Virus genome (UHGV): UHGV-0095783 | Strand: one strand, 5' to 3' | Source: a virus | DNA: 23,905 bases | Shown here: positions 1 through 23,905 of the stretch, piece after piece | Numbering within the stretch: position 1 is the stretch's first letter | Layout of the letters: each line of letters begins with the position of its first letter | Made by a program: the position numbers and the translations under genes | The notes under the pieces: generated by a model | Seen by the model: only the letters and a program-made list of their open reading frames with translations | What the model was told of the DNA's origin: nothing | Databases searched by the model: none

Positions 1-38
1 TACATTCAATCAATTGTTATCTAAGGAAATACTTACAT

Positions 39-317
39 ATGCAACTTACAAGTACTCGCAAGAAAGCGAATGCAATTACAAGCAACATCCTGAATCGAAT
101 TGCTGTACGTGGTCAGCGAAAGGTTGCCGACGCGTTAGGGATTAATGAATCGCAAATTTCGCGATGGAAAGACAGCTTTATCCCAAAGATGGCCATGCTT
201 CTGGCTGTGCTGGAATGGGGTGTTGAAGACGAGGAGTTGGCGGAACTGGCTAAGAAAGTAGCCAGAATGCTGACAAAAGAAAAAGCCCCGAAGAACGGCG
301 AATTCTTCGAGGCCTAA
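39..317 (+). CDS. cII: CII-like transcriptional activator
   Basis: 92-aa ORF whose translation (…[33 protein letters not shown]…) closely resembles lambda CII as recalled; the leader aaggaaatacttacatATG is lambda-like; the C-terminal tail differs from lambda. Confidence 0.85.
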
Positions 318-351
318 TGTAGAAAGACTGGATCAATCCACAGGAGTCATT

Positions 352-498
352 ATGACAAAACAACTCAGTCCTTACCAGGACAAAATTCACAAACACATAC
401 TACGTGATCGCTTCCTGTCCAGCTTCAAGCAGCCTGGTCGATTCCGGGCTGAGTTGGAAAAAGTGAAGCTGATGCAGAAGGAGAAAGGTCATGAGTAA
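352..498 (+). CDS. hypothetical small protein (48 aa), not in the supplied ORF track
   Basis: Read by hand: ATG at 352, TAA at 496-498, translation [48 protein letters not shown]. Good SD (aggag, 342-346) 5 nt upstream; its 3' end overlaps the ATG of the next gene (491) by 8 nt. No family recognised. Confidence 0.4.
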
Positions 499-1390
499 CA
501 TATCTAATCTAGCCGAAGCCAGAGAGGCCAGAAGGCTACAACAACCGCATCAAAGCAGCGGTAAGGGGTATGCCTTGCTGCACCGTAAAATTATGGATGT
601 GCCGTTTTACAAGGACGCAGAAGCTGCGCATCTGTGGGTTCACTTAATCCTCAAAGCAAAGCATACGCCTGAGTATGTAATGACTGACGCAGGAGAAATT
701 CTGGTAGGCAGAGGGAAGCTACTTGGCGGTAGAAACTCTCTGGCGTTTGAAACAGGGCTCAAACCAGATCGCGTTCAGTACCTGCTTAGAAAGTTCAAAA
801 AACTCGGCATGATTGACTGGGTTTCACACGGTAAATTCTCAGTTTTCTCGGTAGAGAAATATGACGATTATCAGTCAAATTTTGTACCAGCAGATTACCA
901 GCAAATTACCACCTCAAAGCCAGCAATACCAATGCCTGCAAGCAATACTGTACCAGCAGATTACCAGCAAATTACCACAGATAAAGAATATAATAATATT
1001 ATCTCTAATACTGACGTATTAGAGAGTACCGTAGCAGACAAAAAGTCTGACAAGAAAAAACCTTCCGTCAGCTGTCAGGATGTTGTCGATGCTTACCACG
1101 AAATCCTTCCTGAAGCTCCAAGAATCCGCGCACTGAATGACAAGCGTAAAAACCAGATCCGAACGTTCTGGCGCAAAGCCGGAGTGATAACCCGCCAGCT
1201 TGACGGGCATGGGTTCACGATGCAGGACTGGAGAAATTATTTGAGCTACGTTGGCGAAAATTGCCGATGGATGTTCGAAGAGCGCCCAAACCATCAACGC
1301 GGAACCGTCTGGCACAAAAAGGGATTTGATTTCCTGCTTAACGATAATACCTACCTGAAAGTTCGTGAGGGTGAACACGATGACCGATAA
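491..1390 (+). CDS. replication initiator protein, lambda O-like / P22 gene 18-like
   Basis: 299-aa ORF directly upstream of a DnaB-type helicase. SD aaggag 478-483. The middle of the protein carries a duplicated peptide ([10 protein letters not shown] x2) encoded by DNA iterons, as in ori-containing O genes. Confidence 0.8.
882..976 (+). repeat. origin iterons inside the initiator gene
   Basis: Exact 29-bp direct repeat gtaccagcagattaccagcaaattaccac at 882-910 and 948-976; each copy contains two ~11-bp subunits (taccagcaRat). An AT-rich stretch follows at ~977-1012. Confidence 0.7.
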
Positions 1391-2816
1391 TTTTTATGCG
1401 CCGCCCCATAGCATCGAGGCAGAGCAGGCGGTGATTGGTGGATTGCTTCTGGATGATGACAGCAGTGAGCGCGTCCAGAAAGTTCTGGCGATGCTGAAGC
1501 CTGATTCATTTTACAGCCGACCACACAAAATCCTTTTCGAAGAGATAACCAGAATGCACCGGGAGCAAAAGCCAGTAGATGGCCTGACGCTTTTCGATGA
1601 ACTGGAGCGTAAATCGTTAACGGCGTCTGTTGGCGGTTTTGCTTATATCGCTGAGATCGCAAAGAACACGCCAAGCGCAGCAAACATCGTTGCCTATGCA
1701 ATGCAGGTTCGTGAAACCGCAATGGAACGCTACGCCATCAACCGCATGACTGAAGCGACGGAATTGCTCTATTCCCGCAACGGAATGACTGCAACGCAGA
1801 AGTACGAAGCTATTCAGTCGATTTTCACGCAACTGACAGACCATGCAAAAACCGGATCGCGTCGCGGCCTTCGTTCATTTGGTGAGGTCATGGAAGACTG
1901 GGTTAGCGACCTTGAGAAGCGATTTGACCCATCAGGCGAACAACGGGGAATGAGCACAGGGATCCCATCGCTGGACAGGATGCTGTCACCGAAAGGTCTG
2001 GTGAAAGGCTCTCTGTTTGTCATTGGCGCTCGCCCTAAGATGGGGAAAACGACGCTATACAGCCAGATGGCAATCAACTGCGCAGTGCATGAGAAAAAGC
2101 CCGCTCTGATGTTCAGCCTTGAAATGCCAGGTGATCAGATACTGGAAAAACTGGTAGGGCAGAAGTCTGGTGTTAACCCGAATATTTTTTACCTTCCGGC
2201 GACAAATGACGCTGATGACGGCTATCAGGGTGATTACGATGGTGACTTCAACAGGGCGATCGAAACAGCCAATCGCTTGAGTGAAATCGACCTGCTTTAC
2301 ATCGACGACACGCCGGGATTATCTCTGGCTCAAATCGTCAGCGAAAGCCGTCGAATCAAGCGAGAAAAAGGATGTGTTGGCATGATTCTGGTCGATTACC
2401 TGACACTAATGACCGCTGAGAAGGCCGATCGCAACGACCTTGCTTACGGCATGATCACCAAAGGACTGAAGAACCTTGCCAAAGAGCTTGATTGCGTTGT
2501 TGTGCTTCTGACACAGCTTAACCGCGCATTGGAAAGCCGAACCAATAAACGCCCATTACCAAGTGACTCGCGAGATACAGGGCAGATTGAACAGGATTGC
2601 GATTATTGGGTCGGGATCCATCGTGAAGGTGCTTTTGATGACAGCGTTCCTCCTGGTGAAACCGAACTAATCCTTCGTCTCAATCGTCATGGCAATACCG
2701 GCACGGTGTATTGCATTCAGGCAAATGGCGCTATTTATGACACAGACCAACAGTCTGCTGAAATGCGCCGACGTGAACGCGAGGAACCGCAGTCCAAGAA
2801 GAAAGGAGGATTCTGA
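1380..2816 (+). CDS. replicative DNA helicase, DnaB family (P22 gene 12-like)
   Basis: N-terminus PPHSIEAEQAVIGGLLLD…GGFAYIAEIAKNTPSAANIVAYA parallels E. coli DnaB as recalled; Walker A GARPKMGKT. ATG 1380 preferred (gaggg SD 9 nt upstream); the track ORF opens at GTG 1365. Overlaps the initiator stop. Confidence 0.9.
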   Translation: MTDNFYAPPHSIEAEQAVIGGLLLDDDSSERVQKVLAMLKPDSFYSRPHKILFEEITRMHREQKPVDGLTLFDELERKSLTASVGGFAYIAEIAKNTPSAANIVAYAMQVRETAMERYAINRMTEATELLYSRNGMTATQKYEAIQSIFTQLTDHAKTGSRRGLRSFGEVMEDWVSDLEKRFDPSGEQRGMSTGIPSLDRMLSPKGLVKGSLFVIGARPKMGKTTLYSQMAINCAVHEKKPALMFSLEMPGDQILEKLVGQKSGVNPNIFYLPATNDADDGYQGDYDGDFNRAIETANRLSEIDLLYIDDTPGLSLAQIVSESRRIKREKGCVGMILVDYLTLMTAEKADRNDLAYGMITKGLKNLAKELDCVVVLLTQLNRALESRTNKRPLPSDSRDTGQIEQDCDYWVGIHREGAFDDSVPPGETELILRLNRHGNTGTVYCIQANGAIYDTDQQSAEMRRREREEPQSKKKGGF

Positions 2817-2846
2817 TGACCGTCTACATCACTGAGATAATAACAG

Positions 2847-2875
2847 GGGCTATTTACACAGTAGCCCTTTTTTAT
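2847..2875 (+). terminator. rho-independent terminator after the helicase gene (tR2-like position)
   Basis: 6-bp stem gggcta/tagccc (2847-2852 with 2862-2867), 9-nt loop, then a T7 run at 2868-2874. Confidence 0.6.
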
Positions 2876-2900
2876 TGGATTAAGAACGAGGGGGATCCTG

Positions 2901-3113
2901 ATGGACACCGTTAACGGAATGTGTTCAGACGCACCGCGTGCCAAAAAATGTAAGTGCGGAAAATCACCGACAATATTCGACATGGAGAACGGGTGCCAAA
3001 TCTACTGCGCTAACCACGCTGTTGTGGCGGCCGCGAATTATCGCAGTGCGGTAACGGAGTGGAATAACCTGAAATCTGTTAGAGAGGGAAGTCATGAAAA
3101 AACTAACCTTTGA
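2901..3113 (+). CDS. small Cys-rich protein; possible Lar-family restriction-alleviation protein
   Basis: 70-aa ORF with a CxCG…CxxxC…HxxV cluster and a following AVTEWNN motif that resemble the Lar zinc-ribbon family as I recall it. Sits where lambda has ren, between the replication genes and ninB. The family call is tentative. Confidence 0.45.
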   Translation: MDTVNGMCSDAPRAKKCKCGKSPTIFDMENGCQIYCANHAVVAAANYRSAVTEWNNLKSVREGSHEKTNL

Positions 3114-3534
3114 AATTCGATCTCCAGCACATCAGCAAAACGCTATTCACGCAGTACAGCAAATCCTTCCAGACCCAACCAAACCAATCGTAGTAACCAT
3201 TCAGGAACGCAACCGCAGCTTAGACCAAAACAGGAAGCTATGGGCCTGCTTAGGTGACGTCTCTCGTCAGGTTGAATGGCATGGTCGCTGGCTGGATGCA
3301 GAAAGCTGGAAGTGTGTGTTTACCGCAGCATTAAAGCAGCAGGACGTTGTTCCTAACCTTGCCGGGAATGGCTTTGTGGTAATAGGCCAGTCAACCAGCA
3401 GGATGCGTGTAAGCGAATTTGCGGAGCTATTAGAGCTTATACAGGCATTCGGTACAGAGCGTGGCGTTAAGTGGTCAGACGAAGCGAGACTGGCTCTGGA
3501 GTGGAAAGCGAGATGGGGAGATCGGGCTGCATGA
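3094..3534 (+). CDS. ninB: NinB recombination protein
   Basis: 146-aa translation is essentially the lambda NinB sequence as recalled. Confidence 0.9.
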   Translation: MKKLTFEIRSPAHQQNAIHAVQQILPDPTKPIVVTIQERNRSLDQNRKLWACLGDVSRQVEWHGRWLDAESWKCVFTAALKQQDVVPNLAGNGFVVIGQSTSRMRVSEFAELLELIQAFGTERGVKWSDEARLALEWKARWGDRAA

Positions 3535-4058
3535 CTATCAAAGCAAATACGCCAGCACACGACAAGGACTGCTGGCAAACGCCGCTTTGGCTTTTTGATG
3601 CACTGGATATTGAGTTTGGATTCTGGCTGGATTCGGCAGCGAGCGACAAAAATGCTCTGTGTGCTCACTGGCTAACTGAGGCCGACGACGCGCTCAATTC
3701 TGAGTGGGTAAGCCACGGTGCAATCTGGAATAACCCACCGTACAGCAATATCAGGCCGTGGGTGGAAAAAGCCGCTGAGCAGTGCATACAACAGCGACAG
3801 ACGGTAGTGATGCTTGTGCCAGAGGATATGTCAGTCGGATGGTTCAGCAAGGCTCTGGAGAGTGTCGACGAAGTTCGCATTATCACTGATGGACGGATTA
3901 ATTTTATCGAACCATCGACAGGGCTGGAGAAGAAGGGAAACAGCAAAGGCTCCATGCTGCTGATTTGGCGACCGTTCATCAGTCCTCGACGGATGTTTAC
4001 TACCGTATCCAAAGCGGCATTGATGGCGATCGGGCAGGGCGTCAGGAGGGCAGCATGA
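3531..4058 (+). CDS. phage DNA N6-adenine methyltransferase (Dam type)
   Basis: ATG 3531 overlaps the ninB stop (ATGA). NPPY motif (…[11 protein letters not shown]…) and WQTP…[11 protein letters not shown]-terminal region typical of phage Dam methylases; occupies the ninC/ninD position. Confidence 0.8.
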
Positions 4059-4237
4059 GACGACAGCGACGAAGTATCACCGACATCATCTGCGAAAACT
4101 GCAAATACCTTCCAACGAAACGCTCCAGAAATAAACGCAAGCCAATCCCAAAAGAATCTGACGTAAAAACCTTCAACTACACGGCTCACCTGTGGGATAT
4201 CCGGTGGCTAAGACATCGTGCGAGGAAAACAAGGTGA
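4055..4237 (+). CDS. ninE: NinE
   Basis: 60-aa product [23 protein letters not shown]… matches lambda NinE as recalled; start overlaps the methylase stop. Confidence 0.85.
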
Positions 4238-4404
4238 TTGACCAAAATCGAAGTTACGAACAAGAAAGCGTCGAGCGAGCTTTAACGTGCGCTAACTGCG
4301 GTCAGAAGCTGCATGTGCTGGAAGTTCACGTGTGTGAGCACTGCTGCGCAGAACTGATGAGCGATCCGAATAGCTCAATGTACGAGGAAGAAGACGATGG
4401 CTAA
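4234..4404 (+). CDS. ninF: NinF
   Basis: GTG start overlapping the ninE stop; (M)[47 protein letters not shown]… matches lambda NinF as recalled. Confidence 0.8.
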
Positions 4405-5008
4405 ACCAGCGCGAAGACGATGTAAAAACGATGAATGTCGGGAATGGTTTCACCCTGCATTCGCTAATCAGTGGTGGTGCTCTCCAGAGTGTGGAACCAA
4501 GATAGCACTCGAACGACGAAGTAAAGAACACGAAAAAGCGGAAAAAGCAGCAGAGAAGAAACGACGACGAGAGGAGCAGAAACAGAAAGATAAACTGAAG
4601 ATTCGAAAACTCGCCTTAAAGCCCCGCAGTTACTGGATTAAACAAGCCCAACAAGCCGTAAACGCCTTCATCAGAGAAAGAGACCGCGACTTACCATGTA
4701 TCTCGTGCGGAACGCTCACGTCTGCTCAGTGGGATGCTGGACATTACCGGACAACTGCTGCGGCACCTCAACTCCGATTTGATGAACGCAATATTCACAA
4801 GCAATGCGTGGTGTGCAACCAGCATAAAAGCGGAAATCTCGTTCCGTATCGCGTCGAACTGATTAACCGGATCGGGCAGGAAGCAGTAGACGAAATCGAA
4901 TCAAACCATAACCGCCATCGCTGGACTATCGAAGAGTGCAAGGCGATCAAGGCAGAGTACCAACAGAAACTCAAAGACCTGCGAAATAGCAGAAGTGAGG
5001 CCGCATGA
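4397..5008 (+). CDS. ninG: NinG (Rap) recombination-associated protein
   Basis: 203-aa translation is near-identical to lambda NinG as recalled ([20 protein letters not shown]…). Confidence 0.9.
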
Positions 5009-5211
5009 CGTTCTCAGTAAAAACCATTCCAGACATGCTCGTTGAAGCATACGGAAACCAGACAGAAGTGGCACGCAGACTGAAATGTAGTCGCGGTACG
5101 GTCAGAAAATACGTTGATGATAAAGACGGGAAAATGCACGCCATAGTCAACGACGTTCTCATGGTTCATCGCGGATGGAGTGAAAGAGATGCGCTATTAC
5201 GAAAAAATTGA
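5005..5211 (+). CDS. ninH: NinH
   Basis: 68-aa translation [37 protein letters not shown]… matches lambda NinH as recalled. Confidence 0.85.
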
Positions 5212-5860
5212 TGGCAGCAAATACCGAAATATTTGGGTAGTTGGCGATCTGCACGGATGCTACACGAACCTGATGAAAAAACTGGAGACGATTGGATTCG
5301 ACACCCAAAAAGACCTGCTTATCTCGGTTGGCGATTTGGTCGATCGCGGTACAGAGAACGTTGAATGCCTGGAATTAATCACATTCCCCTGGTTCAGAGC
5401 TGTACGTGGAAACCATGAGAAAATGATGATTGATGGCTTATCAGAGCGTGGAAACGTTAATCACTGGCTGCTTAATGGCGGTGGCTGGTTCTTTAATCTC
5501 GATTACGACAAAGAGATTCTGGCTAAAGCTCTTGCCTATAAAGCAGAAGAACTTCCGTTAATCATCGAACTGTTGAGCAAAGATAAAAAATATGTCATCT
5601 GCCACGCCGATTATCCTTGTGACGAATACGAGTTTGGAAAGCCAGTTGATCATCAGCAGGTAATCTGGAACCGCGAACGAATCAGCAACTCACAAGACGG
5701 GATCGTGAAAGAAATTAAAGGCGCGGACACGTTCATCTTTGGTCATACGCCAGCAGTGAAACCACTCAAGTTTGCCAACCAGATGTATATCGATACCGGC
5801 GCAGTGTTCTGCGGAAACCTCACATTGATTCAGGTACAGGGAGAAGGCGCGTGGGCATAA
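5189..5860 (+). CDS. ninI: Ser/Thr protein phosphatase (lambda NinI / PPase-like)
   Basis: Metallophosphatase motifs GDLHG, GDLVDRG, GNHE; translation from [25 protein letters not shown] matches lambda phosphatase as recalled. The track ORF opens 9 nt earlier at 5180. Confidence 0.9.
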
Positions 5861-6339
5861 GAGAACTAAACCTCACCAAAGAACAGCACGATTGGCTGAA
5901 TGGCTGGCTTGAACTGTGGGGGGCATGGGTTTATTCAGGTCGTCTGGAAAAGCGCATGAGCAGCGTAATAGCTAAGTTCATGGAGAGCGTAGAGCCGGGA
6001 AGAGTTATGACAAGGCCAATGTGTAATGATGATGATGGAATGTTGATTTCTCAGGTCGTCGATTCCGTCATGTACATTGACAAGAAAGCCTTTGGCATCC
6101 TCCTCAGCTACTACGCTCATGGCTCTTCCAAGCACGCCATTGCATCTTACTATCATCGCGTCGCAAGACCTCGCAAGATGTTATGCCGTGGCGGCGGGCG
6201 CATTCAAAAACCATCGCTCGCAACCTGTCGACGGGAAGTTGACGAAATCCTTAATGCCTCGTTGTTTATGATTTACCCGGTTCTGGATAGTGCGTTTAAA
6301 AATCGGAAACGTGTAGAGAAAATTAAACATGTAGCATAG
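5851..6339 (+). CDS. Q: late-gene antiterminator Q-like protein (non-lambda allele)
   Basis: GTG start overlapping the ninI stop. Located between ninI and the lysis cassette. WGAW, P-x-C-x-DDD and YY motifs resemble E. coli prophage QuuD-type antiterminators as recalled; does not resemble lambda Q. Confidence 0.65.
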
Positions 6340-6345
6340 AACGTG

Positions 6346-6380
6346 TTGACATCATTGAGCAAATGAGCAACACTATTGGC
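6346..6380 (+). promoter_or_regulatory. candidate late promoter (pR'-like)
   Basis: Consensus -35 TTGACA at 6346-6351, 7 nt after the Q stop, with a terminator ~35 nt downstream. The -10 element is not clear (cactat/aacact). Confidence 0.3.
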
Positions 6381-6384
6381 ATAA

Positions 6385-6427
6385 GCTGCCGTTAGTGACT
6401 CTTAAGTTGCAACGGTGGCTTTTTTTT
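6385..6427 (+). terminator. rho-independent terminator (tR'-like)
   Basis: 9-bp stem gctgccgtt/aacggtggc (two G-U pairs) with a 17-nt loop, followed by a T8 run at 6420-6427. Confidence 0.55.
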
Positions 6428-6431
6428 ATTT

Positions 6432-6506
6432 GGGTCAGTCGTATAAAGGTCATTACGGAAGGCTGTTAACCTTCTTATCGTGGTTCGAGTCCACGCTGTC
6501 CCGCCA
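6432..6506 (+). tRNA. tRNA-like element, anticodon GUU (Asn) by hand folding
   Basis: 75 nt. Acceptor stem 6432-6438 with 6496-6502 (6/7 pairs), U8, A14, GG in the D-loop, anticodon stem gaagg/ccttc with loop CTGTTAA (anticodon GTT at 6465-6467), 4-nt variable loop, T-arm cgtgg-TTCGAGT-ccacg, discriminator G and encoded CCA. Anticodon loop and T-arm match E. coli tRNA-Asn as recalled. Folded by hand only. Confidence 0.45.
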
Positions 6507-6785
6507 AACATGCTGGTTTAGCTCCAATGGTAGAGGTGGTAAATGCCGAGCAAAGATTACTATCTTAATCGAAGGGCTAGGCTTGCTAAGGCCGTGGAAA
6601 AGTTGGGTGGTCGTTGCGCGAGTTGCGGATCCGAATACTAATGGTCTAGTTATTTCAGACATATTCATCAATTTCAGGCTCACGGGAATCATCCGCTACG
6701 TGCTTTGTTGATAAATCCAGCCCGTGAAGCCTGACCCTTTTCAAACACACACACAGCACCATCCGGAAAATCGGAGGTGAGGCCT

Positions 6786-7109
6786 ATGAAAATGCCATAC
6801 AAACAAGATTTCATCGCTGCGCTACTTGCCGCCAAGGAGCAGGGTATTGGTGCAATGCTGGCTTTTATCATGGCGTATCTGCGTGGTCGCTATAACGGCG
6901 GCGCGGTAACAAAAACGCTAATTGATGCGCTGATGTGCGCGATGATTGCCTGGTTCGTTCGTGACCTTCTGGACTTTATCGGCCTGAGCAGCAACCTCGC
7001 CTACATAGCCAGCGTCTTTATTGGATACATCGGCACCGATTCGATCGGCAATCTTATTAAAAAACTTGCAGCAAAAAAGGCGGGAGTTGACGATGCAAAC
7101 CAGTCCTGA
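6786..7109 (+). CDS. S: holin S, lambda class I, with dual-start motif
   Basis: Translation [27 protein letters not shown]…[10 protein letters not shown]… closely matches lambda S as recalled. ATG at 6786 and ATG at 6792 give the Met-Lys-Met arrangement of lambda S107/S105. SD ggaggtga at 6773-6780. Confidence 0.9.
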
Positions 7110-7542
7110 CGGAATTGCTCTGATAAAAAAATTTGAAGGTTGTCGGCTGACTGCTTACCCCGACCCCGGAACGGGAGATGCGCCGTGGACCATCGGCTAT
7201 GGCTGGACCCATCCGGTTGACGGAAAGCCAGTAAAGCGCGGTATGACTATCGACCAGCAAACCGCTGACAGGCTTCTGAAAACAGGGCTTGTTGGTTATG
7301 AGAATGACGTGCTGAAAGTTGTCAGGGTGAAGCTGACACAAGGCCAGTTCGACGCACTGGTGTCGTTCGCTTACAACGTTGGGTCGCGTGCTCTTTCCAC
7401 ATCTACACTGCTGAAAAAGCTGAATGCTGGCGATATAAAAGGCGCGGCAGATGAATTTCTGCGCTGGAATAAATCAGGCGGAAAGGTGATGCCGGGGCTC
7501 ACGAATCGCCGCAAGGCAGAGCGAGCTCTGTTCCTGTCATGA
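7093..7542 (+). CDS. R: endolysin, true lysozyme (GH24, P22 gp19-like); not the lambda transglycosylase
   Basis: 149 aa; [11 protein letters not shown]…GYG and C-terminal [11 protein letters not shown] parallel P22 lysozyme as recalled. Start overlaps the end of S. Confidence 0.9.
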
Positions 7543-8006
7543 TTAGCGCACTGGTTAAGCGTTACTGGCTGCAGTTGCTGGTGCTGGCGTTAATCGGCGC
7601 ACTGGCTTTCTTCGTGAACCACTACCGCGACAACGCCATCACTTACAGAGACCAGCGCGATAAGGCCACTGAGAAACTCCTCCTGGCGACCGCCACCATT
7701 AAAGACATGCAGACCCGCCAGCGTGATGTCGCTGCACTGGATGCCAAATACACAAAGGAGCTTGCTGATGCTAACGCGACTATCGAAAGTCTCCGTGCTG
7801 ATGTTTCTGCTGGGCGTAAGCGCCTGCAAGTCGCCGCCACCTGTGCAAAGTCAACGACCGGAGCCAGCGGCATGGGCGATGGAGAAAGCCCAGGACTTAC
7901 AGCAGATGCTGAACTCAATTATTACCGTCTCCGAAGTGGAATCGACAAGATAACCGCGCAGGTTAACTACCTGCAGGAATACATCAGGACGCAATGCCTG
8001 AAATAA
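7539..8006 (+). CDS. Rz: i-spanin Rz
   Basis: N-terminal TM segment, then [11 protein letters not shown]…[22 protein letters not shown] resembling lambda Rz as recalled; ATGA overlap with R. Confidence 0.85.
7768..7953 (+). CDS. Rz1: o-spanin Rz1 (lipoprotein), embedded in Rz in the +1 frame
   Basis: ATG 7768 preceded by SD aaggag (7755-7760). [20 protein letters not shown] has a lipobox with Cys, and the mature part is Pro-rich ([14 protein letters not shown]…). Lies entirely inside Rz. Confidence 0.8.
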
Positions 8007-8038
8007 TTTTTTTGCAAATCACAAAGTCCATTTAATGA

Positions 8039-8060
8039 GCCTCGCAATGCGGGGCTTTTT
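8039..8060 (+). terminator. rho-independent terminator 1 downstream of Rz
   Basis: 7-bp stem gcctcgc/gcggggc, 3-nt loop, T5 run at 8056-8060. Confidence 0.6.
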
Positions 8061-8067
8061 GCAATAA

Positions 8068-8092
8068 ATGCGTACCGCAACGCATGTTTTTT
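8068..8092 (+). terminator. rho-independent terminator 2 downstream of Rz
   Basis: Perfect 6-bp stem atgcgt/acgcat, 6-nt loop, then gtttttt (8086-8092). Confidence 0.6.
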
Positions 8093-8207
8093 ACACCGAA
8101 CCTGCCCCTTTGGAATGGGCCTTTGAGGATACCAGTTAGTGCTGGCGAGCCTCGGTGGGCTGGTTTCCTGTGCGGCAAAGGTTCATTTCAAAGAGTAGGT
8201 ACACGCT

Positions 8208-8705
8208 ATGAAATCATTAACCCTCTTCAATCAACCAATTCGTATCGGTGAAGATGGCATGATCTGCCTCACTGATATGTGGAAAGCCAGTGGTAAAAGT
8301 GAATCTGAATCGCCTTACCACTACCTGCGAAACAAGCAGACCAAAGAGTTCTTAGCCGAGCTGGAGAAAAACCACGAATCTGTGGTTTTTACTGAGCGCG
8401 GTGTACACGGTGGAACATATGGCGGGAAGTTTGTTGCTTACGATTATGCGGCTTGGTTAAACCCCGGGTTCAAGTACGCGGCCTATAAAGTCCTCGATGA
8501 CTACTTCACCGGAGAACTTCAGCATCGCAACAGCTTAAGTGCGCAGCTCAACATGAAATGTCATGAGTTTGACCAGAAGAAAGACATGGCGAGCTTCTGC
8601 GGACAAGGGCTGGCAGCATGGCGCTATACGAAGCCAGTGTTGGTCGCTGAGATTAACTCCCTGGCTAACCAGCTGCAGATTACGATCCCCGGGCTTCCGG
8701 GATGA
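8208..8705 (+). CDS. KilA-N domain-containing protein (accessory gene)
   Basis: 165-aa ORF; N-terminal region (…IRIGEDGMICLTDMWKASGKSES…YLRNKQTKEFLAEL…) fits the KilA-N DNA-binding domain pattern as recalled. Lies between the lysis cassette and cos, where lambda has bor on the opposite strand. Confidence 0.55.
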   Translation: MKSLTLFNQPIRIGEDGMICLTDMWKASGKSESESPYHYLRNKQTKEFLAELEKNHESVVFTERGVHGGTYGGKFVAYDYAAWLNPGFKYAAYKVLDDYFTGELQHRNSLSAQLNMKCHEFDQKKDMASFCGQGLAAWRYTKPVLVAEINSLANQLQITIPGLPG

Positions 8706-8971
8706 GTGATCGTGTCATTGAATGCGCCTCCAGAGCGGGGCGCGACTTCTCAGAGTTCATGAAAGGCGAGAAGGGCATGATGGAAGCATTGGCCTCGGTG
8801 GATGAGTTTGGCGAGCAGCTGCGCCTCAACGGCTGTGTCAATCATCACTTTGTTAGCTACATGATGCGGAACTCGATCATGCAGGCATTCATGGACATGG
8901 CAAAAGCCGAGAGGAAAGAAGAGCGCCGGCGTAAGCGAGCGGAAGCAAAAGCAAAAGCAAAAGTGAAGTAG
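8702..8971 (+). CDS. hypothetical protein (89 aa) translationally coupled to the KilA-N gene
   Basis: ATG 8702 overlaps the upstream stop (ATGA). Highly basic/acidic C-terminal tail (KAERKEERRRKRAEAKAKAKVK). No recognised family. Confidence 0.5.
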   Translation: MSDRVIECASRAGRDFSEFMKGEKGMMEALASVDEFGEQLRLNGCVNHHFVSYMMRNSIMQAFMDMAKAERKEERRRKRAEAKAKAKVK

Positions 8972-8979
8972 CCATTACA

Positions 8980-9001
8980 AAGCCCATCTACGGGTGGGCT
9001 T
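8980..9001. other. stem-loop after the 89-aa gene (no U-tract)
   Basis: 7-bp stem aagccca/tgggctt with an 8-nt loop, 9 nt after the stop; no T-run on either strand. Confidence 0.4.
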
Positions 9002-9465
9002 GATAATGAAACCGGAATTTATTCTGGGCCACCAGTTAACGGCAGTACCACGAAACAACCCAAGCCAGTAAGTGGGGAAATAACACTGGCAGCCACTGAA
9101 AGATGAACCTCCTGCCTTATGGCAAAAAAGATTCTTTGTGGTGGCGGACTGATGGAAAGACATCGGTTATTGCAGAGGCCATTCAATGAGTGGTCTCGAC
9201 AATGGCTTATACCCTACACGGGATAACTTAACTGATATCCCTTTTAACGGATAAAGGTATTCAAGCCTGACACATCATGCGCTGTATCGTCGCCGTATTC
9301 CCGCATTAACCATGACCGTAGCCCGACGGGGAATTCCTTCTGCGTGAGTGTGCGGGAATAATCAAAAACGATGCACACCGGGTTATTAACGCGTCAACTG
9401 AACGCGGGGTTGCTCTTCATGTCAGCCAGTCCGGTGCAGGGGTAGAAGAAACCGGACGTTATGGT

Positions 9466-9876
9466 TTAGTGTGGAAACATTTGTGATGTGCTCTGTATGT
9501 TTTCAGTAAAGAGTAATGAATTATCAAAGGTATAGTAATATCTTTTTTGTTCGTGGATATTTGTAACCCACCGAAAAACTCCTGCTTTAGCAAGGTTTCT
9601 TCTGTATTCCTGAAATGTGATCTCTCTGGATTTCAGCTTATTAGAGGTCGTTTCTATAAGATGCCTATCCTTTGAAAATTTGACAGACACAATGTTTTTT
9701 AGGCCCTTTAATAACACTGTATTATCATTTTTTAATACAATATGAACATTCTCTGTGGCTAAATAGTAAATGTAATGTGAGACATTGTGACGTTTTAGCT
9801 CAGAATAAAACCATTGATAGTTTAAATCGTTTCGAACTTTATCAAATATTTGTTTAAAAATGACTACCTGATCCAT
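9466..9876 (-). CDS. DUF1398-like protein (E. coli prophage YbcV/YdfO family), AT-rich accessory gene
   Basis: Minus-strand ORF in a markedly AT-rich block. ATG at 9876 has SD GGAAGG 7 nt upstream, giving 136 aa; the track's 141-aa start at 9891 has no SD. Family call rests on recalled E. coli prophage proteins and the position beside cos. Confidence 0.55.
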
Positions 9877-9933
9877 AGATAAACCTTCCATGTGATATGA
9901 GGGGGCGTAGTCTGCACGATTATCTAAATTGCT

Positions 9934-10167
9934 TCAATCTGGTCTGACCTGTTTTCTGAGCAATTCAGTAATGTCACTCTTTTCTTTGTTTGCTTCAGGA
10001 GAAACTCTTTTTTCTGAGCACAGTCTCCGGCGGCAGGCTTCAATGACCCAGGCTGAGAAATTCCCGGACCCTTTTTGCTCAAGAGCGATGTTAATTTGTT
10101 CAATCATTTGGTTAGGAAAGCGGATGTTGCGGGTTGTTGTTCTGCGGGTTCTGTTCTTCGTTGACAT
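9934..10167 (-). CDS. small RHH-like protein (E. coli prophage YlcI/YnfO family)
   Basis: 77-aa minus-strand ORF, basic N-terminus MSTKNRTRRTTTRNIRFPNQMIEQINIALEQKGSGNFSAWVIEACRRRL consistent with a ribbon-helix-helix fold. Immediately upstream of, and co-oriented with, the DUF1398-like gene (57-nt spacer). Confidence 0.55.
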   Translation of the reverse strand: MSTKNRTRRTTTRNIRFPNQMIEQINIALEQKGSGNFSAWVIEACRRRLCSEKRVSPEANKEKSDITELLRKQVRPD

Positions 10168-10329
10168 GAGGTTGTCCCGTATTCAGTGTCGCTGATTTGT
10201 ATTGTCTGAAGTTGTTTTTACGTTAAGTTGATGCAGATCAATTAATACGATACCTGCGTCATAATTGATTATTTGACGTGGTTTGATGGCGTAGATGCAC
10301 GTTGTGACATGCAGATGATAATTATTATC

Positions 10330-10555
10330 ATTTTGCGGGTCCTTTCCGGCGATCCGACAGGTTACGGGGCGGCGACCTCGCGGGTTTTCGCTATTTATGA
10401 AAATTTTCCGGTTTAAGGCGTTTCCGTTCTTCTTCGTCGTAACTTAATGTTTTTATTTAAAATACCCCCTGAAAAGAAAGGAAACGACAGGTGCTGAAAA
10501 CGAGCTTTTGGGCCTCTGTCGTTTCCTTTCTCTGTTTTTGGCCGTGGAATGAACA
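10330..10555 (+). promoter_or_regulatory. cos: cos packaging site (cosQ-cosN-cosB); cohesive-end sequence at 10367-10378
   Basis: Exact lambda 12-nt cohesive end GGGCGGCGACCT at 10367-10378, preceded by the lambda right-end sequence …gatccgacaggttacg and followed by the lambda left-end sequence up to Nu1, as recalled. Confidence 0.9.
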
Positions 10556-11075
10556 ATGGAAGTCAACAAAAAGCAGCTGGCTGACATTTTCGGTGCGAGT
10601 ATCCGTACCATTCAGAACTGGCAGGAACAGGGAATGCCCGTTCTGCGAGGCGGTGGCAAGGGTAATGAGGTGCTTTATGACTCTGCCGCCGTCATAAAAT
10701 GGTATGCCGAAAGGGATGCTGAAATTGAGAACGAAAAGCTGCGCCGGGAAGTTGAAGAACTGCGGCAGGCCAGCGAGACAGATCTCCAGCCAGGGACTAT
10801 TGAGTACGAACGCCATCGACTTACGCGTGCGCAGGCCGACGCACAGGAGCTGAAAAATGCCAGAGACTCCGCTGAAGTGGTGGAAACCGCATTCTGTACT
10901 TTCGTGCTGTCGCGGATCGCAGGTGAAATTGCCAGTATTCTCGACGGGATCCCCCTGTCGGTGCAGCGGCGTTTTCCGGAACTGGAAAACCGACATGTTG
11001 ATTTCCTGAAACGGGATATCATCAAAGCCATGAACAAAGCAGCCGCGCTGGATGAACTGATACCGGGGTTGCTGA

Positions 11076-11101
<26 letters not shown>
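10556..11101 (+). CDS. Nu1: terminase small subunit Nu1
   Basis: 181-aa translation essentially identical to lambda Nu1 as recalled. Confidence 0.95.
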
Positions 11102-14782
<3,681 letters not shown>

Positions 14783-14802
<20 letters not shown>

Positions 14803-16102
14803 TCTCCCGCATATTGCCAGCATGGCCTTTAATGAGCCGCTGATGCTTGAACCCGCCTATGCGCGGGTTTTCTTTTGTGCGCTTGCAGGCCAGCTTGGGA
14901 TCAGCCGCCTGACGGATGCAGTATCCGGCGACAGCCTGACTGCCGGAGAGGCACCCGCGGCGCTGGCGTTATCCGGTGATGATGACGGACCACGACAGGC
15001 CCGCAGTTATCAGGTCATGAACGGCATCGCCGTGCTGCCGGTGTCCGGTACGCTGGTCAGCCGGACGCGGGCGCTGCAGCCGTATTCGGGAATGACCGGT
15101 TACAACGGCATTATCGCCCGTCTGCAACAGGCTGCCAGCGATCCGATGGTGGACGGCATTCTGCTGGATATGGACACACCGGGCGGGATGGTGGCGGGAG
15201 CATTTGACTGTGCTGACATCATCGCCCGTGTGCGTGACATAAAGCCGGTATGGGCGCTGGCCAACGACATGAACTGCAGTGCAGGTCAGCTGCTTGCCAG
15301 CGCCGCCTCCCGGCGTCTGGTCACGCAGACCGCCCGGACAGGCTCCATCGGCGTCATGATGGCTCACAGTAATTACGGTGCTGCGCTGGAGAAACAGGGC
15401 GTGGAAATCACGCTGATTTACAGCGGCAGCCATAAGGTGGATGGCAACCCCTACAGCCATCTACCGGATGATGTCCGGGAAACACTGCAGTCCCGGATGG
15501 ATGCAACCCGCCGGATGTTTGCACAGAAGGTGTCGGCATATACCGGCCTGTCCGTGCAGGCTGTGCTGGATACCGAGGCTGCAGTGTACAGCGGTCAGGA
15601 GGCCATTGATGCCGGACTGGCTGATGAACTTGTGAACAGTACCGATGCGATCACCGTCATGCGTGATGCACTGGATGCACGTAAATCCCGTCTCTCAGGA
15701 GGGCGAATGACCAAAGAGACTCAATCAACAACTGTTTCAGCCACTGCTTCGCAGGCTGACGTTACTGGCGTGGTGCAAGCGACGGAGGGCGAGAACGCCA
15801 GCGCTGCGCAGCCGGACGTGAACGCGCAGATCACCGCAGCGGTTGCGGCAGAAAACAGTCGCATTATGGGGATCCTCAACTGTGAGGAGGCTCACGGACG
15901 CGAAGAACAGGCATGCGTGCTGGCCGAAACCCCCGGTATGACCGTGGAAACGGCCCGCCGTATTCTGGCCGCAGCACCACAGAGTGCACAGGCGCGCAGT
16001 GACACTGCGCTGGATCGTCTGATGCAGGGGGCACCGGCACCGCTGGCTGCAGGTAACCCGGCATCTGATGCCGTTAACGATTTGCTGAACACACCAGTGT
16101 AA
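14783..16102 (+). CDS. C: head protease / minor capsid protein C
   Basis: GTG start at 14783 gives (M)TAELRNLPHIASMAF…, matching lambda gpC as recalled; the track ORF extends further upstream in the same frame. Confidence 0.9.
15497..16102 (+). CDS. Nu3: scaffolding protein Nu3 (in-frame internal start within C)
   Basis: In-frame ATG at 15497 corresponds to the lambda Nu3 start position. Assigned by lambda analogy only. Confidence 0.7.
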   Translation: MDATRRMFAQKVSAYTGLSVQAVLDTEAAVYSGQEAIDAGLADELVNSTDAITVMRDALDARKSRLSGGRMTKETQSTTVSATASQADVTGVVQATEGENASAAQPDVNAQITAAVAAENSRIMGILNCEEAHGREEQACVLAETPGMTVETARRILAAAPQSAQARSDTALDRLMQGAPAPLAAGNPASDAVNDLLNTPV

Positions 16103-16111
16103 GGGATGTTT

Positions 16112-16444
16112 ATGACGAGCAAAGAAACCTTTACCCATTACCAGCCGCTGGGCAACAGTGACCCGGCTCATACCGCAACCGCGCCCGGCGGATTGAGTGC
16201 GAAAGCGCCTGCAATGACCCCGCTGATGCTGGACACCTCCACCCGTAAGCTGGTTGCGTGGGATGGCACCACCGACGGTGCTGCCGTTGGCATTCTGGCG
16301 GTTGATGCTGACCAGACCAGCACCACGCTGACGTTCTACAAGTCCGGCACGTTCCGTTATGAGGATGTGCTCTGGCCGGAGGCTGCCAGCGACGAGACGA
16401 AAAAACGGACCGCGTTTGCCGGAACGGCAATCAGCATCGTTTAA
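16112..16444 (+). CDS. D: head decoration protein D
   Basis: [27 protein letters not shown]… matches lambda gpD as recalled; SD aaggga upstream. Confidence 0.9.
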
Positions 16445-16461
16445 CTTTACCCTTCATCACT

Positions 16462-16486
16462 AAAGGCCGCCTGTGCGGCTTTTTTT
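16462..16486 (+). other. terminator-like hairpin between D and E
   Basis: 5-bp GC stem gccgc/gcggc with ctgt loop, followed by a T7 run (16480-16486). Confidence 0.4.
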
Positions 16487-16499
16487 ACGGGATTTTTTT

Positions 16500-17525
16500 A
16501 TGTCGATGTACACAACCGCCCAGCTGCTGGCGGCAAATGAGCAGAAATTTAAGTTTGATCCGCTGTTTCTGCGTCTCTTTTTCCGTGAGAGCTATCCCTT
16601 CACTACGGAGAAAGTCTATCTCTCACAAATTCCGGGACTGGTAAACATGGCGCTGTACGTTTCGCCGATTGTTTCCGGTGAGGTTATCCGTTCCCGTGGC
16701 GGCTCCACCTCTGAATTTACGCCGGGATATGTCAAGCCGAAGCATGAAGTGAATCCGCAGATGACCCTGCGTCGCCTGCCGGATGAAGATCCGCAGAATC
16801 TGGCGGACCCGGCTTACCGCCGCCGTCGCATCATCATGCAGAACATGCGTGACGAAGAGCTGGCCATTGCTCAGGTCGAAGAGATGCAGGCAGTTTCTGC
16901 CGTGCTCAAGGGCAAATACACCATGACCGGTGAAGCCTTCGATCCGGTTGAGGTGGATATGGGCCGCAGTGCGGCGAACAACATCACGCAGTCCGGCGGC
17001 ACGGAGTGGAGCAAGCGTGACAAGTCCACGTATGACCCGACCGACGATATCGAAGCCTACGCGCTGAACGCCAGCGGCGTGGTGAATATCATCGTGTTTG
17101 ACCCGAAAGGCTGGGCGCTGTTCCGTTCCTTCAAAGCCGTCAGGGAGAAGCTGGATACCCGTCGCGGCTCTCATTCCGAACTGGAGACAGCGGTAAAAGA
17201 CCTGGGCGAAGCGGTGTCCTATAAGGGGATGTATGGCGATACGGCGATCGTCGTGTATTCCGGACAGTACGTGGAAAACGGCGTCAAAAAGAACTTCCTG
17301 CCGGACAACACGATGGTGCTGGGGAACACTCAGGCACGCGGTCTGCGCACCTATGGCTGCATTCAGGATGCGGACGCACAGCGCGAAGGTATTAACGCCT
17401 CTGCCCGCTACCCGAAAAACTGGGTGACCACCGGCGATCCGGCGCGTGAGTTCACCATGATTCAGTCAGCACCGCTGATGCTGCTGGCTGATCCTGATGA
17501 GTTCGTGTCCGTTCAACTGGCGTAA
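16500..17525 (+). CDS. E: major capsid protein E
   Basis: MSMYTTAQLLAANEQKFKFDPLFLRLFFRESYPF… matches lambda gpE as recalled; the track ORF opens upstream at 16473 in the same frame. Confidence 0.95.
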   Translation: MSMYTTAQLLAANEQKFKFDPLFLRLFFRESYPFTTEKVYLSQIPGLVNMALYVSPIVSGEVIRSRGGSTSEFTPGYVKPKHEVNPQMTLRRLPDEDPQNLADPAYRRRRIIMQNMRDEELAIAQVEEMQAVSAVLKGKYTMTGEAFDPVEVDMGRSAANNITQSGGTEWSKRDKSTYDPTDDIEAYALNASGVVNIIVFDPKGWALFRSFKAVREKLDTRRGSHSELETAVKDLGEAVSYKGMYGDTAIVVYSGQYVENGVKKNFLPDNTMVLGNTQARGLRTYGCIQDADAQREGINASARYPKNWVTTGDPAREFTMIQSAPLMLLADPDEFVSVQLA

Positions 17526-17566
17526 TCATGGCCCTTCGGGGCCATTTTCTCTCTGTGGAGGAGTCC

Positions 17567-17962
17567 ATGACGAAAGATGAACTGATTGCCCGTCTCCGGT
17601 CGCTGGGTGAGCAACTGAACCGTGATGTCAGCCTGACGGGGACGAAAGAAGAACTGGCGCTCCGTGTGGCAGAGCTGGAAGAGGAGCTTGATGACAAGGA
17701 TGACGCAGCCGGTCAGGACACGTCTGTCAGCCCGGAAAATGCGCTGACCGGACATGAAAATGAGGTTGTATCAGCGCAGCCGGATACCGTGACTGATACG
17801 GCTGATCTGGTCACGGTTGTGGCACTGGTGACGCTGCATACCGATGCACTTCACGCCACGCGGGATGAGGCTGTGGCATTTGTGCTGCCGGGAACGGCGT
17901 TCCGTGTCTCTGCCGGTGTGGCAGCCGAAATGACAGAACGTGGCCTGGCCAGAATGCAATAA
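17567..17962 (+). CDS. FI: DNA packaging protein FI
   Basis: MTKDELIARLRSLGEQLNRDVSLTGTKEELALRVAEL… matches lambda gpFI as recalled (appears one codon shorter); SD ggagga upstream. Confidence 0.9.
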   Translation: MTKDELIARLRSLGEQLNRDVSLTGTKEELALRVAELEEELDDKDDAAGQDTSVSPENALTGHENEVVSAQPDTVTDTADLVTVVALVTLHTDALHATRDEAVAFVLPGTAFRVSAGVAAEMTERGLARMQ

Positions 17963-17973
17963 CGGGAGGCGCT

Positions 17974-18327
17974 GTGGCTGATTTCGATAACCTGTTCGAT
18001 GCTGCCATTGCCCGCGCCGATGAAACGATACGCGGGTACATGGGAACGTCAGCCACCATGACATCCGGTGAGCAGTCCGGTGCTGTGATACGTGGTGTTT
18101 TTGATGACCCTGAAAATATCAGCTATGCCGGACAGGGCGTGCGCGTTGAAGGCTCCAGCCCGTCCCTGTTTGTCCGGACTGATGATGTGCGGCAGCTGCG
18201 GCGCGGCGACACGCTGACCATCGGTGAGGAAAACTTCTGGATAGACCGGATTTCGCCGGATGATGGCGGAAGCTGTCATCTCTGGCTTGGGCGGGGCGTA
18301 CCGCCTGCCGTTAACCGTCGCCGCTGA
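17974..18327 (+). CDS. FII: head completion protein FII
   Basis: 117-aa translation matches lambda gpFII as recalled. Confidence 0.9.
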   Translation: MADFDNLFDAAIARADETIRGYMGTSATMTSGEQSGAVIRGVFDDPENISYAGQGVRVEGSSPSLFVRTDDVRQLRRGDTLTIGEENFWIDRISPDDGGSCHLWLGRGVPPAVNRRR

Positions 18328-18338
18328 AAGGGGGATGT

Positions 18339-18917
18339 ATGGCCATAAAAGGTCTTGAGCAGGCCGTTGAAAACCTCAGCCGTATCAGCAAAACGGCGGT
18401 GCCTGGTGCCGCCGCAATGGCCATTAACCGCGTTGCTTCATCCGCGATATCGCAGTCGGCGTCACAGGTTGCCCGTGAGACAAAGGTACGCCGGAAACTG
18501 GTAAAGGAAAGGGCCAGGCTGAAAAGGGCCACGGTCAAAAATCCGCAGGCCAGAATCAAAGTTAACCGGGGGGATTTGCCCGTAATCAAGCTGGGTAATG
18601 CGCGGGTTGTCCTTTCGCGCCGCAGGCGTCGTAAAAAGGGGCAGCGTTCATCCCTGAAAGGTGGCGGCAGCGTGCTTGTGGTGGGTAACCGTCGTATTCC
18701 CGGCGCGTTTATTCAGCAACTGAAAAATGGCCGGTGGCATGTCATGCAGCGTGTGGCCGGGAAAAACCGTTACCCCATTGATGTGGTGAAAATCCCGATG
18801 GCGGTGCCGCTGACCACGGCGTTTAAACAAAATATTGAGCGGATACGGCGTGAACGTCTTCCGAAAGAGCTGGGCTATGCGCTGCAGCATCAACTGAGGA
18901 TGGTAATAAAGCGATGA
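18339..18917 (+). CDS. Z: tail completion protein Z
   Basis: 192-aa translation matches lambda gpZ as recalled. Confidence 0.9.
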   Translation: MAIKGLEQAVENLSRISKTAVPGAAAMAINRVASSAISQSASQVARETKVRRKLVKERARLKRATVKNPQARIKVNRGDLPVIKLGNARVVLSRRRRRKKGQRSSLKGGGSVLVVGNRRIPGAFIQQLKNGRWHVMQRVAGKNRYPIDVVKIPMAVPLTTAFKQNIERIRRERLPKELGYALQHQLRMVIKR

Positions 18918-19309
18918 AACATACTGAACTCCGTGCAGCCGTACTGGATGCACTGGAGAAGCATGACACCGGGGCGACGTTTTTTGATGGTCGCCCCGCT
19001 GTTTTTGATGAGGCGGATTTTCCGGCAGTTGCCGTTTATCTCACCGGCGCTGAATACACGGGCGAAGAGCTGGACAGCGATACCTGGCAGGCGGAGCTGC
19101 ATATCGAAGTTTTCCTGCCTGCTCAGGTGCCGGATTCAGAGCTGGATGCGTGGATGGAGTCCCGGATTTATCCGGTGATGAGCGATATCCCGGCACTGTC
19201 AGATTTGATCACCAGTATGGTGGCCAGCGGCTATGACTACCGGCGCGACGATGATGCGGGCCTGTGGAGTTCAGCCGATCTGACTTATGTCATTACCTAT
19301 GAAATGTGA
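18914..19309 (+). CDS. U: tail terminator protein U
   Basis: 131-aa translation matches lambda gpU as recalled. Confidence 0.9.
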
Positions 19310-19316
19310 GGACGCT

Positions 19317-20057
19317 ATGCCTGTACCAAATCCTACAATGCCGGTGAAAGGTGCCGGGACCACCCTGTGGGTTTATAAGGGGAGCGGTGACCCTTATGCG
19401 AATCCGCTTTCAGACGTTGACTGGTCGCGTCTGGCAAAAGTTAAAGACCTGACGCCCGGCGAACTGACCGCTGAGTCCTATGACGACAGCTATCTCGATG
19501 ATGAAGATGCAGACTGGACTGCGACCGGGCAGGGGCAGAAATCTGCCGGAGATACCAGCTTCACGCTGGCGTGGATGCCCGGAGAGCAGGGGCAGCAGGC
19601 GCTGCTGGCGTGGTTTAATGAAGGCGATACCCGTGCCTATAAAATCCGCTTCCCGAACGGCACGGTCGATGTGTTCCGTGGCTGGGTCAGCAGTATCGGT
19701 AAGGCGGTGACGGCGAAGGAAGTGATCACCCGCACGGTGAAAGTCACCAATGTGGGACGTCCGTCGATGGCAGAAGATCGCAGCACGGTAACAGCGGCAA
19801 CCGGCATGACCGTGACGCCTGCCAGCACCTCGGTGGTGAAAGGGCAGAGCACCACGCTGACCGTGGCCTTCCAGCCGGAGGGCGTAACCGACAAGAGCTT
19901 TCGTGCGGTGTCTGCGGATAAAACAAAAGCCACCGTGTCGGTCAGTGGTATGACCATCACCGTGAACGGCGTTGCTGCAGGCAAGGTCAACATTCCGGTT
20001 GTATCCGGTAATGGTGAGTTTGCTGCGGTTGCAGAAATTACCGTCACCGCCAGTTAA
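19317..20057 (+). CDS. V: major tail tube protein V
   Basis: Starts [30 protein letters not shown]…, matching lambda gpV as recalled, including the C-terminal Ig-like region. Confidence 0.95.
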
Positions 20058-20072
20058 TCCGGAGAGTCAGCG

Positions 20073-20495
20073 ATGTTCCTGAAAACCGAATCATTTGAAC
20101 ATAACGGTGTGACCGTCACGCTTTCTGAACTGTCAGCCCTGCAGCGCATTGAGCATCTCGCCCTGATGAAACGGCAGGCAGAACAGGCGGAGTCAGACAG
20201 CAACCGGAAGTTTACTGTGGAAGACGCCATCAGAACCGGCGCGTTTCTGGTGGCGATGTCCCTGTGGCATAACCATCCGCAGAAGACGCAGATGCCGTCC
20301 ATGAATGAAGCCGTTAAACAGATTGAGCAGGAAGTGCTTACCACCTGGCCCACGGAGGCAATTTCTCATGCTGAAAACGTGGTGTACCGGCTGTCTGGTA
20401 TGTATGAGTTTGTGGTGAATAATGCCCCTGAACAGACAGAGGACGCCGGGCCCGCAGAGCCTGTTTCTGCGGGAAAGTGTTCGACGGTGAGCTGA
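20073..20495 (+). CDS. G: tail assembly chaperone G
   Basis: 140-aa translation matches lambda gpG as recalled. Confidence 0.9.
   Translation: MFLKTESFEHNGVTVTLSELSALQRIEHLALMKRQAEQAESDSNRKFTVEDAIRTGAFLVAMSLWHNHPQKTQMPSMNEAVKQIEQEVLTTWPTEAISHAENVVYRLSGMYEFVVNNAPEQTEDAGPAEPVSAGKCSTVS
20471..20477 (+). promoter_or_regulatory. -1 programmed ribosomal frameshift slippery heptamer for the G-T fusion
   Basis: G GGA AAG in the G frame at 20471-20477, 18 nt before the G stop; the -1 frame continues as VFDGELSF… (T). Confidence 0.75.
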
Positions 20496-20911
20496 GTTTT
20501 GCCCTGAAACTGGCGCGTGAGATGGGGCGACCCGACTGGCGTGCCATGCTTGCCGGGATGTCATCCACGGAGTATGCCGACTGGCACCGCTTTTACAGTA
20601 CCCATTATTTTCATGATGTTCTGCTGGATATGCACTTTTCCGGGCTGACGTACACCGTGCTCAGCCTGTTTTTCAGCGATCCGGATATGCATCCGCTGGA
20701 TTTCAGTCTGCTGAACCGGCGCGAGGCTGACGAAGAGCCTGAAGATGATGTGCTGATGCAGAAAGCGGCAGGGCTTGCCGGAGGTGTCCGCTTTGGCCCG
20801 GACGGGAATGAAGTTATCCCCGCTTCCCCGGATGTGGCGGACATGACGGAGGATGACGTAATGCTGATGACAGTATCAGAAGGGATCGCAGGAGGAGTCC
20901 GGTATGGCTGA
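20477..20911 (+). CDS. T: tail assembly protein T, expressed as a G-T fusion by -1 frameshift
   Basis: -1 frame ORF overlapping the end of G; translation matches lambda gpT as recalled. No independent start is expected. Confidence 0.85.
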   Translation: MFDGELSFALKLAREMGRPDWRAMLAGMSSTEYADWHRFYSTHYFHDVLLDMHFSGLTYTVLSLFFSDPDMHPLDFSLLNRREADEEPEDDVLMQKAAGLAGGVRFGPDGNEVIPASPDVADMTEDDVMLMTVSEGIAGGVRYG

Positions 20912-23465
20912 ACCGGTAGGCGATCTGGTCGTTGATTTAAGTCTGGATGCGGCCAGATTTGACGAGCAGATGGCCAGAGTCAGGCGTCATTTTTCCGGTA
21001 CGGAAAGTGATGCGAAAAAAACAGCGGCAGTCGTTGAACAGTCGCTGAGCCGACAGGCGCTGGCTGCACAGAAAGCGGGGATTTCCGTCGGGCAGTATAA
21101 AGCCGCCATGCGTATGCTGCCTGCACAGTTCACCGACGTGGCCACGCAGCTTGCAGGCGGGCAAAGTCCGTGGCTGATCCTGCTGCAACAGGGGGGGCAG
21201 GTGAAGGACTCCTTCGGCGGGATGATCCCCATGTTCAGGGGGCTTGCCGGTGCGATCACCCTGCCGATGGTGGGGGCCACCTCGCTGGCGGTGGCGACCG
21301 GTGCGCTGGCGTATGCCTGGTATCAGGGCAACTCAACCCTGTCCGATTTCAACAAAACGCTGGTCCTTTCCGGCAATCAGGCGGGACTGACGGCAGATCG
21401 TATGCTGGTCCTGTCCAGAGCCGGGCAGGCGGCAGGGCTGACGTTTAACCAGACCAGCGAGTCACTCAGCGCACTGGTTAAGGCGGGGGTAAGCGGTGAG
21501 GCTCAGATTGCGTCCATCAGCCAGAGTGTGGCTCGTTTCTCCTCTGCATCCGGCGTGGAGGTGGACAAGGTCGCTGAAGCCTTCGGGAAGCTGACCACAG
21601 ACCCGACGTCGGGGCTGACGGCGATGGCACGCCAGTTCCATAACGTGACGGCGGAGCAGATTGCGTATGTTGCTCAGTTGCAGCGTTCCGGCGATGAAGC
21701 CGGGGCATTGCAGGCGGCGAACGAGGCCGCAACGAAAGGGTTTGATGACCAGACCCGCCGCCTGAAAGAGAACATGGGCACGCTGGAGACCTGGGCAGAC
21801 AGGACTGCGCGGGCCTTCAAATCCATGTGGGATGCGGTGCTGGATATTGGTCGTCCTGATACCGCGCAGGAGATGCTGATTAAGGCAGAGGCTGCGTTTA
21901 AGAAAGCAGACGACATCTGGAATCTGCGCAAGGATGATTATTTTGTTAACGATGAAGCGCGGGCGCGTTACTGGGATGATCGTGAAAAGGCCCGTCTTGC
22001 GCTTGAAGCCGCCCGAAAGAAGGCTGAGCAGCAGACTCAACAGGACAAAAATGCGCAGCAGCAGAGCGATACCGAAGCGTCACGGCTGAAATATACCGAA
22101 GAGGCGCAGAAGGCTTACAAACGGCTGCAGACGCCGCTGGAGAAATATACCGCCCGTCAGGAAGAACTGAACAAGGCACTGAAAGACGGGAAAATCCTGC
22201 AGGCGGATTACAACACGCTGATGGCGGCGGCGAAAAAGGATTATGAAGCGACGCTGAAAAAGCCGAAACAGTCCGGCGTGAAGGTGTCTGCGGGCGATCG
22301 TCAGGAAGACAGTGCTCATGCTGCCCTGCTGACGCTTCAGGCAGAACTCCGGACGCTGGAGAAGCATGCCGGAGCGAATGAGAAAATCAGCCAGCAGCGC
22401 CGGGATTTGTGGAAGGCGGAGAGTCAGTTCGCGGTACTGGAGGAGGCGGCGCAACGTCGCCAGCTGTCTGCACAGGAGAAATCCCTGCTGGCGCATAAAG
22501 ATGAGACGCTGGAGTACAAACGCCAGCTGGCTGCACTTGGCGACAAGGTTACGTATCAGGAGCGCCTGAACGCGCTGGCGCAGCAGGCGGATAAATTCGC
22601 ACAGCAGCAACGGGCAAAACGGGCCGCCATTGATGCGAAAAGCCGGGGGCTGACTGACCGGCAGGCAGAACGGGAAGCCACGGAACAGCGCCTGAAGGAA
22701 CAGTATGGCGATAATCCGCTGGCGCTGAATAACGTCATGTCAGAGCAGAAAAAGACCTGGGCGGCTGAAGACCAGCTTCGCGGGAGCTGGATGGCAGGCC
22801 TGAAGTCCGGCTGGAGTGAGTGGGAAGAGAGCGCCACGGACAGTATGTCGCAGGTAAAAAGTGCAGCCACGCAGACCTTTGATGGTATTGCACAGAATAT
22901 GGCGGCGATGCTGACCGGCAGTGAGCAGAACTGGCGCAGCTTCACCCGTTCCGTGCTGTCCATGATGACAGAAATTCTGCTTAAGCAGGCAATGGTGGGG
23001 ATTGTCGGGAGTATCGGCAGCGCCATTGGCGGGGCTGTTGGTGGCGGCGCATCCGCGTCAGGCGGTACAGCCATTCAGGCCGCTGCGGCGAAATTCCATT
23101 TTGCAACCGGAGGATTTACGGGAACCGGCGGCAAATATGAGCCAGCGGGGATTGTTCACCGTGGTGAATTTGTCTTCACGAAGGAGGCAACCAGCCGGAT
23201 TGGCGTGGGGAATCTTTACCGGCTGATGCGCGGCTATGCCACCGGCGGTTATGTCGGTACACCGGGCAGCATGGCAGACAGCCGGTCGCAGGCGTCCGGG
23301 ACGTTTGAGCAGAATAACCATGTGGTGATTAACAACGACGGCACGAACGGGCAGATAGGTCCGGCTGCTCTGAAGGCAGTGTATGACATGGCCCGCAAGG
23401 GTGCCCGTGATGAAATTCAGACACAGATGCGTGATGGTGGCCTGTTCTCCGGAGGTGGACGATGA
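20904..23465 (+). CDS. H: tail tape measure protein H
   Basis: 853-aa translation matches lambda gpH as recalled; coiled-coil rich with a Gly-rich C-terminal region. Confidence 0.95.
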   Translation: MAEPVGDLVVDLSLDAARFDEQMARVRRHFSGTESDAKKTAAVVEQSLSRQALAAQKAGISVGQYKAAMRMLPAQFTDVATQLAGGQSPWLILLQQGGQVKDSFGGMIPMFRGLAGAITLPMVGATSLAVATGALAYAWYQGNSTLSDFNKTLVLSGNQAGLTADRMLVLSRAGQAAGLTFNQTSESLSALVKAGVSGEAQIASISQSVARFSSASGVEVDKVAEAFGKLTTDPTSGLTAMARQFHNVTAEQIAYVAQLQRSGDEAGALQAANEAATKGFDDQTRRLKENMGTLETWADRTARAFKSMWDAVLDIGRPDTAQEMLIKAEAAFKKADDIWNLRKDDYFVNDEARARYWDDREKARLALEAARKKAEQQTQQDKNAQQQSDTEASRLKYTEEAQKAYKRLQTPLEKYTARQEELNKALKDGKILQADYNTLMAAAKKDYEATLKKPKQSGVKVSAGDRQEDSAHAALLTLQAELRTLEKHAGANEKISQQRRDLWKAESQFAVLEEAAQRRQLSAQEKSLLAHKDETLEYKRQLAALGDKVTYQERLNALAQQADKFAQQQRAKRAAIDAKSRGLTDRQAEREATEQRLKEQYGDNPLALNNVMSEQKKTWAAEDQLRGSWMAGLKSGWSEWEESATDSMSQVKSAATQTFDGIAQNMAAMLTGSEQNWRSFTRSVLSMMTEILLKQAMVGIVGSIGSAIGGAVGGGASASGGTAIQAAAAKFHFATGGFTGTGGKYEPAGIVHRGEFVFTKEATSRIGVGNLYRLMRGYATGGYVGTPGSMADSRSQASGTFEQNNHVVINNDGTNGQIGPAALKAVYDMARKGARDEIQTQMRDGGLFSGGGR

Positions 23466-23791
23466 AAACCTTCCGCTGGAAAGTGAAACCCGGGATGGAT
23501 GTGACATCGGCTCCTTCCGTCAGGGAGGTGCGCTTTGGTGATGGCTATTCCCAGCGTGCGCCTGCCGGGCTGAACGCTGACCTGAAAACGTACAGCGTGA
23601 CGCTTTCTGTCCCCCGTGAGGAGGCCACGGTACTGGAGTCGTTTCTGGAAGAGCACGGGGGCTGGAAATCCTTTCTGTGGACGCCGCCTTATGAGTGGCG
23701 GCAGATAAAGGTGACCTGCGCAAAATGGTCGTCGCGGGTCAGTATGCTGCGTGTTGAGTTCAGCGCAGAGTTTGAACAGGTGGTGAACTGA
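23462..23791 (+). CDS. M: minor tail protein M
   Basis: 109-aa translation matches lambda gpM as recalled. Confidence 0.9.
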   Translation: MKTFRWKVKPGMDVTSAPSVREVRFGDGYSQRAPAGLNADLKTYSVTLSVPREEATVLESFLEEHGGWKSFLWTPPYEWRQIKVTCAKWSSRVSMLRVEFSAEFEQVVN

Positions 23792-23905
23792 TGCAGGATA
23801 TCCGGCAGGAAACACTGAATGAATGCACCCGTGCGGAGCAGTCGGCCAGCGTGGTGCTCTGGGAAATCGATCTGACAGAGGTCGGTGGTGAACGTTATTT
23901 TTTCT
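23791..23905 (+). CDS. L: minor tail protein L (5' fragment, cut by the window end)
   Basis: ATG at 23791 overlaps the M stop; MQDIRQETLNECTRAEQSASVVLWEIDLTEVGGERYFF matches the lambda gpL N-terminus as recalled. Confidence 0.8.
   Translation, partial: MQDIRQETLNECTRAEQSASVVLWEIDLTEVGGERYFF

Follow-up and report, generated by a model that had tools for sequence, protein, structure and literature searches.

The 48-codon ORF ahead of the replication initiator in a lambdoid phage genome is the catalogued gene orf48 (DUF2740), probably tied to initiator synthesis

The window, by which we mean the whole 23,905-nt stretch of virus genome UHGV-0095783 that was analysed, carries a run of early genes in which a cII-like activator, a 48-codon ORF, a replication initiator and a DnaB-like helicase follow one another on one strand, with the signals of an oop-like antisense RNA on the other (Table 1). 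cII ends at 317, leaving a gap of 173 nt before the initiator, of which 147 nt are taken by the small ORF; the ATG of the latter (352–354) is preceded by an in-frame stop with no other start codon between the two, and the frame closes with TAA at 496–498. The sequence-only reading of this DNA had described a 48-aa ORF here, with a canonical Shine-Dalgarno (SD) sequence, filling the cII–initiator gap and overlapping the initiator start by 8 nt, and its account of frame, start, stop, ribosome-binding site and overlap is accurate throughout. The window as a whole is a mosaic: the part with the terminase, portal, capsid and tail genes, about 71% of its length, is about 97.6% identical to lambda, while its cII–orf48–initiator–helicase module is of the HK620/HK022 type, which is ordinary mosaicism for a lambdoid phage. 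The initiator gene also holds 35-nt direct repeats (878–912, 889–923 and 944–978, with the core GTACCAGCAGATTACCAGCAAATTACCAC), whose position matches that of the annotated HK620 replication origin.

Table 1. Features of the cII–initiator region of the window, and of the alternative small ORF in related loci (last row; coordinates of those loci).
Feature	Position	Strand	Basis
cII-like transcriptional activator	39..317	+	Pfam Phage_CII, E = 4e-42
oop-like antisense RNA, overlapping the cII 3' end	273..341	-	terminator hairpin 315..283, then T-run
Boundary block ACTGGATCAATCCACAGGAGTCATTATGAC, shared with lambda: oop 5' part, the -10 part of pO, SD, ATG and first codons	327..356	+	lambda alignment; PMC3349717
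SD of the small ORF, AGGAG, 5-nt spacer to the ATG	342..346	+	sequence; lambda alignment, in which the same ribosome-binding site serves gene O
pO-like promoter of the oop antisense RNA, over the first 9 small-ORF codons	349..377	-	position-for-position transfer from the curated P22 record
48-codon ORF: P22 orf48 / HK620 hkaW / Pfam DUF2740	352..498	+	profile match, intact frame
CGUGAUC, codons R18-D19-R20, candidate 5' arm pairing with GGUCAUG 487–493	403..409	+	predicted fold
Initiator SD, AAGGAG, 7-nt spacing, within small-ORF codons 43–44	478..483	+	sequence
8-nt overlap ATGAGTAA of initiator start and small-ORF stop; initiator ATG 491–493	491..498	+	sequence
Replication initiator, 299 aa, P22 gp18 / HK022 O type	491..1390	+	PHROG 345 'replication initiation O-like'
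DnaB-like replicative helicase; start overlaps initiator stop by 11 nt (1380–1390, ATGACCGATAA)	1380..2816	+	sequence, profile match
Sf6 gp42 / HK97 gp53-like ORF	L230 (Sf6) 511–672; L232–L311; L231 (Yersinia phage) 499–663		PHROG 1331

The window's ORF is an already catalogued small early gene of P22-, HK620- and HK022-type lambdoid phages, orf48 or hkaW, and not a new one. Its peptide covers positions 1–43 of the 43 in the Pfam DUF2740 model (PF10872) at 99.4 bits (E = 8.9e-29), exceeding the curated gathering cut-off of 27, and PHROG 1913 was its sole match in a scan of the PHROGs (E = 2.7e-28). Its protein has the same sequence (100% identity) as the products of HK620 hkaW and of HK022, and shares 85% identity with that of P22 orf48. 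The HK620 record, 99% identical in DNA here, describes hkaW as 'unknown; similar to HK022 gp53'; in the curated P22 record orf48 stands between c1 and gene 18, its function likewise given as 'unknown', and the phage L record has the same orf48/oop arrangement as P22. Gene order (c1/cII, oop/pO, orf48, gene 18/O) and the 8-nt overlap are the same in P22, HK620 and HK022 as in the window, whose setting differs in nothing of substance, its phage having lambda-like late genes. The locus is also carried by 441 of 5,426 complete E. coli genomes, under the NCBI PGAP name 'DUF2740 family protein'. The earlier description of the ORF as unannotated therefore holds for the ORF track on which that reading drew and fails for the public phage and E. 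coli records. Annotation of orf48 goes back to the P22, HK022 and HK620 genome papers, the gene has its own Pfam family, and finding it once more is by itself of little weight.

NCBIfam gave no match for the small-ORF protein, and a PDB sequence search returned a chance match only (E = 1.4). A literature search found no functional study of orf48 or DUF2740, nor, among the papers searched, any that contains the string 'DUF2740'; in P22 papers orf48 is merely carried along in constructs. Two other uses of the name proved irrelevant: the 'orf48' of PMC12373910 is a screen index (gnarl1), in a paper whose supplements hold no DUF2740 sequence, and the 'Orf48' of the lambda interaction map (PMC3224144) is a lambda ORF, which must be a different one because lambda lacks the DUF2740 gene.

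The one function that databases do assign to the family is that of a tail protein, the label of PHROG 1913, which is repeated in RefSeq phage records (NC_002730, NC_019723, NC_019706, NC_014900, NC_011802, NC_047875 and NC_070949). Beyond this database label, nothing recommends such a reading: the product is a 48-residue basic peptide with a predicted helical-hairpin fold, its gene lies in every locus in the early-right operon, with cII on one side and the replication genes on the other and far from structural genes, the curated P22 and HK620 records refrain from the label, and the predicted structure matches no tail component. We give it practically no credence, and consider 'tail protein' on DUF2740 to be almost certainly a spreading mis-annotation. 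Pointing out this almost certainly wrong label, spread by PHROGs and RefSeq, is one of the two points of value that remain.

Alignment to lambda indicates that the small ORF uses the ribosome-binding site and ATG that lambda has for O. The block common to the window and lambda reads ACTGGATC(A/T)ATC(C/A)ACAGGAGTCATTATGAC in the alignment, and the Sf6 record names it 'bsq5; boundary sequence'; because it is shared, the small ORF begins at the very site from which lambda starts O. The lambda cII–oop/pO–O junction has the same block, SD and ATG, an oop terminator over the cII 3' end, and pO over the first codons of the downstream frame (PMC3349717). There the ATG opens O, whereas in the window it belongs to the 48-codon ORF, in whose 3' end a second ribosome-binding site serves the initiator. 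The lambda cII–O gap measures only 32 nt, with no ORF in it (PMC3349717), which bears out the earlier statement that lambda has no gene at this position; that lambda naturally lacks orf48 had already been stated by Hayes et al. 2012.

On the opposite strand, the P22 record (BK000583) has the oop promoter at 32346–32374 and the start of orf48 at 32349, so that the promoter overlaps the first orf48 codons, and its oop terminator overlaps the end of c1. A simple sigma-70 scan found no consensus match at the corresponding pO-like promoter of the window. The oop terminator hairpin is predicted at -27.8 kcal/mol (z = -4.0), and the oop 5' end is placed at about 341 by analogy with lambda, where it lies 11 nt ahead of the ATG. 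Rfam, run on positions 1–3000, gave nothing above threshold on the oop region, with a sub-threshold ctRNA_p42d match on the oop terminator (19 bits vs 50).

Judged by its pattern of substitution, the small ORF is a genuine protein-coding gene under purifying selection. We assembled 206 loci, made up of the window, HK620, phage L and 203 IMG/VR contigs, and the frame is intact and exactly 48 codons long in all 206; the loci were collected by peptide search, which biases toward intact copies, and the codon-position pattern is independent of that bias. Across the 53 distinct DNA sequences (22 distinct proteins), pooled Nei–Gojobori dN/dS is 0.29 in the annotated frame vs 0.41–1.54 in the other five, each of which is interrupted by stop codons in 52–53 of the 53 sequences, and variable sites are distributed over codon positions 1, 2 and 3 as 13, 11 and 29. 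Constraint is strongest in codons 11–40, where no DNA signal is known (dN/dS 0.16, pS 0.27, pN 0.05). Synonymous variation is low in the first ten codons (pS 0.11 vs 0.27 in the core), as expected if the opposite-strand pO constrains them. Constraint extends across genera: in a set drawn from Escherichia, Salmonella, Klebsiella, Pluralibacter, Citrobacter, Pseudescherichia, Atlantibacter and an Erwinia phage, the median dN/dS is 0.26, with synonymous sites near saturation (pS up to 0.9). Nearly all family members are 46–48 codons long, the most conserved stretch from Escherichia to Erwinia phages is a 15-residue motif, and the few frameshifted copies in the protein database all sit in clusters of 1–2 sequences. 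The sequence-only reading had proposed looking in related phages for tolerated frameshifts or stops and for codon-level selection, and with every locus intact and dN/dS at 0.16–0.29 the ORF came through that check.

These data also bear on whether the frame could have arisen by chance, or be conserved solely through the DNA signals that it overlaps (pO, oop and the initiator ribosome-binding site). Such an origin would account for the reduced or atypical variation at both ends of the ORF, where roughly the first nine codons lie under pO and the last seven under the initiator start signals. However, protein-level constraint is strongest in the central 30 codons, which are free of known signals, and the frame is kept in loci that have no oop/pO block at all. 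On this sequence evidence, namely the intact frames, dN/dS and the loci without oop/pO, we regard the idea as effectively refuted and assign it hardly any probability. The second point of value is that orf48 now has quantitative evidence for being protein-coding and positionally locked to the initiator start, which makes it a well-defined and cheap experimental target.

The DUF2740 family is very small: 5.8 billion proteins contain 54 clusters of it at 90% identity, every one from Enterobacteriaceae. An exhaustive profile search of 1.84 billion cluster representatives returned 19 matches at E < 1e-3, among which no true fusion to a larger protein was found, only frameshift artefacts; nor was the gene ever found elsewhere in a genome. 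Nine loci were found among 185,579 species-representative genomes, one of them on a 386-bp contig assigned to Xanthomonas pisi DSM 18956 (L216). That contig holds a DUF2740 fragment (residues 4–48) 100% identical to the E. coli version, and is probably assembly contamination.

The family has one invariant, which is that the gene lies directly upstream of the initiator and overlaps it. By clustering, the upstream gene is cII-like in 175 of 206 loci; some 20 or more others have in its place a gene for an unknown 178-aa protein, YdaT, a methyltransferase or a ParB-HTH protein; these loci lack the oop block, and their ribosome-binding sites differ. In five further loci the upstream call is a mis-called frame. 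One prophage (L144) carries an IS66-family transposase (803–2417) inserted in cII, just ahead of an intact oop block and DUF2740 gene. Adjacency of orf48 and initiator is kept in every context examined, including those with a changed upstream neighbour, and the downstream gene is a replication initiator in all but one evaluable locus: lambda-O-like in 125 and gp18-like in 80, two families without detectable similarity to each other. The third gene encodes a DnaB-like helicase in 139 loci; in 49 its product is a 512-aa protein.

At the junction itself, the ATGAGTAA overlap is invariant across the 206 loci, and in 204 of them it leads into a downstream gene of at least 80 codons; the exceptions are a truncated initiator (L023) and a locus in which the same junction leads into an inserted ORF (L105). 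Divergent family members have CATGGGTAA, CATGGATAA or a 4-nt ATGA instead: the overlap is 4 nt in P0057 and 8 nt in P0063 and P0055, in the latter as CATGGGTAA, and a Pseudescherichia copy has CATGGATAA. The GAGG/AGG core of the initiator SD is likewise kept in every sequence variant (AAGGAGAAA, AAGAGGAAA and AGAGGTAAA). AAAGGTCATGAGTAA (484–498 in the window, and its equivalents) is invariant in all 206 loci, and 1–3 nt beyond it the sequences diverge completely into the two unrelated initiator genes. Both initiator families begin with MSN, which places the joint directly after the overlap; AAAGGTCATGAGTAA behaves, as the upstream 'boundary sequence' does, as a sharply defined mosaic joint. 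A programmed frameshift fusing Orf48 to the initiator is unlikely: in the window a TGA at 470–472, 21 nt ahead of the initiator ATG, closes the initiator frame, with no recognisable slippery site in between. Overlapping stops and starts are in any case the rule in this operon, the initiator/helicase overlap of 11 nt being another, and the 8-nt overlap is to that extent less remarkable.

Phages with a 66%-identical initiator (Sf6, HK75, mEpX2, HK106 and others) carry Sf6 gene 42 in place of orf48. This gene encodes a 53-aa 'HK97 gp53 homolog' of PHROG 1331, without a Pfam family, and the genes of its family share 14 nt with the initiator in 79 of 81 loci. It resembles orf48 in occupying the same slot, in having the same boundary block and ATGACAAAA start, in being small with a fixed initiator overlap, in being partnered with the same two kinds of initiator, and in its restriction to Enterobacteriaceae; it differs in the length of the overlap and in the initiator N-terminus shared across it, MGVVKLADYR rather than MSN. 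A remote relationship of the Sf6 gp42 family to DUF2740 was considered and rejected (hhalign probability 0.45%). The layout that emerges is cII, the oop/pO block, then one small ORF, another or, as in lambda, none, an overlap, and an initiator of either type. Such an exchangeable slot favours a role that depends on position, and fits equally well a recombination-permissive site that accepts small accessory genes.

Accordingly, orf48 could be an independent accessory gene, for instance one of host takeover or anti-defence, lodged at a module boundary that permits recombination, with the overlap reflecting tight gene packing. This would suit its absence from lambda and its replacement by an unrelated family in Sf6-like phages, the lack of a tie to any one type of initiator, helicase or cII, the conserved blocks on both flanks that behave as mosaic joints, and the overlaps between other genes of the operon. 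It sits less well with a gene that is always directly upstream of the initiator whatever its upstream neighbour, that is never found elsewhere or fused to another protein, and whose product has no match among known defence and anti-defence models (PADLOC, anti-phage defence models). We consider this possibility unlikely, though deserving of some weight.

The sequence-only reading had called the overlap typical of translational coupling. As regards geometry this stands, since the stop lies near the downstream start and is kept there in evolution in 204 of 206 loci, with an invariant overlap; coupling itself is, from the sequence comparisons, likely as an additional role of the ORF. In common with gene pairs coupled by termination–reinitiation, the two genes have the same orientation, the first ends within a few nucleotides of the start of the second and contains its SD, and their overlap is conserved. 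Unlike in those pairs, the dependence of the downstream gene on upstream translation is here a prediction, the initiator has a strong SD, and the occluding helix that is predicted shows no covariation. Given the initiator's own strong SD (AAGGAG, 7-nt spacing), independent initiation would be possible, and with overlapping stops and starts routine in the operon, overlap alone is weak evidence of regulation.

An mRNA structure occluding the initiator start is a candidate only. In the predicted minimum free energy (MFE) fold of 318–520, positions 398–427 pair with 464–497 (z = -3.1), so that the initiator SD and ATG are buried against small-ORF codons 16–25, and occlusion of the same type is predicted in two of three very divergent members (L207 and L209). 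Opening the native initiator start site takes 7–18 kcal/mol, which in 8 of 9 sequences is more than the average over 100 synonymous recodings, the excess being individually significant in just 2–3 of the 9, which are related. Among 39 distinct sequences, a covariation test of the occluding helix found none, with no two-sided pair change and a score below that of shuffles; the 7-bp stem CGUGAUC/GGUCAUG does not vary at all, and many of the sequences disrupt the middle helix. We do not claim the structure, because of this absence of covariation.

Coupling would be the whole function if orf48 were a leader ORF that counts only by being translated, so that ribosomes arrive at the initiator start or expose it, and whose peptide has no function. 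The invariant overlap, the unrelated PHROG 1331 ORF with its own fixed 14-nt overlap in the same slot, the ability of lambda to manage without such an ORF and the predicted occlusion of the initiator start site are all compatible with that. A leader peptide should be free of amino-acid selection, however, and purifying selection on orf48 is clear (dN/dS 0.16 in the core and 0.29 over all codons, with a cross-genus median of 0.26 near synonymous saturation), along with a length fixed at 46–48 codons in nearly all members and a 15-residue motif conserved from Escherichia to Erwinia phages. We hold a pure coupling device to be very unlikely, and the earlier suggestion that the ORF might exist only to couple initiator translation is contradicted by this selection on the peptide.

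The peptide is basic, with 12 K/R vs 6 D/E counted from its sequence, and AlphaFold2, run with 22 sequences, predicts a helical hairpin in which helices 7–23 and 28–44 are joined by a KQPG turn (mean pLDDT 80, pTM 0.38). Structural comparison of the predicted hairpin gave no informative match. The small regulator that the sequence-only reading offered as its other alternative is neither favoured nor opposed by these sequence and fold comparisons. An RNA-binding hairpin like Rop was considered, since an antisense RNA gene adjoins, and was set aside for want of a structural match to Rop or other nucleic-acid-binding helical hairpins.

The explanation that we favour, and judge likely as a whole, is that orf48 is a real coding gene which shares the lambda O start site and ends on the initiator start, probably tying initiator synthesis to the upstream start and encoding a hairpin modulator besides. 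Ribosomes finishing the small ORF would stop 5 nt past the initiator ATG, where they may reinitiate, or may melt the structure that hides the initiator ribosome-binding site. Either route would tie initiator synthesis to the strong upstream start, itself presumably under the opposite-strand pO/oop promoter. The ORF would additionally yield a 48-residue basic helical-hairpin protein acting as a modulator of early replication, one that would be dispensable because orf48 is absent from lambda and replaced by an unrelated small ORF in Sf6-like phages. As its neighbours include two unrelated initiator families, two helicase types and several upstream genes, Orf48 probably binds a conserved host component or nucleic acid, and not one particular phage protein.

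A broader version of this proposal would make the slot ahead of lambdoid initiators an exchangeable 'gatekeeper', in which at least two unrelated proteins (DUF2740 and PHROG 1331) would gate initiator translation in cis, through an occluding mRNA structure combined with the overlap, and would also affect in trans a host factor, such as ClpXP, that sets initiator activity or stability. We think this distinctly unlikely. Lambda O is a substrate of ClpXP. On a single IMG/VR contig (L105), the ATGAGTAA junction leads into an inserted 59-aa ORF (2640–2819) ahead of the initiator, which encodes a ClpX C4 zinc finger (PF06689, E = 1e-15). Such a mini-gene would fit the gatekeeper theme, and since lambda O is degraded in this way, a possible decoy of the ClpX zinc-binding domain (ZBD) beside an initiator is worth a look.

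What the first reader, a model, noticed from the sequence alone, without database searches (positions are those of the whole stretch)
882..1012. Replication origin embedded in the initiator gene
A perfect 29-bp direct repeat (882-910, 948-976), each built from two ~11-bp iteron-like units, is followed by an AT-rich stretch, all inside the coding sequence of the O-like initiator. This mirrors the ori-lambda arrangement, but with different iteron sequences and a different initiator family. The repeats also produce a duplicated peptide ([10 protein letters not shown]) in the protein linker, so the DNA is constrained at both the binding-site and coding level.
Basis: partly seen in the sequence, partly recalled or inferred. 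Interest (0 to 1): 0.45.

Follow-up and report, generated by a model that had tools for sequence, protein, structure and literature searches.

The report
HK022-type phage origin inside initiator gene
The repeats are the already-annotated replication origin of an HK022/VT2-Sakai-type lambdoid phage, lying in the part of the initiator gene that encodes a floppy linker; it is a well-supported but ordinary and previously described feature.

Summary
The repeat is real. It is far beyond chance: the longest repeat in shuffles is 17 bp.

Each copy holds three, not two, 11-bp units (core TACCAGCA/TACCAC). After the repeats come the least stable duplex segment of the whole 23.9-kb window (981-1001) and a perfect 10-bp-arm palindrome (1002-1025).

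All of this lies in codons 131-179 of a 299-aa initiator, in a linker predicted to be disordered. The linker joins a winged-helix N-domain to a C-domain. A DnaB-family helicase gene follows.

About 40 diverged homologues keep the same layout: 3+3 units, AT tract, palindrome. The unit sequence changes with the N-domain. Silent codon positions inside the units are nearly frozen. The palindrome is kept by compensatory changes at all 10 pairs.

So the origin reading is strongly supported by sequence comparison, though binding and origin firing remain untested.

It is not new. The gene is 98-99% identical to HK022 O. GenBank AP000422.1 (VT2-Sakai) already annotates exactly these two 30-mers as "ori iteron 1/2". 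The six 11-bp repeats of the phage L homologue were described as its likely origin in 2020.

The parts
491..1390 (+). O-like replication initiator gene (299 aa), HK022 O type
   Evidence: ORF. It is 98-99.7% identical to the O proteins of HK022, VT2-Sakai and mEp235. It hits PHROG 345 'replication initiation O-like' at E 1e-87 and has no Pfam PF04492 hit.
566..871 (+). Coding region of the N-terminal winged-helix domain (aa 26-127), the presumed origin-recognition domain
882..914 (+). Iteron triplet 1: three 11-bp units (TTGTACCAGCA, GATTACCAGCA, AATTACCACCT). Contains the exact 30-mer 883-912.
   Evidence: It matches 'ori iteron 1' of AP000422.1 (13443-13472).
915..947 (+). 33-bp spacer between the triplets; more GC-rich and poorly conserved
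   Evidence: 27 of 33 sites vary within the TACCAGCA class, and third-position entropy is 0.74. The spacer differs in every lineage.
948..980 (+). Iteron triplet 2: three 11-bp units (CTGTACCAGCA, GATTACCAGCA, AATTACCACAG). Contains the exact 30-mer 949-978.
   Evidence: It matches 'ori iteron 2' of AP000422.1 (13509-13538).
981..1001 (.). AT-rich tract (20 of 21 bases A/T), the presumed DNA-unwinding element; also the mosaic junction between the N and C modules
   Evidence: The 30-mer from 981 is the least stable in the 23.9-kb window. The 40 bp downstream of the last unit are 70-85% AT in every homologue listed. GC is 20% at 980-1019.
1002..1025 (.). Perfect palindrome TCTCTAATAC-TGAC-GTATTAGAGA (10-bp arms, 4-nt loop)
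   Evidence: In 37 diverged sequences all 10 pairs show compensatory double changes. 97.8% of cells are paired against 68% in shuffles (0 of 500 reach the observed value) and 31-55% in slid controls. Only one G:U cell occurs among 370. The single-strand DNA hairpin has dG -7.5 kcal/mol on either strand. Lambda has an analogous palindrome at the same relative place.
1064..1387 (+). Coding region of the C-terminal domain (aa 192-299), the presumed helicase-partner domain
   Evidence: AF2 pLDDT is mostly 77-92, falling to 71 over the last ten residues. It is homologous to the C-terminus of P22 gp18 (BLASTP E 5e-5). It assorts independently of the repeat class, with up to 100% identity between classes.
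1380..2816 (+). DnaB-family replicative helicase gene (HK022 P / P22 gene 12 type); its start overlaps the initiator's 3' end by 11 nt
   Evidence: Pfam DnaB (E 3e-31) and DnaB_C (E 3e-60). The start position follows the VT2-Sakai annotation and the sequence itself.

Best explanation
This is the theta-replication origin of an HK022/VT2-Sakai-type lambdoid replication module. It sits in the stretch of the initiator gene that encodes a disordered inter-domain linker.

The proposed mechanism is inferred by analogy with lambda O/ori-lambda and SPP1 gp38/oriL:

1. The initiator's N-terminal winged-helix domain binds six 11-bp direct-repeat units. They are arranged as two triplets 66 bp apart, so all lie on roughly the same face of the helix. 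The units have no dyad symmetry, so binding is probably as head-to-tail monomers.
2. The resulting nucleoprotein complex, on supercoiled DNA and helped by rightward transcription through the gene, melts the adjacent AT tract (981-1001).
3. The initiator's C-terminal domain brings in the phage's own DnaB-family helicase, encoded immediately downstream, so that the host DnaB need not be hijacked.
4. The palindrome at 1002-1025 is a further DNA-level origin element whose role is unknown. It might be a hairpin or cruciform, or a symmetric protein site used during helicase loading.

Shown here: the anatomy, its conservation, selection acting on the DNA itself, and covariation of repeat sequence with the N-domain.

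Inferred only: binding, melting, helicase recruitment, and what the palindrome does.
For: (1) Identity with an annotated origin. The gene is 98-99.7% identical to the O genes of HK022, VT2-Sakai and mEp235. AP000422.1 annotates exactly window 883-912 and 949-978 as 'ori iteron 1/2', bound by O protein. The phage L homologue carries a rep_origin feature at the same place, and its paper calls the six 11-bp repeats the likely origin (PMC8022706).

(2) Conserved architecture. Nearly all of the 74 distinct homologous linker sequences compared show 3+3 units at 11-bp spacing at the same offsets (48, 59, 70, 114, 125, 136). An AT-rich stretch (70-85% AT over 40 bp) and a 9-11-bp-arm palindrome follow. 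The exceptions are two loci with 12-bp spacing and three copy-number variants.

(3) Specificity covariation. There are six unit classes: TACCAGCA, TACCAACA, TGTCCAACG, TGTCCAGCC, TGCCAACA and AATCCAA. The class is predicted by the nearest N-domain neighbour in 38 of 41 cases, against 22 of 41 for the C-domain. C-domains can be 100% identical across classes, whereas N-domains reach at most 73%.

(4) Selection on DNA beyond coding. Across 34 distinct genes of the TACCAGCA class, third-codon-position entropy is 0.09 in the two 30-bp blocks. It is 0.64 in the N-domain, 0.86 in the C-domain and 0.74 in the spacer. Variable third positions are 6 of 20 against 195 of 219 (Fisher p = 1.3e-8). Because the period is 11 bp, the three units of a triplet are read in three different frames, so the repeat cannot be explained at the protein level.

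(5) Unwinding element. The 30-mer at 981 is the least stable duplex of the whole window.

(6) Palindrome covariation.

(7) Protein anatomy. There is a confident winged-helix N-domain, a disordered linker at aa 133-191 that coincides with the origin, and a folded C-domain. A DnaB-family helicase gene lies next door.

(8) Same element order as lambda: iterons, AT tract, palindrome.
Against: - No experiment on this origin type was found in the searchable literature. The database features are labelled putative or assigned by similarity.
- The repeat-class covariation partly reflects shared ancestry and physical linkage of the N-domain coding region with the repeats.
- Covariation between the C-domain and the helicase was weak (Mantel r 0.12, p 0.03), so the helicase-recruitment step has no independent support here.
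- The palindrome's role is unknown. It tracks the adjacent C-domain module, which could be mere linkage.
- One natural variant (L100) has only one triplet, so two triplets may not be strictly required, unless that prophage is defective.
Confidence: 0.85

Rival explanations
1. The repeats do bind the initiator, but they mainly act in control: autorepression of the initiator/helicase operon, or titration and handcuffing as with plasmid iterons. The true start site would then be elsewhere.
For: The sites lie inside the initiator's own transcription unit, so bound protein could block rightward transcription. Copy number varies naturally from one to four triplets, as would be expected of a tunable control element.
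Against: The least stable duplex of the whole window directly abuts the repeats, and the iteron, AT tract, palindrome order matches ori-lambda. No other repeat cluster or exact TACCAGCA copy exists in the 23.9-kb window. The two roles are not mutually exclusive.
Confidence: 0.07
2. A neutral in-frame tandem duplication (66 bp, 22 aa) in a disordered protein linker, with no function at the DNA level.
For: The region encodes a linker with pLDDT 30-43. Variants with one, three or four copies of the 66-bp module exist, showing that slippage or unequal crossing-over happens here.
Against: Third codon positions in the repeats are nearly invariant while the spacer within the same duplicated module diverges freely. 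The internal 11-bp period is out of frame. The same 3+3 layout, with different unit sequences, is kept in lineages only 43-60% identical, and the unit sequence tracks the N-domain.
Confidence: 0.03
3. The units are binding sites for a different protein, such as a host factor or another phage regulator, rather than for the protein encoded around them.
For: Binding was not tested. The winged-helix assignment says only that the N-domain can bind DNA, not which DNA.
Against: The unit class changes together with this protein's N-domain across hosts from Escherichia to Yersinia and Erwinia. A conserved host factor would predict a constant site. No other candidate DNA-binding gene is consistently linked.
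Confidence: 0.03
4. The palindrome and AT tract form an RNA-level element, such as an intrinsic terminator or attenuator on the minus strand as auto-annotated in phage L, rather than an origin component.
For: The phage L record carries predicted minus-strand 'terminator' features over the homologous spot. On the minus strand the hairpin is followed by a T/A-rich run.
Against: The stem is AT-rich and weak (-7.5 kcal/mol). Of 370 pair cells only one is G:U, whereas RNA stems normally tolerate wobble pairs; strict Watson-Crick symmetry on both strands points to DNA. No Rfam family matches.
Confidence: 0.02

Closest known systems
HK022 gene O / VT2-Sakai (Sp5) O with annotated 'ori iteron 1' and 'ori iteron 2' (GenBank AF069308.1, AP000422.1)
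   Same: It is the same element. The protein is 98-99.7% identical, the same two 30-bp repeats sit at the same gene position, and the flanking genes are the same: cII, orf48 and a DnaB-like helicase.
   Different: There are only single-base differences. For example, HK022 has TGTCCCAGCAG in the first unit of triplet 2 and a few spacer changes. The record treats each 30-mer as one iteron; the comparison here shows that each is three 11-bp units.
Phage L / ST64T / Sf6 / mEpX2 gene 18 (gene 43) origin: six 11-bp repeats TGTCCAACGGA (Zaworski et al. 2020, PMC8022706)
   Same: The initiator is homologous (65-67% overall, and the C-domain 93-100% identical). The 3+3 layout at 11-bp spacing, the AT tract and even the palindrome are the same.
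   Different: The unit sequence differs (TGTCCAACG against TACCAGCA), and the N-domain is only 47-52% identical. This implies a different origin specificity.
ori-lambda within gene O of phage lambda
   Same: The origin lies in the middle of the initiator gene. The order is repeats, then an AT-rich tract, then a palindrome with a 4-nt loop. The N-terminal half of the protein determines origin specificity (PMC7466680).
   Different: Lambda has four 18-bp iterons, each an inverted repeat; here there are six 11-bp direct units. Lambda O's N-domain belongs to Pfam PF04492, and this protein's does not. Lambda's partner is P, which is unrelated in sequence and is known (from established knowledge) to recruit host DnaB; here the partner is a phage DnaB-family helicase.
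P22 gene 18 / gene 12 and the P22 origin
   Same: The origin is annotated inside gene 18. A DnaB-like helicase gene follows. The initiator C-domains are homologous (E 5e-5), and both proteins fall in PHROG 345.
   Different: The N-domain of P22 gp18 is lambda-O-like (PF04492, E 7e-38). Its repeats are about 20-bp units of a different sequence.
SPP1 gp38 replisome organiser and oriL
   Same: The origin, made of direct repeats plus an AT-rich unwinding element, lies inside the organiser's own gene. The phage encodes its own DnaB-family helicase (PMC6316719). The window's N-domain gives strong hits to 'DnaD-like helicase loader' PHROGs.
   Different: The hit to Pfam PF09681 is below threshold (E 0.097), so homology is not established. 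SPP1 has a separate helicase loader (gp39), whereas no gene lies between the initiator and the helicase here.

Membership tests
HK022 / VT2-Sakai-type O-ori module | Initiator protein nearly identical to HK022 O / VT2-Sakai O | tested here: met
   Protein identity is 98.3% to HK022, 99.0% to VT2-Sakai and 99.7% to mEp235, over the full length. DNA identity is 98.9-99.3%.
HK022 / VT2-Sakai-type O-ori module | Two 30-bp repeats at the positions annotated 'ori iteron 1/2' | tested here: met
   AP000422.1 13443-13472 and 13509-13538 map to window 883-912 and 949-978. The repeat is exact in the window.
HK022 / VT2-Sakai-type O-ori module | DnaB-family helicase gene immediately downstream, with cII and orf48 upstream | tested here: met
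   Pfam hits DnaB, DnaB_C, Phage_CII and DUF2740. The gene order is the same as in the annotated records.
HK022 / VT2-Sakai-type O-ori module | Demonstrated origin activity and initiator binding | not testable with these tools
   No experimental paper was found. The database features are putative.
Phage L / Sf6 gene-18-type origin (six 11-bp repeats) | Homologous initiator with 3+3 units at 11-bp spacing in the mid-gene linker | tested here: met
   The offsets 48, 59, 70, 114, 125, 136 are shared across the family.
Phage L / Sf6 gene-18-type origin (six 11-bp repeats) | Unit sequence TGTCCAACGGA (same origin specificity) | tested here: not met
   The window units have the core TACCAGCA/TACCAC, and the N-domain is only 47-52% identical. 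The architecture is the same but the specificity class differs.
Lambda-type origin (ori-lambda / O / P) | Origin inside the initiator gene, ordered repeats, AT-rich tract, palindrome | tested here: met
   Window: 882-980, 981-1001, 1002-1025. Lambda: iterons, AT tract, and a palindrome with 12-nt arms and a 4-nt loop.
Lambda-type origin (ori-lambda / O / P) | Iterons are 18-19-bp inverted repeats (sites for dimers) | tested here: not met
   The units here are 11-bp direct repeats with no conserved dyad. Lambda's iterons are ATCCCTCAAAACGAGGGA-type.
Lambda-type origin (ori-lambda / O / P) | Initiator N-domain belongs to Pfam PF04492 (Phage_rep_O) | tested here: not met
   Lambda O hits at E 6e-36 and P22 gp18 at E 7e-38. 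The window protein has no hit even at E <= 1. hhalign against lambda O gives E 0.28-0.66.
Lambda-type origin (ori-lambda / O / P) | Partner protein is a lambda-P-type loader of host DnaB | tested here: not met
   The downstream gene is itself a DnaB-family helicase.
SPP1 gp38-type replisome organiser / oriL | N-domain belongs to Pfam PF09681 (Phage_rep_org_N) | tested here: inconclusive
   E 0.097 and 13.1 bits against a cut-off of 23.3. Related 'DnaD-like' PHROGs are hit at E 1e-7 to 1e-21.
SPP1 gp38-type replisome organiser / oriL | Separate helicase-loader gene between the organiser and the helicase | tested here: not met
   The initiator and helicase genes overlap by 11 nt, with no gene between them.
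Plasmid iteron origins (RepA / pi / RepE type) | Direct-repeat iterons bound by winged-helix initiator monomers, next to an AT-rich unwinding element | tested here: inconclusive
   Direct repeats, an AT tract and a predicted winged-helix domain are all present. However, the units are 11 bp rather than about 17-22 bp, only one winged-helix domain is predicted, and binding was not tested.

The most novel reading that the evidence does not exclude
The origin may be a two-module mosaic.

- A specificity module: the N-domain plus its six 11-bp direct units, probably bound by head-to-tail monomers on one face of the helix. This differs from lambda, where dimers bind palindromic iterons.
- A loading module: the end of the AT tract, the palindrome, the C-domain and the helicase.

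The two modules appear to recombine within the AT tract.

On this reading the palindrome is a separately selected DNA-level origin element. It is kept by strict Watson-Crick compensatory change in more than 10 arm variants, even though those changes rewrite the encoded peptide. Such an element has not, to my knowledge, been described for this family. It sits at the same relative place as the little-understood palindrome of ori-lambda.
Probability: 0.5. Interest if true: 0.4.

Novelty: already known. Interest (0 to 1): 0.2.

Why it matters
This replication module is carried by Shiga-toxin prophages such as VT2-Sakai (Sp5), Stx1 and Stx2 phages and the PA series. According to the literature on lambda-type Stx phages, phage replication is needed for effective toxin production (PMC7466680). 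Knowing the origin and its specificity determinants is therefore useful in practice, for origin-decoy or replication-blocking strategies and for predicting which prophages can cross-activate each other.

As a discovery it adds little, because the origin was annotated about 25 years ago. The comparison does supply a clean natural experiment for initiator-DNA recognition: six repeat classes paired with six N-domain classes. It also flags a palindrome under strong DNA-level selection inside a coding region, which would be a worthwhile target for a simple origin-plasmid mutagenesis study.

Tried and rejected
- **Solved structures.** A profile search of PDB sequences with the family alignment found nothing. 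Fold searches gave only generic winged-helix hits and no specific initiator relative.
- I made a second protein search with a divergent homologue to obtain admissible sequences.
- **C-domain and helicase co-evolution.** I tested this as support for helicase recruitment. The Mantel correlation was only r 0.12 (p 0.03), about the same as for the N-domain (r 0.12), so I do not use it as evidence.
- **Relaxed matches to the unit.** KTACCAGCA with one mismatch is not enriched in the window (14 found, 8.7 expected). Only the exact copies cluster, so there is no sign of secondary sites elsewhere.
- **Rfam.** The scan of the window found only a tRNA and no RNA family at the locus.
- **Literature.** Searches for experimental work on the HK022/VT2-Sakai-type origin found none. 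The 1994 HK022 paper (PMC523588) is not held.
- **RNA terminator reading of the palindrome.** Considered and rejected; see the rival explanations.
- **Pure protein-level repeat.** Considered and rejected on the third-position data.

Full report
**Observation**

Window 1-2816 is a lambdoid early-right segment. It holds cII (39-317; Pfam Phage_CII, E 4e-42) and a 48-aa DUF2740 ORF (352-498). Next comes a 299-aa initiator ORF (491-1390), followed by a DnaB-family helicase gene (ATG at 1380, ending at 2816; Pfam DnaB and DnaB_C).

It is an exact 30-mer, TGTACCAGCAGATTACCAGCAAATTACCAC, at 883-912 and 949-978.

This is the longest exact repeat in the window; the next longest is 15 bp. In 200 whole-window shuffles the longest repeat never exceeded 17 bp. 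In 2000 codon shuffles of the gene it never exceeded 15 bp.

Read in 11-bp register, each block holds three units, not two: TTGTACCAGCA / GATTACCAGCA / AATTACCAC... The two blocks are 66 bp apart, which is 6 x 11 bp and 22 codons. This explains the duplicated peptide [10 protein letters not shown].

**What follows the repeats**

Directly after the second block lies a 21-bp tract with 20 A/T bases (981-1001). The 30-mer starting at 981 is the least stable duplex of the entire 23.9-kb window (dG37 -26.4 kcal/mol; mean -42.3, sd 3.4). GC falls to 20% there.

A perfect palindrome comes next, at 1002-1025: TCTCTAATAC-TGAC-GTATTAGAGA.

**It is already annotated**

The initiator gene is 98.9-99.3% identical in DNA to genes in mEp235, Stx2 phage 86, CP-1639, the Stx1-converting phage, VT2-Sakai and the PA series. 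The protein is 98.3% identical to HK022 O.

GenBank AP000422.1 (VT2-Sakai) carries two misc_binding features, 'ori iteron 1' (13443-13472) and 'ori iteron 2' (13509-13538), bound moiety O protein. They map exactly onto window 883-912 and 949-978.

The phage L homologue (66% identical) carries a rep_origin feature at the same place. [quoted passage not shown] P22 and lambda likewise have origins annotated inside gene 18 and gene O.

**Comparative test**

I collected homologues from three sources: annotated phages, 33 bacterial genomes and 80 IMG/VR contigs. After removing duplicates this gave 76 distinct linker DNAs; two loci that match only the C-terminal domain were set aside, leaving 74 for the layout comparison.

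Nearly all share one layout at the same offsets. There are three units at 11-bp spacing, a 33-bp variable and more GC-rich spacer, and three more units. An AT-rich stretch (70-85% AT over 40 bp) and a perfect palindrome with 9-11-bp arms and a 2-4-nt loop follow. The exceptions are three copy-number variants and the 12-bp-spacing pair described below.

The unit sequence falls into six classes:
- TACCAGCA (the window)
- TACCAACA
- TGTCCAACG
- TGTCCAGCC
- TGCCAACA
- AATCCAA

In a set of 41 sequences with near-duplicates removed, the class is predicted by the nearest N-domain neighbour in 38 of 41 cases. The nearest C-domain neighbour predicts it in only 22 of 41. C-domains can be 100% identical between classes, as in the window and mEpX2, whereas N-domains of different classes never exceed 73% identity. 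This is the classic lambdoid pattern: the N-terminal half of the initiator and its repeats co-vary.

The residues most informative for class lie at positions 55-64, 86-92 and 103-114. This signal is not corrected for shared ancestry.

**Selection on the DNA itself**

I compared 34 distinct genes within the TACCAGCA class, whose N-domains are 76-100% identical. Third-codon positions behave as follows:

| Region | Third-position entropy | Variable third positions |
|---|---|---|
| Two 30-bp blocks | 0.09 | 6/20 |
| N-domain | 0.64 | 89/105 |
| C-domain | 0.86 | 106/114 |
| Spacer between blocks | 0.74 | 10/11 |

The blocks against the two domains combined (6/20 against 195/219) give Fisher p = 1.3e-8.

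The period is 11 bp, so the three units of a triplet are read in three different frames. The repeat therefore cannot be a protein-level feature, and the repeated peptide is a by-product of it.

**The palindrome**

In an alignment of 37 diverged sequences, all 10 stem pairs show changes on both sides. Of the pair cells, 97.8% are paired, against 68% in shuffles (0 of 500 reach the observed value) and 31-55% when the partner column is slid by one to three positions. Only one of 370 cells is a G:U pair.

At least ten arm variants exist, and switching between them changes the encoded peptide (ISNTDVLES against LLPNGSKYV). Strict Watson-Crick symmetry argues for a DNA-level element rather than an RNA stem. 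As single-stranded DNA either strand folds at -7.5 kcal/mol (z about -6).

The palindrome type assorts independently of the unit class. It follows the C-domain (28.7 of 41) better than the N-domain (21 of 41). In the window-mEpX2 comparison, sequence identity resumes inside the AT tract, which suggests that the mosaic junction lies there.

Lambda has a comparable palindrome (12-nt arms, 4-nt loop) at the same relative position after its AT tract.

**The protein**

An AlphaFold2 model built from 123 sequences shows three parts:
- A confident N-domain (aa 26-127, pLDDT 83-94) with winged-helix topology.
- A disordered linker (aa 133-191, pLDDT 30-43).
- A confident C-domain (aa 192-299).

The origin (nt 882-1025, codons 131-179) coincides with the disordered linker.

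Lambda O and P22 gp18 both hit Pfam PF04492 (E 6e-36 and 7e-38). The window protein does not, and hhalign against lambda O finds nothing. Its C-domain is homologous to that of P22 gp18 (BLASTP E 5e-5), the other lambdoid initiator that is paired with a DnaB-like helicase.

The PHROG hits show that N- and C-domain types shuffle. PHROG 345 holds both P22 gp18 and this protein. PHROG 2514 matches this protein's N-domain and lambda O's C-terminal part.

**Mechanism**

The best-supported reading follows lambda O/ori-lambda (PMC7466680) and SPP1 gp38/oriL (PMC6316719). Winged-helix N-domains occupy the six same-face direct units. The complex, on supercoiled and transcribed DNA, melts the AT tract. 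The C-domain then delivers the phage's own DnaB-family helicase.

The anatomy, the conservation, the DNA-level selection and the specificity covariation are shown here. Binding, melting and helicase recruitment are inferred. The test for covariation between C-domain and helicase was weak (r 0.12) and gives no independent support. The role of the palindrome is unknown.

**Variants**

- Natural alleles carry one triplet (L100), three (L095 and L096; 26 of the top 120 database proteins, 321 aa) or four (P0001, 343 aa). They always differ by whole 66-bp modules, which keeps the reading frame.
- Two loci (L034 and L035, from Silvania and Leclercia) keep the 3+3 plan but with 12-bp spacing.

**Verdict**

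The feature is already known: it is annotated in GenBank for near-identical phages and has been described in print for the homologous phage L origin. Interest is therefore low.

The additions here are:
- Each 30-mer resolves into three units.
- The covariation across the family is quantified.
- Silent sites in the repeats are shown to be constrained.
- A palindrome maintained by compensatory change is identified.

Noticed in passing
L095, L096 (three triplets), L100 (one triplet); proteins P0002-P0027 (321 aa) and P0001 (343 aa): The 66-bp origin module (triplet plus spacer) varies in copy number from one to four in natural E. coli prophages, always in frame. 26 of the 120 best database hits are the three-triplet form.
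   Followed up: partly
L034:1920-2023 and L035 (Silvania / Leclercia): A variant origin keeps the 3+3 plan (ATTACCA-type units), but the units are spaced 12 bp rather than 11 bp and the clusters 68 bp apart.
   Followed up: partly
window 981-1001 compared with L006 and L004: When the window is compared with mEpX2 and phage L, sequence identity resumes inside the AT tract. The origin itself therefore appears to be the recombination junction between the N-domain/iteron module and the palindrome/C-domain/helicase module.
   Followed up: partly
window 352-498: The 48-aa DUF2740 ORF (orf48 of HK022 and P22) lies between cII and the initiator and overlaps the initiator's start by 8 nt. PHROG 1913 and several RefSeq records label it 'tail protein', which looks like an annotation error given where it sits.
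   Followed up: no
window 327-359: This stretch matches the conserved 33-bp oop promoter / 5'-end sequence ACTGGATCaATCcACAGGAGTaATTATGaCAAA reported for lambdoid phages (PMC3349717) at all but one position. An oop-like antisense RNA is therefore probably encoded upstream of the origin. Rfam reported nothing there.
   Followed up: no
window 6432-6506: A tRNA-Asn (GTT) gene lies in the late-regulatory region of the phage.
   Followed up: no
whole window: The window is a mosaic. About 71% of it, including the head and tail genes, is 97.6% identical to phage lambda, while the replication module is HK022 / VT2-Sakai type.
   Followed up: partly
PHROG 2514 and PHROG 345: Initiator N- and C-domains shuffle between families. 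PHROG 2514 matches this protein's N-domain and lambda O's C-terminal part. PHROG 345 merges P22 gp18 (which has a lambda-O-type N-domain) with this protein through their shared C-domain. The PHROG label 'O-like' therefore hides two unrelated N-domain sequence families.
   Followed up: partly
window 1380-1390: The helicase start codon (ATG at 1380) lies 11 nt inside the 3' end of the initiator gene (stop codon at 1388-1390). This suggests translational coupling of the two replication proteins.
   Followed up: no

Follow-up and report, generated by a model that had tools for sequence, protein, structure and literature searches.

Bases 2901-4058 of the window, which is the whole 23,905-nucleotide stretch of lambdoid phage or prophage DNA that was analysed, are most probably an ordinary mosaic nin region, of the kind carried by HK97/VT2-type lambdoid (pro)phages, in which two unrelated accessory genes flank ninB. 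The original prediction had described a possible anti-restriction pair at this place, made up of a small ORF resembling the Lar restriction-alleviation proteins and a Dam-type methyltransferase. The claimed features were present, namely a 70-aa Cys-rich ORF (2901-3113), ninB and a Dam-type gene ending at 4058, and their coordinates and order were correct except for the start of the methyltransferase, which is placed at ATG 3531 in exchange for GTG 3471. The interpretation of these features held for the methylase; the Lar assignment found no support in the profile searches, and the assortment of the genes spoke against the idea of a pair.

The gene order of the window is lambdoid. On the + strand, cII (39-317) is followed by an O-like initiator (491-1390), a DnaB-type helicase (1365-2816) and a 32-aa ninA-like ORF equivalent to HK97 gp56 (2816..2914). 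The nin genes continue on the same strand with the small Cys/His-rich protein of 70 aa (2901..3113, PHROG 6308; hereafter gp60-like, after HK97 gp60), the NinB/Orf recombination mediator (3094..3534; PF05772, E=1.1e-54; phrog_72), a phage orphan N6-adenine DNA methyltransferase of the Dam family with predicted GATC specificity (3531..4058; PF05869, TIGR01712), NinE (4055..4237; PF05322, E=8e-44), which shares an ATGA overlap with the Dam gene, and NinF (4234-4404). After NinF the + strand carries NinG, NinH, a phosphatase and Q in that order, past Q a tRNA-Asn, holin, lysozyme and Rz, and last in the window packaging, head and tail genes of lambda type, among them Nu1 (PF07471).

The ninA-like ORF carries conserved module-boundary sequence. 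A Pfam search with it gave no match; its counterparts are named gp56 or NinA in the annotations of HK97, mEp506 and CUS-3, and the equivalent stretch of Sf6 is annotated as the boundary sequence bsq6. Within this ORF a terminator scan located a tR2-type intrinsic terminator (2845..2879, + strand) with a 10-bp stem, a 5-nt loop and a U-run. RNA folding of the hairpin gave -14.3 kcal/mol (z = -4.4), and none of 200 shuffled sequences folded as well. Annotations of the equivalent hairpin call it a lambda-homologous tR2 in the case of Sf6 and a terminator in that of phage 434. The nin region most probably lies in the rightward early operon, directly past the tR2-type terminator.

Close relatives of the region were readily found. 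Bases 2700-4300 were 97-98% identical to PDP110P2, mEp506, IME10, HK97, HF4s and HK544; with HK97, mEp506 and IME10 the identity extended over 1.5-1.6 kb and the gene order was shared. Partial matches to this 1.6-kb region were present in 423 phage records, only 16 of which covered at least 80% of it.

The identification of the methylase as a Dam-type enzyme was confirmed. The protein matched PF05869 with 216 bits (cut-off 28.1; E=3e-64) and the TIGR01712 equivalog, whose full name in NCBIfam is phage N-6-adenine-methyltransferase (phage_N6A_met), with 265.9 bits (cut-off 97.05; E=9.5e-80) over profile positions 1-165 of 165, so that the HMMER comparison with the Dam family returned a full-length match above the curated cut-offs. 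It was 99.4% identical over all 175 residues to the annotated dam of the Stx2 phage VT2-Sakai, and the sequence shows the catalytic (D/N)PPY motif as NPPY, encoded by nt 3732-3743 (residues 68-71 in the 175-aa form). The longest ORF begins at GTG 3471, within ninB. Translation almost certainly begins at ATG 3531 instead, where the start codon and the stop codon of ninB overlap as ATGA, because the annotated relatives all use the 528-nt form (HK97, mEp506, 434 and RefSeq) and the TIGR01712 alignment begins at residue 2 of the protein initiated there.

The orphan methylase of prophage VT2-Sa has been named M.EcoVT2Dam, with the target 5'-GATC-3' (PMC6602927). Because of this published target and the 99.4% identity to VT2-Sakai dam, the window enzyme is likely to be a GATC-specific orphan Dam of VT2/HK97 type. 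A prophage rRNA methylase of Stx phages, M.EcoPA8orf6770P, whose partner PNB-2 is encoded by the adjacent gp6 (PMC10810198), was also considered as an identity for the methylase. It too has been annotated as a prophage DNA adenine methyltransferase of lambdoid Stx phages, and was rejected on account of its MT-A70 family and DPPW motif, its separate gene (gp5) and its dependence on PNB-2.

The methylase could act in anti-restriction. It would be made as a delayed-early protein once N-type antitermination reads through tR2, and would raise the GATC methylation of fast-replicating phage DNA that host Dam leaves under-methylated. Progeny DNA would then be protected from GATC-cleaving, methylation-sensitive nucleases and would be seen as fully methylated by Dam-dependent host processes. 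Such a role is favoured because the gene occupies a delayed-early position behind tR2, because the virion DNA of lambda and P22 is under-methylated by host Dam (PMC8022706), and because orphan methylases of phages and mobile elements are a recognised protective anti-restriction strategy (PMC12707154). An exclusively anti-restriction role is disfavoured, because the hosts already have Dam and because a putative Dam of the Stx phage Phi24B was found among the genes expressed in lysogen cultures (PMC3342100); a second GATC methylase in dam+ enterobacterial hosts looks partly redundant. The Phi24B gene and the window dam were compared by length alone, and both measure 528 nt. The Phi24B authors proposed that the phage Dam supplements host Dam, and work cited by them found that stable 933W lysogeny needs host Dam (PMC3342100). 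Across the window 69 GATC sites were observed where 94.6 +/- 9.3 were expected, a mild depletion out of keeping both with a strong reliance on GATC methylation and with a strong avoidance of GATC.

Instead of evading restriction, the same enzyme might serve the physiology of the phage or lysogen, with candidate roles in the regulation of lysogeny and induction, in replication or the avoidance of SeqA and MutH, or in gene regulation. The partial protection that host Dam already gives against GATC-specific nucleases, the Phi24B and 933W observations, and the extremely wide spread of the methylase family, relatives of which were found in 1903 phage records, all point in this direction. Against it, the gene lies in the delayed-early lytic operon, as would suit an enzyme acting on replicating phage DNA, and anti-restriction is a recognised use of phage orphan methylases. 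A physiological role is considered somewhat unlikely; it would be compatible with the best explanation.

The small ORF is preceded by a strong Shine-Dalgarno sequence (GAGGGGG, 2888-2894) 6 nt before its ATG, overlaps ninB by 20 nt, and has cysteines at residues 8, 17, 19, 32 and 36 and a histidine at residue 39. Three diverged homologues were available from metagenome-assembled lambdoid contigs (L089, L088 and L087). Differences from these at codon positions 1/2/3 numbered 3/5/32, 5/8/35 and 6/9/35, respectively, and the share of differences in third positions was put at 80% or more. dN/dS was 0.13-0.25 where dS was unsaturated. In an alignment of six members C8, C17, C19, G20, C32, C36, H39 and the segment NYRSAVxEWN were invariant, and the core motif was retained even in L171, the most diverged copy found. 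The third-position differences, low dN/dS, Shine-Dalgarno sequence and conserved Cys and His residues together mark the gp60-like ORF as a real gene that purifying selection strongly constrains. The contrary view, that it is conserved module-boundary DNA and no gene, could draw on the very small size of the family and on its lack of RefSeq/PGAP annotation in at least one E. coli genome. Given the codon pattern, the strong Shine-Dalgarno sequence and the conservation of every Cys and His, that view appears scarcely credible and in effect already refuted.

The family to which the gene belongs is narrow. The protein matched phrog_6308 over positions 1-70 of 70 (E=1.4e-53), a PHROG labelled "unknown function", and gave no match in Pfam, NCBIfam or PADLOC. 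It was represented by 16 clusters among 5.8 billion proteins, by 8 representatives when 1.84 billion proteins were searched exhaustively in HMMER with the family profile, by 15 phage records, and in 146 of 5426 complete E. coli genomes; no relevant paper on HK97 gp60 was found in the literature. The Cys/His cluster has the form CxC...C(x3)CxxH and is followed by a helix. This conserved Cys/His pattern makes the protein a probable zinc binder; the AlphaFold model, with a pLDDT of 50, is too unreliable to bear on the matter.

The suggestion that the small ORF is Lar-like was not borne out by profile searches. PF14354 (Lar_restr_allev) gave no match to the window ORF at E<=1 or to any of six family members at E<=10, and NCBIfam gave none to the window ORF at E<=10; in the same library the Lar gene of contig L088, used as a positive control, matched PF14354 with 41.7 bits (E=1.4e-10). 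BLASTP against RalR returned nothing (E=8.7), narrow RalR-family HMMs scored about 0 bits, and hhalign against the RalR subfamily gave a probability of 1.4%, pairing only RSAVTEWN with KEALERWN. A broad Lar profile was assembled from 73 non-identical Lar domains from 80 viral contigs together with RalR and the L088 Lar gene. Seeding the collection with RalR had yielded near-identical copies only, whereas seeding with the L088 Lar gene yielded 80 diverse loci. The profile over-weights KPCPFCG, since that peptide served to fish the Lar sequences, and is biased against the gp60-like ORF. The gp60-like family scored 3.2-6.3 bits on it, and hhalign gave a score of 15.4 over 51 columns (P=0.004, probability 8.4%). 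On calibration, the observed Lar HMM score of 4.1 bits was reached by 7.5% of full shuffles and by 2.9% of shuffles with Cys and His fixed, 9 of 200 column shuffles scored as high in hhalign, and two controls, NinE with 4.0 bits and NinF with 3.1 bits, equalled gp60-like on the broad profile. The apparent Lar signal was therefore removed, as shuffled sequences and NinE and NinF score alike. The exhaustive search of the 1.84 billion representatives with the gp60-like profile recovered the family itself only, with no bridge to Lar, and a PDB sequence search with both profiles returned chance matches only.

Structure prediction returned no Lar fold match. The AlphaFold model of gp60-like, built from the six-sequence alignment, had a pLDDT of 50 and a pTM of 0.25; its strands precede a helix at 39-63, and Foldseek found nothing with it at E<1, a result that is uninformative given the quality of the model. 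A control model of RalR from an equally shallow alignment (5 sequences) reached pLDDT 70 and retrieved entries named 'Restriction alleviation protein, Lar family' at TM 0.6-0.76; no gp60-like protein was among its top 50 fold matches.

What remains of a relationship lies at the level of a motif and was recognised post hoc. The gp60-like elements C17-x-C19-G, C36-x-x-H39 and A50-V-x-x-W54-N55 follow one another in the order of the Lar elements CPFCG, CxxC and A-[ILV]-x-x-W-N, with similar spacing. Among the 6015 ORF segments compared, a composite regular expression found 116 Lar and 12 gp60-like segments and none else; as it was written after the sequence had been seen, it can serve as a lead but does not amount to a test. 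Both groups are small phage proteins (~60-70 aa) with an N-terminal Cys knuckle plus G, a second knuckle and a helix that bears A-[ILV]-x-x-W-N. They differ in the first knuckle, which in gp60-like is CxC, one residue short of the Lar CPFC; in the second, which is CxxH with an extra Cys where Lar has CxxC; in a shorter spacing before the helix; and in the R after WN, which gp60-like lacks. A distant ancestry shared by gp60-like and Lar can tentatively be entertained on this motif evidence, with the balance somewhat against it.

The stronger proposal, that gp60-like is a highly diverged Lar zinc ribbon that alleviates type I restriction and that, with Dam, two counter-restriction functions flank ninB, would account for the shared order and confinement of the motif elements, for the full-length alignments to the broad Lar profile given by both HMMER and hhalign, and for a RalR-like succession of predicted strands and a long C-terminal helix. 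It is difficult to reconcile with the failure of all six members to match PF14354 and of the window ORF to match NCBIfam, with the low hhalign probabilities, with empirical p values of about 0.03-0.08 at which NinE and NinF score alike, with the failure of the gp60-like model to find the Lar fold that the RalR model finds, and with the post hoc origin of the motif. In contig L088 a gp60-like gene adjoins a genuine Lar gene, which shows them to be two distinct genes; the adjacency could reflect tandem paralogy or complementary functions, and the presence of both side by side argues against redundancy. Moreover, the type member, Rac Lar/RalR, has itself been reported to be a non-specific DNase toxin (PMC4041452), so that membership in the Lar family would not settle function. 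With the independent assortment of Dam and gp60-like described below added to this, a restriction-alleviating Lar protein is considered unlikely.

The gp60-like gene fills a slot between the replication genes, or the tR2-ninA boundary, and ninB, the contents of which vary among phages. Phage 434 has ren, annotated as protecting from RexAB exclusion, followed by Orf26 and tR2; Sf6 has four unrelated small genes (46-49); L091 has a genuine PF14354 Lar gene directly before NinB; and L088 has gp60-like, then the Lar gene, then NinB. Throughout the contexts found, gp60-like lay immediately upstream of a NinB-type gene, usually overlapping it, by 20 nt in the window, HK97 and L089. In L087 and L172 the neighbour was a divergent NinB-like protein of 140 aa (PF05772, E about 8e-5), and in L171 it was DUF1367.

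So constant a NinB-type neighbour, kept although synonymous sites are saturated between versions, would be expected if gp60-like were a translationally coupled accessory factor of the NinB/Orf mediator. However, the same ninB allele occurs without gp60-like, with a junction about 12 nt before the ninB start, and 1243 E. coli genomes matched the ninB 5' end as against the 146 with the gp60-like ORF. As the allele is far commoner without gp60-like, any cofactor role must be dispensable. Lambda Orf acts on its own, and the adjacency may merely reflect a fixed variable slot at a module boundary of the kind marked by bsq6 in Sf6. A NinB cofactor is thus quite unlikely. It is also improbable, though slightly less so, that gp60-like is a cryptic, fast-diverged Lar offshoot or an independent small zinc protein acting in counter-defence, with the slot that holds ren, Lar, gp60 or Sf6 46-49 forming a general anti-defence hotspot among lambdoid phages. 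As a best guess, gp60-like would be a small, dispensable factor in host interaction or counter-defence, with a narrow family to itself.

The distribution of the two genes speaks against a pair, since each occurs without the other across phages. gp60-like was present without Dam in HK446, CUS-3 and Salmonella phage 29485 and, within the sequenced part, in the diverged contigs L087, L088, L089 and L172, giving at least seven such contexts. Conversely, the ninB-dam-ninE block was present without gp60-like in 434, HK140, SfI, mEp043 and the majority of the 423 phage records with a match, and Dam occurred without gp60-like in hundreds of phages. Homology with the phages lacking gp60-like broke off some 12 nt ahead of the ninB start codon. 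Judged by this distribution, gp60-like and Dam assort independently, as separate cassettes within a mosaic region, and do not form a functional pair.

The value of these results is mainly for annotation, with little beyond. A gene as strongly constrained as gp60-like nevertheless carried no RefSeq/PGAP annotation in the one E. coli genome inspected. The slot upstream of ninB, with its interchangeable small genes such as ren and Lar, could be mined for counter-defence functions, and if gp60-like should prove to alleviate restriction, one small family would be added to the anti-restriction catalogue.

All of the content of the region is already in public phage genomes: the methylase is a long-known enzyme type, and the small ORF is the already deposited hypothetical gene HK97 gp60. 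The nin region of HK97 (gp56 NinA, gp60, gp61 NinB, gp62 DNA methyltransferase, NinE) has the same genes, order, overlaps and lengths as that of the window, with 97.2% nucleotide identity over 1485 bp and 98.6% identity between the small ORF and Gp60. The two diverge past NinF, where the window has the lambda-type NinG, NinH and phosphatase and HK97 has roi, HNH and RusA; the late genes of the window are also of lambda type. M.EcoVT2Dam shares with the window enzyme PF05869/TIGR01712, NPPY and the slot between ninB and ninE, and there is no difference of substance between them, the specificity of the window copy being predicted. Rac lar adjoins recET, outside the nin region, whereas gp60-like sits within it, in the same pre-ninB slot that a true Lar gene fills in L088 and L091. 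Lambda ren and ral serve counter-defence as accessory genes of early operons in lambdoid phages. Ral is a restriction-alleviation protein of 67 aa (PMC12707154); neither ral nor ren was returned as a gp60-like relative by the searches of protein clusters, phage records or the 1.84 billion representatives. The ren gene of lambda and 434 occupies the equivalent slot, from the replication genes to tR2/ninB, and would be analogous to gp60-like by position and size only.

A copy of the ninA/gp60 stretch with 99.3% identity is present in the complete genome of E. coli MMC-J-0105 (NZ_CM128543.1; locus L170, 3004-3277). The RefSeq/PGAP annotation of this locus leaves the interval that separates the helicase gene from ninB empty, which likely reflects systematic under-annotation of a real gene.

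The 32-aa ninA ORF (2816-2914), upstream of the gene for the Cys-rich gp60-like protein, is mostly composed of an intrinsic terminator of the tR2 type and a conserved module-boundary sequence, the latter corresponding to bsq6 of Sf6. The hairpin at 2845-2869, inside the ORF, was predicted to fold with a free energy of -14.3 kcal/mol (z = -4.4). What is conserved in the ninA ORF may therefore be a signal and not the encoded protein. Within the overlap of ninA and gp60, five G residues follow one another (2890-2894). In protein cluster P0002, a 98-aa "hypothetical protein" (NCBI name) of E. coli with 20 member sequences, ninA and gp60 are fused in frame, consistent with a G run that is shorter by one. 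Such a fusion would provide the Cys-rich domain with a hydrophobic N-terminal segment, and could have arisen either from real slippage variation or from sequencing error.

Across the whole window, 69 GATC sites were observed versus 94.6 +/- 9.3 expected from dinucleotide-preserving shuffles, and all 100 shuffles contained at least 69; GATC is mildly under-represented. This depletion is seen even though the phage has its own gene for a methylase of predicted GATC specificity (3531-4058, + strand).

Further downstream, a tRNA-Asn with anticodon GTT (6432-6506, + strand), detected with Rfam (55.3 bits) as well as with ARAGORN, has the Q antiterminator gene on its left (5851-6339) and the holin gene on its right (6777-7109). 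Directly after Rz, a protein with KilA-N and ORF11CD3 domains is encoded on the + strand at 8208-8705. Between the lysis genes and Nu1 is an AT-rich island (~9000-10500; GC 0.38-0.41 versus 0.5-0.6 on both sides) that contains a DUF1398 gene on the minus strand (9466-9891; PF07166, E=1.7e-46) and looks like an inserted moron.

The variable slot preceding ninB was also compared among other phages. In the diverged lambdoid contig L088 (Logan SRR14415551, 5001-5774), a gp60-like gene directly precedes a genuine member of the Lar restriction-alleviation family (PF14354), after which comes NinB, and in the related contig L091 (~1500-2083) Lar precedes NinB without the gp60-like gene. The small genes of this slot are thus interchangeable, the same position being occupied by ren in 434 and by genes 46-49 in Sf6.

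Follow-up and report, generated by a model that had tools for sequence, protein, structure and literature searches.

The window, that is, the whole 23,905-nt stretch of DNA analysed here, very probably carries the late-gene antitermination switch of a lambdoid prophage in the allele of bacteriophage 21. Judged by its sequence, the feature is nearly identical to a well-characterised phage regulatory cassette, already known and nothing new. The phage 21 promoter was mapped in the 1990s, and crystal and cryo-EM structures followed in 2019. The sequence-only reading of this DNA had not recognised it as this already characterised cassette of phage 21. The main value of the result lies in annotation, in that the phage 21 Q allele with its late promoter pR', Q-binding element (QBE), sigma-dependent pause element (SDPE), terminator tR' and tRNA-Asn can be placed with base-level confidence. 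The late-switch architecture was recognisable from the sequence alone, without tools. Because the cassette is thoroughly characterised, no new biological question is opened.

The Q-pR'-tR' region matches bacteriophage 21

Positions 5851-6535 of the window share 98.7% DNA identity with Escherichia phage 21 (OL657228.1). The alignment is colinear (window coordinate = locus coordinate + 4351), so that the annotations of OL657228, a record that annotates the cassette elements with literature references, transfer directly to the window. In the alignment with the phage 21 late promoter region, which the sequence-only reading had proposed as a check, the -35 hexamer, QBE, -10 hexamer, start region, SDPE and tR' hairpin all match, and the -35, QBE, -10, SDPE and hairpin are the same base for base. 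A comparison with eleven related sequences leaves two sole differences from phage 21 in the 100-nt cassette, G for C at -3 (position 6378) and T8 for T7 in the terminator T run. The G at -3 is common to phi458, JLK-2012, E. coli KL53 and E. coli C 236-04A, and both G at -3 and T8 are present in other phages or prophages.

A megablast search with positions 5851-6520 matched 94 phage records in all, among which phage 21 (OL657228.1) and phi458 align over the whole query at 98.7-98.8% identity. The best overall match, with 99.8% identity over 5852-6800, comes from a prophage of strain C 236-04A (E. coli O125ac:H10). Many E. coli prophages have the same cassette; among 5426 complete E. coli genomes, 924 match the 950-nt query 5851-6800, mostly with partial cover, and at least 80% of this query is covered in only 6 of the 5426.

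The antiterminator gene encodes Q21

The Q gene (5851-6339, + strand) starts with GTG, is preceded by a ribosome-binding site GGAG at 5840-5843 and ends with TAG at 6337-6339. Its 5' end overlaps the 3' end of a ninI-like phosphatase gene (5180-5860; PF00149, calcineurin-like) by 10 nt. The 162-aa product is, on the match described here, phage 21 Q (Q21) itself. Specifically, 161 of its 162 residues are the same as in the PDB chains of 6JNX, 6JNY and 6P18-6P1C (E ~1e-109), which carry the names 'Antiterminator Q protein' or 'Q protein' and which are structures of bacteriophage 21 Q. E14D is the sole substitution relative to 6JNX_P and 6P18, and it lies outside the reported set of DNA-contact residues, whereas the QBE-contact residues S93, K94, H95, R113, A124, T125, R127 and R128 are all the same as in Q21.

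Family assignment points in the same direction. The window Q matches Pfam PF06530 (E = 1e-24; 87.2 bits, cut-off 26), which is defined as the 'Q21 family' (PMC9388147). Its Pfam matches include neither PF06323, the Q82 family (at E <= 0.01), nor PF03589, the lambda Q family, to which lambda Q itself was assigned; an NCBIfam search with the window Q matched no model. In line with the earlier claim that the protein is not of the lambda type, BLASTP finds no similarity between the window Q and lambda Q (E = 4.5). The resemblance to QuuD-type antiterminators claimed at the same time also holds, since K-12 QuuD is 29% identical over 125 aa (E = 4e-11) and shares PF06530, and it can now be narrowed to Q21.

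A putative CII-dependent antisense promoter resembling paQ lies within Q (6144-6176, - strand), following a pattern-based annotation in OL657228. It comprises a CII box, TTGCGAGGTCTTGC, at 6176-6163 (- strand) with the pattern TTGC-N6-TTGC and, 13 nt after it, a -10 sequence TAAGAT at 6149-6144 (- strand). Because this antisense CII box and TAAGAT lie inside Q and a CII-like protein is encoded at the start of the window (39-317), a lambda-style CII-activated antisense brake on Q expression is plausible. A further promoter-like site inside Q, at 6007-6036, was returned by a consensus scan and was set aside, as one such site was found and 2.0 were expected by chance.

The late promoter pR' contains a direct-repeat Q-binding element

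Six bases, AACGTG, separate the Q stop codon from the hexamer TTGACA at 6346-6351 (+ strand), which thus begins at the seventh base, as had been read directly from the sequence. The proposal that this consensus hexamer is the -35 element of the late promoter is borne out by phage 21, where it is annotated as 'minus_35_signal pR' late promoter' (OL657228). The -10 hexamer, which had been described as not obvious, is AACACT at 6369-6374 (+ strand; minus_10_signal in OL657228); it is indeed weak, matching the consensus at three of six positions, and follows the -35 hexamer after a 17-bp spacer. The late promoter start (+1) is placed at 6381 (+ strand), which is the annotated start in OL657228 and fits the numbering of Shi et al. 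2019. Both this assignment and that of the terminator rest on the GenBank OL657228 annotation (citing PMID 1704887) together with that numbering.

The QBE occupies the promoter spacer between -35 and -10, directly downstream of Q, and consists of two TGAGCA cores with an 8-bp period. Its upstream half, QBEu, is ATTGAGCA (6354-6361, + strand) and its downstream half, QBEd, is AATGAGCA (6362-6369, + strand), both the same as in phage 21. QBE subsites are known to be direct repeats of TGAGCA, and mutation has shown that antitermination needs C:G pairs at -21 and -13 (Shi et al. 2019, PMC6606751). With +1 at 6381, these two positions correspond to C6360 and C6368, which are the C residues of the two TGAGCA repeats, and the oligonucleotide used in the published binding assay, GCAAATGAGCAACA, equals window 6359-6372 (Shi et al. 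2019). The -21/-13 positions and the binding oligonucleotide independently agree, which supports the register of the QBE in the window.

The 16-bp repeat ATTGAGCAAATGAGCA at 6354-6369 has this one exact match in the window, while TTGACA taken alone occurs no more often than chance would give (7 occurrences against 13.25 expected). A simple consensus scan of 5500-7200 missed both pR' and tR', presumably owing to the weak -10 match (three of six positions) and to the bulge in the hairpin stem. The significance of the cassette therefore comes from the ensemble, that is, from the unique 16-bp repeat and the 98.7% identity to experimentally annotated phage 21.

The pause element overlaps the terminator hairpin

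Immediately downstream of the start, the SDPE TAAGCTG, a -10-like sequence annotated in OL657228, spans +2 to +8 (6382-6388, + strand). At phage 21 pR', the pause lies 18 bp downstream of the start (PMC9191641), and the pause in the window is accordingly expected at about +18, near position 6398. The intrinsic terminator tR' (6383-6427, + strand), annotated in OL657228, Nil2 and Sf6, is formed by a hairpin at 6383-6421 and a T8 tract at 6420-6427. The hairpin has 17 pairs in a stem interrupted by a bulge, and the terminator folds at -20.2 kcal/mol (z = -4.19), an energy equalled by 1 of 200 shuffled sequences. The same hairpin is found in the 11 related sequences, with T runs of 6 to 8.

The T tract ends 82 nt from the first base of the -35 hexamer, which agrees with the earlier observation of a strong terminator within about 80 nt. 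The SDPE and the 5' arm of the hairpin overlap, which is the native phage 21 layout. The terminated leader RNA would be about 47 nt long; at a permissive Rfam threshold, tRNA alone was matched and no family was found for the leader RNA. Taken together, the QBE at 6354-6369 and the SDPE at 6382-6388, both the same as in phage 21, bear out the expectation that this region should carry the Q-binding and pause sites matching its Q allele.

Genes around the switch

The first gene of the late transcript is tRNA-Asn with anticodon GTT (6432-6506, + strand), which begins 4 nt after the T tract, was detected by ARAGORN and Rfam (RF00005, 55.3 bits) and is the same gene as in phage 21. Of the protein-coding late genes downstream of the switch, the first encodes a lambda-family holin with an MKM dual start (6786-7109, + strand; PF05106, E = 9e-30), annotated as 'phage holin, lambda family' in the E. 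coli prophage with 99.8% identity, and is followed by a lysozyme and an Rz-like gene (6786-8006 from holin to Rz). tRNA-Asn, holin, lysozyme and Rz are all intact. The ORFs beyond about 10.5 kb may, by their sizes and order, be virion genes.

Between tRNA-Asn and the holin gene, the similarity to phage 21 stops 24 nt into tRNA-Thr (6512-6535), which is truncated in the window, unlike in phage 21. The tRNA-Thr stub is followed by a remnant of an HNH endonuclease gene (6543-6641), of which the first 32 codons are left, closed by a premature stop. This gene is whole (141 aa) at the same site in the E. coli KL53 prophage, compared with which the window has lost 1035 bp, the deletion junction lying at 6636|6637. 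We considered the HNH fragment as an insertion that split the tRNA and rejected this, as the KL53 prophage, with its intact HNH gene, likewise lacks the 3' half of tRNA-Thr; for the same reason, the HNH gene is better described as a replacement module than as a simple insertion.

Upstream of Q, the genes between 3094 and 5860 are ninB, an ORF at 3471-4058, ninG (PF05766), an ORF in the ninH position and the ninI-like phosphatase gene (PF00149). The ORF at 3471-4058 is probably a DNA methylase gene, by the position of an annotated methyltransferase in comparison locus L005. The two closest E. coli prophages have rusA where the window has ninG. The upstream genes are mosaic between the window and comparison loci L001, L004 and L005, and the Q-pR'-tRNA module is therefore exchanged by recombination independently of the genes next to it.

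Proposed mechanism and alternative explanations

The evidence from the window itself consists of protein and cis-element identity to phage 21, the terminator fold and gene order, and the start site, pause position, Q binding and nozzle mechanism come from published phage 21 work. We propose that Q21 would be produced from the delayed-early transcript, and that sigma-70 RNA polymerase would initiate constitutively at pR', with +1 at 6381. Sigma region 2 would then re-bind the -10-like element at +2 to +8, and polymerase would pause near +18. Without Q, transcription would terminate at the tR' hairpin and U-tract, releasing the leader of ~47 nt. With Q, two Q21 protomers bound to the ATTGAGCA/AATGAGCA repeat in the spacer would load onto the paused complex, and one of them would form a ring, the 'nozzle', on the RNA-exit channel. 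The nozzle would admit only single-stranded RNA, and the terminator hairpin could therefore not form. The antiterminated transcript would extend through tRNA-Asn, holin, lysozyme and the Rz-like genes and, as ORF sizes and order suggest, could continue into the ORFs beyond ~10.5 kb. For phage 21 itself, the direct-repeat QBE is bound cooperatively by a pair of Q21 protomers, which engage the paused complex, and the Q21 nozzle narrows the RNA-exit channel and blocks pause and terminator hairpins (10.1101/651190; PMC6606751); Q-dependent terminator read-through has been demonstrated in vitro (Shi et al. 2019, PMC6606751).

We infer that the cassette is active in this prophage, although the prophage may not be fully pristine, given the tRNA-Thr truncation and the HNH remnant just downstream. 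That rearranged DNA, with tRNA-Thr cut after 24 nt and the HNH gene reduced to 32 codons by the 1035-bp deletion relative to KL53, is what would favour an inactive relic in a defective prophage, in which the phage 21 switch sequence persists and control of the late operon has been lost. We consider such a relic quite improbable, as Q, holin, lysozyme and Rz all have intact ORFs, the cis elements are the same as the functional ones of phage 21 and more long ORFs lie further downstream. Still harder to credit, to the point of being nearly dismissible, is that TTGACA follows the Q stop by mere chance, that the late promoter lies elsewhere and that the hairpin terminates the delayed-early Q transcript. 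TTGACA is not enriched in the window, the -10 is poor and the consensus scan missed the site, all of which would fit a chance occurrence; yet the -35, spacer, -10 and start region are the same as those of the annotated, experimentally used pR' of phage 21, and the same scan reported no alternative promoter-like site between Q and the holin gene.

With the phage 21-type switch as the preferred reading, there is a small chance that G at -3, T8 and E14D measurably alter the basal strength of pR', the efficiency of termination or the loading of Q when set against phage 21. If so, the window would carry a quantitatively different late-switch allele, and such differences have been proposed among the Q alleles of Stx phages.

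Comparison with other Q systems

Phage 21 (OL657228.1, AJ237660.1; PDB 6JNX, 6P18-6P1C) has the same cassette spacing, with tRNA-Asn next, and differs around it. Its Q has an ATG start and E14, whereas the window Q has a GTG start and D14; of ninH it retains just a fragment, fused next to Q, where the window has full ninH and the ninI-like phosphatase gene; and it uses the S21 pinholin for lysis in place of a lambda-family holin.

The Stx2c-converting phages Nil2, 2851 and 1717, together with phi458, JLK-2012 and SfI, encode the same Q, with 0-2 substitutions beyond the start codon (R103S and V144I in Nil2 and 2851), and their pR'/tR' is the same as in the window, apart from QBEu in the Stx2c phages, which is GTTGAGCA, with G as its first base where the window has A at 6354. 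In the Stx2c phages, similarity to the window stops inside tRNA-Asn (query position 605, window ~6455), and other tRNA genes (Ile, Arg) follow the break. In Nil2, the break adjoins an annotated IS285-like insertion.

Phages with Q of the Sf6, HF4s and phage L type (PF06530) share the architecture, the tR' hairpin and tRNA-Asn with the window. In Sf6 (locus L003, 1297-1380) and HF4s, Q has 172 aa and is 85% identical; the N-terminal 93 residues of Q21 are kept, whereas the helix-turn-helix region has diverged, including two base-reading residues (H95R, R128N). Their promoter carries an altered direct repeat, AATTAGCC/ATTTAGCC, and a -10, CATAAT, better than the AACACT of the window. Compared by sequence, this looks like a natural swap of Q/QBE specificity; we dropped it as an unreported case, since phage L has previously been proposed to differ in Q specificity (PMC8022706). 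Much more distant is QuuD of the DLP12 cryptic prophage of K-12, which has 127 aa and lacks the C-terminal extension.

Lambda follows the same logic at the same genome position, with Q, a promoter with the QBE between -35 and -10, then a sigma-dependent pause, terminator and lysis genes, although its Q protein family (PF03589) is unrelated to the window Q. The lambda late transcript starts at 44588, and its 6S RNA is 194 nt long. The gap from the Q stop to the -35 hexamer is 43 nt in lambda and 6 nt in the window, and the terminated leader is 194 nt against ~47 nt, with the position of the lambda T tract read by eye from the lambda sequence. The terminator therefore does lie far closer than in lambda, as the sequence-only reading had it. 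Lambda Q additionally requires a -35-like element (Shi et al. 2019, PMC6606751) and NusA-induced refolding (PMC9388147). On the alignment with phage 21, the compactness is the native arrangement of that phage and no peculiarity of the window genome.

Follow-up and report, generated by a model that had tools for sequence, protein, structure and literature searches.

An intact phage-borne tRNA-Asn(GUU) gene behind the Q-controlled late terminator of a lambda-like prophage, next to a truncated tRNA-Thr

What is the tRNA-like sequence that lies behind the late terminator of this prophage, and what might a lambdoid phage gain from it there? The question concerns a 23,905-base stretch of DNA, referred to here as the window, which as a whole is a lambda-like prophage with head and tail genes approximately 97% identical to those of lambda and with a phage 21-type Q module. 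A preliminary description had proposed a tRNA-like element with anticodon GUU and had left three options for it: a phage tRNA that functions, a copy that has degenerated, or what recombination at a tRNA gene left behind. Judged from its sequence, the element at 6432-6506 is confirmed as an intact phage-borne tRNA-Asn(GUU) gene and a true phage gene. It lies among the following features.

5851-6339, + strand: Q antiterminator gene of phage 21 type, a 162-aa open reading frame (Pfam Phage_antitermQ, 87.2 bits)
6346-6381, + strand: late promoter pR' with QBE ATTGAGCAAATGAGCA (6354-6369) and a start at about 6381 (alignment to phage 21)
6383-6431, + strand: tR' intrinsic terminator, a 39-nt hairpin (6383-6421) and then U8-A-U3 (6420-6431) (fold and homology)
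6432-6506, + strand: tRNA-Asn(GUU) gene of 75 nt with CCA encoded (ARAGORN, RF00005 and identity with annotated phage genes)
6512-6535, + strand: non-functional 5' stump (nt 1-24) of a phage 21-type tRNA-Thr(UGU) (identity to phage 21)
6543-6641, + strand: HNH endonuclease gene stub of 32 codons and a stop, MPSKDYYLNRRARLAKAVEKLGGRCASCGSEY followed by the stop, equal to residues 1-32 of the KL53 HNH protein
6636-6637, no strand: point at which 1,035 bp of the KL53-type arrangement are deleted (L002 alignment)
6786-7109, + strand: lambda-family holin gene, the first lysis gene of the late operon (Pfam Phage_holin_3_1, 103.5 bits)

ARAGORN called a single tRNA in the 23.9-kb window, a tRNA-Asn with anticodon GTT at 6432-6506 (+). 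Infernal matched 6432-6503 to the Rfam family RF00005 over model positions 1-71 of 71, with 55.3 bits, where the gathering score is 29, and an E-value of 1.3e-9 that refers to the whole window, both strands, and all 4,227 families; two non-standard pairs are marked in this match. The segment 6432-6506 belongs to RF00005 by a score above the gathering threshold, coverage of the full model, and the independent ARAGORN call, so that both programs bear out the element as first described. Read 5' to 3', the gene runs GGGUCAG-UC-GUAU-AAAGGUCA-UUAC-G-GAAGG-CUGUUAA and, after this anticodon loop, CCUUC-UUAU-CGUGG-UUCGAGU-CCACG-CUGUCCC-G-CCA. The acceptor stem GGGUCAG/CUGUCCC contains the mismatch U4.U69 and the D stem GUAU/UUAC contains U13.U22, which are the two U-U mismatches that had been noted, one in each stem. 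The D loop contains GG, the anticodon loop CUGUUAA provides U33, the anticodon G34 U35 U36, and A37, and the T loop UUCGAGU is followed, beyond the T and acceptor stems, by the discriminator G73 and then CCA. All conserved and tertiary positions are present (U8, A14, G18G19, U33, R37, UUCRANY, and G53-C61), and A15 and U48 can form a Levitt pair. The 75-nt length, encoded CCA, cloverleaf, and invariant positions listed in the preliminary description were thus all recovered, and folding of the 75 nt alone with RNAfold gave a cloverleaf-like minimum free energy structure at -21.6 kcal/mol. The element also lies directly after the terminator as described, at a distance of 4 nt from the 8-T run rather than five, a trivial correction. 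The identity elements of E. coli AsnRS are G34, U35, U36, and the discriminator G73. This set is complete in the phage sequence, and since all four elements are present the tRNA should be charged with Asn by E. coli AsnRS and should decode AAC and AAU.

The tRNA-Asn sits at the head of a late transcription unit of phage 21 type. The Q protein is 98-100% identical to 80 relatives in viral contigs and its counterpart is the phage 21 antiterminator CPT_21_63; relatives at 98-100% identity are all that the Q-protein scan of viral contigs returned, which makes them useful for mapping junctions and not for covariation. In the phage 21 record (OL657228.1), the antiterminator gene is followed by the pR' -35 element, a two-part Q-binding element, the -10 element, the start site, a sigma-dependent pause element, the terminator, tRNA-Asn at the next base, and tRNA-Thr 5 nt further. 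The window is collinear with this record from Q to the tRNA and approximately 99% identical. It differs by one substitution in the pR' region, where -35, QBE, -10, and start are annotated in phage 21, and by one extra T in the U-tract of a terminator that is otherwise identical to the annotated one. The tR' hairpin (6383-6421) has a folding energy of -20.2 kcal/mol (z = -5.82), and 0 of 200 shuffled sequences were as stable. A simple terminator scan made no call in 6200-6900, though tR' is supported by folding and homology; the scan missed it because the stem is bulged and is excluded by the scan rules. The first lysis gene downstream encodes a lambda-family holin, and PGAP labels it 'phage holin, lambda family' at an E. 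coli locus that is 100% identical.

A generic sigma-70 scan found no promoter-like sites in 6200-6900, a scan in which pR' itself was also uncalled. The lack of promoter-like sites in this interval, together with the strong tR' upstream, points to Q-dependent, late transcription of the tRNA. From its position we infer that tRNA-Asn is probably made only after Q antitermination. It would be transcribed from pR' only upon Q-enabled read-through of tR', that is, during late lytic growth but not in a lysogen. A cut by RNase P at G1 would then separate the tRNA from the terminator hairpin and leader, and exonucleases would trim its 3' end back to the encoded CCA. The trailer in phage 21 is just 5 nt, and RNase P would also cut there at tRNA-Thr. 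Since this downstream RNase P site is gone in the window, 3' maturation of tRNA-Asn may be impaired or less efficient. Whether such tRNAs are excised from late mRNA is not known according to the authors of the phage L study (PMC8022706), and the significance of tRNA-Asn is described as not clear in the SfI study (PMC3636060).

We found the same gene across many phages. Base for base it equals the tRNA-Asn that is annotated in phage 21 (CPT_21_64), Sf6, and phage L, 100% identical over 75 nt and in the same position, which speaks for the first of the three options. It occurs at an identity of at least 99% in 40 phage records, and is shared with Sf6, SfI, phage L/ST64T, HK446, mEp506, and JLK-2012. 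The gene order of phage 21 (OL657228.1) is likewise the same, with a Q21-type antiterminator, pR' and QBE, tR', and the tRNA. Across 6300-6535, the window is 98-99% identical to phage 21, SfI, JLK-2012, and phi458, in which Q, tRNA-Asn, and tRNA-Thr are annotated. From the start site to tRNA-Asn, phage 21 of E. coli, Sf6 of Shigella, and phage L of Salmonella have one sequence, except for the start base and the length of the T-run. Of the 5,426 complete genomes of E. coli, 893 show a match to some part of 6340-6800, and the exact arrangement of this interval occurs in only 2; over its whole length, a prophage in E. coli C 236-04A shows 100% identity, and PGAP annotates tRNA-Asn there. The gene is therefore already known and annotated, by PGAP and in the records of phage 21, Sf6, SfI, and phage L. 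Descriptions of a tRNA-Asn after Q reportedly go back to the work on the late region of phage 21. The SfI paper notes the same finding for Sf6, ST64T, PS3, and phage 21 (PMC3636060), and phage L carries two tRNA genes at the 5' end of its late operon (PMC8022706). The remark in the preliminary description that some lambdoid phages have tRNA genes between Q and S is correct, with phage 21, Sf6, and phage L as examples. P22 had been considered as a carrier of tRNA-Asn and tRNA-Thr after gene 23 and was ruled out, since P22 itself has no tRNA genes (PMC8022706); the P22-like carriers are Sf6, L/ST64T, and SPN9CC. One point at which the window and phage 21 part is the lysis cassette, which has a lambda-family holin in the window and a pinholin in phage 21. 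What the present analysis adds is the anatomy of the neighbourhood (the stump of tRNA-Thr, the stub of an HNH gene, and a deletion of 1 kb) and a testable hypothesis for the tRNA-Asn.

Is the phage gene a copy of a host gene? The host tRNA-Asn(GUU), encoded by asnT/U/V/W, has the CUGUUAA loop, T loop, inner T stem, G73, and CCA in common with the phage tRNA and presumably shares its synthetase and codons. The likeness of the anticodon loop and T-arm to E. coli tRNA-Asn that had been noted holds in the alignment to K-12 asnT (L204:1050-1125), where the anticodon loop, T loop, and inner T stem are identical. So does the unlikeness of the acceptor stem and D-arm, to which the anticodon stem has to be added. 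Overall, 44 of 75 bases are identical in the alignment (approximately 60%). The D loop of the phage tRNA is one base shorter before GG and its variable loop has 4 nt versus 5 in the host; it carries U4.U69 and U13.U22 and lacks U39, and the CNG motifs of asnT (CGG at 28-30 and CCG at 40-42) are absent from it. By this comparison, the phage tRNA-Asn is not a copy of host asnT and is only a distant relative.

Diverged tRNAs were collected by a degenerate DNA pattern scan of viral contigs followed by ARAGORN, which yielded 43 distinct GTT tRNAs. The commonest allele is that of the window, at 126 loci, a count in which some contigs occur twice. Contigs of 90-280 kb gave a broader set with the same unusual D arm, GUAU-AAAGGUYA-UUAC, and in the phage database the GUAU/UUAC D arm is common to annotated tRNA-Asn of T4-like and jumbo phages. 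Among 32 distinct family sequences, 92.4% of cells pair versus 66.7% in shuffles, and 18 of 21 pairs changed on both sides; the covariation score is 0.649 versus 0.10-0.18 for slid partners and was reached by 0 of 500 shuffles, figures that are informative for the stems only because the collecting pattern fixed loops and spacing. The 13:22 pair is unpaired, with the U13.U22 mismatch, in 27 of the 32. Alleles that are 87% identical (L132 and L169) keep U4.U69 while the neighbouring pair 5:68 changes from C-G to A-U and 6:67 from A-U to G-C. Since both mismatches are kept in relatives, U4.U69 despite compensatory changes next to it, they are conserved features and not decay, which argues against the degenerate copy that had been offered as the second option. 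These data indicate that the phage tRNA-Asn is a member of a phage-borne lineage with covarying stems. Approximately half of the minor prophage alleles have stem-breaking changes or changes at U33 or G73 (including U33A and G73U), so the constraint on the tRNA is not absolute.

Decay is instead found immediately downstream. Phage 21, Sf6, and SfI have an intact tRNA-Thr(UGU) 5 nt after tRNA-Asn, whereas the window stays identical to phage 21 and Sf6 only as far as 6535, so that tRNA-Thr breaks off after its first 24 nt, and the 3' two-thirds of tRNA-Thr was found nowhere in the window. No second tRNA or tRNA-like fold was found in 6507-6700 at E <= 10, where sn2903 and permuted tmRNA scored far below thresholds. 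The two-gene cassette, which in phage 21 has an intact tRNA-Thr(UGU) 5 nt downstream, is thus present in the window as a half cassette. The third option, a recombination remnant, fails for tRNA-Asn and holds for its neighbour: the remnant in the region is the 24-nt tRNA-Thr stump (6512-6535). The stump lies within the interval covered by the preliminary description, which did not mention it.

From 6536 on, the window matches the prophage of E. coli KL53 and the viral contig L023, which have the tRNA-Thr stump followed by an intact HNH gene. The KL53 counterpart of the stub encodes a 141-aa HNH endonuclease (L002:2703-3128; Pfam HNH, 23.4 bits), and the ribosome-binding site GAGG of the stub spans the tRNA-Thr junction at 6535/6536 (GGTAGAG|GTGG). 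A clean insertion of HNH into tRNA-Thr, or an intron-like event, was considered and ruled out, since no 3' part of tRNA-Thr follows the HNH gene in the KL53-type locus; its absence there too indicates that the HNH segment replaced tRNA-Thr and did not interrupt it. A 1,035-bp deletion with a 2-nt microhomology at its junction (window 6300-6637 equals L002 2461-2797, and window 6636-6789 equals L002 3833-3985) then reduced the HNH cassette to the 32-codon stub.

We surveyed 78 Q21-type loci for the point at which homology to phage 21 ends. This point is nt 1 of tRNA-Asn at 17 of the 78, and in the two of these that were examined (L018 and L027) there is no tRNA and homology resumes after tRNA-Thr. 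It is nt 24 of tRNA-Thr, as in the window, at 4 loci, the 3' end of tRNA-Thr at 7, and further downstream at 44. The second slot of the cassette is variable and holds a 21-type tRNA-Thr, a hybrid tRNA-Thr followed by tRNA-Gly(UCC), or, in phage L, a 'Leu(UAA)'; the sequence of the hybrid switches after approximately nt 27. Among the loci surveyed, tRNA-Thr was never seen without tRNA-Asn. The tRNA-Asn is the first gene of a cassette between tR' and the lysis genes in phage 21-type late modules, and the tRNA cassette is a discrete, dispensable mosaic unit.

What might this tRNA do? AriB cleaves the tRNAs for Lys (anticodon UUU), Thr (anticodon UGU), and Asn (anticodon GUU) between positions 40 and 41; a UAAU motif at 36-39 is conserved before the cut, U39A abolishes cleavage of tRNA-Lys, and T5 variants of all three tRNAs jointly neutralise PARIS (PMC12409363). 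P2 Old cuts paired CNG motifs in the anticodon stem, placed in the figure legend at nt 28-30 and 40-41, and cleaves tRNA-Asn(GUU) more slowly than tRNA-Thr(UGU); the tRNA-Thr(UGU) of phage 21 resists Old, rescues cells, and protects against P2 Old, and UGU tRNAs alone were enriched in the Old suppressor screen (PMC12445682). The phage anticodon GUU is that of the host tRNA-Asn, which both AriB (PMC12409363) and P2 Old (PMC12445682) cleave. The host anticodon arm, G27-C-G-G-A31/U39-C-C-G-U43, contains CGG at 28-30 and CCG at 40-42, and its AriB site is UAAUC|C. In the phage arm, G27-A-A-G-G31/C39-C-U-U-C43, neither strand has a CNG, and the corresponding site reads UAACC|U. The changes at the AriB site are U39C and C41U, positions at which relatives vary and for which the determinants were defined on tRNA-Lys and tRNA-Thr. 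We hypothesize that the tRNA-Asn, which is without the published cleavage motifs, may be a nuclease-resistant spare. It would survive host or prophage tRNA nucleases and supply Asn-tRNA during late protein synthesis. For an intact, late, Q-dependent phage tRNA-Asn, a spare that survives tRNA-cutting defences in late translation is the role that we favour, at somewhat less than an even chance.

The phage 21 cassette consists of exactly the two non-Lys tRNAs attacked by these related Toprim nucleases. The tRNA-Thr(UGU) of phage 21 resembles tRNA-Asn in being its cassette neighbour, in having an anticodon whose host tRNA is cut by OLD-family nucleases, and in its altered anticodon stem; it serves another amino acid and has experimental support, whereas the role of tRNA-Asn is read from sequence. 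It is conceivable, though we regard it as a rather doubtful extension, that the Asn/Thr pair behind tR' is a two-part counter-defence against P2 Old and PARIS AriB in which tRNA-Asn is the cleavage-resistant spare and not an aid to codon usage. The targets would be OLD-family Toprim nucleases of competing P2-like prophages and P4-like satellites. With the Thr partner destroyed in this prophage, the Asn half alone would be left, and a partial value of tRNA-Asn by itself would explain why it is intact after the loss of tRNA-Thr. The tRNA-Asn(GUU) of phage T5 likewise differs from the host AriB site at positions 39-41; its acceptor, D, and T arms are different from those of the window gene, and T5 is virulent and transcribes its tRNAs from their own promoters, whereas the window gene belongs to a temperate phage and lies behind a Q-controlled terminator. 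As the nearest characterised relative, the T5 tRNA was rejected because it is not close in sequence.

Several observations keep the proposal of a resistant spare tentative. A molecule that is approximately 40% diverged from asnT is expected to have some change at 39-41, so the stem differences are not specific evidence. Related tRNA-Asn of big phages keep UAAUC|A, and allele L132 has a host-type anticodon stem. Furthermore, tRNA-Asn is a secondary target of both AriB and Old, and a tRNA made only after Q is no help for early genes or for Q itself if the nuclease fires early; the Q gene contains 3 AAU codons and 1 ACA codon. It is this divergence throughout the molecule, the varying relatives, the secondary place of Asn, the UGU-only screen, and the timing after Q that hold the reading at the level of inference.

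An alternative role would have nothing to do with defence systems: the gene may add to the pool of Asn-tRNA, especially for AAC, during the synthesis of late structural proteins. We consider this improbable but far from negligible. A place at the start of the late operon suits this role, and the AAC share of Asn codons in the window is 66% in late genes and 49% in early genes, with 11 AAC and 4 AAU in the capsid gene. However, Asn codons are not enriched in the open reading frames of the window (AAC 21.4 and AAU 14.0 per 1000). Usage in E. coli K-12 is approximately 21 AAC and 18 AAU per 1000, and since the window is at about the E. coli average, codon usage lends supplementation little weight. 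E. coli has four asn tRNA genes, so tRNA-Asn is not rare, and the cassette is absent from many phages of Q21 type (17 of 78 loci). A comparable arrangement exists in Stx-converting lambdoid phages such as 933W, where ileZ-argN-argO lies downstream of Q, likewise at the head of a Q-dependent late transcript; these tRNAs read codons that are rare in E. coli, which makes supplementation plausible there and not for Asn. The ileX case in Stx-converting lambdoid phages is cited in the SfI paper, in which no Asn codon bias was found for SfI (PMC3636060). In the major capsid gene of phage L, on the other hand, 24 of 25 Asn codons are AAC, and its authors suggest supplementation of the pool (PMC8022706).

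Less probable again, in our view, is that the gene is a neutral passenger, intact by descent, which hitch-hikes with an exchanged pR'-tR' leader and whose identity reflects recent horizontal spread. The terminator and tRNA are 100% identical across phages of E. coli, Shigella, and Salmonella, while the adjacent 3' end of Q is strongly different (overall identity across the region is 88%, and what differs lies upstream of the start site), and an identical terminator and tRNA beside a divergent end of Q are the mark of a mosaic block exchanged in recent times. The minor alleles with stem-breaking, U33A, and G73U changes, the visible decay of the tRNA-Thr and HNH neighbours, and the dispensability of the cassette agree with this reading. 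Against it, one allele dominates, at 126 loci (some contigs counted twice) and at 99% identity or more in 40 phage records, and spans three host genera and virions of both the lambda-like and the P22-like type; in L132 and L169, which are diverged alleles, compensatory changes preserve the fold; and tRNA-Asn survived two rearrangements, one of which started 6 nt downstream of it. Very improbable is a role in RNA processing, in which an RNase P site severs the hairpin and leader or stabilises the 5' end of the mRNA and decoding is secondary. Such a role would fit the tRNA start at the base right after the terminator U-tract in every genome that carries tRNA-Asn, but the late operons of cassette-less Q21-type phages and of lambda work without a tRNA, and a signal for processing alone could do without the GUU anticodon, G73, the encoded CCA, and the full set of tertiary-pair positions. 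Hardly credible at all is host DNA or an att-site remnant, a partial or duplicated asn tRNA gene left by integration or excision. Here tRNA genes are common integration sites, and a truly truncated tRNA does lie 6 nt downstream, yet the gene is full length, is just approximately 60% identical to asnT, sits within the late operon leader a long way from any integrase, and recurs unchanged in the genomes of free phages. These last two readings, a purely RNase P-related processing role and a remnant of host DNA or of an att site, are effectively excluded.

Among the roles considered, a nuclease-resistant spare tRNA ranks first as the most likely, ahead of codon supplementation and of a neutral passenger. 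The 2025 work on Old, PARIS, and tRNA-Thr turns what was an old annotation curiosity into a testable hypothesis on competition between temperate phages, and the window, with Asn intact and Thr destroyed, is a natural half cassette that might serve as a ready-made genetic control.

Comparison of the window with phages Sf6 and L revealed an abrupt change in conservation between 6300-6380 and 6381-6535, at the late transcription start. The 3' end of the gene for Q, the late antiterminator, and the promoter with its Q-binding element (QBE) diverge strongly between the window and both phages, whereas from the start site on all three share one sequence through leader, terminator and tRNA-Asn, except for the first base and the length of the T-run. 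A different QBE specificity was inferred by the authors of the phage L study (PMC8022706).

We found that mosaic junctions in viral contigs with a phage 21-type Q module (L004-L083, coordinates taken relative to the QBE) are concentrated at tRNA boundaries. In 17 of these loci, nt 1 of tRNA-Asn is the exact point at which homology to phage 21 stops, and in the two of the 17 that were examined (L018 and L027) there is no tRNA and the homology picks up again after tRNA-Thr. Further breaks lie at nt 24 of tRNA-Thr (four loci) and at its 3' end (seven loci). The Asn+Thr tRNA pair acts as a discrete cassette that can be inserted. The second tRNA slot of the cassette is a recombination hotspot. Some loci (L020, L060 and L062, approximately 158-311 nt after the QBE) hold a hybrid tRNA-Thr(UGU), in which approximately 27 nt of phage 21-type sequence pass into a different Thr sequence, and tRNA-Gly(UCC) comes next; some of the hybrid genes were missed by ARAGORN. 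In the 'tRNA-Leu(UAA)' in the second slot of phage L (L206:914-985), only the first 13-20 nt are shared.

In the window, the second slot and the DNA that follows it contain these features:

6512-6641, stump of phage 21-type tRNA-Thr(UGU), nt 1-24, joined at 6535/6536 to the 5' part of an HNH endonuclease gene (ribosome-binding site and codons 1-32)
6636-6637, 1,035-bp deletion with 2-nt microhomology, relative to 2798-3832 of the E. coli KL53 prophage locus (L002)

The KL53 prophage (L002:2703-3128) has the HNH endonuclease gene (141 aa) intact, as does viral contig L023; the deletion removed most of this gene from the window, together with approximately 700 bp of non-coding DNA 5' of the holin gene. 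The tRNA-Thr(UGU) of phage 21 is a published anti-P2-Old tRNA (PMC12445682). Since its counterpart is reduced to 24 nt, the window prophage has lost this function. In phage T5 (L207, 28000-48000), the HNH endonuclease genes hegA, hegC and hegD are interspersed in the tRNA cluster, and two overlap tRNA genes. Because this interleaving parallels the KL53-type prophage, whose HNH cassette cut into tRNA-Thr, it suggests that HNH genes commonly home beside phage tRNA genes.

Position 69 of tRNA-Asn, the partner in the U.U mismatch, varies freely (U, C or G). A minority of prophage and contig copies (L037/L050, L111/L135, L177, L040, L049 and L023) carry U33A, G73U or broken stem pairs, changes that are probably inactivating. 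Unannotated copies of tRNA-Asn nt 1-24 only, with 96% identity, occur in Stx2 phage 1717 (FJ188381.1, 24158-24181) and LC645408.1 (27017-27040). The 24-nt piece in some Stx2-converting phages is apparently a further truncated remnant of the Asn+Thr cassette.

Follow-up and report, generated by a model that had tools for sequence, protein, structure and literature searches.

A conserved folded leader RNA precedes an exchangeable KilA-N gene pair in the rha slot of enterobacterial phages

The stretch of phage DNA analysed here (UHGV virus genome UHGV-0095783, 23,905 nt; hereafter the window) carries a pair of + strand genes, ORF-A and ORF-B, between the Rz and Nu1 genes. The new part of this locus is a conserved and folded leader RNA of ~100 nt; the two genes behind it are real but ordinary, and belong to a cassette that is common, swappable and accessory. 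On balance, we favour the reading that a mobile accessory module, resident in the late operons of temperate enterobacterial phages and doubly gated, carries the pair as its payload, rather than that the pair is a lysogen-expressed defence unit.

Both ORFs exist as the first-pass annotation had described them, with ORF-A spanning 8208–8705 (+ strand, 165 aa) and ORF-B 8702–8971 (+ strand, 89 aa), and the overlap behind the proposed coupling is an ATGA at 8702–8705, in which the ORF-B ATG overlaps the ORF-A TGA. Their location was also given correctly: the upstream neighbour is the Rz spanin gene (7539–8006, + strand; PF03245, E 3e-39), which is the last lysis gene, the Q gene (5851–6339) lies upstream of the pair, and a DUF1398/DUF3950 pair on the – strand stands between ORF-B and Nu1 (10556–11101). 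The two tandem terminators announced upstream of ORF-A proved real. Terminator 1 (8037–8062, + strand), immediately 3′ of Rz, consists of a 9-bp G+C-rich stem with an AAU loop and a U5 tail (dG –14.1, z –3.5 for the fold, which is followed by UUUUU), and is annotated as a terminator in several phage records. Terminator 2 (8068–8092, + strand) is the weaker of the two (dG –6.9, z –1.5); it is a small hairpin (AUGCGU/ACGCAU) followed by GUUUUUU, and was also flagged by a terminator scan. The same 54 nt 3′ of Rz were found in phi80, HK97, HK106 and mEp phages, and a small GC hairpin without a U run could be recognized by eye at the place of terminator 2 in P22, phi80 and HK97. Downstream of ORF-B, the hairpin noticed earlier is indeed present on the + strand and strong (dG –20.6, z –6.2), but it is longer than described (8973–9008, with stems of 5 and 9 bp) and lacks a U tract. 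Without a U tract it does not qualify as a canonical intrinsic terminator of the + strand, and the terminator scan gave no call for it.

Between terminator 2 and ORF-A, the + strand transcript is predicted to fold into one long imperfect hairpin (8100–8200), as seen both in the MFE fold and in a covariance model. Its basal helix P0 (8100–8105/8195–8200) pairs the Shine-Dalgarno region GUAGGU with ACCUGC, and is continued by P1 (8108–8125/8176–8193), P2 (8126–8129/8166–8169) and P3 (8131–8137/8158–8164), with a conserved 6-nt bulge at 8170–8175. In all, ~29 base pairs are stacked and an internal loop is present, a geometry that would suit processing by RNase III. The covariance model recognized 8093–8219 at 123.9 bits, versus 17.6 bits on the reverse strand. 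Across 70 sequences, and as counted on a model-fitted alignment, 97.8% of cells were paired (83.2% in shuffles), compensatory changes occurred in 18 of 24 pairs, and the covariation score reached 0.494 against 0.224 in shuffles, with 0 of 500 shuffles scoring as high. A start codon was located close 3′ of the stem in each of the 31 non-redundant leader types that were aligned; the register of the Shine-Dalgarno pairing varies between these types, some of which rely on a 3-bp extension. Compensatory pairs, strand specificity and a fixed position relative to the start codon together mark the leader as a conserved structured RNA.

This leader seems to be undescribed and is absent from Rfam 15, which returned nothing at gathering score for the leader itself and nothing relevant at E <=5 in 7900–9500. 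Known identities such as isrK, C4 or ribozymes were rejected since none gave an Rfam match, and the conserved UGAGGA had suggested a hammerhead-like element, an idea abandoned in view of the single-hairpin structure and of a core that differs between leader types. A coding explanation for the conservation was rejected as well: the frame opening at GTG 8139 stops at TAG 8196 in the window, and phi80 offers no ORF longer than 3 codons in the region that can be aligned. As far as could be found, the literature on the Bro network of phage proteins, to which ORF-A belongs (see below), makes no mention of a leader RNA common to its genes. The lambda N leader contains an RNase III hairpin. Together with IsrK and the anrP antirepressor mRNA of Gifsy-1 (PMC4825925) and the hammerhead ribozymes that flank accessory genes in prophage late transcripts (PMC3088659), it resembles the leader studied here in being a cis RNA located 5′ of a regulatory or accessory gene within a long phage transcript. 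These known RNAs can control translation or cut out a single-gene mRNA; the present leader is distinct in forming just one long hairpin, in which an asymmetric bulge is conserved, and has no match to the isrK, C4 or hammerhead families.

The leader is found in about 52 species-representative loci, all from Enterobacterales except for a few oddly labelled MAGs. It precedes genes encoding pRha, pRha+ORF11CD3, KilA-N, KilA-N+P63C, P22_AR_N+ORF11CD3, HNH_3 or T5orf172 proteins. Besides the post-Rz site it occupies other late-operon sites, namely between R and Rz, in tail regions and before cos, and the covariance model detected no leader 5′ of the HK97, HK022 and mEp234 versions of the pair. The same terminator and an alignable leader also stand 5′ of rha in P22, phi80, ES18 and P13374, and positions 8094–8194 of the window are 99% identical to the P22 rha leader. 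P22 rha (ORF201), phi80 rha and ES18 gp79 share with the pair the slot behind Rz and its terminator, the leader and the late-operon orientation. The first-pass annotation had compared this position to that of bor, which lambda carries at the post-Rz site, and had missed that it is the known rha locus and that ORF-A has its C-terminal domain in common with P22 Rha. The start codons of P22 and phi80 rha have likely been set too far upstream; read from the conserved ATG, P22 Rha consists of pRha and ORF11CD3. Rha blocks phage growth in IHF-deficient hosts, according to PMC4936722, which cites Henthorn and Friedman (1995), and to a note in the phi80 record. Since no IHF consensus site was found near the leader, this classical link between rha and IHF is left unexplained.

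Pfam confirmed the KilA-N domain that had been proposed for ORF-A (PF04383; residues 9–101, nt 8232–8510; 57.6 bits vs a cut-off of 23.8) and added an ORF11CD3 domain that had gone unnamed (PF10549; residues 109–161, nt 8532–8690; 50.5 bits vs a cut-off of 25). ORF-A further matches PHROG 129 ('transcriptional regulator'), and 100% identical proteins, annotated as 'KilA-N-ORF11CD3', occur in phages ECP1 and PhiR49_1. Over its last 66 residues it shows 34% identity with the C-terminus of P22 Rha, while pRha (PF09669), which scores E 5e-21 in P22-type payloads, was not detected in ORF-A at E 0.1 or better. As judged from these domain matches, ORF-A is a domain-swapped counterpart of Rha, in which the N-terminal pRha is replaced by KilA-N and ORF11CD3 is kept; it sits in the slot of Rha and has the C-terminal domain of that protein, yet falls outside the Rha family. 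PMC10111431 uses the Bro network of Iyer et al. (2002) for domain-swapping phage DNA-binding proteins. ORF-A joins two of the domains listed there, and the payloads of the leader add pRha, P22_AR_N, P63C, ANT, T5orf172 and HNH_3. The combinatorial domain exchange typical of this network was found here too, the same leader and C-terminal domain being combined with varying N-terminal domains, and ORF-A is in this sense a Bro-network protein, predicted to bind DNA. ANT, P22_AR_N and P22_AR_C, present in other payloads or partners, are absent from ORF-A and ORF-B according to Pfam, and neither protein has PDB relatives by sequence. A study of phi24B ant was set aside, as it concerns a different ant gene.

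The first-pass annotation rightly took the pair for an accessory unit without structural or lysis components, and considered it to be independently transcribed. A moron of this kind would be expressed in the lysogen and could act in lysogenic conversion, superinfection exclusion or defence/anti-defence, for example as a BstA-like abortive infection protein with a partner. Its accessory character, its presence/absence polymorphism at the lambda bor site and the hairpins on both sides would all suit such a unit. However, a scan of the interval between 8092 and 8208 revealed no + strand promoter, and a sigma-70-like match of 9/12 or better was seen in 0 of 92 distinct contexts upstream of the leader, where shuffles predict about 6, these scans being of the consensus type, which weak, activator-dependent or alternative-sigma promoters would escape. 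Moreover, a terminator is located within about 150 nt 5′ of the leader in 92 of 101 contexts (vs 4% of shuffles) and the nearest upstream ORF is co-oriented with the leader in 107 of 110, placing it on the late-gene strand almost everywhere; the IMG/VR sample, collected by sequence pattern and mostly of post-Rz context, yields counts of non-independent events. In one phage, the pair is embedded between the tape-measure and Dit genes, with the end of ORF-B overlapping the start of the next late gene. The claim of independent transcription could not be upheld on these data, and the missing U tract of the downstream hairpin also speaks against it. Finding a terminator just upstream and no promoter after it rather suggests transcription solely by Q-modified polymerase, and from this context the pair is most likely transcribed with the late genes. 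Two prophage transcriptome papers (PMC7067206, PMC12922286) do not cover the cassette.

The proteins themselves bear on the same alternative. BstA, a prophage-encoded defence protein (PMC8585504), shares its N-terminal KilA-N domain and its prophage origin with ORF-A, and the PADLOC defence models returned one weak partial KilA-N match, to the candidate PDC-S22 (E 1e-8), which would both favour a defence role. BstA, however, is about twice as long as ORF-A, adjoins a repressor gene, is expressed in the lysogen and comes with a self-immunity DNA element, whereas ORF-A has 165 aa, is embedded in a late operon and lacks a long C-terminal effector region; for ORF-B there was no meaningful PADLOC match. 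In sum, the pair behaves as a moron in being present or absent at the same site, but not, as far as consensus-type promoters go, in having one of its own, and we regard a lysogen-expressed moron as quite improbable.

ORF-B is uncharacterised, as had been stated: it has no Pfam or NCBIfam match, and its PHROG (875, E 4e-54) is of function unknown. Its coding status is backed by 138 protein clusters with conserved residues, the family alignment showing an invariant block GRDFS.F..GEK ... GC.N and 15 invariant columns. The AlphaFold2 model (mean pLDDT 91.8), which lends further weight to the coding status, is all-helical, with three helices (residues 3–20, 26–42 and 48–88) of which the C-terminal one is basic and KR-rich; fold searches of PDB and BFVD gave no match with E under 0.1, what turned up being generic helical bundles. 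ORF-B is part of a family of three-helix proteins from Enterobacterales that is very small, with just 21 representatives in a set of 1.84 billion proteins, and the ten network domains of Pfam given in PMC10111431 do not include its domain. A relationship did emerge with hhalign, which aligned ORF-B to the N-terminal domains of the T5orf172 proteins P0132 and P0135 at 95–96% probability, and in distant relatives ORF-B is fused to the T5orf172 nuclease-like domain. CapR, a DNA-binding repressor, is likewise a small free-standing protein equivalent to the N-terminal domain found in putative homing endonucleases of the T5orf172 type; the apparent likeness of ORF-B to CapR is limited to this relation to T5orf172. 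The two are dissimilar in sequence and fold: CapR has beta strands with a Cys4 zinc motif between them, and ORF-B consists of helices only. A possible metal site made up of C8, C45, H48 and H49 of ORF-B was rejected, as the distant relatives P0132 and P0135 do not conserve these residues, and P22 orf80 did not align as a homologue. The longer "fusion" proteins P0001, P0002 and P0005 were read as frameshift or recombination artefacts and not as natural fusions.

ORF-B has no good Shine-Dalgarno sequence of its own, and follows Bro-network genes of three architectures at a junction that is always tight, ranging from an 8-nt overlap to a 2-nt gap. It was found directly 3′ of all 16 complete 165-aa ORF-A homologues in the IMG/VR sample, whose events are not independent, so that this type of ORF-A was never seen there without ORF-B. 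Such coupling, maintained across very different upstream partners, might point to a toxin–antidote pair, in which a toxic KilA-N protein is neutralised by the small protein in fixed proportion. Harmful relatives would support this, namely P1 KilA (P1 kilA was among the matches in the homologue listing) and Rha (PMC4936722). On the other hand, most Bro-network payloads behind the leader lack ORF-B, including other KilA-N proteins and P22 Rha, and an arrangement with the presumed toxin first and the dependent antidote second is unlike classical type II systems. Neither ORF-A nor ORF-B matched known toxin or antitoxin families in Pfam, NCBIfam or PADLOC. There is also no domain common to all ORF-B partners. 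A toxin–antidote function therefore seems to us distinctly unlikely.

The cassette is far from rare, contrary to what had been suggested: the pair is present in 388 of 5426 complete E. coli genomes, in Stx phages, in many other sequenced phages and in HK620, where hkbK/hkbL are the same pair at about 96% DNA identity. That it moves as a module, flanked by hairpins on both sides, was borne out by its sharp homology borders with other phages, which start at 8000, 8094 or 8203 and end at ~9008 or 9100; the DNA homology with ECP1, PhiR49_1 and Stx phages stops at 9008. Alternative occupants of the post-Rz site are this pair, rha (P22, phi80, ES18, P13374) and, in HK97, a KilA-N+P63C gene with ORF-B. 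In contrast to this phage, P22 and phi80 have no ORF-B homologue, whereas HK97, HK022 and mEp phages carry at the same post-Rz site an ORF-B that is 85–97% identical over its first 54–66 residues. The upstream partner in HK97 is a 242-aa protein, and its KilA-N domain shares no more than 23% identity with the one in ORF-A. HK620 hkbK/hkbL and HK97 gp73/HK97p61 have been sequenced but never characterised, and a literature search on hkbK, hkbL, HK97 gp73 and PhiR49_1 found nothing relevant.

This mobility could in turn indicate that the cassette is a selfish, homing-type element or the domesticated remnant of one, with ORF-A and ORF-B having little or no role for the phage and with the terminator and RBS-pairing leader keeping it harmless. 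Free-standing homing endonuclease genes are kept harmless to their carrier phage by such an arrangement. HNH_3 and T5orf172 (GIY-YIG-like) genes are found behind this very leader, the T5orf172 N-terminal domain has a homologue in ORF-B, and many insertion sites, sharp module borders and near-identical leaders with different payloads in P22 and the window are in line with this possibility, as is the tie between the Bro network and homing endonucleases in the literature (PMC10111431, PMC8096241). Nevertheless, Pfam revealed no recognisable nuclease domain in ORF-A or ORF-B, and the 15 invariant columns of ORF-B and the intact state of the pair in hundreds of genomes argue for selection on function. 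We consider this explanation unlikely; it concerns origin and spread more than mechanism, and is compatible with a role in the late operon.

In the late-operon reading that we prefer, the module is ordered as terminator(s), ~100-nt leader, Bro-network protein, coupled ORF-B (in this variant) and 3′ hairpin, placed here in the post-Rz slot where P22, phi80 and ES18 carry rha. Because the terminators would bar ordinary polymerase and the module appears to have no promoter of its own, the pair would be transcribed solely by Q-antiterminated polymerase from pR′ during lytic growth. As a second gate, the leader would limit or time translation of a potentially harmful DNA-binding protein, possibly involving RNase III processing by analogy with the lambda N leader. 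ORF-B would be made in step with ORF-A through termination–reinitiation, and may act as its partner, in the role of an adaptor or DNA-targeting domain or else by moderating ORF-A. Against this, ORF-B is found behind a pRha+ANT protein as well, so that a specific contact between ORF-A and ORF-B finds no explanation in any one partner domain. By analogy with Rha and antirepressor-type Bro proteins, the target would likely be DNA of the phage itself, of the host, or of co-resident phages or satellites.

A wider and more doubtful possibility, which we put forward tentatively, is that the leader represents an undescribed class of cis-regulatory RNA, shared by dozens of Bro-network and homing-endonuclease-like genes in Q-dependent late operons of Enterobacterales, where translation or processing of proteins dangerous to their carrier would be gated by it. 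ORF-B would then be an undescribed Bro-network domain partnering KilA-N-type proteins, and the module would be expressed late, as a weapon or as a signal, when phages, prophages and satellites come into conflict; it might for example shut down replication of a competitor or induce a neighbouring element.

The cassette is thus a common one, belonging to the known but poorly understood Bro-network/Rha-type genes of temperate phages, and the unexplained rha locus of P22 and phi80 becomes one allele of a widespread, exchangeable slot. With ORF-B, a small protein domain is defined that connects KilA-N proteins to nuclease-like proteins of the T5orf172 kind, while the covarying leader common to many such genes offers a testable handle on how potentially toxic genes are silenced until late. 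Should the leader turn out to be regulatory, hundreds of prophage genes would be annotated differently, and a fresh look at the old Rha/IHF phenotype, this time at the level of RNA, would become possible.

The window has the layout of a lambdoid phage or prophage, with a rightward series encoding a DnaB-like helicase, NinB, Dam, NinG and a phosphatase between cII (39-317) and Q (5851-6339). A tRNA-Asn (GTT) gene (6432-6506) lies between Q and the holin gene, and holin, lysozyme and then Rz (7539-8006) precede the KilA-N cassette. An ORF inside Rz, in the +1 frame (7723-7953, + strand), carries a lipobox-like LLGVSAC, as expected for Rz1 (o-spanin). On the other side of the cassette, a DUF1398 gene (ybcV-like; 9466-9891, - strand) and a DUF3950 gene (9934-10167, - strand) lie before cos and Nu1, followed by terminase A and the head and tail genes. 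The pair is arranged like ybcV/ybcW in prophage DLP12 of E. coli K-12. For DUF1398, the "head protein" label in PHROG appears doubtful. A 62-aa ORF at 8975-9163 (- strand) has no Pfam match, and a shorter version in PhiR49_1 is annotated as hypothetical.

Both ORFs of the cassette were present as described in the first-pass annotation, ORF-A (8208-8705, + strand, 165 aa) and ORF-B (8702-8971, + strand, 89 aa) overlapping in an ATGA. In Pfam, ORF-A yielded KilA-N (57.6 bits) and ORF11CD3 (50.5 bits) domains, and membership of the pRha family was ruled out. The segment 8094-8194 is 99% identical to the P22 leader and annotated rha 5′ end, and Rha-type genes with an alignable leader ahead of them occupy the same place in phi80, ES18 and the O104:H4 Stx phage P13374. 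When read from the ATG that aligns across P22, phi80, ES18 and P13374, P22 Rha consists of pRha and ORF11CD3, and its C-terminal domain shares 34% identity with that of ORF-A. Judged from this common slot, leader and C-terminal domain, ORF-A is a counterpart of Rha in which the N-terminal domain has been exchanged, a classic example of the Bro network of domain-swapping phage DNA-binding proteins (PMC10111431). Rha is described, in a passage of PMC4936722 that cites Henthorn and Friedman (1995), as blocking phage growth in IHF-deficient hosts, and a note in the phi80 record states the same. The annotated rha starts of P22 (L011:2246-2851) and phi80 (L012:2763-3317; L-numbers denote compared loci) fall inside the leader hairpin, 5′ of the ATG on which all phages align, and the matching frame in the window (GTG at 8139; 8139-8198) is closed by a TAG at 8196. 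The true length of P22 Rha is probably 182 rather than 201 aa.

The cassette is not rare: among 5426 complete E. coli genomes, 388 contain a copy that covers at least 80% of it. Phages ECP1 and PhiR49_1 carry it with 98-99% identity; in several Stx phages, in HK620 (hkbK/hkbL) and in Shigella phage Ss-VASD the identity is approximately 94-96%. Everywhere it is annotated as a KilA-N protein with a hypothetical protein, and our literature searches found nothing on its function. An Actinobacillus pleuropneumoniae phage record (PP818812.1) encodes an ORF-A with 96% identity to that of E. coli, and its ORF-B match is limited to the first 22 residues. This points either to DNA that crossed between bacterial orders very recently or to an assembly of mixed origin.

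ORF-B had no match in Pfam or NCBIfam and falls in PHROG 875, of unknown function. Its family is tiny, with 138 clusters at 90% identity; when 1.84 billion representatives were searched exhaustively with its profile, only 21 members emerged. The named members come from Enterobacterales genera. Fifteen columns of the alignment are invariant, among them GRDFS.F..GEK and GC.N, and a confident AlphaFold2 model (pLDDT 92) consists of three helices, the last long and basic, with no structural neighbours in the PDB or BFVD. ORF-B always lies tightly 3′ of a Bro-network gene of varying architecture: KilA-N+ORF11CD3 in the window and between the tape-measure and Dit genes of L006, KilA-N+P63C in HK97 (gp73), HK022, mEp234 and Klebsiella phages, and pRha+ANT in a Rouxiella prophage, adjoining an Arc/Arc/Bro-N immunity-I-like region. 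In two distant relatives (hhalign probability 95-96%) the ORF-B domain is fused to a T5orf172/MUG113 (GIY-YIG-like) domain. These occupy similar kinds of site, once beside a KilA-N+P63C gene and once between lysis and terminase genes. CapR, which originates from T5orf172-type putative homing endonucleases and forms a free-standing DNA-binding domain (PMC8096241), is not homologous to ORF-B.

Between the upstream terminators and the ATG of ORF-A, the leader (8100-8200) folds into a long imperfect hairpin of about -41 to -49 kcal/mol, at the base of which the Shine-Dalgarno region GUAGGU (8195-8200) pairs with ACCUGC (8100-8105). The same fold occurs in P22, ES18, phi80, P13374 and two other phages despite 25-40% sequence divergence. 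Scanning IMG/VR with a sequence pattern yielded at least 120 loci. Their 90 distinct leaders fall into about six sequence types, and every leader has a start codon close 3′. The genes that follow encode pRha, pRha+ORF11CD3, KilA-N, KilA-N+P63C, P22_AR_N+ORF11CD3, HNH_3 or T5orf172. A covariance model built on 31 non-redundant leaders scored the sense strand of the window (8093-8219) at 124 bits and the antisense strand at 18 bits. The model also recovered divergent copies outside the reach of the pattern: phi80 has a second one ahead of gp49, P13374 has one between R and Rz ahead of the ant gene, L005 and L006 carry theirs in tail regions, and L009 has one ahead of an ORF-B-like/T5orf172 gene (L012:4280-4387, L013:526-653, L005:1629-1754, L006:4325-4453 and L009:4028-4145). 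Across 70 aligned copies, in an alignment fitted to the model and with several columns fixed by the pattern, 97.8% of cells pair (83.2% in shuffles), compensatory changes occurred at 18 of 24 pairs, and the covariation score was 0.494 versus 0.224. None of 500 shuffles reached that score, and slid controls stayed at 0.13 or below.

No matching family was found in Rfam 15, and literature searches yielded no description of the leader. Scanning one genome per species with the covariance model placed it in approximately 52 species-representative loci, the named genomes belonging to Enterobacteriaceae, Erwiniaceae, Yersiniaceae, Pectobacteriaceae and Morganellaceae. Two or more copies are present in phi80, P13374, L077, L106 and L109, and up to six in E. 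coli genomes. Copies of 116-124 bits, like the enterobacterial ones, also occur in metagenome-assembled genomes labelled Nanosynbacter (L153), Collinsella (L181) and Cellvibrionaceae (L152), contigs that are probably mis-binned enterobacterial prophage DNA. In HK97, a long hairpin of similar form, with CUGCGAG as its bulge, can be drawn by eye 5′ of gp73 (L003:1650-1780); the model did not detect it at E 1 or better, and it may represent a more divergent type.

The two terminators proposed upstream of the cassette were both found (8037-8062 and a weaker one at 8068-8092), as was a strong downstream hairpin (8973-9008), which lacks a U tract and could also end leftward transcripts. The first terminator is also present 3′ of Rz in phi80, HK97 and mEp phages. 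The second matches, by eye, a small GC hairpin without a U run in other leader types (P22, phi80, HK97; alignment A2), and may belong to the leader element instead of being a terminator in its own right. A scan revealed no + strand promoter in 8092-8208, and no sigma-70-like site of at least 9/12 was present in 92 distinct sequences 5′ of leaders, where shuffles predict about six. A terminator-like hairpin with a T run was located within about 150 nt 5′ of the leader in 92 of 101 contexts (4% in shuffles), in 107 of 110 contexts the closest 5′ ORF of 100 aa or longer was co-oriented, and in L006 the ORF-B stop overlaps the start of the next tail gene. Since Q-modified polymerase reads through terminators, these data together suggest that ordinary transcription would be kept out of the module and that the late transcript would run into it. 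The first-pass interpretation is supported in part: the unit is accessory and insulated, but independent transcription showed no sign. The DUF1398/DUF3950 pair is a better candidate for lysogen expression than the KilA-N pair because it is opposed to the late operon.

The lambda N leader hairpin is processed by RNase III. By analogy, the leader described here may work like that hairpin, or like other RNA elements that flank accessory genes within prophage late transcripts (PMC3088659). We take the cassette to be a late-operon accessory module of the Bro network, doubly gated by terminator and leader, in which ORF-A would be a putative DNA-binding protein in the functional class of Rha, with ORF-B as its co-translated partner. 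Rival readings are a defence unit expressed in the lysogen, as in the first-pass view, a mainly selfish cassette of homing type, and a toxin-antidote pair; the second and third of these would also fit the anatomy described here. Two parts of this module merit experiment: the leader RNA shared among loci and the domain formed by ORF-B.

Follow-up and report, generated by a model that had tools for sequence, protein, structure and literature searches.

The ynfO-ydfO pair of a Qin-type lambdoid prophage is probably two separable accessory cassettes abutted beside cos

The window analysed here, by which we mean the whole 23,905-nt stretch of virus genome UHGV-0095783, is a lambdoid Escherichia coli prophage with 99.9% DNA identity to E. 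coli chromosomes in which the same two coding sequences, ynfO and ydfO, are annotated. Both genes run antisense to the late operon, with the lysis genes upstream of them and the Nu1, A, and portal genes downstream; the terminase A, portal, head, and tail genes follow Nu1, all on the plus strand. An earlier note on this DNA had described two minus-strand ORFs separated by 57 nt, lying in AT-rich DNA close to cos and antisense to the late genes, and our ORF, GC, and cos-alignment analyses bear out each of these points: the gap spans 9877–9933, and GC content is 0.32–0.39 over 9400–10000 versus 0.47–0.57 in the flanks. The features used below are located as follows, in window coordinates.

Left part, plus strand: replication and nin genes, Q, holin, lysozyme, and Rz, followed by the KilA-N gene
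8208–8705, plus strand: KilA-N gene, 165 aa
8702–8971, plus strand: gene for an 89-aa protein (PHROG 875), overlapping the KilA-N gene
9285–9465, minus strand: non-coding segment 3′ of ydfO, the downstream edge of the DUF1398 cassette
9466–9876, minus strand: ydfO-type DUF1398 gene, 136 aa, pI 9.6
9884–9889, minus strand: Shine-Dalgarno GGAAGG, read from the sequence, 7 nt before the ATG at 9876
9934–10167, minus strand: ynfO (YlcI/YnfO, DUF3950), 77 aa, pI 10.6
9937–9953, minus strand: PdhR-box-like palindrome AACAGGTCAGACCAGAT, overlapping the last ynfO codons, at the upstream edge of the DUF1398 cassette
9937–10020, minus strand: ynfO C-terminal tail, specific to its tail class
10021–10167, minus strand: ynfO core, codons 1–49, nearly invariant
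10237–10269, unstranded: 33-bp imperfect palindrome ATCAATTAATACG-N7-CGTCATAATTGAT, 70–100 nt 5′ of the ynfO ATG
10315–10331, unstranded: perfect 8-1-8 palindrome ATGATAAT-A-ATTATCAT, just left of a cosQ-like GGGTCCT
10367–10378, plus strand: cosN cohesive end GGGCGGCGACCT, located by alignment with the cos site annotated in phage DE3
10556–11101, plus strand: Nu1 small terminase subunit (Pfam Phage_Nu1, E 3.9e-101), divergent from ynfO

The start codons of ynfO and Nu1 are 388 nt apart, and the same spacing is found in most of 80 related loci, in K-12 Qin, and in DLP12. On the other side, the KilA-N gene and the 89-aa gene occupy the interval between Rz and the ydfO cassette in late-operon orientation, the place where lambda has bor; the KilA-N/ORF11CD3 protein falls in PHROG 129, labelled "transcriptional regulator", and gives a weak PADLOC match to PDC-S22 (E 1e-8). 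The segment at 9285–9465 is homologous by pairwise alignment to the DLP12 ybcV-borD segment, the bor gene itself being absent here, and no coding sequence is annotated over it in a near-identical E. coli chromosome. A short minus-strand ORF at 9244–9378 is also present in other loci, close to their Rz end (L213, L216). An Rfam scan of 8900–10700 returned just one chance miRNA match, below threshold.

The smaller protein scores 75.6 bits against Pfam DUF3950 (PF13132, cut-off 25) and 36.7 bits against NCBIfam YlcI_YnfO_N (NF041551, cut-off 30), and it is 96–97% identical to proteins named YlcI/YnfO. The larger protein scores 157.8 bits against Pfam DUF1398 (PF07166, cut-off 22) over profile positions 1–119 of 119. 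Both family assignments had been proposed in the earlier note, and they stand, since every curated cut-off is exceeded. The longer minus-strand ORF for the second gene, 9466–9891, encodes 141 aa from its first ATG and 136 aa from a second ATG at 9876; we favour the 136-aa start because of the GGAAGG placed 7 nt before it, and NCBI PGAP/RefSeq picks the equivalent ATG both in a 99.9% identical E. coli chromosome and in K-12. The product is ~97% identical to K-12 YdfO, a soluble protein whose structure was determined by solution NMR (PDB 2HH8), and it has that fold. It consists of two α2-β3 repeats with 15% aromatic residues and a GRAVY of −0.56, and when the sequence was read by eye no signal peptide and no hydrophobic or membrane span was seen. 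The residues conserved across the family (L27, Y35, T41, N43, A96, G99, W103, and Y114) include none that is typically catalytic, and no toxin or defence family or fold was matched by DUF1398. The YdfO-type protein is a soluble cytoplasmic α/β protein with an orphan fold unlike that of any known toxin.

Both families are abundant in E. coli. Among 5426 complete genomes, 4184 contain the ynfO core, at 9861 places in all and with no more than 12 copies in any one of them; the ydfO gene matches 5376 of the 5426, in many of which the match is only to the weakly similar chromosomal paralogue ycgX; and the 1.2-kb ynfO-ydfO region matches 4971. A literature search found neither YnfO/YlcI nor the DUF1398 family with a known function, and a 2025 survey states that no inference is possible for ycgX. 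The sole functional claim that we found for YdfO, that its overexpression raises oxidative-stress resistance (PMC4077768), was rejected, as the source cited for it (PMC3105296) never mentions ydfO and reports YfdK, YfdO, and YfdS of the CPS-53 prophage. That claim is a transposition of the gene names YfdO and YdfO, and the mix-up is repeated for ydfO in PMC8711792. The statement in the earlier note that DUF1398 has no established function is borne out.

The closest counterpart of this locus is in the K-12 Qin prophage, where ynfO (b4533) and ydfO (b1549) have the same order, orientation, lengths (77 and 136 aa), and 57-nt spacer, and where the Nu1 homologue nohA lies 388 nt from ynfO, as here. 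Qin is a decayed remnant, whereas the lambdoid prophage of the window appears to be complete, its lysis and head/tail genes all being there, and beyond ydfO Qin has gnsB and cspI where the window has the KilA-N and 89-aa genes. The right end of lambda and DLP12 differs from both in reading ylcI, ybcW, ybcV (lambda p78, p79), and then bor, with ylcI and ybcV parted by a 533–656-nt segment that carries ybcW on the opposite strand, and with a ylcI of 64 aa that has another tail than ynfO here. Each gene nevertheless sits in a block that is shared with these phages. From cosN to the ynfO ATG is 199 nt, this stretch is 98% identical to phage DE3, and DE3 shares the same block from cosN to codon 49 at 98% identity. 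For the second gene, homology to DLP12 ybcV runs from ~75 nt 5′ of the ATG to ~180 nt past the stop codon, so that DLP12 has the same DUF1398 cassette as the window. The Qin-type layout thus resembles the lambda/DLP12 layout minus ybcW, and the 28-residue ynfO tail is largely junction-encoded.

The lambda right end also turned up where it does not belong. About 30 species-representative GTDB "genomes" of unrelated taxa (L089–L126), for example Streptomyces, Cohnella, Pedobacter, Flavobacterium, Shewanella, and Enterococcus, contain contigs that are the phage lambda right end with ylcI and p78 intact, ~10 of these contigs being roughly 3.5 kb long. One such contig is deposited as a 3566-bp Arcanobacterium hippocoleae "plasmid" (CP136411.1), and many ENA proteins from contigs of equal length follow the same pattern. 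These contigs look like contamination with control or spike-in DNA (probably the control strand of nanopore sequencing), with some deposited as plasmids.

Comparison between ynfO tail classes places a mosaic junction at codon 50: the 200 nt 5′ of ynfO and codons 1–49 are 86–98% identical between classes, and the DNA past codon 49 is essentially unrelated. Across 31 distinct alleles of the core, mean pS is 0.31 and mean pN 0.021 (pN/pS 0.069), and 23 of the 36 variable sites are third codon positions; the core is under strong purifying selection. YnfO-like genes of 51 aa (48–57% identical) also occur as solitary genes in the chromosomes of four Tatumella species (L125, L127, L128, L129), and a YnfO-like gene is likewise solitary in a Rouxiella chromosome (L123). 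They lie around 3500–3660 of their loci in a setting without obvious prophage character. In three Tatumella species the gene is placed between a malic-enzyme-like gene and a gene for a 444-aa transporter; in the fourth (L127) another gene is upstream and the transporter is still downstream. In these genera the family may serve in regulation unrelated to phage.

The YnfO core is likely to be an Arc-type ribbon-helix-helix (RHH) domain. Aligned by hhalign, a nine-sequence YnfO profile places residues 10–35 on Arc 7–32, with NIRFP on NLRWP, at E 0.003 and an hhalign probability of 10%; the Arc query was checked and matches 1ARQ/1ARR/1PAR over its full length (E 1.6e-31). The AlphaFold2 (AF2) model has an extended basic N-terminus to residue 18, helices at 19–32 and 37–52 with core pLDDT 70–83, and a low-confidence helix at 60–73, and it is a model of a monomer, the RHH strand forming only in the dimer. 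In a Foldseek search of this model against the PDB nothing was significant, ParD2 being the best plausible match (E 9); the YnfO profile found no match in PDB sequences, single-sequence phmmer gave no hit, and the Pfam RHH families gave none even below threshold. The Arc/Mnt/CopG/MetJ regulators and the RHH antitoxins (ParD, MazE of Mycobacterium, TacA) accordingly have no significant sequence or fold score to YnfO, and unlike those antitoxins YnfO has no cognate toxin.

The DNA between ynfO and cos contains two palindromes. The 33-bp palindrome at 10237–10269 has 11 of 13 arm matches, a score reached by 19 of 2000 dinucleotide shuffles of the 199-nt region, and it is nearly unchanged in all loci of the cos/Nu1 type though their flanks vary. 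It is the best candidate for an operator or promoter element of ynfO. Its half-site has no second good copy in the window, none being better than 2 mismatches, which is the chance level. The palindrome is missing from the loci in which ynfO adjoins an HNH module (described below), and a search for a shared operator 5′ of the Tatumella, Rouxiella, and HNH-type ynfO genes found none; because it is absent both there and at the distant homologues, the palindrome may serve cos and not ynfO. The second palindrome, at 10315–10331, is present in lambda and DE3 too, with one or two changes, and the adjacent GGGTCCT (10337–10343) is presumably cosQ-like, judged by the lambda sequence. A sigma-70 consensus scan found no minus-strand promoter, and no terminator was found between ynfO and ydfO.

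The site at the other end of ynfO ties the second gene to the host. The sequence at 9937–9953 is identical to the K-12 site given for ynfO>ydfO in genomic SELEX with PdhR (PMC7660256), in which the equivalent ybcV site was bound as well and ybcV mRNA was down 10-fold in a pdhR mutant. As this PdhR site lies at the upstream edge of the shared DUF1398 cassette, ydfO has its own host-wired control. Other published expression data concern the same genes. K-12 ydfO is induced 12- to 116-fold by ionic liquid, and its expression changes upon DicC induction; overexpression of T4 MotB raises ybcV and ybcW more than 1000-fold, in a paper whose title has MotB altering H-NS-dependent repression; and in K-12 at least half of the RNA-seq samples analysed show overlapping ybcW and ylcI transcripts.

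We sorted the ynfO loci by the class of their C-terminal tail and then inspected the gene downstream, with the following outcome for the three main classes.

CSEK class, that of this window, 77 aa: DUF1398 57 nt downstream in 79 of 80 loci of a first scan and in 15 of a second
INEK class, 74 aa, ~60 loci: DUF1398 absent within up to 3 kb; a convergent PerC-like ORF is next, then Rz and R
ATDATH class, 66 aa, 78 loci with at least 700 nt of room: DUF1398 absent; a convergent lipoprotein-like ORF is next

The gap in the CSEK class is 41–42 nt if measured to the longer DUF1398 ORF, and the one remaining locus of the first scan had no hits. Members of a further class, STES, also have ynfO without DUF1398, and ~140 prophage loci have ynfO without a downstream DUF1398 gene. 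In the INEK loci (L135–L197; for example L166, 3307–3621) a 104-aa ORF (MLHDHVAECLEKKGLYRRAAERW...) lies between Rz and ynfO, convergent to ynfO, in many prophages; its product may resemble PerC. The ATDATH ynfO is found beside a lambda-type Nu1 as well as beside an HNH module. In two IMG/VR loci of the latter kind (L216 and L249, around 2594–3201) it is 41 nt from a divergent HNH endonuclease gene, after which comes a P27-type small terminase gene, and in HNH-type loci the DNA 5′ of the ynfO ATG is unrelated to that of cos/Nu1-type loci. The occurrence of ATDATH ynfO beside the HNH/P27 module means that ynfO marks the lysis/packaging boundary whatever the type of terminase.

The second gene, too, occurs without the first. 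P0401, a 134-aa DUF1398 protein that is 37% identical to YdfO, is encoded ~110 nt from cosN without ynfO, an arrangement found in 24 contigs from E. albertii and E. coli prophages, and in the contigs that encode distant DUF1398 members the genes are solitary in chromosomal contexts, as is the K-12 paralogue ycgX. The two genes assort independently, even in the slot beside cos.

The layout of the pair has a side effect in databases. The ynfO stop codon TGA and the ydfO ATG share a reading frame (9874–10167), and therefore gene callers that take TGA as sense output a 233-aa "fusion". One protein in our set (P0121, from a cluster of 761 member sequences) is such an artefact, with TGA read as tryptophan and with both Pfam domains. 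We used this fused chain as a crude proxy for a complex prediction: AF2 gave the DUF1398 domain a pLDDT of ~95, the YnfO tail <50, and an overall pTM of 0.59, the YnfO part was less confident than when modelled alone, and there was no sign that YnfO and YdfO dock.

These data bear on several explanations of the locus. The earlier note had read the two genes as an autoregulated two-gene module resembling a toxin-antitoxin system. On such a reading YnfO would be the RHH antitoxin and repressor, and its C-terminal tail would neutralise YdfO as the toxic effector. The layout fits, in that the RHH gene comes first and the larger gene second on the same strand, 57 nt apart, and the 77-aa tail class always has DUF1398 next to it; this strict link is also compatible with a YdfO-binding tail. 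Toxicity could be masked in trans by the ynfO/ylcI copies of nearly every E. coli: the hosts in which YdfO was presumably overproduced for 2HH8, and those in which ybcV was overexpressed from ASKA clones, carry such copies. One TraDIS study has few transposon insertions in ydfO. In the ASKA work, ybcV overexpression gave a glycogen-deficient phenotype and so placed the gene in one list with the known toxins hokA and yoeB, and because such toxins share that list the phenotype is uninformative on toxicity. Against the module, ynfO and DUF1398 are each found without the other, ybcW stands between them in lambda and DLP12, DUF1398 has an orphan fold, the fused-chain model gives no sign of docking, and ydfO has its own PdhR-bound site. 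The locus has neither an obligately co-inherited adjacent pair nor an effector with a toxin family, fold, or active site. Because each gene assorts independently, we regard ynfO and ydfO as accessory prophage genes and not as a toxin-antitoxin pair, a dedicated module being, in our estimate, quite improbable. We give hardly more credence to an anti-phage defence or superinfection-exclusion pair in an accessory hotspot, in which YdfO would hinder incoming phage under regulation by YnfO, and which again does not square with genes that form no obligate pair. PADLOC-DB 2.0 has no match for YnfO and only Csx23 for YdfO (E 0.013, 13.5 bits), our literature search found no paper tying either family to defence, and a single ydfO loss among phage-resistant mutants is listed without interpretation.

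Two further readings deny one of the genes its role. If the ynfO ORF were incidental, it could be conserved merely as part of the cos packaging signal, as might be supposed from the conserved block that runs without a break from cosN into codons 1–49 and ends there. The 31 alleles, however, differ mostly synonymously (pS 0.31, pN 0.021, 23 of 36 sites in third positions), the same core lies beside an HNH/TerS packaging module with unrelated upstream DNA, and it recurs in Tatumella and Rouxiella chromosomes at 48–57% amino-acid identity; with a pN/pS of 0.069, conservation merely as part of cos is ruled out, and we consider an incidental ORF very improbable. A place for the DUF1398 protein in the virion, as part of the head or envelope, is suggested by database labels only ("head protein" for PHROG 413, "putative envelope protein" for lambda p78) and is hardly credible for a gene antisense to the late operon whose product is hydrophilic (GRAVY −0.56), is soluble by solution NMR, and has homologues in non-phage chromosomal contexts. 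The lambda virion proteins are not known to include p78.

The explanation that we favour, and think probable, is that the ynfO-ydfO pair of Qin-type lambdoid prophages is two separable accessory cassettes expressed in the lysogen and abutted here, one for a regulator and one for a binding protein. Both occupy an accessory ("moron") position, flanked by the lysis cassette and cos, and are read in the direction opposite to the late operon. Like the lambdoid morons bor and lom, ynfO and ydfO are antisense to the late operon, differ in GC from their flanks, lie at a module boundary, and are patchy among close relatives, and they have regulatory signals of their own, as expected of prophage moron or lysogenic-conversion genes; Bor is annotated as a lipoprotein, and phenotypes are known for Bor and Lom, whereas the products of ynfO and ydfO are cytoplasmic. 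The first cassette, from cosN to ynfO codon 49, encodes a small putative DNA-binding protein with a probable Arc-like RHH core, perhaps a dimeric transcription regulator that represses its own promoter through the conserved 33-bp candidate palindrome, and its C-terminal tail is whatever the mosaic junction at codon 50 provides. The second, from ~75 nt 5′ of the ydfO ATG to ~180 nt past its stop, brings a soluble, basic, aromatic-rich protein of orphan fold together with its own upstream regulatory site, bound in K-12 by the host pyruvate sensor PdhR. The two cassettes would have come to within 57 nt of each other when the ybcW segment known from lambda and DLP12 was lost, and because of the short gap so left ydfO is probably also read through from the ynfO promoter. 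From its composition and fold, YdfO would bind a host macromolecule, either protein or nucleic acid, and would be neither enzyme nor toxin.

A bolder reading of the same two cassettes, which we think unlikely, makes YnfO a lysogen-expressed RHH "gatekeeper" of the lysis/packaging boundary that steers a swappable cargo slot, with DUF1398 as one PdhR-wired cargo. YnfO might then act on antisense transcription and late read-through, or determine how accessible the packaging region is, and the DUF1398 cargo might bind nucleic acid or a host protein and alter host carbon metabolism or phage susceptibility.

The ynfO-ydfO pair is catalogued and already known, and it adds no new kind of system. Its interest lies in how common its parts are: few uncharacterised genes of E. 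coli are as widespread as ynfO/ylcI and DUF1398, and phage lambda has both. Two separable cassettes in place of a toxin-antitoxin pair, a very strongly constrained ynfO core, and a PdhR site at ydfO/ybcV narrow down which experiments could reveal what these genes do.
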